Of a stretch of 64,000 bases of DNA, positions 1 through 64,000 are shown in pieces. The DNA is taken from positions 15,368,373 through 15,432,372 of the forward strand of contig MU053881.1 in NCBI GenBank assembly GCA_013239625.1, written 5' to 3'. The first letter of the stretch is position 1; the number at the start of each line of letters is the position of its first letter. A model generated the notes under the pieces. That model was given only the letters and a program-made list of their open reading frames with translations. It searched no databases and was not told the origin of the DNA. This DNA comes from Lama guanicoe (Eukaryota). The position numbers were made by a program, and so were the translations under genes.

Positions 1-872
1 CCTCAGTTTCTCTTAGCCAGCCCCCAAAGGGAGAAGGGTGAGGACTCCAGCACCATGAAGTGGGGAGGTGGGGAGAAGAGCTCACTTCCTGGTCACTGAG
101 CATCTATGACTCCCAGGAGAAGTTCAGATGCCTGACTGAATTTCTTTCTGCTCCCCCATAAGACGGTTCCCAGTGTGGAGAAGAGTTGAACTTGCTGCAT
201 CCACTCCCTAGCCCTTCCATCCCACCAAGTCATCATTCTCTTTGATCCATGTCCTAGCCCCAAACCTGGAATATTAGAGTGGAGGCCACCATGCCTGAGA
301 CTCTTACAGTGGACAAGGATTTCGCTCAGAAGGCACCATGTTTATCCCCATTTCATAGCTTAGGCACTGAGCTGAGATCTCCCAGCCTGTTGCTGGATCC
401 AGATTAGAACCAGTTGACTTGGCTCATGCCAGCTTCCTGGTTTGGGAGTCTCTGGGCAAAGCAAACTCCTGGCCAAGTGCATAGAAACAGCCCCATTTTA
501 CCTTCTGGTCAGCTCTCCAGAAGGCACTCAGCAGAGCTTGTGTCCACCACCACCTCCTCTTTCCAGGCCCACTAGTTTTTCTTCAGTTCCTTTAAAAGTT
601 CAGCTCCCCAGAGTTCTGGTTTGGCTTGGGATCCACTGTGGCCCCTGAGTCCTCTTCATTTCAGCAGAAACCTCTTGTCATCTGGATTCCTCCTCAAATG
701 ATGGTAAGAGGAAGTTTGGGGAGGCTGGACTCTTAGTCCTTGACTCTTCGGAGGTCTCTGAGAGGCCCTCTTCCCACCTCCCAGTCACCTGGGACCAGAC
801 CCTCTACTATTCTGAGCTTCAGCTCCCCATCTATAAAATGGGGGTGAGGTAAGGCCAGCGCACCATGCCTCC

Positions 873-975
873 TTTTTTTTCGGGGGAGGATCAGGTTTAT
901 TTTTAAGTTTTTTAATAGCGGTAGTGGGGATTGAACCCAGGACCTCTACCAGTGAGCTACACACTCCCCCCACCC
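873..975 (-). mobile_element. tRNA-derived camelid-type SINE (Vic-1-like), internally deleted
   Basis: gggattgaacccaggacc (B box) and tgagctaca (A box) reversed, with a T-rich tail. Confidence 0.65.
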
Positions 976-1806
976 CCACCATGCCTCTTTTGATTCATCT
1001 GTTATTCCCAAAGGGCCTGGGAAACTGGACAGAGAAATAGGGGTCTACATGTGGACCCAGCCCTGTCCTGGGGCCAGAACTGGGTATTATTTCCGCATTT
1101 CTGCTGCTTGGGGTGAGGCGAGGAGGAAGCACAAAGATTGACCCAGGGTGGAGTGGGTAGGGTGGGGCAAGGAGTGGTTGATGAATGAATTTGCAAGTAG
1201 CTGAGGTGTCCAGCAGCAGGGAAGGAAGTAATTGCGGGAGATGGCCCATGAAATCTTTACTCACCCTCAACCTGGCCCCTGGGCCTGGTGTCTAGGATGG
1301 AGTAGGGACTAAGGAGCAGCTGGAGCAAGGGAGTGGGGGTTCCAGAGCCTTGATCTGCTGGCTGTTCCTAGAGCCCTAGAGCTCTGTGCTCCCATGAAAA
1401 CTCTGAGTTTAGCCATGGGGGACCTTCCAGGTACCTGGGGAAGAAGATAAGGGTGGATTCTCCCTGGATGCTCAGATGTGGATCTGTGCCACCCAACATT
1501 ATTATGTGCCAGACCTGTGTGAACTCTCAGGGACTCTGACTTCCTGTGATGTCCATTTTACAGACAAGGAAACTGAGTCCCAGAAGGTTTAAAAGAGCTG
1601 TCCAGCATGCTGCCTGGGTTGAACTGTTCCCTATATCCAGAGGGCTTCTAGAGCCCTAAAGCAAGAGGAGGGGGCAGGGAGGGTCCAACCTGGATTGGAA
1701 CCCTGACTGTGGGACTTCGGATAAGGAACTTGACAGGGCACCTCATTTTCTGAGCACCGACATGGTGCACTAAGTCCTCCAAGTCTCCTTAAACAGTGGG
1801 TGTTGA

Positions 1807-3680
<1,874 letters not shown>

Positions 3681-6331
3681 AGGTCATCCTTTGCCCATCA
3701 CCCACTGAAGTGATCCTCAGGAGGCTGAGAGAGAGGGGGCTTGGATGGAGCTGGGGCATCTGGAGAAGGGCAAGGCTTGTGGGAATAAAGCCCCTACTTT
3801 TCCTCTGTGGCATCCTGAGTCATTGATTCATTTGACAAACGTTTTTGAGTGCCTACTATGTGCTGGGGTCACAATGGGGACCATTTCTCCTGCCTTGTGG
3901 GGCCAACAGTCTCAAGGAGGAGACAGACAACAGCCAGGGGATCAAATGACATAATTTCAGATGTCGCTGGGGGCTGCAAAGTCACAGATTGGGGTTGTGG
4001 CTGGATCCCAGGGGCCCATGTGTCCAGGTTTGCTGAGAAGGTAGGGAGGTCTCTCCGTAAGGTGATATTTGTGCCTAGACTTGAAAGGGGAGAAGGAGCC
4101 ACCCTGGGGAAAACCAGGGAAGATGTCCCAGGCAGCAGGCGCAGCAAATGCAAAGGCCCTGTGGTAGGAAAAACTTGGAGTGTTTGGAAAAACAACAAAG
4201 AGGTGAGCAGGACCAGAGCCAAGTGAGGGAGGGGTCCGTGGGGCACCAGGTGGGCTATGGGAAAGAGTGTAAGTTTTAGCCAGAACTCTGGGGGAGATGG
4301 CAATGTGTTCTTGGGCAGTTCAGTGGCCATCTTCGACCATGGCAATGGGAAAAGCAGGCCCAGTTGGGGCTGCTGTGCGTTCCTGTCGGTGGGGCCAGAC
4401 AGCAAAATGGTGGGCTCACGCAGGCGCAGTTCCTCAGTTGACTTCCTGGTTAAGCGCTTGCGTACCAGGTGATAGCTGAGGTCCCACTGCTCAGTAAAAA
4501 TCCACCATTTCCATAGAAAATAGGATAAAACCATGAGGGAGTTTCTAGCCAGCATGTGCCAGAATTTGGCTGATCTTCCTTCAGATATTTAGGAGGGCAG
4601 ATCAACACGGGGAGTGGCTCTACAGGAGTCACGAATAGCCTGCGCAAAGGCTTGGAGGCTGGAAAGGGCTGGCAGCATGCAGAGAGCAGGGAGTCAAAAT
4701 GCTCCCCCTCCCCAATCCCCATTGTCTCGGTCCCATTTCCCAGGATCTGAGGCTGGGAGCCCACTTTCTCCTCTCCCATTGTTCAAGAGAGAAAGCTGAG
4801 TTAGAGGAAGGGGCAGGCCTGGGGCTAGGGACTCTGGGGAGTTGGGGTCTGTGGGATCTTCCTTCTAACGCCCCCCTCCACTGGACCTTCTAGGCTTCTC
4901 TAGCAGATTGGGAGACCGAGGCTTCAGGCTGGGTCTCAGCCATGCGCCTTGGCCATGACTCAGGCCTGGAGCTGTCCCCTCAGGGCTGGGTTTACCCCGT
5001 AGTGAAATGGGTGGTCAGAGAGTCTGGGGGTCAAGGTCATCCAGCACTTCTAGGTAAAGCCTGCCCAGGGAACGGTCATGCTCTAATGATTCTTGGGGGC
5101 AGAGGGGACAGCATGACCTCCCCAGCAGGCAGCGGGTCTGGTGAAACATTAACTTTTGGCAGCTTGGGAGGCAGCAGTAATACAGAAATCTCTTTGCCCT
5201 GCCCACAGGCCCCTTCACCCCACAGCCTCTCCTGATGGGGTCCCCCTGGTTCCTGCTGCAGCTCCAGTCCCCCACTGTTTGTGGAGGGAGTATTGACCAG
5301 AAGACCAAAGAGGGTCATAGATCTGCCTGGGGCGGCAGAGCATGGTGGGCAACTTTCTGGGAGCCTCTAGGGACCCCCAAAGGCCATCCTCAAACTCCCG
5401 AGGCCACAACTCCCAGGCTCTGCTGTGAAGCCCAGGTCCCAGACCCCAAGCTAGTAAAATCCTCCCGTGTTTACCTCAAAGCTGCCCCTCCCTCTGTTTC
5501 TCTCTCTCTCTCTCTAACTCTTTCCTCTTCTCTCTCTGGCCTTCCATGTTTCCATCTCCCTCCCTCTCTCATAAGCAAACATGGGAACAATTAAACTTAA
5601 CACCCCCTTTACTGGATTCCCCTCCCAAACCCACCGCAAGCACACTTGGTCATGCTCCTGGCCACTCTCTCTCTCGCACCGTCTTAGTGACAGCCTCACA
5701 CTCTCCCAGTCACTCTGCCTGCCACCTCCTGGCTTGGCCCCAAAGGTAGTATGTGGGTGTGTCCTGCTCAGGCCTGGCACTCATCTAGTTAAGGGGCTCA
5801 CTGGGGCGGGGACCCTGGGCCACCTCTTAGGCAGGCTTAGTCCGCCCCTCCCCTGCTCCTGCGAGGTCACAGGACTCAGGCAGCACTCAATGGTGGCAGT
5901 GAGCTTCGGGTCTACCCAGGCCTCACAGAGCTTTTGTGAGTTTTGAGGGTTCTCAGGGGTTGGTCTGGGGTCCCTGAACCCTCCAGAGCTGGGCTGGAAG
6001 CTGAATGGATCCTCCACGGGACTCCTGGGGCCAGGGGACTGCTTCCTGAGGGTCCTAATGCTCCAAGGCTGCTGACTCCGGCAGGGGGAAGGGAGGGGAC
6101 TTGGGGAATGTGTGGGGGGACCAGGCCTGCTGCCCCTGGATGGAAGTCCCACACTGGTGCCTGTGGTCTGGCCCAGGCTACCTTGATTGAGGGCCTGCGG
6201 GCCCCAGAAGAGGGTGCGGGATGTGGGAGTGGGCTGTCTGTCTAGGAGGGTCTCACAGGGGCATAGAGGGGATCCCGGAGCCTGGAGGTCTCACGTCCAT
6301 CTCCCCAGGTTCAGAGCCACCTCATGCTGCC

Positions 6332-6373
6332 ATGAGGCGCAACAAAACAGAACTCTCCTTCCCGCTAAGTCAG
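6332..6373 (+). CDS. PDE4C: PDE4C alternative N-terminus A, first coding exon (MRRNKTELSFPLSQ); exon 6309-6373
   Basis: Acceptor ctccccag|6309, gccATG at 6332, donor CAG|gtgagc at 6374, phase 0. Resembles the recalled mouse Pde4c start MRRSGTALSF. Confidence 0.7.
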
Positions 6374-7864
6374 GTGAGCAGTAGGGGGTGGGGGGTGGCT
6401 GAAGTGGGGTTGTTTTGTCCAGGCCATGGGTGAGGGGATCCAGTACTTGGAAACACCCAGAGCTGCCTGGGGACCCACTTCCAGGTGGGGAAACTGAAGC
6501 CCAGAGAAGCCACAAGAGGCTGAGGCTCCATTTGAGTATCTAGCCCAGGGCTGCAGCCATTGCTCTGGGGAGCAAGGGGACCAGCGGTGGGGGCGGGGGC
6601 AGCAGGGACTGCTTGGGTCTGGATGCAAGGTTTTTGGTTGCCCAAGAAAAGGGGCCTGGGTGCTCTCAGCCCAGGGCAGGGAGGGTGTAAGGCCAGACAT
6701 TTGAGGCTGGGCCAGTGGCCCCGTTCTGGGAAACTGAGGTAGGAGAAAAAGAAGGTAGTGAGCGGAGAACCAAGCAGGAGCTGAATCCCAGGCTGATCAC
6801 CGATGCCTGAGTGGCTGGTAACCTCTCTGGAACTCTAGATGCTCATATGAAAAAATGGGCTAAAATTATGTGGCCAAGAGAAGTGAGGATGAGCTGGTCC
6901 CTTGCAGCAGGCAATGTCCCACATGCATTAACTCCAAGCGCTAGCTGTCTGCTGGAGGAGGAGAAAGATAAGGGTAGCCCCAGTTTATGGATGAGGAAAC
7001 TGAGGCACAGAGAAGCTCACCCTCCCTCAAGGTAAGTGGCTGAGCGAGGTTTGAACCTGAACCTTCAGGACGCTTGTCTGTGCCTTGAACCCCTGTGCTT
7101 GAGCTGAGCCCCTAACTGCTCCCCACTCCCAGACACTCCCTGGCCCACCTCTTTAACGTGGTAGGTGATCAGATAGCCCCAGTGAACCCCAGCATCTTGC
7201 TCCCTCCCCAAGCTGCACCTTCCTCTTCTGCAAAGTGGGGACCCCCCTGACACTCCCCCAAAACACTCAATTTACAGCATCAATCTTTCCATTTGTACAT
7301 GGAGCACCTACTCTGTGCTGGGTCCAGCACTGGGCCTGGAGGATGTGGAGGCTCATAGGCTGGCAGACAGATGTTAAACCAAGAGAAAGGATAATATGTG
7401 GGGGTGGGTGGGTGAGTGAGTGAGGCTGTCCAGGCTGGGCAGGAAGGGCTTCTCTAAGGTGGTGCCATTTGAGTTGAAGAATGGATGAATATAAGCAGCT
7501 AGTCATGGGGAGAACTGGGGGAAGGGCATTCCCTGCTGAGGGCACAGCTTGTGCTAAGGTCCTGAGGCAGGTTTAAGGAGCAGCTAGACGAAGACAAAGC
7601 TGGTGAGCCTGGGGCAGGTTGAATGAGGGGAGATGGAGGAAGGTGAGAGGCAGTGGAAGGCAGAGACTGGGGCACGTGGAGCCTAGGCTGCAATGAGGGG
7701 TGTGGATTGTGATCTAGGGGTACTGGAAGCCACGGGAGGATTAGGAGCAGACAAGGGACAGATTTAGGGTTTGTCTTAGAGGCAGGACTTGGTGTCACAG
7801 CCAGAGCTAACACATAATAGGATTTCAGGGAAAGGAGAGATGGGCAAATCAAAGGACAGCTTCT

Positions 7865-8057
7865 TGGGGGAGGGTATATATAGCTCAGTGGTAGAGTGTA
7901 TGCTTGGCATGCATGTGGTCATGGGTTCAATCCCCAGTACCTCCATTTAAATAAATAAATAAATAAACCTAATTACCCCTTCCCCAAATAAAAGTAAATA
8001 AAATAAAAAGTAAAAGAAAAAAGGCTGGACCAAAAAAATTTTTTTAAAAGTAAGTAA
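7865..8057 (+). mobile_element. tRNA-derived camelid-type SINE (Vic-1-like)
   Basis: tagctcagtggtagag...gggttcaatccccagtacctcc, (TAAA)n tail, target-site duplication GACAGCTTCT at 7855-7864 and 8058-8067. Confidence 0.85.
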
Positions 8058-8494
8058 GACAGCTTCTCAGTCTCCCTGAAATCCCTTTCTCACCCAGGGC
8101 CTCTCCCCCCCTCCCCCCTCCCCAGCTTCCCGACAGGCCTTCCACCTCATCCCCACTCCAGCCTCACTGCAATTAGTCTGGAGTGGCAGGTTGATTAACA
8201 CTGCAGCTGAGAGGCACAGAGGACACTCCTTTCCCCTGCCTGCATCTCTGAGAGCCCCTTGTCTTTACCCTACCCTCACTCCAGATGGGAATGGAGCAGC
8301 TGGACTGGATCCTGGGAATCTGGGCTTGCTGAAGAACCCATTACCTAACCCATGGCAGGTGCTGTCAACCGCTCCCCAAAGGGCCTGTCTTGTCTGTTCC
8401 ACCCCAGCCAGACCCCCCACAAGCCCAGACCAAGCTGCTTCCTCTGGCTCCCCTAGGGGATCATGTGTTGCTCACCCAGATCTTAGTGCTTCCT

Positions 8495-8616
8495 CTCTTT
8501 TTTGGGAGGTTAGGGGAGGTAATTAGGTTTACTTATTTTTTTAATGGAGGTTCTGGAGATTGAACCCAGGACCTCTTGCATGCTAAGCACATACTCTACC
8601 ACTGAGCTATACCCTA
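8495..8616 (-). mobile_element. tRNA-derived camelid-type SINE (Vic-1-like)
   Basis: gattgaacccaggacctcttgcatgctaagcacatactctaccactgagctataccc. Confidence 0.85.
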
Positions 8617-9299
8617 CTCTTTTGGTGCTTTGTTTCAAATCTTCCTTATCCAAGGTAATGGTGGTCCCACCCACCCAGAGAACTATGTGACTAGTGGCCC
8701 ATCATGATGACGAGTTTCCCTTTAATCCCTGTGAACACCCCTTGGCCATGGCTTGTCTCTCAGCCTCTGAAACATGTCCCAAATCCACTCATGGGCCCCA
8801 CCCTGGCCCATAGCCCACCCAAATGCCCCAGCCTCTATGCTGCCCTCAATGTTCCTCACTCTCTGGTGCAGACACAGAAAGTTTCTTAAAATCATAAAGG
8901 AAATTGCATCCCTTGAAAGCCCTCACTGCACTCCCAGAACAAACCCCTAACTCATCACCCCAACTCTGAGACCCAACATCAAGTCCTCACCAACTCATAT
9001 CACCACACTCCACTCTAACTTCCCCTCCATGTTCATCTAACCTACCAGCTTGTTCCCACCCCAGGGCCTTTGCACATGCTGTCCTCTCTGCTGGTAAGCT
9101 ATTTCCCTAGCTCTTTCCTGCTCAAAGTCATCTCCTCAGCAAGGCCCATAACCACGCCTGTGCAACATGATTGGTCCCTCCTCCAATCACTTTCCATGCC
9201 CTTACACAGTTTAATTTTCTTTCTAGCACTATGTGGACTATCTTTTCATATTTGTTGAATGAGTAAATGAATTCATATAAATGTGGGCATATGGCTTTC

Positions 9300-9341
9300 C
9301 CATTTGGAACTCAGTTTTCTCCATTTGGAACTCAGTTTTCT
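9300..9341. repeat. Perfect 21-bp tandem duplication
   Basis: CCATTTGGAACTCAGTTTTCT x2. Confidence 0.9.
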
Positions 9342-10019
9342 CCAGAAGAAAACAGGCAGGTGACATCTCAATGGGCCTCCTGTTCTGGGAGAAACCCACT
9401 GCCTCCACACATCCCACCCTCAGTTATCCCTGCACATCCTCCCAGCTGCCAGAAATCCTCCCTGGGGAGGCCTAGTGTGGAACACTTGCATTTCTGCCTT
9501 AGAATTCAGGTGCCCCTGGTAGAGGGTGGTGACAGTATTGCTCAAAAGGTATATGTATGTGGGAGCAGCTAGGTGTCCTGGGTCCTAAAAGGATCAGATC
9601 TGTGCAAAGAGTTGAGGGGAGGGGAGAGGGGGATTGAGTGGCCCCCAGCAGTGTGACCCTGAGCAAGTTGTATCCTCCCCGAGATTTGATATCCTCCTCT
9701 GTGAAGCAGGAATAAAAGAACCCACCTCAAAGAGAGGAAACGAACATAGAAGAGGTTCAACTGATGTCCCCTTCTCTCACCTTCTTCCATACTCTCCTTG
9801 CCCTGGCTTTAGCCCTGATTACCCTTGTGGTCTTGGACCTCAGTTTCTCCATCTGCATATTGAGTCTGATGGTGGAGACAGACCCATTTGTGAGGTGCAG
9901 GGGCAGAGCGGGAGAAGGCTGGCTCTGAGCTCCACCTCTCCCACATCCCCATTTGTTCCTTTGGCCTACACTCCTACTCCGGTGGCGGTGGGTTCTGGTT
10001 TCGTTGCCACTTCCTTAGA

Positions 10020-10040
10020 GTCAGCACTGGGGACAGCTCC
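10020..10040 (+). promoter_or_regulatory. Canonical RE1/NRSE (REST) motif
   Basis: GTCAGCACT-GG-GGACAGCTCC versus consensus TTCAGCACC-NN-GGACAGCGCC. Confidence 0.7.
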
Positions 10041-10955
10041 CAGCCTGCGACTGGCACATATTCCTTGATCTTTCTATCATCAACCCCACGGGATCTGTAT
10101 CAATTTAATCACCAGTTCACAGATAGGGAAACTGAGGCATGCTTGCCCTAGATCGCATGGCATGGATTGAACCCCTATCTGTTGGGCTGGAGAGCTCACA
10201 CCCCTAACTCATCAGTTCATCTTGGTTCTGTTTGATTTTTAAATGTCTCAAGTGTTTACCCAGAGCATGCTTGCAATCACCAGCTCACTGAATTTTCCCT
10301 ATTCGGTCCTTCCTTCCAGAAGTGAGGTACTAAATCTCAGAATCCAGAATTCCATCTCCACCATTTACTTACTAGCTACAACCTTGGGCAAATTACTTAA
10401 CCTCTGAGCCTCAGTTTTCTTGTTTGTACAATGAGAATAATTGTATCAAATGGCATCATCATGCCCTTGTGAGCTAATCCATGAAGGATCCTCAGAACAG
10501 CACCTATGTGGAGTGAGTATGCAAGAAATTAGCTGTTGGTACCCTCATTATTTGCTCGTTTACTTACTTCATGCCTCATCTTTATATTTTAATAAATAGT
10601 ATAGTATGATAGAATAAAATTACAGTTCATATTATTATAAAAAACAGTGGTATATCTGATATAATGTAATAAATAATGAACATACTGTGAAATAATTGAT
10701 TGATAAATATTTTTGCAATGTTTACTGTGAGCCAGGAACTATTTATATCCTGCAAGATTGAGATCCACATCCCTATTTCATAGATGAAGAAACTGAGGTT
10801 CAGAGAAGGAAATTCACTCTGAGAGAAAGTAGGACTGAGCTCTCTGGGTCAGTTCAGGAATCTGGGTAAGGGTATCTCAGAGCCACATGGTCTCCAGGGT
10901 CCCAGAGAGACCCCATGCCTGGGAACTTGCTCATGTTTTGCTGTTGTCTGCCCAG

Positions 10956-11161
10956 GCAGTCCTGAAGTCAGTGGATTCTGGCTTGTCTCCCATGAGCCCC
11001 CTTGGAAGTTGCGTCATTCAGAGATGCTTCTCAGGGACCCCATTGCTGCCACCACTGTCAAGCCGCCTTGGGACCACTGGAGAGGTGGAGCCCAGTGCCT
11101 GTGTGGTGTTCACCATCGAGGCTCGAGGGACAGAGCAAAGCCACGACCTGGCCCCAGGCAG
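10956..11161 (+). CDS. PDE4C: PDE4C alternative N-terminus A, second coding exon (AVLKSVDSGLSPMSPLGSCVIQRCFSGTPLLPPLSSRLG...)
   Basis: Acceptor tgcccag|10956 in phase 0; donor AG|gtgaga at 11162 in phase 2, which joins common exon 22904 in frame (S-FDLENG). The LPPLSxR motif is shared with PDE4B1/PDE4D7-type N-termini. Predicted isoform 727 aa. Confidence 0.75.
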
Positions 11162-11229
11162 GTGAGAAAACAGATGGGCATGAAGGGGGCCAGTCCCAGG
11201 AGAGGGAGAGTACCTCTTCTACCTTTCTT

Positions 11230-11870
11230 TAACTTATTCAGAAAACATTTATTAAGAACCTACTGTGTGCCAGGCCCTGTACTGGGGACACAGCCATGGG
11301 CAAGCAGGTGTTCACAGGCTGATGGCAGAAGTAGACTCATAACATCTGGAGAGATCTCTAGAGGACTCTTCTGACCCACCCTTGGGGGCTAGGGGGTGAG
11401 GAAGTACTGCTTGGAAGAACTGGCATCTAAATCTAGCCTAAAGGATGAAGAGAACTCAGCCAGGAGGAGCACAAGGAAATGTATGCCAATTAGAAAAAAA
11501 CAGAACATGAAAAGTCCTGGTCTCAGGATCAGGTGCATGAGAAGTTGAACATAGATCAGTGTGGCTGGAAGGTGGGAGGGGAGCCTGGGGAGATGGTCAA
11601 TGGCTTGACCACACAAGACCACATGGAGTGTAATGGGAAGCCATGGGTGGGTTTTCAATGGAGGAAGTTGATCAGATTGGCATTTAAAAAAATTTCGTGT
11701 GGCTGCTGTAGGGAGGACTGTCAGGAGCAGGGGTAGAAATAGCAGGAGCCCAATGAAAAGGCTGGGACAGTCCTGGTTAGGAGATTGTGGTGCCTGGGCC
11801 AGGGTGGGAGCCATGGGCTGGAGAGAAGTAGGCAGATTCAGAAGTTATTTATGAAGTAGACAAACCAGGC
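11230..11870 (-). mobile_element. L2 fragment; other L2 pieces at about 2500-2900, 3820-4240, 7280-7790, 15350-16230 and 32530-33030, plus many MIR cores throughout
   Basis: catttattaagaacctactgtgtgccaggccctgt is a typical reversed L2 3' end. MIR cores appear as gcctcagtttcc / gaaactgaggc. Boundaries are approximate. Confidence 0.65.
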
Positions 11871-12757
11871 ACTGGTGGATACCAGCAGAGGGTAACAGAG
11901 GGTAGGGACTGGTGGACAGCTCCTGGTCTTTGATCCTTCACTTGTGACATCCCTTTTCATCCTTGCGGCAGTGCCAAGAGGTGGGAACACTATCATTACC
12001 CCAATTTTCCAGAGTAGAAAACAGGTTTGGGGAGGCGAAGTGACAGCTAGCCACTGGCAGTACTCATATCCCCCATCACTTGACCAACATGTCTCCCACT
12101 GTCAGCTTTGGAGGGCAGGGACTGAGCCATGAGTGTAATGGGCAGAGAGGAATCACTTGTTTTGCATCACTCAGCAAGACGTGATAGTATTGGGGCTTGA
12201 GTTCAATTTGTCTGACTTGCTGGCCCAAGTATTTTCCATTTCCAACCTGGGGACACAACTCATGTAGAGGATAGACAATCTGCATGGGAATTATCCTTGA
12301 GATATACTTCTGAGCCCTCTGAAAATATTATGGCTCTTTCTGCCCCAAATCTGCTGCAGCAAGTGGCCCCAAATACCTCCCTGCCCCAGCCCACACCCAC
12401 GCACCCAGCCCTGCTCTTGTCCATGTCTACTTCTGTTAACTGTGGTGGAAAATGTTCTCTCCCTCCATTTGCCAGGAAATTACCCCTGAGATTAGAATGC
12501 CTGGTGGGCAGGGCCTTGAGCTTCTAGAACTAGGGAAGGGAGGGGCAGGCCTGGGAGTTGAGAGCAGGAATTGTGGCTGTGAGGTGGGGCCCAGGGCGTC
12601 ACAAGGCAAATGATATCCTGCTATTTCTTCTGAGGGTCTGGGCGTCTGTGTGGCTATAAAACAGTGTCCCTCTCTACCCACCCCCACTGTCGGCAACCCT
12701 GACAGGCTTCTGTGCGCCTACCCCAGGCATGGGAGGGCCCTACCACAGCCCTCCCCT

Positions 12758-12777
12758 TTTCTCGAACTTTCTCGAAT
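12758..12777. promoter_or_regulatory. Perfect four-pentamer heat-shock element
   Basis: tTTCtcGAActTTCtcGAAt = nTTCnnGAAnnTTCnnGAAn. Confidence 0.6.
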
Positions 12778-12970
12778 CCCTGCCCTGCGTGGATGGGAGT
12801 TTTAAGATTCCAAAGAGACCCCATCTGGAGCTGAACCGCTGAGCCTATCTTCCTGAGCAGAGAGACTGCTATCTGTGCCTACTTCTGAAGACCAAAGCCC
12901 TGGATTCTGCTTCCAGACTCCTCTTTGCTACAGTCACGGGGGAAGGTTAAGGACTCATCCCTACTCAGCT

Positions 12971-13524
12971 TTCAGCACCTCCTGGGTGGACGGCGCACTG
13001 GTCTGGGGTCACTCCTGAACCCTTGTCTGTCTCTGGGCCGGCCTTCAGCACCGACAAGTCACGGACAGCTCCTTTCTGTCTCAACCACCCGGAGCCCCTG
13101 AATTTACTACGCCCTTCCCTTTCGTCATCAGGAGTAGAGTCAGTGCCTTGGTTCTGGGGGTCTCCCGAGCCCCTTTCCCTGCTCTCCATTCGGCAGCAAC
13201 CAGGAGGACAGTTTCTGTCTTCACTCCATGTCCATGTCTTGACCCTATTTCGTTCAGCACTGGAAGGGACGGCAGACCATTCTTGGCGCTGGGGGTCGCC
13301 CCAGCCCCTGTCTCCAACGCCCGCGCCAAAGTTCTTTCCCTGCTATCTATCCTTCAGCTCCATCTCAGCACGGACAGCTCCTCAGGGTCAGCCCCACCTT
13401 GAGCACCTATTTCTACCTTCTCCCGCCTCAGCACCTCCGGCGCGGACAGCTCCTCGCTGTCGCCTCCAACCCCGGCTCTGGCCCCATCCTGGCTCAGACA
13501 CTCCTTGCTACCGAGGACCGCTCC
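12971..13524 (+). promoter_or_regulatory. Cluster of split (non-canonical spacer) RE1/REST motifs upstream of PDE4C exon B
   Basis: Left half TCAGCAC[C/T] and right half GGAC[A/G]GC recur in the same orientation five to seven times; details under findings. Confidence 0.65.
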
Positions 13525-13561
13525 CACTCCCTGCTCTCTGCCTGCTCCACGGCTCTGGCGC

Positions 13562-13803
13562 ATGGAGACTCCGGGAGTCCAAGAAGGGGTAGAGGCATCC
13601 CGCGAGCTGAACCGCGCTCGCAGCCGCCAAGGCATAGTCAAGCCCCCAAAGCACCTGTGGCGGCAGCCCCAGCGCCCCATCTGTATCCAGCAGCGCTTCC
13701 ACTCAGACCCGGACAAATCTGTGGGTTGCAGGGAGCGGGACCAGAGCCCACGGCCCGGGCTGGAGAAGTCGCAGCGCTCCTGGCCCACCTCCTTCCACAG
13801 GCG
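13562..13803 (+). CDS. PDE4C: PDE4C alternative first exon B (PDE4C1 type, METPGVQEG...KHLWRQPQRPICIQQRFHSD...)
   Basis: HLWRQPxxPIxIQQR motif of PDE4C1/PDE4A4-type N-termini. Donor CG|gtaggt at 13804, phase 2, in frame with 22904. CpG-rich. Predicted isoform 725 aa. Confidence 0.9.
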
Positions 13804-16800
13804 GTAGGTGGGCGTGGGCAGGGTCCTCCCGCGGTGTGTGGGAGGGGCGCGCAGGGCCTGGTGGGAGTTGGGGAGGGTCCCTGCTTCTCCAGGGGCGGAG
13901 GTCTCTACTGCTTGGCTGAAGCCGGAGCTTTGGAGGAAAAGCTGTTTTTATGCAGGGTGGAGCTGGGGGTGGGTAGTTTGCTTGCTTGTGGGGCTGTGTG
14001 ACCGGGTGTGCCCAGGTGCGGTTGCATCCGAATGTGTGTGTGAGTCTGAGCAATTGCGACCCCGTGTGTGCTCTAATCTATTGTATGAGTCCACAGCTGT
14101 GTCTCTGTGGGTGATGGGATGTGTGTATACCAGTTATGTACCTGCTTGCATATTTCATCTTGTGGTGCCCATGTGGGTGGCTGGAAGTGACTGTCCTTGC
14201 TCTGTCCCAGCTGGTTGCCCAAGGGTCCTCCAGACCCTGGAGTGTCCTTGGATGTTTGTGGAATTTGTGACCACTGAGAGCATTTGAGGGGAGCTTGGGT
14301 TGGGTAAATGAGAAGGCCAGGGCCGGCTGTCTGCTCTGCTGTGGGGAGGAGCCTCCTCTGTAGCCTCTCCTGCCACACACACACACACACGTGTCCCCTG
14401 CTGCCAGAAGGAAAGCCTCTTGGGGACCCTGAGCACAGAATGTTTCTTCCACATAAGAAAGAATGGGATGGAAAAGAGGGGAGTAGTGATGGGAGATGGG
14501 CTGCTCCTCTTTCATATAAACTGGGGGAGTGGGGCAGAATAAGACAAAGACAGAAGAAAAACACAGAGAAACAGGGGCATTTGAGGGACCAGAGGGGCCT
14601 CAGTGTGGCAGAGGAGCAAGGTCCAGGAGTCCCAGGCCCTCCTTGGATGGGAGGGGGAGCTAAATCAAACCAGACTTAGAACCCAGGGTTTGAGGGCAGG
14701 CTGGGTGAACTTGGGTGAATCACCTTCCTCTCCGTATTTTTTTTCCTGCCTCGGTCCATGGACCTACCAGGGCCTCTGGCTTCTTACTTAATCAACAAGC
14801 CTAGCTTAATGCCCCCAGCCTGGCCCTCCAGCAGCCCTGTTGGTGCCCAGGACAGATGGGCCCCACAGCCCAGAAGGGTTGGAGTTTTCCCAGGTGACCC
14901 AGCAGGCCCCTTGCCCCCACCCTTCAGTTCCTCCTGCCATCTCTCCTGGTGACTCATGATTTTCCATCTTCAAGAAAGAACAAACAGAGACTGGGTTTGG
15001 GCCCATCTTGGGGGGAGAGCCAAGTGGCTCTGGAAGGCAGGAGTGGTGGATTGTGTCCCTGTGAGCATGTCTGTGTGTATGTGTCCTGTCTGTGCATATA
15101 TATGCAGATGTGGTGGGAGAGGCTCAGCTCTTGGGGAAACTAGGCTCGAGGCCAATGTACTAAACACTCCCAAGCAACTGGTGGTGCTTCCCTGAGCCTC
15201 AGTGTCATCAGTGAGATGCAAACACAAACTCATACTTTCTGCATTTTGTTGTGAACTTTCTGTGCCAGAGCATAATCACCAGCTATGGCTGTCTTCCCCA
15301 CCACCCTGGGCAGATCACGTGGGTCTGGGAGGGTCTGAGCATCTTGTTCAGCAAGCACTTATTTAACACCTATTGTGTGCCAGGCCCTGTGCTGGGGACA
15401 CAGCCCAAGGGCAAGTAGGTGCTCATAGAGTAATGGTGGAGACAGAATCATACCAGCTGGAGACAACACAGAATGATCTGTGCTGTGATGGCAAGAGATC
15501 AGTGTGCCATGGAGCCCAGAGGAGGTTCTGAGCCAGCATCTGGGGATAGAGGGTGAGGAAGGACTGCTTGGAAGAGATGATATTTAAGCTTAGCCTGAAG
15601 GATGAAGTCAGCCGGGAGGAGTGCAGGGAAGGGTATGCCAAGCAGAAGGAACAAAATGTTCAAAGCCTCAGACTCAAGAGGATCAGGGTGTATGAGGAGC
15701 TGAACACAGATCAATGTAGTTGAATGGTGGAGGGGGAGGCTCTATATTTATTGCAAAAGCATTTATTGAGCATCTACTGAGTGCTGGGCACTGAGGGCAC
15801 AGCTGGAAGCAAGGCAGACCTGGTCATGCCCTTAAGGGGCTGTAGGGTGAGGCAGACATAGATCAAATAATCATGACAGTAAATGTGAAATTGTACCAGT
15901 GAGAGGAGGGTGCTCTAAGGATATTTACTCAGCTGGTCAGGGAGGGCTTCCTGGAGGGGATTATACTCCAGCTGTGAACCAAAAGACAAAGAGTCAGCAG
16001 GGGAAGAGCATTCAGGCAAGGGCATGGGGTGGGATGACCCTGGCTACTTCAAAAAAACAAGGAGTTGGGTAGGGGTGATGAGGCTGGAGCAGAGTGAGCC
16101 AAGAAGAGGGGGATGGGGAGGCAAGCAGGGGTCAGGTCACTCAGGTCCTCCAGAGAGGTGTGGATTCAGAAGTGAGGGCAATGGGGAGCCAAAGGAGGAC
16201 CTGGAGCAGAGAAGGGTGAGATTTGACACATATGAGAATCTTCATCTGGGACTCATCCTCCAGCCTCCTCTCTCTATCAAGATTCTTCACAAGGACTTAG
16301 GCAATACATCTCTCCTCTCCAGATCCCAGTATACTTGTCTGTAAAATGGGCGTAATAGCACCCAACTCCTGTCTCACTGGAGCCACCTGGTAGTGGAGGA
16401 GACAGGTGCTTGCCCGGGGAAGAGAGGCTGAGAAGGGGGGAATTGAGAGATACTGATGTGCTAAGGGCCCTAGAGACTGTTGGGCACCTCCTCAGATCAC
16501 ACAGCATGCAGGGACAAAGTCAGGATGAGACAAAGTCATGTCAACCCCTTCTTTATCCTCTGCTCCTTTCTGGGTGAAGCTTGAGGCCTCCCAGGGTCAG
16601 GCAGGCCAGGCTTTGAATGCTGAGTCTTGACTGTGGCTCAGTTTCTCCATCCAAAAAGCTATTATTAACAATGCATTACTGTTAAAACTGGTTATAAAAT
16701 ATTTAAAGTTGAATCTTTTAATGAAACATTAATATTAAAACTATTGATAAAACATTAATGTCAGTGTAGTGTCTGGGACTGCAGAGGGGATGGAGCCAGT

Positions 16801-17067
16801 TAAGCATTAAGTGGGAGAGGGCACAGGCTGGGGAACCTGGCAGCCTAGGCTTGAATGACCCCAGCCCTCCCACTCGTGCCTGTGTGATCTCAGGCAATGA
16901 ATACACCTCTCTGTGCCTCAGTTTCCCCATACAAAAATGGGAATGACAGTCCCCACTTTATAGAGTTGTTCCAAAAATCAAAAGGTTTTTACATGCACAG
17001 ATTTTGGCTCAGCACTAGGAGAGCAGGAAGGGCTCAGTTTGTATCCATGTGTTTGTATATACATACC

Positions 17068-17140
<73 letters not shown>
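17068..17140. repeat. Compound (TG)n(TA)n microsatellite
   Basis: Directly visible; abuts the L1 fragment. Confidence 0.95.
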
Positions 17141-18115
17141 GACTAGTATCTGCAAATTCTGAACTCCCAGTTTGTCTCTTCTCACTCCCTTTCCCCACTG
17201 GTAACCACAGGTTTGTCTCCTGTGTCTGTGAGTCTGTTTCTCTTTTGTAAATAAGTTCATTTCATTCTTTTTTTTTTTTAGATTCCACATATGAGTGATA
17301 TCACATGGTATTTTTCTTTCTTTCTGGCTTACTTCACTTAGAATGATGATCTCCAGGTCCATCAATGTTGCTGCAAATGGCACTATTTTATTTCTTTTTT
17401 ATGGCTGAGTAGTATTCCATTGTATAAATATGCCACAACTTCTTCATCCAATCATCTGTCAATGGACATTTAGGTTGTTTCCATGTCTTGGCTATTGTAA
17501 ATAGTGCTGCTATGAACATTGGGGAGCATGTATCTTTTCAAGTTAGAGTTTCCTCTGGATATATGCCCAGGAGCAGGATTGTTGGATCATATGGCAAGTC
17601 TATTTTTAGTTTTTTGAGGCATCTCCGTACTGTTTTCCATAATGGCTGCACCAAATTACACTCCTGCCAGCAGGGTAAGAGAGTCCCCTTTTCTCCACAT
17701 TCTCTCCAGCATTTATCATTTGTGGACTTTTTAATGATGACCATTCTGACTGGTGTGAAGTAACACCTCATTGTAATTTTCATTTGTATTTTCCTCATAA
17801 TTAGTGCTATTGAACATTTTTTTATGTGCCTTCTGGACATTTGTATGTCTTCATTGGAGAATTGCTTGTTTAGGTCCTCTGTCCATTTTTGATTAGATTG
17901 CTTTTTTTGTTATTAAGCTGTATGAGCTGTTTATATATCCTGGAAATTAAGCCCTTGTCAGTTGCATCATTTGCAAATATTTCCTCCCATTCTGTAGGAT
18001 GTCTTTTTGTTTTGCTAGTCTTTTTTTTCTAATTCTAATTTTTATTGAAATGTAGCCAATTTACAATGTTATTTTCAGGTGTACAGCAAAGCGATTCAGT
18101 TATACATATATCATG
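17141..18115 (-). mobile_element. LINE-1 3' fragment (end of ORF2 plus 3'UTR), with a second short L1 3' end at about 18020-18115
   Basis: Minus-strand translations match the L1 ORF2 C-terminus ([59 protein letters not shown]) and contain stops. Confidence 0.9.
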
Positions 18116-19707
18116 TATTTAGTCTTAACCTTCTGTTTTATGTTTGTGAATTCAGGAGAGAGATTGAATCTCTCTGTGCCTCAGTTTCTCCTTAGGGACA
18201 TGAGAGCATTGTGAGCCTCTCCCATGGGGCTGGGGTGGTGTCAAGGTTCCTTGGACCCAGCCCCAGTCTCTCCACCAGGCCCGTCCTGGCGGCCTCTATC
18301 CCTTGGGGACCAGCTATAATTAGGTCCAGCCACAGCAGCTACAGATGGTATTTTTGTCTTGGGGACAGTCTGATTCCCACCAGGTGTCCGGTTGCAGGGC
18401 TGTGGGGACAGAAGGGGGTTTCCAGCCAGACCCTTGAGACTCTCTGTCTTCCTGGGCCCCAGTGTGACCCTTCTCTGAGCCTCTGTTTTCTCATCTATAC
18501 AACGAGGACCATAGTGTACTTGAGATGTCACAGAGGGTCAGAGTCTCCTCCCTGCGGTGCCTTAGGGTCTCCCATTGAAGCCCCTATCTCCTGAAATGGT
18601 ATTTCATGTCATCTTAGGATTGCCAGAAATGTGGGTGGCATTTGTCTGAGGACCCCAAAACTGGTGCAGTCCCCTGGGGTAAGGCCCAAGTAGGGGGTTG
18701 TCATTCCACAGCAGGACACTCAGGCCCACAGCTTCTGTGTGGTCTCAGATGGGAGGCCCGCCCACCCTGGGCTTTGGTTGCTTCTGCCTGAGATGTGAGT
18801 GTCCCGGATCCTACCTCCAAATGTGATGTTCTTCAAGACTTGGCTTCCCTTTTTGAAAAATGAGGCAGGACCACCTGACACCAGCATTCCAATTGTAGGC
18901 CATCTGGTACAGATCCCTGAACCCCTAGACACCAGAAACAAGACTTCCCTTTCCAGGGGTCCTTCCTGGGGTGGGGGTGGGGTGGCAGGTGAAGCCTCAC
19001 AGGACGGAAGGCCTGGCGGGAGTGGACTGCGGATGTTTGTCCGGTGGAGACAGCAGGACAGGAGAAGGGATCCAGAGACAGGACCTGGGGAATGTCAGAG
19101 CAGGTCGGGGGCCACGTGGGGACTTGTGGAGGGAGACTGAGAGAGGCGGAGCTGCTCTGCCGTGAAGACTTGCATCTGCCACCACCTTTCTCCAAGCCTC
19201 AGTTTCCCCATCTGGTAAAGGATGAAGGTTTTGTAGTTTCTGGGCAGCCCCTTGGTGGCTCAGGCCTCAGTTTCTCCATCTGGAAAATGGATAGAGGGGG
19301 ATTGCAAGCAACTGTGTAGGATCTGGGCAGCCCCTCCGCAAGCTCTGGGCCACGGTGACTCCTTTGTAGCGGAGGGCACTTCCTTTTCTAACTTCCGTAT
19401 ATCACTTTTCAGCCCAGTTATCAGATGAGCAAGCCGTAGTAATAGGGGATATGCTGGCAGAGGGAAGTGGTGTAAGATGCGGTTTCTGGGCCCCCTAAAG
19501 AGTGGGAGCAGAAAATCGCGGCTAGCCCATTGCCTCAGTTTCCCCATTTGTCCTAGCGGGGGCGTCCCTGAGCGGTCCAATGGCGGCAAGGCGGGGCTGG
19601 TGCGCCTTCTGCCCTCTCCCCGCCGGGCCCCGCCCCCGTGGCTGTCCAGAAAAGGTCCCGCGCAGTCCGCCCTGGGTCCAGCCTCCAGCCTCCACGCGGT
19701 CTTGGCG

Positions 19708-19853
19708 ATGCAGAGGCCCCCTGCGCCCGCCCCTGCCCCTGGGCCCAGCTCCCCCCGGTGCTCCCCGCGCGGCTCCCCCGGGCTCTTCAGGAAGCTCCTG
19801 GTGAACCAGAGCATCCGCCTGCAGCGGCGCTTCACGGTGGCCCATCCGCTGTG
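19708..19853 (+). CDS. PDE4C: PDE4C alternative first exon C (MQRPPAPAP...SPGLFRKLLVNQSIRLQRRFTVAHPLC)
   Basis: RRFTVAH motif shared with PDE4B3/PDE4D5-type N-termini. Donor TG|gtgagg at 19854, phase 2. CpG island. Predicted isoform 693 aa. Confidence 0.9.
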
Positions 19854-21263
19854 GTGAGGCGAGACAGTGGGCCAAGCAGGGGTCATCGGAACCGTCGGGC
19901 TGGAGGTGGGAAAGGCAGAGTCAGGGACAGCTGGAGCCAGGTTGGGGGTCAGGGTATAAACCCTCTGCTCCTCCGCGCTTTCTCGGTATCTCTCTCCCCC
20001 TGCCCTATCTCTGACTCTTAGAGTTGGTGACTGTCTCTCTTCATCTGTTTCCCTCCACCCTCCGCCTGGATATATGCCCAGGGGACCAGCCGCTGTTCTT
20101 TTCCAGCTGTGTGGCCTGGAGCAGCACGGGCTGAGGCTCACGTCTCCTCCTGACCCTCGTCGACCCAGGGCAGGCAGGTTGAGCCTCTTGGCAGTGGAGG
20201 GGGGAAGGTCACTCCTTCCCTTGGTCTGCCCCCACCATCCGTCCTGGCGCCAGCAACGAGATGGCCTGGTGGCCTCATACTAAGCACTCAGTGTCCGTTG
20301 AGGAAGACGTGGTTTGATGGGGGCCTTCCAGACAGGGTATTTGCGGTGTAAGAGGGCTCCTTGCATATCCCCGGCTGAGAGCTGACTTCTTGGTTGCGTC
20401 CTCCAAGAACTCGTTCCACTTCTCTGGGTTCGAATTCCGGCCCTCAGGAAGCGATTGTAACTTCGTGGGTCTCGAGGGTGAGGCTGGGGTTTGGAGGTGG
20501 GGGCTGGTGGGCGCCGACTGGGTCTGGTTCCTTGCTCTTGATTCGTACCGCTTTCGTACACACTTGATAATTTGGCACCTGGCGGCTCAGAGACTAAAGG
20601 TCCCTTCTCCAAGGTCACACAGACAGTGACAGCTGGTGGAGGGAGGGAGGCAGCCGTGACTGTGGTCCCTGATGGCACTATTTCAGGCTGGGAGTGGGTT
20701 CCAGTGTCCAGGAGAGGGCCCTCTGGGTACCAGACGCCTGTGAAGAGGGGTCGCTGCCGAGGGCTTGGGAGTGAGCACAGGTACGTGGAGGACGTCGAGG
20801 GAGTGGGGCTGGAGGAGGGCGGGTCTCTCCGAGGCTCCCGTGCCTCAGTTTACCTGTCTAACAGACGGACATAAGCGCCGTTCCCACAGTCCGAGCGACC
20901 TCCTCCTGGCCACCCGCGTCATGGAACCACCGCCTGACCCGGCCGATCTAGGCTAAGTTTAGAGCAGAAAGAAAAACAGCTTCCCCCGGGGCGAGAAAAC
21001 CTTGGCCCAGACCTTAACTCTCCGCTCTCGCTACTTGGATTCGAACCCAGCACCCTGTGGCCTCTCCCAGCCTCAGTTTCCCTATTTATCCATAGGTGAG
21101 CCTTCCCAGAACCTTTGAGGAGGCAAGGGAGGGATAGGAAGTAGTCACCCGCAAGCCTCCCACTCCGATCACTGGTTTAGAGTATTCACCTCGGTTAGCC
21201 TGCCCCCAAGAGCGTCTCTCCACCAGTCACGCGCCCACTCCAAGGCTTGAGAAGCACTAAGAA

Positions 21264-21288
21264 GCCCCGCCCCTCACGGTGACGTCAC
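21264..21288. promoter_or_regulatory. GC box plus full palindromic CRE in a PDE4C intron (candidate internal promoter)
   Basis: GCCCCGCCCC followed by GTGACGTCAC at 21279-21288, at the 5' edge of a CpG island. Confidence 0.65.
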
Positions 21289-21340
21289 TAAGCGGGAGCT
21301 GGGACTCGTTGGCTGTAGGGGCTTCTCTAGGAGCCACCGG

Positions 21341-21560
21341 GCCTGAACAGACCGAGAGCCGCCGGACATACCCGAATATTCCGGAACTCACCCGAGTGAG
21401 GCCGGACTAAGTCGAATGTGCCCGATCCGGCCCGAGGACCATCCCCCCAACTCCGCGACTTGCTCGAAAACCTAGCGCGGCCAGACATAGCCGAACACAC
21501 CCGAACGCATCCGAACCTACCCGAGCGCAGTTGGATGTAGCCGAATCTTGCTGAACTCAC
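21341..21560. repeat. Degenerate 10-bp-period tandem array (CCGAA/CCGGA + 5 variable nt)
   Basis: Two phased blocks, 21351-21440 and 21481-21560, e.g. ccgaacacac ccgaacgcat ccgaacctac ccgagcgcag. Confidence 0.7.
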
Positions 21561-22903
21561 CGATCGAACTCAGCCGGACGAGGTCCAACCCTGTGTGATC
21601 AGACCCAACTTAGTCAAACCCAGGCGTACTTGATCGAGCCGGAAAGAATCCTGCCGAATTCCCCACCTCCACCCCGGGTCTGAGCCGAGTCCCTTGTTCG
21701 GAGTCTTCCGGCAGGCGCCGATCCCCGCCAGTGGACCCGGGTAGGGTGACCTGACTGGGAACCAAGTGGACATTGGCCCTTGACCAGGAGTCTCGCGACT
21801 TGGGGCGGCCCCTGGGGTCTTCCTGTCCCTGCCTCTCCTGCCTGCTCCCTTCTCAAAAGCCTGTGACCCATCTGCAGCCTCTCTCCCTGGTCATTAACTC
21901 CCTCCTCCCACGCTCCCTGCCACTGTTTCTCTGACCTCTGACTAGAAGGTCCCCCTAGAGAACTAGGGTGGGTCTTCTTTCCCCATCAGGGTGTGGCTGG
22001 AGGGAGATTCGGGGCTGAGAGATGGGAGGAGGGATTGGGGATTGTCTGGAACAGAGGGCGTTGTAGGGATGACGATGCTCTGGGCAGAGGGCACACCCTG
22101 TGCAAAGGCTCGGAGGTGGAAGAGAACAGGCAGAGCTTTTGGGCCGAAAATAAAGCAGACGATTTGGGGAGCCAAGGCTAGGGCTAAGCGAGACGGGGAT
22201 GTGGTTGACGATTTTGGGGCGGGGCCATACCGGCCAAGGGTTGGGGCTTGGAGCTGAGGGAGTGGACAGGTGGTCCAGGGCGGAGCCAAAGCTGCCTGGG
22301 GGCGTGGCCTCTTCTGGCTGTGGGGAGCCTTGGAGTGTGACGGATCTAGGCAGGACCCAAGTCCCCTCCAGAGAGGAAAGCCCAGGAAGTCATTTCCAGT
22401 CCCAATGAACTTACTGTGCAACCTAGACCTCAGTTTATTCCTACACTTGATCGTAGCCAAAAGGCCGAGAAGCGATCAGTTTATTCCTTAGTAAATGGGC
22501 ACCCAGTTGTCCTCCTCAGGTGCCTGGTTGTAACCCCCTAAAAGCCCCCTCAGGGGTGAAGTCTACCACGCCCACACTAGAAACAGGGTGGTTAATGTCC
22601 ACAGAAATGCTGAGACCTACCCATGGTCACACAGCCACTTGGGGACAGATCTGAATCGCACGTCCTTGAGTCTAGCTTAGCCCCAGCGGAAGAGGCTCTG
22701 AGATACAGAGGCGAGATGGAGGCATGAGGGGCGTGGCATCCCAGACAGGGGGTGCCACTGTGGGACAGGTAGACAAGCTCGAGGCTACTCCTGCCCAGCC
22801 CACTGCATGGCCCCAGGGAGGATATGACAGAACGGGTATGGGCCATGGCTCATCACGCGCATGCCAGGACCCTCGTCTCTGACTATGCCTTCTTTGCCTT
22901 CAG

Positions 22904-30091
<7,188 letters not shown>

Positions 30092-33000
30092 TGGCTCCTG
30101 GTGGGTGGGTGGACTTTCCCAGGAATAAGTCCCAGGTGGCCCCTGCTTTGCCTTTCCCACCCATTGAGGGAGACAACCAAGCTTTCAGTAATAGGCAGTT
30201 TTTAGGGCTGAATTGGAGGCACCTAGTGGGGTCCACTCTGACCCTGGGCTTGGCTGAGAGAGCTCTCCGAAGAGCTGGACTGGAAGCAGCCTCTTCCAGG
30301 GCCCTTGAGTTCTCGCACCTGGATTTCCACCCCTGGTATTGAAAAGGGTTGTCTGCCAGGCCCCTTGTCCATCTTCTCCAGTGGTCACTAGAGCCACGTC
30401 CATCACTTTATTGTTTCATTCTTTACAGATATTTTCTGGATACCCACTGTGTGCCTGTTATGTGCCTGCACAAGAGGGTGGGGAATCAGCCCCAAGGAGA
30501 TGCCCCCTCCCCGAGACGCCTCCCCTTCATCTGCCAGGCAGCTCATTGCAAGAGAACAAGAACTTGAATGGGGGAATTTCCACCACCAAATCTTTGTCCA
30601 GACCCAATTTGGGCTCTGGAACTCTGGTGGAGGGCGGTAGGGGGCCAAGAAAGAGAGGGCTCTGTGTCAGGGATTGTCTCTGAAGATTGACTCAGCTTGT
30701 CACTGCTTGTGCACTGACTGACTGTTGCTTTAAGTCGCCGTAGTTTCCGTCTTCAGGTCTAAGGATCCTGGTTCTCCCTGGCCCCAGGACCCCCTGCTGA
30801 TTCCTTCACACGTTCTTCCTCTTCTAGAACAGCAACAGAAGCACAGAATTCTCCCCCATGGAAGTTCTCTCCATCTCCTGATTGAGGCTGTCCCAATCTC
30901 CCCATAGGGAAAAGGAAGCCCTTTCTTTCCCCTCTACGGCCAGATCCTAATACTTGGGTAAACTTTGGTTGGAGGGTGGTGTCTGTGACCTCCCTGAAAT
31001 ATCTTAGAAATGTGGGGGATTCTCTGAGGTTAAATAAACTCTATTACCCCAAATTAGTACTATGCCATTTCACGGATGGGGAAACAGGAGCAGAGAGGTC
31101 CGGTTGCCTGAGGTCTCAAGGCCATGCAGCTGGGCCCCAGACATTAGCCAGCGGCGCCCCCTTGCGGCGGGAGGCGCCGAGGGGACGTGGGACGAATTCG
31201 GACGTCCTCCTTGCCTTGCTGGAAGTCCCTCTCCGGCCGGCTTGGTCCAGCTCATCCCAAGAAAATGAGGCGGCTCTGTGCTCAAGTCTCAGGTTTAATT
31301 CCCACTTCCGGAGGACTCAGGATCCCCCACCCCCAGCCTCCCTCCCCGCGCCCCCAGCCTCCCTCTCTGCGTGTCTGAGGATTTATACACAAGTCATCAC
31401 AACCCCTGGCTTCAAGAACAGCAGGCTTCATTCCTAAATAATTCCATTAATAATTCCATTCCATTGATCATTCATCATCATTAAAATTAATGATCAGATT
31501 CCACAGAGGGAGAATTAAAGGTCATCTGGATTATAACTTGGTGCATTTCCTTCCAGTCTTTCACAAGGCAGAGATTTATGGAATTTTTATTTATAATTTT
31601 TTATCCTTCCCCCTTTACTTGCAGGTACTACATGTTTCCCACAGAGAATTTGGAAATAATGGAAACATAATAATGGAACCAGAAGAAAAAATTCTGCTAT
31701 ACCTCACCCATAGATCATCTTTCAGCTTTTCACCGTTTTTTCTCCACCTATTCATAAAAACATTCTTCTGTTCTCCTTCAATTTGGGCCACAGGCATTCT
31801 TGCCTCTTTCCTTTACTGACTGCACTCTACCCTACGCTGGCTTTTAACACTCCAAGCACAGTCCCACCTCAGGCCCTTTGCACATGCTGTACCCACCACC
31901 TGGAATACATATGCTTTCACTCATCCTCACCCTTTGGGTCTCACCTCAGCATCCCCTCCTCCAGGAAGTCCTTCCTGACCTTCCACCTTCCAACCCAGGC
32001 TGGCACTGGTGGAAGTTCTTTGGGATTCTTTGTTCCATGTCTACCATCCTCTCCAGGCTGTGATCTTCAGAGGTAGACTTAACCTCCCTGAGCTTTTGTC
32101 ATTTCATGGGTAAAATGTAAAATGGGCTCTTTGTGAGGATCACAGAATTGTAACAATGGGTCACATTTGAGGAAAGTGTGTCCTGATCAGGGCACTGAGC
32201 TCTGAGGTATCAACTTTTTCTTCTTTCCATTTCACAGATGTAGAAACTGAGGCCCACAGAAGGGGTGAGTAAGAAGAAATCACTCACATTCTCCAAGTGC
32301 CCCATTTTCTTGTTTAGAGTCCTTCCTGAGGGACATAGTCCTTACCTTTGTGGCCCATCCTTGACCCAAAGAGGAAGGTAGGAGAGGGTCTTCAGGGTCC
32401 CTGGAAACTTTCAGCCCTTGTGACCTAGGGTGACTCCTAGGGTCTCAGTTTGCCTTCTGTTGAGGGAGAAAATGTTGCCTGGCTCCCTTCCTCACAGAGC
32501 TGGAGAGGGGCTGTCCCTAGAGCTTGTTTAGTGAGTTCCAGACTCAGGGCCTTTGCACTTGCTGTTCCCTCTGTCTGGAGCTCTGTTTCCCCACTTCTCC
32601 TGGTGGTCAGCTCCTTCTCCTCCTCCTTCAGGTTCCTGCTCAAATGTCAGTTCCTCAAAGAGGTCTTCCCTAATCTCTTTGGCGAAAGTCACCCTCCCTC
32701 CAATCATTTATTCATTCACTCATGTCATACCATCACAGGGCACTTACTGTGTCCACAGATGCAGGTGCTGCTGATGCTGATCCCTGCCTCTCAGAGCCCA
32801 CAGCTGGCTATTGGATAAGTAAGTCAGCATGATCATTTCTGATGGGGGGATGTGTTAGGAAGGAGAAATATGGTGACATGATAGGAGGTGACAGGGTGAA
32901 ATCAGAACTTCTGGAGGGAGGTGGTGTTGATTGGAGACCTGAAGGGGATGAAAGAGCCAGGCACAGGGAGAGCTGGGAAACGGCTCAGGTAGAGGAAACA

Positions 33001-34399
33001 GCAGGTGCAAAGGCCCTGAGGCAAGATTGTATCTGGAATCTTGGAAGAGAAAGATGGGGAGGTAGTGGGGTGGGATCTGGGAGTGTTTGGTTTATTTCCC
33101 CTGCCACGCAGGAGACCTCCCCCCAAGTCAACTACCCCTAATTCCAGAGCCTTATGCTGATTCTTAACAATAAAGGTCTTCCACTATTTTTATTTTAAAA
33201 TACAAACTCTTTGTGCAGAAGCTGGTGCATGTTGTTGTGGTCTTTTACCCTACGGGAAATCCATCCATGTACAAAGCCCAAAGCATGCATTTGGGAGGTC
33301 GGGGACCCTGGAGCCTAGCGGCCTCGTACGCCCTCTCTTCCACCCGGGTCGCGCCTGGAGTCCCCCCACCCCAACCCCAAAGCGGGAACTCGACTGCTGG
33401 TCTTCCTGTGGCGGGGGGGGGGAGGAGATTGGAGGTGGACTTATATTTATGTATTATGATTTTCTGAGTTTTCCCAATTCTCCGCAGTGGGTTTGTGATG
33501 CTTTTATAGTCCGAGTGAGGGAGTGGAAAAAAAAGGTTACCCTTAGAAAAAAATAGATTTCCCAAATGCAAGGAGAGCGGGAGGGAAGTCTCCGCACTTC
33601 CGGGGCGCTGGGGGCGGGGATGGGAGGCGGCCTCCGGGCGCGAAGTTATTCTGGTCTCTCGGCGTCTCTGCAGCTGGCGAGCTTTTTATAAACAGGACAA
33701 GTCCCGCCCCTCGTCTCCTGAGGAGCAATCAGGGAGATCAGAATTTTCCTGGGGCCACACGCCACTTGCCGGGTGTGAGGACCGGAGTTGGGGGCTCAGG
33801 GACCTAGAATGGAGGACAGGGTCTCGTTATTCCACCGCCCCACACCCCATTCTGATTTTCTCATATCAAGATTTGGGAAAGATGGAGCACCTTAGACCCC
33901 CAAATCCCCATCTCTGAGTCTTGTTTCACCAGGATGGAGGAGGGAGGGCTCTCCGTTCCCGTCTTTTAACTCAGTAACCAGAGAGGAGTAATGCATCTCC
34001 CATCCTGCATCTTTGTTGTTGAGTCTTTGAACCTCGCTCGTACCCTCTCTGTTTCCTGTTTTTTTTTAATTTAATTTAATTTTTTTTAACTGGAGGCTTT
34101 GTGAATTTCGGGGACAGGCCGTTTCTCTGCCCTACTTCCACCATTTCTTCTAATTTTTATCTGGAAAATGGGACTCAGAAAGACGAGGGGTTCCCGGAGC
34201 GTCCGTCAGCCCCTCCCTTCTTTTCTGGAAATTGATGGGTAAGGGTATTTATTTTGAACCCAATAAATAGGAGACATGGAGCATCTTCTCGGACCTCTAT
34301 TCCTATTTTCTGGGAGTAGGGGGTATTTAAAAAGAAGTCACAACACCCTGGACTGGGCCAGGAAACTCTTGTGTCTCTAACCTGGGGTGCGCGGGGGCG

Positions 34400-34955
34400 G
34401 GGAACGGTAACGCCCCCAGAAGACCCAGGCTCTGCCAAGGCCTCAACCTCTCGGCCCTTCAATCTTTCGGGAACCACCATTGGACAGGGGGAGGGAGTGA
34501 CAAGCTTTGATTGGCTACTCAGCCCATCGCTCGAGCGTTTAAGCCAGTGAGAAGGCACCGCTCAGCCCCGCCTCCCTAACGCTGGAGAGAGGCGGAGCCG
34601 GCAGGCGATTCCACCCCTCCTGCACCGCTTCCGCTTGTTACTGGATGCGCTCGCTGGGCCCCGCCCAATTCTCGCGTCAATCTGCGTGGGAGCCCCGCCC
34701 CTCACAGCTCCGCGGACTACCAGGGCCTTAGCTCCGTGCGTGGCCCCGCCCCAGAATGGCGTCACGGTCGTATCTGCATGTGAGGCCCCGCCCCTATCTT
34801 TGCAGGACGTCACCGCGGACTGCAGGGGCCTGAGCTGCTGCTGCCGCCGCCTCCGCTGCCGCGCAGCCCCACATCGGCGCACTGGGGGCCAGATCACCGC
34901 CGCTGCCAAAAAAGTCGCCGTCGCTAGGGTCGTCACCTCACCAGTGCAGGGCAAG
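34400..34955 (+). promoter_or_regulatory. RAB3A: RAB3A CpG-island promoter and non-coding exon 1 (ends 34955)
   Basis: Several CCCCGCCC GC boxes, CRE-like GGACGTCA at 34805-34812, donor AAG|gtgagc at 34956. The exact TSS cannot be determined. Confidence 0.75.
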
Positions 34956-35204
34956 GTGAGCTCCCGGGCGGCCCGGTACGTTTCTGCTCGGAGCACCTAC
35001 ATAACCTTCATTTGACTGATGGTCTGGCTGGGGTCGGGGACGAGGTTAGCGAGCTTTAAATGGGGGAAAGGAAGCGGCGGTCGCGGGCCTGGGGAAGGGT
35101 AGGGTCCTATCTCCCACTACCTGCTGGATCCTCACCCCCACCCCAACCCCCAACCCCTCGCTCTGCGGCGTTGGGGGAGGGGAGGCAAATGCCTTGCGGG
35201 AAGC

Positions 35205-35735
35205 TGTGCGCGCGGGAGGCTCCGTGCGTGCGCGTGCGCGTGGTGTGCACACGCGTGTGCGCGCCCGCCTGTGTATTCTTGCTTGTGTACCAGAGTATGT
35301 TCGTGTGACCCCTTAGGGGTCCCTACCCAAGTTTGTGCGTGCTACATGCGTGTGGAGGGAGACGCGTGGACTGTGCGTGTGCGTGCACAGCCATGTGCAT
35401 ACATGCACCGAGATGGGAGCTCGTGTAGGTGACGTGTACTCGGCTGCATGGGTGGAGGACGCAGTGCTGATGAGTGGGTTTGCACATTTGTATATGCATG
35501 TCGGTGTGCAGACAGCTGTCTGCCTCTCTACCCTGTGCACTGTGTTCGATGTTCATATATGCACAAGTGTGTATGGATGAGTGTGTGCCCTGCTGTGTGC
35601 ACGTGAGCATGTGCACGCCCTGCTCTTATCACGTGATGAACCTGTTTCAGCCTGATCTCTCCCAGCCTGGGAGTCTGGGAGGAGGACTGCGACACGCGTC
35701 CCTGCAGTACCATACACGCGTGTGCACGTGCGCCC
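35205..35735. repeat. Degenerate alternating purine-pyrimidine (GT/GC/AT) tract in RAB3A intron 1
   Basis: cgtgcgtgcgcgtgcgcgtg, gtgtgcacacgcgtgtgcgcgc, catacacgcgtgtgcacgtgcgc. Confidence 0.7.
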
Positions 35736-36101
35736 GCCCGGCTGAGTTCTGAGGAACATGAATGATGGGGGGTGGGGCCGGCCAGTCACCCCTCCTGGCA
35801 CAGCTGTAGGGCTTAGGTTACAGCCAGACCTTGGGAGCAGGCCTGCTGGAGGGGGCTGCAGGGGTGTCTCCAAGCCCTTCCCTCTGGAGGTCCTCCCCTG
35901 AAACCTCTAGCTTTTCAAGGTCACGGCCCACCCTCTGCCATGGGCCCCATCATTAGTGCTGGGGCTCCTGATGGGTAAGTGTAATCTCTGCACACTAGTC
36001 CCTGTCTGGGAACTCTAAAATTCTCCCCATCCTGTGCCTGGGCTTGGGCGTTTGGGGATGGAGGGAGACTTCTCATATTGGCCTATACCCCACACCCCCA
36101 G

Positions 36102-39358
<3,257 letters not shown>

Positions 39359-39983
39359 GAACTGCCCCGCCCCATCCTGGCCCCGCCCCCTATCCACCCC
39401 CCCGGGCCTGAGCCAGGCCCCCTACTCGCCATGGGTGCGAGTTCCCTGCCCCAGTTTAGCCCATCACCCTATTTATTATCGTAGCTATTTATTTATTTAT
39501 TGGAGATGTCCCCCAGGGGCTCGGACGCCCCACCCACTCTGCGCCCCACCCTGTACATACAGCCCTGTTCCCGCTCTGCAGTGGCGTGTTGTGGCCCTGT
39601 GAACTCACCGCTCACTCTTCTCCCCAGACCCCACCTTTTTATAAATTCACCCCCATCAACAGGTATCAGTTTTGGAGAGGGGGCCAGATGACACCCCAGG
39701 GCAGGCTGATCGAGTAATGGGAGGTAGCCAGGCCTGCCAGCCCCTTAGTTGTGACACAGTGGGCCAAGGTGGCTGCAGGAGTCTCAGCGTGAACCACGGG
39801 GTGGGTGAGAGCCGGGAAATAGCCTGCCTGGCTACTGGCCTCATGGTTGTACCTTTTTTTGGAAAGGGGACTGCTGTGGGTACTCACCACCCTGGGACAC
39901 CCCCCGCCAGACCTGTTCTGACATCATGAGTGTCAAACATGCCCCTCATTCCCCCGGGAGATATGACAACACTACATACCCCC

Positions 39984-39989
39984 AATAAA
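39984..39989 (+). terminator. RAB3A poly(A) signal
   Basis: AATAAA about 630 nt after the stop, followed by GT-containing sequence. Confidence 0.7.
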
Positions 39990-40075
39990 GCGAATGGATG
40001 ACACAGTGTCCCTCTGAGTGCCAGCATGCCAGTGCGGGCTTTGGCCATCCACAAGATTGTCAATTTCAGAGAGAA

Positions 40076-40081
40076 TTTAAT
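40076..40081 (-). terminator. MPV17L2 candidate poly(A) signal
   Basis: ATTAAA on the minus strand about 400 nt after the stop. Confidence 0.55.
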
Positions 40082-40485
40082 GGAATCTCCACAGCCCATG
40101 ACCAGAGGATGGGACAGGAGGTTGCCCAGCCCTATCTGAGGCTCCAGATTTTGGGGGCCAACTACTGGCTGTGCACCTAGGGGATGGGCGATGTCTCCAC
40201 CTTGGTCCCAGAGCCCAGCCCACAGTAGTGTTAAGGGCTTGGGATTGGCTGGCTGGCTGGGGTCCAGGGCTGAGGATGGAACATCTGTTGCCAGTCACTA
40301 AGGCTCCCCTAGAAGGGCTGAGGGATGATTGTCCATCTTCATTGTTTGTTCGTTTCCCCAAAGTGAAGCCTGGCAGTGGGCTTGGAGGGGGCAGCCCAAC
40401 CAGATGCCCAGGTATCAGGGTGGAGCTAGAACTTGGCCCAGGAACATGTTCCCCTTCCAGCCCAAGGCAGCTGGTCAGTTGAGGA

Positions 40486-42977
40486 TCAGTCTTGCCCTGT
40501 CCGGCATCCTGCTGGAGCACGAGGCAGCTCAGTCTGCGTGGTACCCAGGGCCATGCAGCCTGGATGTGTCTGGGAGCCTGGGATCTGTCCGCACAAGAGG
40601 GTCTGGTTACAAGCCCTGTTCATCCCTCAGGGCTCCTCCTCACAGAACCCTCCACCCGTTGGGGCTGGAGTTAGCCTCACTGGACAGATGCAGCAGGGAC
40701 CTGGCTGAGGTCACATCAGACAGCGGAGGTGGGCTTGGTTTTCACCATACTGGTCATCTGCTCCCTGCCCACCCACCATAGGGTGCAGGTTGTCACAGGC
40801 CCTCATCCTGGAGGGTAGCTGTACAGCTGTTTGGGGCTCACACATGTGGCCCCCCAGGAGTCCCCTGGGTGCTTGGTCTGCCCACTGCGCTCACCCGGTA
40901 TTTCAGATAGGAGAGGTACGTGTCCCAGCCCAGTGTCAGGCCGTTGATGTAGGTGACTCGGAACTGGGGGGGCACGAAGAGGAAATTCACCAGCTGCGCA
41001 GCAGGCCACACGCACCAGTCAGCCTATGGGGAGGGGTGAAATGTAGTAAGAGGCGGGGTCAGGAGGGATCTGGTGGGGTCAGGTGGCTGTGAGGGGTGGG
41101 GCCTTGAAAGGGGGTGCCTGTGAAAGGGAGAGGTGGGACAGATGCAAGGGGGTGGAGAATGAAGGAATAGGCGGGGCCTGGACAGGCATGCCCACCTTGT
41201 AGAATTCCCAGAACTTATCTCGCAGCTCCTGGCAGCTCTCACCTAGGGTTTGGCCCTCCAGGCAGCCAATGCCTAGGAAGGAAACCAAGAAATGAGAGTG
41301 TCAGAGGATGGGGAGTACTAGAGAGGGTAGGGTGGAGCCCCTGAGGGACAGGGTGTCCCAAGCAGAGGGACTAGGACATTTAAAAGCCCTGCAGTGGGAA
41401 GGGCACACAGAGAGTGGTTGGTGTGGGTAAACAGCAGAATAACTAGGTCCCAGTTAGGGAGAGAGGTGGGTTATGAATAAACACGTACCCTGAGGTATGG
41501 AAACACACCTCTCCCAAGGCAGAGGCTGTTTTATTACCAGTCCTTTACAAATAAGGAAATTGACTCTGGGGGGCAAGGAATGGTCGAGTCTCCAGAGCCA
41601 AAGGCTGGAATGACTGTACCCCTTTAACCCCAGTTTCAGCTCCTTTCCATTCAGCCTCAGGGCCTTTGCACGTGCTGTTCCACCTGCCTGCTGGATCCTT
41701 CTTCAAGTCTCAGCAGAGCGTCCTCTCCTTTGGGAAGCCCTCCCAACCACTGTCCAGGGCAGCCCCATCAGTCTTCACTCTTCCTACACTTAGCACCATT
41801 GTCTGTGAGTCTGCCATTCACACCTGCCTCCACTGGGTCTGTCCTATTACCACTGTAACCCAGCCTCCTGTCCAGGGCCACCCACACAGGAGGTGCATTT
41901 TTGATTCCTTCTTAATACAAAGCTGGCTCTGCCCTTCCTGACCTATAAGGGGCAAAGCACAAGCTCACATGTCTCCTTACCCAAGAAGTACCAGACACCC
42001 AGCGTGGGAGAGGCCACCAGTTGGTCGATGAGAACCTTCCTGAGGACGTTTGGGAGGCCACGGAAGCCGGATGCAGGGAGCAGGTGGTCCAGCCAGAGGT
42101 ACCAGTAGTGCAGGAAGGGGCCCATGCTGCAGCCCACTGCAAACATGCTCACTGTGGGCAATCCAAGAGTTGGGGGCCGGGGGCTCGTCAGGCCAGCAAA
42201 TCCCCCAATCCGCTCCCTTCCTGGCTAAGACCGGGTTAGCCTCATTCGCTTCCAGAGCCCAACCGTGTAGTATTCCATTATTAGTCCCACCGCCAGACAA
42301 TGTTCCAAGGGCTGTTTTTGCATCTTCTTGCCTCATTCCTTCACCACCCTGTCAGAGGGTTCTACCATCGCCCCATTTTCCAGAATAGGAAACAAAGGCA
42401 CAGCGGGTAGGGAAGTATGGGGCCAGGGCGCGACTCCAGGCTGGCTGGGGCCAGATGCTGCGCCCTTAACAGCCCCGGATGCAGCATCCCGTGCTCAACG
42501 CTAGGTCTCTCAGTGCAGGAGGGAAGCAGACGAGGTGGTGGGTAAGGACCTGATCCCCAGGATAGGAGCGGACAGAAACCTTACATCTTGGAGGGAATGA
42601 AGACCCCACTGGGGAGGGGACGGAGACCCGGAGATGCGCTACCTAGGGTGCACGCGGAGGTCAAGGGTCTTGCCAGGGACTGAGGCCATGGGTCAAGGGT
42701 CAGGGCGCGAGGGTCCAGTTCACGGGTCTCCGAAACAGGTCGGGTCCAAAGATCCTGCGGAGTCAATGGCCAGCAGCACCAGCCCCTCACCTGAGCGCCG
42801 CGGGTCGAACTTCTGGCCCGTCCGGGCGCGGATCTCCCAGGACTGGCGCACGCCATCTCCGGCTGCCATGAGAGCGCCGCAGCCCAGCGTATTCGTCACG
42901 AGCAGCGCACGGCCTTGGAACAGGGGCTGCCCCGCGGCCCATAGGCCGCGCACCCAGCGCCAGCCTCTGGACGCCAT
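40486..42977 (-). CDS. MPV17L2: Mpv17-like protein 2 (mitochondrial inner membrane), 220 aa
   Basis: Exons 42977-42791, 42151-41981, 41272-41196, 41023-40895, 40584-40486 (663 nt). [49 protein letters not shown] (Mpv17/PMP22 family). The last exon is the least certain. Confidence 0.93.
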
Positions 42978-42979
42978 CG

Positions 42980-43650
42980 CGGATGGGACCCAGGAACCGG
43001 CGCACCGGGCCGCCCCGCCCATGCCGACCAATCGCGCGTCACCGCAGCAGCGGGGGCGCCCATCCCGCGCCGTGTTAGCCAATCACACGCTGTTTGCGCG
43101 ATTTGCACGCCCTCTCCAAGCAGCGCCAGTCAATCGCTAACCGCTCTCTGCTTCACTTTACCCGCCCCGAGAGGCATTAGCCAATAAAAGGCCGGTATCC
43201 CTTCCCAGGCCAATAGCTGAACGAAGCCTTACACCGCCTCTGCGCCTTACGGACCAATCACAAATAGGCTTCGCGCCACAACGCGCATGCCAATTACTGA
43301 CTTCGACTCTCGTTGTCCCGCCCCTTTATGCTCTGGCCTATGGGTAACCTTCGCCATATTCAGCCCAGTAGTGCACTGGCCAATCGGAGGCCCTCGCAGA
43401 CTATCAGGCAAATCACTGACTGTCGCCCTGCCTCTCACGTTGAGATGGCCAATCTTAGTTACCGAGTTCTCCTGTCTAGTTGCCCTCCAATTTTGCAGAT
43501 TCTCCCGGAATTCCCGAGAAAGGGTTCGGACCTGTGGCTATGACAGCTACCGGGGCGGAGGTCCAATCCCTCAAAGACTGAGGAAAGTGGAGGCGGAGCT
43601 ACAGTTCTGCTGCGAGCGCAGGCCACCGGGATTCTTGTCTAGACGTTGAC
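42980..43650 (-). promoter_or_regulatory. MPV17L2 CpG-island promoter with multiple CCAAT boxes
   Basis: CpG-rich, GC boxes, ten CCAAT pentamers between 43028 and 43567. Confidence 0.75.
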
Positions 43651-43853
43651 CTTGGTCCTGACTATAGCTGGTCGTCTGACCTTAGTTCCAGAGGAATAAT
43701 AATTCAAACTTTAGGCACTGTTCTGGGCACATTACGTGCATTAAGACATTTTACAGCAAATTTGTGCTGCTGCAGGAACAATTATCTCCCCATTTTATCT
43801 CCTGTAGGGGAAAATGTGAGTTGCAACAAAAACCTATGCATTACCTACAGGAA

Positions 43854-44165
43854 CAGGGTGTCATAAACTATGGCCTAGGGGCCAAAACCTGTCATCTCCT
43901 GTTTTGATAAGGCTCAAGAGCTAAGCATGTTTCTTACATTTTTCAATTGGTCGAGGAAAAAAAATCAAAATAATACTCTGGGACATGTGAAAGTTATGTG
44001 AAATTCAAATTTTCTAGTCTATAAATAAAGCTATACTAGAACATAGCCATGCCCATTTATTTATTTTCTGCTCTCACTACAGTGAGTAGTTGCAACAAAG
44101 ATTGGTCTGCAAAAACGAAACTATTAACAATATGGCCTTTAAAAAATTTTTTTTTGCCCTGTGTT
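43854..44165 (+). mobile_element. MER58-like hAT-Charlie DNA transposon remnant
   Basis: caggg..aaactatggcc..ggggccaaa start; aaataaag..tactagaacatagccatgcccattt internal motif. Confidence 0.7.
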
Positions 44166-44975
44166 AGAGGACACCGTTTAGGGTTTTCTGATTTTGACTC
44201 TATGGGAGATATTTTATAAACTCAGTGGTAATAATGGATAACAGCGAAAAATAATTCTTGCCTATATACATGCAAATGAATTCTACCAAGTGGAGAGCCG
44301 CTCCCCCCAATTTTTATGCCTTCATTTGTACATTCATTTTGCTGTTCCTATTTTGTCTGTTGTTTGGATCTCCTTTGAAGTGGTTTTTAACACCTGACCA
44401 GTTCCCTTTATTAATAACAAGTTAACAATAATTTTTAACACATGCTCATTTTTATATCTGTATGAGAGTCATGATTTTACCTTTTTTGGGAGAATTGTCC
44501 TTCAACATTTCCTATTGCTGACAAATACCTCACTGGTATTCCAGGCTCTAGATTTTACTGCATTTTGGTTGAAAACTTCCAAAATGGTTAAAAAGGTGGG
44601 TGAGTGGGGAGTCAAATTATGATTCACAGAACAGAGTCAGGTAAACTTTGTCAACAGAGAAGTGCACTTCACGGTGGCTGAAGCTCTGGCACCTCCAAAG
44701 GGATGAGAGAATTTTGCTAGTTCTCTATTTTTCTCATTTTTGTTTTCTTTTCTATAAATGCATGCCTTGTTTTTGGTGCTTTTATGATGGCTAATGTCAC
44801 TGGCTTGGTGGCATCAGGGACTGGGTATTTAGCTTCATGGGCTGACCATTTGGCAATATCTATCAATGGATTACCGGTTTGTGGCTGAAAAACAATGGAG
44901 AATCCATTAAGAATTTTGTGCCCACCAGGAGGAACAGGTTTTGTTATATAGACCTGTGATTTTGTGTGTTTCCAT

Positions 44976-45415
44976 TGAAGTAGTTCAGAACATACCACCC
45001 CAAAATATGCTGCTCTGGCAGATTGATTGCTTTGAGTTAAAGGCTCTTGGATCTTCCTTTTTCTTCCTGAAAGCAGGAGATAAAATTCCCATGGGAAAGG
45101 TGCCCTCCCAGTACTAGGAGGAAGAAACACTCTTAACACCAGAGACAGGAAATCAAGGCTGAGAGAAATCTGTACAAACACATCTTGTTGAAATAACTCA
45201 TCTTCTTTTAGTCTCCCCATGTATTTTAGTTGCTTTCCTGCAATTGACACACTGTACAGCCTCATAAATAACAAGTCTTGCGGGCTTCCTTTTTCTTGCA
45301 AAGACACCCATGGACATGTAAATACATTTAGTATGCTTTTTCCCTGTGAATCTGTCTTGTGTGTCAGTCTCAGCTGTGGATCCTAGAAGGTGGAGGAAGA
45401 TTTTACTTCTACTAC
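44976..45415 (+). mobile_element. MER34-like ERV1 LTR, with ERV1-internal-like pieces nearby (about 44330-44560, 45660-45930, 46550-46760)
   Basis: cagaacataccaccccaaaatatgc start, cctgaaagcaggagataaaattcccatgggaaaggtgccctccc, tatgctttttccctgtgaatctgtct end. Family assignment is from memory. Confidence 0.6.
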
Positions 45416-46019
45416 CTTTTCTGCATCACATGTGGGCATGTGATATGCACACGACTTACCCCGCTGACTCACATGGCTCACGTGGTTGGGGGAAGTCTGC
45501 CATGTGTCTCTACTCCACTGTCAAGTTAGCATTTTTCACTTTCCCTACTCTTTGGAGTTGAGTTCCAAAATCCAGTCCACTCTCAGGATTGGGCTGAGGT
45601 GGCGGAATTAACACTTCACCTCCTGAAAGAGAGACCATCTCCTTATACAGATTTCATCAGCCAATTTCAAGAAAGCAAGTTGGGCTTTTAGGAGCCAGTG
45701 CTTACAAAACCCTCACAGGAAAACTGGCTTGTCCCTGGCTTGCAGGGTCAGTCTTACAGGTCTAATCTGGCCAACCAAGATCCTTGCGATAATTTGGGAA
45801 CATCAAAGGAGAGAAAAATTCACCAAAAGGCAGAGATACTGCAAGTGAAACTTGAGTTAGCAAATGATAGAGGTTTTTAGATTTGAAGTTTGAGATTCCT
45901 TATGGAAACTTCTAGTAAAGCAAACTGAACGCCTGCTGCACCTGTGTAATCAGAGCAAATCCCATGAGACCAGCCAAGGAAGATCTTTCTTTGAGATTAT
46001 TTTTAATGAAAGGGACAAC

Positions 46020-46385
46020 TCAAATATTATTCAGCCATAAAAAAAAAGAGAAGGAAATCTGGCTACTTGTGGCAACGTGGATGAAAGTGGAGGGTGTCAT
46101 GCTAAGTGAAATTAGCCAGACAGAGAAAGACAAATACTGTGTGATTTCTCTTGTATGTGGAACCTAAAATGGTCAAACTCATAGGAACAGAACAACGGTG
46201 ATTGCCAGGGGCTTGGGTAGGGGATGGGGAGATATTGGTCAAAGGGTACAAACTTTCATTGTAAGATGAGTAAGTCCTGAGGATGACCTGAATACTGCAG
46301 AGTGACTTTTGTTAATAGTTCTGTATTGTATACTTGTAAGTTGCTAAGCAAATACATCTTCAGCGTTCTCGCTACACACATCAAC
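46020..46385 (+). mobile_element. Old LINE-1 3' fragment
   Basis: tattattcagccataaaaa...atgctaagtgaaattagccagacagagaaagacaaatactg...ggtcaaagggtacaaactttca. Confidence 0.85.
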
Positions 46386-46419
46386 CGCTGATCACATAGA
46401 ACTGTGGTAGGTATTTAGT

Positions 46420-46488
46420 GAGAAAAAAAAATCCGGGCATAAGTGGACCCACGCAGTTCAAACCTATGCTGTTCAAGGGTCAACTGTA
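46420..46488 (+). mobile_element. Tigger1-like terminal fragment
   Basis: taagtggacccacgcagttcaaacctatgctgttcaagggtcaactg followed by TA. Confidence 0.75.
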
Positions 46489-47466
46489 TTAAAATTAGGA
46501 AAACATTATCAAGCTGGGTGGGAAAAAAAAGAACTCTTTCTTCCCCTGCCCCTGTGAAAAAGGCAGTTTTGCACAATCATTTCAATATTTCTGATCTATA
46601 AACCTGTATCTTCTTTGAACATCTGACCAGTTTCTTTCATTAATCATGAATTCAATAAAATCTTTAACAAGTATTCATTTTACATCAGTATGAGAATCAC
46701 GATTTTTCCTTTCTTTGAAAATTATCCTGTAACATGCCCTGTTGTTCTCAGGTGCCTAAGCCTGGCATTCTAGGTCCAAATTTTGCTGCCATCTGAATCT
46801 CTGCACACTTATTCCCTTTCCTGGAACACTATGATATCCCCTTAGTGAACACATTCTTTCTAATTTCCGGCACAAGGTTCCTGTCCCATCCTTTGGTCTT
46901 GCCTGGCCCCAATTATCATTCTTTAGCTCAACCCATAACACCCAGAGTAGGGTCAGCAAAAAGAGGTAGCTAGGGATGTTTGTTGAATTAATGAATACAT
47001 TTTCTGCCTAATGAACTTTTAGTTACTCTTCAAAACCCCAGCCCCAATGTCCCTTTTCCCAGTGCAGGACCTTCACTCCTCCTCTGGACTTCTCTAGCCC
47101 TGGTGCCTCTCCATCTGGCCCATTGCTGCCCACCGTGGGACTAGGGATGTCCATCTGGCTCTGCATCCCCTGGACAGGGGTCTTCTCAGGGGTCCCAACA
47201 TTGTGCAAATCCAGAAGAAGGGGATCTGCTGCCTTAGCAAATGAATCACAACATCCAGAAGTGTTTATTGAACAAGTTTCGATGTAGCACCATTCTCAGT
47301 AGGGCAAGATTCTTGATCTAGGGGCAAAATTTTGAGTCCCGGATTAATGGAATGTGTAGAAGTTAACCAGATGATGAGTAGTGGTTGTTGAGAGTTGGAG
47401 ATCAGAAAACGAGGGCAGATGGGATCCTTCTCTTCCTACATCAGCCCCCTCCCGGGGCACTGGCTG

Positions 47467-50400
47467 TCACTTGAAACAGACTTCCTTGTGGGAACTGGTC
47501 ATGATTTGGCAGACATCCGGCTTCTCGCCCTGGAGGAGATGGCCGTGAATTGGGGTCCTGAAAGGAGACCCTACCCGCAATGGCTGAATCCCTCTGGTCC
47601 CCATACAGCTTACCTGGTACAACTGACAAACGAGGCGTAAAAGCTGACCCTGCTCTTTCATGGGTTTCTACACAAGCAAGACAGGAGGTCATAAGTCCCA
47701 CCCGCCTCAACCAATCCGTGCTTGGTCCAGAAGGGGCTGCAAATGGCCCCAAGTCTGGCCCCTGCCTCTTGCCTCCCAGATCAGTGGGCACATCAATCAA
47801 TCCTCCCACATCAGTGGGCACACCCATCTGCCTGGGGGCTGACCTGAGGGCTGCAAGAGTTCTTACCCCATTGACGATGACCCAGGGCACATATTCGTGG
47901 GGTGGTTGCAGAGCGTCTGTCAGCTGGGCGTTGATGTGTAAGAGCTGCATGCCACGGTCCCCCATTGCGCACTCCATGATGGTGTCCGGGGACACCTTTG
48001 GAGCATAGATCTGCAGGCACTGAGGGCAGAGGGGGACCTGGTCAGCTGGGGCATTGCCTCAGCTTCCTCCCTGTTATCTCCCCAACGGTCCCCAAACCAG
48101 CACTGCTCCCCCAACCTGGCCAAGCCAAGCTTCTGTTTCCTCACTGGCAACGGGGGACAGTTGGGTTCACAGGGATGCAGCAATGCCCACAAGTAGTAGG
48201 TGCTTAATACATGCCTAATTGGAAGCCCCCAGGGCAGGAGCTCAGGTTGCTCCTGTCTTCCATAAGACCAGACCCGCAGCCCCTGATCCCTACAGTGTTT
48301 CACTTTCCTCAGAGCTTTCATACATGCTGTTCTCTCTGCCAGAAACACCTTTCTTCCTCCTTTGCACTATCCCAGCCCCACTATGAATGTGCAGGGCTAG
48401 GGGTGTCTCAGGATGGCCCAGGTCTCTTGGGTGGCCCAGATGTTTGATGAATGAATAAACAATTGGGGCAGATGAGTCATTCGTCTGGGAGTTCCTTTTC
48501 ATAATCCTCCAGGGAGAGAGGTCCTGTCCTGTCACTCCCATAGAGAAGGATCATCATCTATGTCCCTGCTCATTCCTGTTCATCCAAGCCCAGCTCAGAG
48601 ACACCTTGTCCAGGAAGCCCTCCCTGATCTACCCACGTCCCCAGAAGATCTTCATCCTCTCAATTCAGAGATTGAGGCTATGAGAGGGGAAGCCAGTTTC
48701 TCAGGGCTGCACAGAGAGTGACCATCAAGGTAAAGACTTGAACTTGGGTCTGTCTGGATGCAGGGAGGTCAGGGCCCTGCAACCCAAGCTGAGTGAGGGG
48801 GGCACTGCTCACCGGCTTCAGATTTTTCTCCATGTCATCCATTTCCTCGAGGCAGACAATGGTTAGGAAGGCCACGTTCCTCTCTAGCTGGTCCAACAGG
48901 CAGGCCTAGGGTTGGGGGCAGGCAGGCAAGGATGTGAGGGGGGCCCAGAGCACCCTGAGACCACTCTGGGAATAATCATGGGTGTCCACTAACAAAGTGG
49001 AAAAATGAAGACATGATGACATGAGGGCAAACAGGCAGAGGACAGTGCTGGTTCCAATCCCTTCTGAGCCTCGCTTTCACCTTCCTTATCATGGATAGTT
49101 TTCCCAGCCTCGGTGCTCCCCACCCGGGAACTCTGGGGCTGCTCACCTCCACCTTGTTAAGCTTGCATTCCTGCTCCCCGTGTTGGCATGTGAACTCCCA
49201 CTTGCCACTGATGTTTTGTTCCTGAAAGGCAGTGGGATGAGTGCTGGCAGCCCACCTCCTTCCCCTGCCCTCCTCCCCTGGCCACGTGCCTCAGTTTCCC
49301 CCGTGCCCACGTACCTTTGCGTTTCCATAGGGCACCAACGTGACATTGAGGATCTCCTGAACCAACAGCCACGTTGGGAAAAGCTCTCGGACCAGAAAAT
49401 ATCGGCAGCCGGGACATAGTGACTCATAATAGAGGCTCACATTGACAGGTGGTGGGTCTGACTTCCCCAGGGGCGCTCTCAGGCACAGCTCACCAGCCTG
49501 GGCGGGAGGAAGGGGTATGAATCAAAGGCAGCCCTGCTTGGTTCTCTTGCAGAAAGGGAGCTGCAAACAGTAGGTGCTCCATCTCCCACTCCTTCCAGAA
49601 CTTGCCAGGTGGAATTCTGACTCTGAGGCTTTACTACATCTCTAAATCTTCCTACATCTCAGCCTGTCTGCAAAATGGATGTGACAAGATTTGCAAACAG
49701 TAGGCAGTTAATGTGTACACGAGTCTTGCTTCCATCTGGGTGAGCTGAAACTTTTCACCCAGGGGGACAGCAGGTGGTAAGAATTCAAGTCATGCACATT
49801 TCTGGTCACTGCTGTCAATCCTGCCTTCTGTGGTGCATACCGCCAATGCATGCTCACTTGTTGCCACTTCATCCCTGGAGACTTGGCCCTGAGCTGAGCA
49901 AGCTCCTACACCCCCACTGACTCCTTATTTAGTCTTCCCCTCAGCGGGCCCACTGAACTCCTCCCAAGGCTACTGCAGAGGCGGCACCTAATAGGTGCTG
50001 ACTTCCGGCTACAGCTGAGGGGTGGCGGGCGGCGGTGTCTGTGAGCAAGTCGCTCAGCCTTCGGGGCATCTGCTTACTCCGCACCAGAAACACGCGAGCT
50101 CTTCCCGGGCAGAAAGGCACCCAGTAAGCAGCACCTAATGAGAGCGGGTAGCCTTAGGCAGGCTGCTTAGCTTGTCTGGGCTTCCCCTGGCATGAAAGAA
50201 GAGACTGATTTCCGCTCCAGATGTACACAGTAGGTGCTCAGTGCACCCTGGGTGGAGGGGCAGCGGGGAAAGCCGGGTTACAGCCGAGCGACTCAGACTC
50301 CAGATGGGGAAGCGAAAGGGAAAGGAGTGTGGCCACAGTGTCAGGATTGAAGTGGATGGGGTCGGCACCGACCCGGGTTAGCGTCCCCTCTGGACCCTGG

Positions 50401-50610
50401 TCTTCCCTGGAGAAGCCTGGGGAGAGAGGAGGAGCCGCCGGCCTGTCGCCTGGGCGCCGGTCCCCGTTGGCCCGCCGGCCTTATCGCCGTCCCTACCTTG
50501 CAGGGGGCCGCCCCCTCTGGGAGTGTTCCCAGCAGGGACTCCCGCGCCGCCGAGGGGCCCTCCAGCAGCAGCAGCAGACGCAGGAAGGGCAGGAGAGGCA
50601 ACGAGGCCAT
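47467..50610 (-). CDS. IFI30: Gamma-interferon-inducible lysosomal thiol reductase (GILT), 244 aa
   Basis: Exons 50610-50497, 49497-49315, 49221-49147, 48905-48813, 48019-47867, 47667-47614, 47529-47467 (735 nt). Signal peptide, YYESLCPGC active site, [16 protein letters not shown] signature, YVPWVIVNG. Minus-strand AATAAA at 47264-47269. Confidence 0.97.
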
Positions 50611-50886
50611 CACAGCGGGGACAAACGTGCGACGCCGGGAGCAGCGGCACCGGGGAAGGAGCCGCCTTTAACCCGGCGGTGGCCCAGCCCCCAGGCCGGA
50701 CCCGCCTCCTGGGGCCCACGCCCCTCGGAGGCCGGGCCGCGTCTCTGGGTATCTCTTCTTCTCCCTCTGAGTTTCTTTCCAACCCGACCCCCACCCGCAC
50801 CCCTGCCAGGTGCTGGGCCTCTGATCACCTGGACAACGGGCTGCCCTTCGATCCCCCCAACCCTTCCCCACGATCAGTCCCGCCCA

Positions 50887-50896
50887 GTCACGTGAG
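50887..50896. promoter_or_regulatory. CLEAR-like E-box (TFEB/MITF/USF) in the IFI30 promoter
   Basis: GTCACGTGAG, one mismatch to GTCACGTGAC, about 280 bp upstream of the IFI30 ATG. Confidence 0.55.
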
Positions 50897-53800
50897 GCTG
50901 GGGCTCAGGCACCTTGAACAGAGATGAGGTGGGGGCTTAGAGACAGAGTCACAGAGAGACTGGGAGATAGGAGGGTCTCTATGGCCCCACGGATCCCTCT
51001 GGGGGTAGCCAGGGTGATCCAGGCCCCTGGACCAGCCCAGGGACCCCACCTCCCCACCCAGTGCTGGGATGGGGTGGGGTGGAGGAGGGCCATCACTTGC
51101 CTAGGAGTGGGCAGGGGCTGTGCAGCCCAGGCCCCCTCCCCCGAGCATGGCCCAGGCCCTCCCTCATCCCCAACCTTCAGCCCCTCCCTCCTCAAGCTCC
51201 CCAGCCTCAACACTCTAGATCCACCAGCAAAGTCCAGGTCCCGTGGGGCTGACTCAGACTTGGCTGCAGCTGGACCAGAAAGCAGAAGCCAGCTCAGGCA
51301 GCGGCGCCTCGCTTCACTTGGACCCCATCTCTGGCTGTAGGGTGGAGGGAGAAGAAATTAGCTGTTCCTTCTTTCCACCATCCAAGGCTTGAGAAGGGGG
51401 CATTGCTGCTCTCACAGTGAGTTCCCTCGCGGGAGAGAATCCAGGTTGGAGCTATCACTCTCTGAAGCCTGTATATGGGGTAGGGGTTGTGGATTGGCCA
51501 TGTTGGACTCAAACCCACAGGAATCAGCCAGACTCAGGTTTGCCCGGGAATGCTGGGTACCTCAAGTGATGAAGCCTCAACTTCCCCTTCTGTAAAATAG
51601 GGGAAGTGAGGCTGAGGGAATAAAGCAAGCCTGGAAGGCTCAGAGGTAGAGGGAGGGTTGCCCCAGATTGGGATCAGGGGTGGGACAGCTGGGTTTGTGA
51701 GCCTGGGAAGGTGTTGACACTACGCCCAGAGAGAATAGCCTGGATGAAGGCTTGGAGACTGGAGGTGTTGAGGGAGTAACTGAGCTGATCAGACTTCACA
51801 GGGCCTTAAATACCAGGTGTGACTTACGACCAGATCTGGCAGGAAGAAACTCCCATTCCTGGCCCGGAAAACAGCACAGTCCTCAGCTCCACAGCTTGTG
51901 TCTCCCACCAGTTCTCGACTGCGTGGCCACGTTCATAGTAACAGGTTGGGAAGCTGGGATTCCCCTGAAGTCCCCATGGCTGGACAATCCCCCATCCCAG
52001 CCTTTTGAGCCCTTCGCAAAACTCATTTCCTTTATGAAGCCTCTGCGAGACTAAGCCACACAGCTTTGTTAGTTTAGTGTGTGCTCCATCCTGTGCTGGA
52101 CTGTACAGAAGAAATGACAATAAATATCATTGCCACAATTTTCCCAGTAGTTATCAAGCATCAGCTCTAATGGACAAATTCAAAAACAACCTTATCCATT
52201 TTATCATAGAATCCTGAGACATCCACTCGGGGCAGGAGTAGCAACTCTTGACCTAGCTTGGTAAGAGGAAACTGAGGCTCAGAGAGGGGAGGTGACGTTT
52301 CTGAGGAAACACAGTTGGTTGAGTGTGGGGACTGGCTAGAGGCCGCGTGTGCTACTTCCTTCTGCTCCCAGGTTCTACCTTGCTGGGCTTATGGGACTTA
52401 GGTGAGTGAGCTTTACCCTGTGTCCACCCATGTTGAGGGTGAGGACCACAGTGAGGGTAGAGTCTGGGCTGGAGTTATTTAGGGGATGCCTCCTGACTGG
52501 CCACACAGCAGGTAAGGATGGGATCTCTGAGGCCAAGGAGGCAACTCCTGTCCCTCTGAGAGCCCAGTGGGAGATGGGTCAGGGGCAGCCTGGTTCTCAT
52601 CAGGGGCTGCTTCAGGGTTGTTGGGTCCTGCCAGGTGCTGTATAAGGAGGGGGAAGGAGAGAAGGTTCCCAGCCCTGGGGGTGTGGGAGAGGAGGGCTGA
52701 GGGACAGCCCTTGGGGTGGGGGTGAACTTGAGTCCAGGTCAAAGACACCCTGAAGACCCAGCTCTGTCACCTGGGACATCGCAGAATGAGTGTCAGGAGC
52801 AGGCATGGAGAGAGGCTCAGTGGAAGGTCAGCAGGGAGGGGCTGGCACTGAGGGCATCAAGGATATGGGTGACCCATGTGGGTGGCATGGGAAGGGCTGT
52901 GACTAGTGACCCTGCCTGACAACAAGGAAGCTGCACATCAGAGGGGAGTGTCTTTTTGGAGTGCAGGGCTGGTGGCTGAGTGCCAAAACTCAAGCCCAGG
53001 GACCAGTGATTAGCTGGTCCAGGGTCTGAGGTCCCCTGAGCAAGCCAGGGTAGGGCGCAGCGCTTGGGGTCTCGGCCTCTCTGCTGTGACCTCAGGCAGG
53101 TCTCTCAACTTCTCTGGTCAAGAGCATCTAAACTATGGTGGGGGTGTGGAGGTGGGGAGGAGGCACGAGTTGTAGGTCCCCACTTGGCAGCCCAGAGCCA
53201 AAGAGAAGCCTGTCACCAAAAACAGAAGCCTCCACCATGTTCAATGTTTTATATCCATATCAGTATCAACGTACCATACAAAACCTGCCTACCAGCCTAG
53301 CCAGGCAGGCAGGAGGTGGGGGGGGGTGTTCCGTGGTAGCGTAGAAAACCAGGGCTCTCATCCCAAAAGATGAGAGAAAAAAGGGCGTTACATACAATTA
53401 AGGAAAAATAAAATCAGAACCCAACATGATCGAGAAGCCTTGAGTCTGTGTCAAGTGGAGGTGCTGTGGGCAGCGCTGTGTGTTGGCCGCCCCAGATGTG
53501 CTGGGGCCTCGATTCCTGGGAAGCCTGGGGTCAGCTCATGAGTTTATTTTTAATTATTTTCCTTTTTGGGGGTCACTTCTTGGCAGCAGCCCCACTGTGG
53601 GGATAACCCAGTGTCAGGTTTCACTTCAGGGTTTGAAGGGGAAGTTGGGGTCTGTGGGGCAGGTCCCGCCTGGCCCCAAATGTCACGGCTGAGGTTCTTG
53701 GAAGTGGCTGAGCGAAGTTCCTTCCTGCCCTGACCCCAGGTCTATGGCTTAAAAATCGGGGAACCCAGGCTGGGGCCGCGCAGCCCGGGGGCCTCTGTAA

Positions 53801-54224
53801 ACATGGCAGGTGCAGCCAGGTGGGGCTTTGGGGACCCCAGGAGCCTGTGGGGGGCAGGGCACAGGGTCATGGGTGGCCAGAGCCATAGGCAGGGCAGTGC
53901 CTCTGTAAGAAGGCAGGGGGAGGAGAGTATGGAGTAGGGGAGGCAGGACCCCCCAGCACAGATACACAGAGGGACAGAGACCAAGAGAGAAGGAGCAGAC
54001 AGACAGATGGCGCTAGAAAGTGACAAAGGGTGACAAGGGGAAATGGAGAGAGGCTCTGAGAAAGGGAGATGGAGAGAAAAACACAGACAGGAAGAGATAC
54101 AAAGAAAACCCAAGAAAGAAGAGACAGATTCAGAGAGATGGAGACCTGGGATGCCGTCGCTAGCCCAGCCTCCAGCTTGGGGGCAGCTCAGCTCCGGGAC
54201 AGGTCTCTTGCTCTTGCTCAGCCG

Positions 54225-63473
<9,249 letters not shown>

Positions 63474-64000
63474 TCAGACCTCTATTTCCACCAAGAAGTT
63501 ACAGGTGACCACAGGGGATGCTTACACCTTGCTTCCCACCATTACTCCGTGACCCTGACAAGGGTCACTCGTTGCTTGGTCCACCATTCGTCAACTGGTG
63601 GGAGGGGGTCGGCAGCGTGATCTCGGGTCGCTCAGCCGCTGCGTCCCCCCTCAATCTGTAGGGTTGGCCGCTCACTCCCTCACGTGGGGGCCCATCGGCT
63701 CCCGAGGCTGGCGGCTCTTCCAGCTGCGCCAGGCGAGGGGGCCGGGGGCACAGGCTGTCACCATGCTCGGCTTGGGATGCTGACCTAGGGGGAGAGGGGC
63801 AGGGCAGCATTAGCTAGTTTGGACTCCTGTCACCTCTACCTGAGAGAACCTGGCCAAATCCCAGGTTCAAATCCCTGGACTCACTAGGTAAACTTGGGCC
63901 AGTTCCTGTCCCTCTCTGGGCCCCAGTTTCCCCAGCTGTAAAATGGGTGCAATAACAGCACTCCTTTGAGGTTGTTGGGAGCAGAGCTCCCAAGAACCTA

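Follow-up and report, generated by a model that had tools for sequence, protein, structure and literature searches.

Several arrangements of binding sites for the repressor REST have been described that resemble the element reported here. In CELSR3, two tandem non-canonical NRSEs with 11-bp gaps lie 9 bp apart, and EMSA showed that each of them binds one REST molecule (PMC8096226). Canonical RE1s are also known to occur in head-to-tail clusters, such as those of SNAP25 and L1CAM, with 27 close pairs and groups of up to five, for which the authors proposed an origin by tandem duplication (PMC1557810). Moreover, RE1s with atypical spacing have been described (PMC9903721, PMC2573930), including that of PCDH-alpha HS5-1, but as single elements. 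According to the model of PMC8096226, fingers 7-8 of REST read the left half-site and fingers 3-5 the right one, with finger 6 spanning gaps of 7-9 bp, while gaps of 3-6 bp do not occur among REST ChIP-nexus sites. As for activity, silencing in MPRA was seen for 8- and 9-bp spacers only, and none was reported with 10-nt or 5-nt spacers (PMC9903721).

Here, we describe an array of up to eight split RE1 units upstream of a PDE4C exon in a 64,000-nt window of camelid DNA, the window being the whole stretch that was analysed. Like CELSR3, the array consists of left-gap-right units that all share one orientation and follow one another at the 5' end of a gene, with one REST molecule predicted for each; unlike the two EMSA-shown units of CELSR3 with their 11-bp gaps, its units were read from sequence and have a period of 64-100 nt and gaps of 5-10 nt. 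All units run head to tail, as in the SNAP25 and L1CAM clusters, and the related linkers found here support the tandem-duplication origin that was proposed for those clusters. However, the SNAP25 and L1CAM sites are matrix-scored canonical 21-mers, whereas the array possesses no intact unit with a 2-nt spacer, so that a scan of the type used in PMC1557810 would miss it. The seventh unit resembles the atypically spaced single RE1s, having perfect halves and an 8-nt spacer of the silencing class, whereas the two conserved 10-nt units of the array exceed the 8-9 nt of that class. RE1 clusters in tandem and, at CELSR3, a split pair in tandem are thus already known, and what is new is a larger, all-split example. 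In a literature search for PDE4C and REST, whose reach included few subscription papers, no description of the array was found.

Identification of the Split RE1 Array

Half-sites were scored over the range 12941-13560, with spacers of 0-12 nt, against the RE1 consensus halves YTCAGCACC (left) and GGACAGYDCC (right). The original prediction had placed seven split RE1 strings on the + strand at 12971-13524, and each of them is present at its claimed coordinates and strand (7/7). Another degenerate unit, in register with the others and absent from that list, was recognized as unit 3, and the start-to-start distances across the eight units are 73, 77, 68, 64, 100, 74, and 77 nt (Table 1).

Table 1. 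Features of the PDE4C locus; positions are those of the window, and mismatches are to the RE1 consensus given above.
Feature	Coordinates	Strand	Description	Mismatches
Canonical RE1	10020..10040	+	2-nt spacer; 1 mismatch in 20-nt pattern; sequence match	
Unit 1	12971..12997	+	8-nt spacer between a perfect left half and a right half with two mismatches	2
Unit 2	13044..13072	+	both halves perfect, 10-nt spacer	0
Unit 3	13121..13147	+	degenerate, 8-nt spacer	
Unit 4	13189..13215	+	degenerate, 8-nt spacer	3
Unit 5	13253..13276	+	5-nt spacer between a good left and a weak right half	4
Unit 6	13353..13381	+	10-nt spacer between a left half with one mismatch and a perfect right half	1
Unit 7	13427..13453	+	both halves perfect, 8-nt spacer	0
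Unit 8	13504..13524	+	imperfect right half alone; left half not credible	
PDE4C long-form first coding exon	13562..13803	+	ATG 13562, donor GT 13804; homology	
Upstream human PDE4C age CpG	13647-48	+	CA in this camelid	
Downstream human PDE4C age CpG	13661-62	+	CG in this camelid	
Second long-form PDE4C first exon	19708..19853	+	homology	
Rab3-family gene, first coding exon	36102..36314	+	homology	

The + strand of 12941-13560 contains 4, 5, and 6 split pairs at three stringencies, whereas dinucleotide shuffles (5,000 per stringency) yielded at most 1, 2, and 4 pairs, with 0/5,000 reaching the observed count, and 201 other 620-nt tiles of the window held at most 1, 1, and 2 pairs at the same stringencies. 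No split pair was found on the minus strand of this range, which leaves five left-gap-right pairs on + and none on -, where a tandem non-canonical NRSE calls for at least two in one orientation. The comparison with shuffled sequence that had been proposed as a check therefore came out as enrichment (5 pairs vs. a maximum of 2 in 5,000 shuffles). The split-RE1 array is real; selection, however, does not follow from the shuffle test, because one founding unit can give many same-strand copies without it. A right half at 11914 has no left partner and was treated as a chance match.

The last of the predicted motifs did not hold up as a split pair. The left half at 13504 stayed unpaired at every stringency tried and has four mismatches by inspection, leaving a lone imperfect right half, and this unit is not recognisable by eye in the human oligo described below.

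REST Occupancy of the Human Orthologue

REST occupancy in vivo was found for the human orthologue alone. Table S2 of PMC9903721 lists at least two orthologous 200-nt oligos, REST_chr19:18344408-18344608_nm and REST_chr19:18344057-18344257_nm, which by the methods of that study are the centres of ENCODE REST peaks without a canonical motif in at least one of GM12878, HepG2, K562, and SK-N-SH. Aligned by eye, the reverse complements of both match units 1-3 and 6-7 and thereby cover four of the seven originally predicted motifs, so the REST ChIP signal sought at the orthologous region is indeed there in human ENCODE data. On the strength of these human-orthologue peaks, REST binding of the array is well supported, and the element had already been present, anonymously, in public ChIP data.

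The spacers of the four covered motifs are 8, 10, 10, and 8 nt in human, the same as in the camelid (4/4, by eye), and indels are present in all three linkers compared. Identity to human, also by eye, is 69/76 nt for half-sites, 28/36 for spacers, and 102/139 for linkers; halves differ from linkers at p = 0.002 (Fisher), or at p = 0.08 if unit 3 is included (halves 79/95).

Conservation and Quality of Individual Units

Other mammals were compared through four database ORFs that read through orthologous DNA (P0005, P0015, P0027, and P0028) and a tree-shrew model, P0020, that covers unit 7; these comparisons are back-inferences from protein translations, not DNA alignments. A coding function of the array's open frames was rejected, as the frames shift between species, and the four ORFs therefore serve as read-outs of orthologous DNA alone. 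Motif codons were counted against the rest in the two longest ORFs, P0005 and P0015. They were no better conserved than the rest in P0005 (34/45 vs. 94/126, p = 1.0) and not significantly better in P0015 (23/27 vs. 53/76, p = 0.13). Several of the differences, in units 3-6, are camelid departures from the consensus, and these lower the pairwise identity. The expectation that half-sites are better conserved than their flanks is thus borne out against human but not in these two ORFs. As for mouse, the PDE4C exon was reported not to be intact (PMC2929239), and the six supplements of a mouse REST study that were searched by term hold no Pde4c, Rab3a, or Gm3336 entry (PMC2573930).

Among the seven originally predicted motifs, three have 8-nt spacers, and one of these, unit 7, is both intact and conserved. 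Strong halves together with an 8- or 9-nt spacer are present in unit 7, partly present in unit 1, whose right half is not conserved, and absent from units 2, 5, 6, and 8. The unit 7 region (13428-13468) equals human at 41/41 nt by eye, of which exact text search confirmed an 18-nt part, and its 8-nt spacer is in frame in all five database proteins covering it. By the spacer rules above, unit 7 is the best candidate silencer of the array. The left half (9/9) and spacer length of unit 1 are the same in human, while its right half agrees at 7/10 positions and also differs in P0005; since this half is not alike in any of the three species compared, unit 1 is doubtful as a silencer. The 10-nt spacer of unit 2 is found in human (by eye) and, in frame, in P0005, and one of the two human oligos is centred on the end of its right half. 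Unit 6 likewise has a 10-nt spacer in human and in three of the four ORFs, with 9 nt inferred in P0028, and its right half is kept in all four ORF translations; the right halves of both units 6 and 7 are unaltered at the amino-acid level in the ORFs. Unit 3 is nearer to the consensus in human, where its spacer is 7 nt by eye, and, going by the translations, in P0005 and P0028. The right-half codons of unit 4 are kept in 4/4 ORFs and its left half is eroded in 3/4. Unit 5 is likely a half-site only, because 3-6 nt gaps are absent from the REST ChIP-nexus sites of PMC8096226.

At unit 7, a short inverted repeat of the right-half core comes after that half (GACAGC...GCTGTC, 13444-13461, +) and is intact, and weaker copies of this kind lie at 13063-13080 and 13372-13389. 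From comparison with human and the ORFs, units 2 and 6 seem to have had such an inverted copy ancestrally, too.

Origin of the Array

It had been stated that the sequence between the motifs is not repeated, so that motifs rather than a tandem unit seemed to have been retained, and this is contradicted by the linkers. With the motifs removed, the seven linkers align with one another above shuffles (mean score 17.9 vs. 14.8 +/- 0.7; 0/2,000), and their relatedness (z 4.65) exceeds that of all 103 real-DNA control tiles (maximum 3.8). Linkers 3 and 5 have 25/30 nt in common and account for much of the signal, which is equalled by 47/2,000 shuffles when linker 5 is left out and by 3/2,000 when linker 3 is left out. 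The related linkers point to tandem duplication rather than to retention of the motifs alone, and the array is likely an old, decayed head-to-tail duplication of a ~75-nt unit, with the degenerate unit 3 as an eighth copy; the duplication is likely older than the camelid-primate split. Head-to-tail orientation and signs of tandem duplication, the marks of the canonical clusters, are thus both present.

A recent tandem repeat was ruled out, as TRF called none over 12971-13524. A higher-order A/B dimer (linkers 1, 3, and 5 vs. 2, 4, 6, and 7) is visible to the eye, yet this split ranks only 5th of 35 and was rejected. RNA structure was rejected as well, since the folding of the array does not surpass that of shuffled sequence (z 0.59; 16/20 shuffles equally good). 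RE1s can also be borne on transposons, as in the LINE2 family, but inspection of 12971-13524 by eye revealed nothing transposon-like, and an Rfam search of the window gave no family over the array and two tRNA-like matches, both elsewhere. The tRNA-derived repeats elsewhere in the window presumably belong to a camelid SINE.

Gene Context

The array ends 38 nt before the ATG of the PDE4C exon at 13562, and unit 7 lies 108 nt from it. The ORF of this exon has 25 PDE4C matches among 32 candidates, of which the best (98%) is a Camelus ferus protein and the other 24 are at 59-84%, and the remaining PDE4C exons map from 19771 to 30088. We take the exon to be of the PDE4C1 type. The array had been placed directly upstream of a PDE4C1-type first exon, which is right as regards the first coding exon of a long form, the exon being only putatively the first one transcribed. 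A promoter at this exon is likewise putative, because both oligos were retained in the library of PMC9903721, from which loci lying up to 5 kb upstream of an annotated start had been removed, and the PDE4C age region was reported not to lie in a promoter (PMC12176646). Split RE1 pairs are absent from the + strand between 13453 and 39155 and from the - strand below 47535, and hence from the vicinity of the other long-form exon at 19708..19853, which agrees with the predicted isoform-specific element.

A canonical RE1 is also present, 3 kb upstream of the array, and is the sole match to the canonical 21-mer with a 2-nt spacer in the 64 kb; shuffles produced such a match in 0/100 cases at <=1 mismatch and in 45/100 at <=3 mismatches. 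The prediction of a REST silencer built almost entirely from non-canonical sites did not take note of this site. Further downstream lies a Rab3-family gene, presumably RAB3A by synteny, with a CpG island (34501-35500) at its start and no canonical RE1 at <=3 mismatches nearby.

Some other observations were made around PDE4C. An exon-like piece with a GT donor (11055-11165, +) and a single-pass membrane-protein-like exon (3378-3599, +) both match the N-terminus of P0020, the tree-shrew model, where they are connected with unit 7 and PDE4C; if that gene model is followed, they are possible read-through or leader exons. In a PDE4C intron, a U2 snRNA 5' fragment (22442-22476, -; Rfam E 3.9e-06, below the gathering score) is flanked on both sides by a 12-nt direct repeat and is likely a retroposed pseudogene. 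A decayed ~10-nt repeat rich in CCGAA occupies 21340-21700 inside an intronic CpG island of PDE4C, within which TRF reports 21491-21529 only. Among 24 listed sequencing runs, 20 contain the stretch or part of it; six are listed as RNA (one being a guess), with shares of 0.13-0.50, and give no evidence of expression.

Relation to the PDE4C Age-Methylation Marker

The human PDE4C age CpGs were placed by eye from the probes and primer of PMC4633697 Table 1 and the guide RNAs of PMC12176646; the primer lies at 13583-13595 and one guide RNA at 13554-13568. The array had been suggested to coincide with the age-methylated region, but the cg17861230 probes map into the coding exon adjacent to it, at a distance of 208 nt from unit 7 and of 137 nt from 13524, on the downstream side. 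The marker shares a CpG-richer stretch with the end of the array, the CpG observed/expected ratio being 0.6-0.68 over 13301-13800. Since the upstream age CpG is CA in this camelid, the human assay at 13647-13648 would not transfer.

According to previous work, REST sites are enriched in age-hypermethylated regions genome-wide (PMC4334892). The likeness to the present locus is a REST-bound element beside an age-hypermethylated CpG; that study, however, concerns genome-wide enrichment and its text does not name PDE4C, whereas a single locus is considered here. For the PDE4C age region itself, the published local correlate is CTCF (PMC7315536), and REST is not mentioned in the parts of PMC12176646 consulted on this region. 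With a CTCF consensus string, which is a weak test, none of the 49 window matches at <=2 mismatches lies in 12000-14300. A perfect match to that consensus occurs in a CpG-rich stretch at 59220-59233 (-). A causal link from the REST array to PDE4C age methylation is speculation.

Proposed Mechanism and Alternative Explanations

We consider it reasonably probable that the array is a REST-dependent silencer of the PDE4C form using the 13562 exon, for which we infer both repression and target. Following the model of PMC8096226, each unit would hold one REST molecule, the left half being contacted by fingers 7-8 and the right half by fingers 3-5, while finger 6 is flipped out across the gap. Unit 7, with its intact halves and 8-nt spacer, would be the main silencer, whereas units 2 and 6, with 10 nt, might be weaker binders that raise occupancy, with uncertain effect, and units 3, 4, 5, and 8 would represent decaying copies or half-sites. 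As the human orthologue is REST-bound, the array likely silences this PDE4C form outside neurons, and the predicted output is repression in cells with high REST that is lifted in neurons.

REST might instead bind the array with another gene as its main target, either the Rab3-family gene, which lies ~21 kb downstream, or a transcript with a start site further upstream; the adjacency to PDE4C would then be incidental. Two of three validated RE1 knockouts acted on distal genes, a promoter at the 13562 exon is putative, and the Rab3-family gene has its CpG-island start in the window with no canonical RE1 of its own. The short distances from the array and from unit 7, its best-conserved unit, to the PDE4C ATG nevertheless make this unlikely, as does the finding that sites near the start repress most strongly, the genes most derepressed by dominant-negative REST having sites within about 1 kb of it; the lack of a Rab3a entry in the searched supplements of PMC2573930 is a weak argument in the same direction. 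We judge it similarly improbable that REST occupies weak split or half sites to no measurable repressive effect, the binding being a relic of duplication with one useful unit at most. Only one of the eight units is an intact and conserved 8-nt site, half-site occupancy was reported to be about five-fold below that of full sites, only 10% of the no-motif REST peaks were strongly repressive in MPRA, leaving 90% that were not (PMC9903721), and the conservation of motif vs. flank is flat in P0005. Such a relic, however, would not be expected to keep its spacer lengths, the 41/41 identity to human around unit 7, or the unaltered right halves of units 6 and 7 in the ORFs.

Each left half also closes a pyrimidine tract with CAG, so the units could have been kept as 3' splice acceptors of upstream non-coding exons, with the REST match partly a by-product. 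The CAGs at units 3, 4, 6, and 7 have 13-14/16 pyrimidines, vs. 4.8% of 2,476 YAG sites in the window, and in P0020 the exon-like 11055-11159, which has a GT donor behind it, is joined to unit 7. Yet this reading leaves the right halves, the fixed spacers, and the REST peaks unexplained, the P0020 junction is a prediction, and the tract score is inflated because the + strand of the array is 63% pyrimidine; as the main explanation we find it very unlikely, although, going by the tracts and the gene model, the acceptor for an upstream leader exon may lie in the array as well. Least probable by far is an old tandem repeat in neutral decay, functionless and resembling RE1 by chance. It would account for the related linkers and for the many same-strand copies of a single founding unit, but the REST peaks on the human orthologue have already largely refuted it, and the halves are better conserved than the linkers against human.

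The silencer reading can be extended, tentatively and with low expectation, to a joint one. A split RE1 unit would have been amplified eight-fold before the placental radiation into a graded REST landing pad, in which 10-nt units, inactive by themselves in reporter assays, were kept because they are useful in an array; REST and its co-repressors would drive the age methylation of the PDE4C exon, and the left halves may double as splice acceptors of a PDE4C1 leader. If this were true, a cause encoded in the sequence and open to editing would underlie one of the first human epigenetic clock sites.

Significance

With the array, a specific, conserved sequence that could be edited is identified next to a human age-methylation marker in wide use; a nearby CTCF site is the only correlate offered for this marker in the literature examined. 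It also offers a natural test of the 8-9 nt spacer rule, because two 10-nt units have kept their length from camelid to human, and it illustrates that scans for the canonical motif can miss a whole multi-site REST element. Finally, the array suggests a route by which one PDE4C isoform may be confined to low-REST cells.
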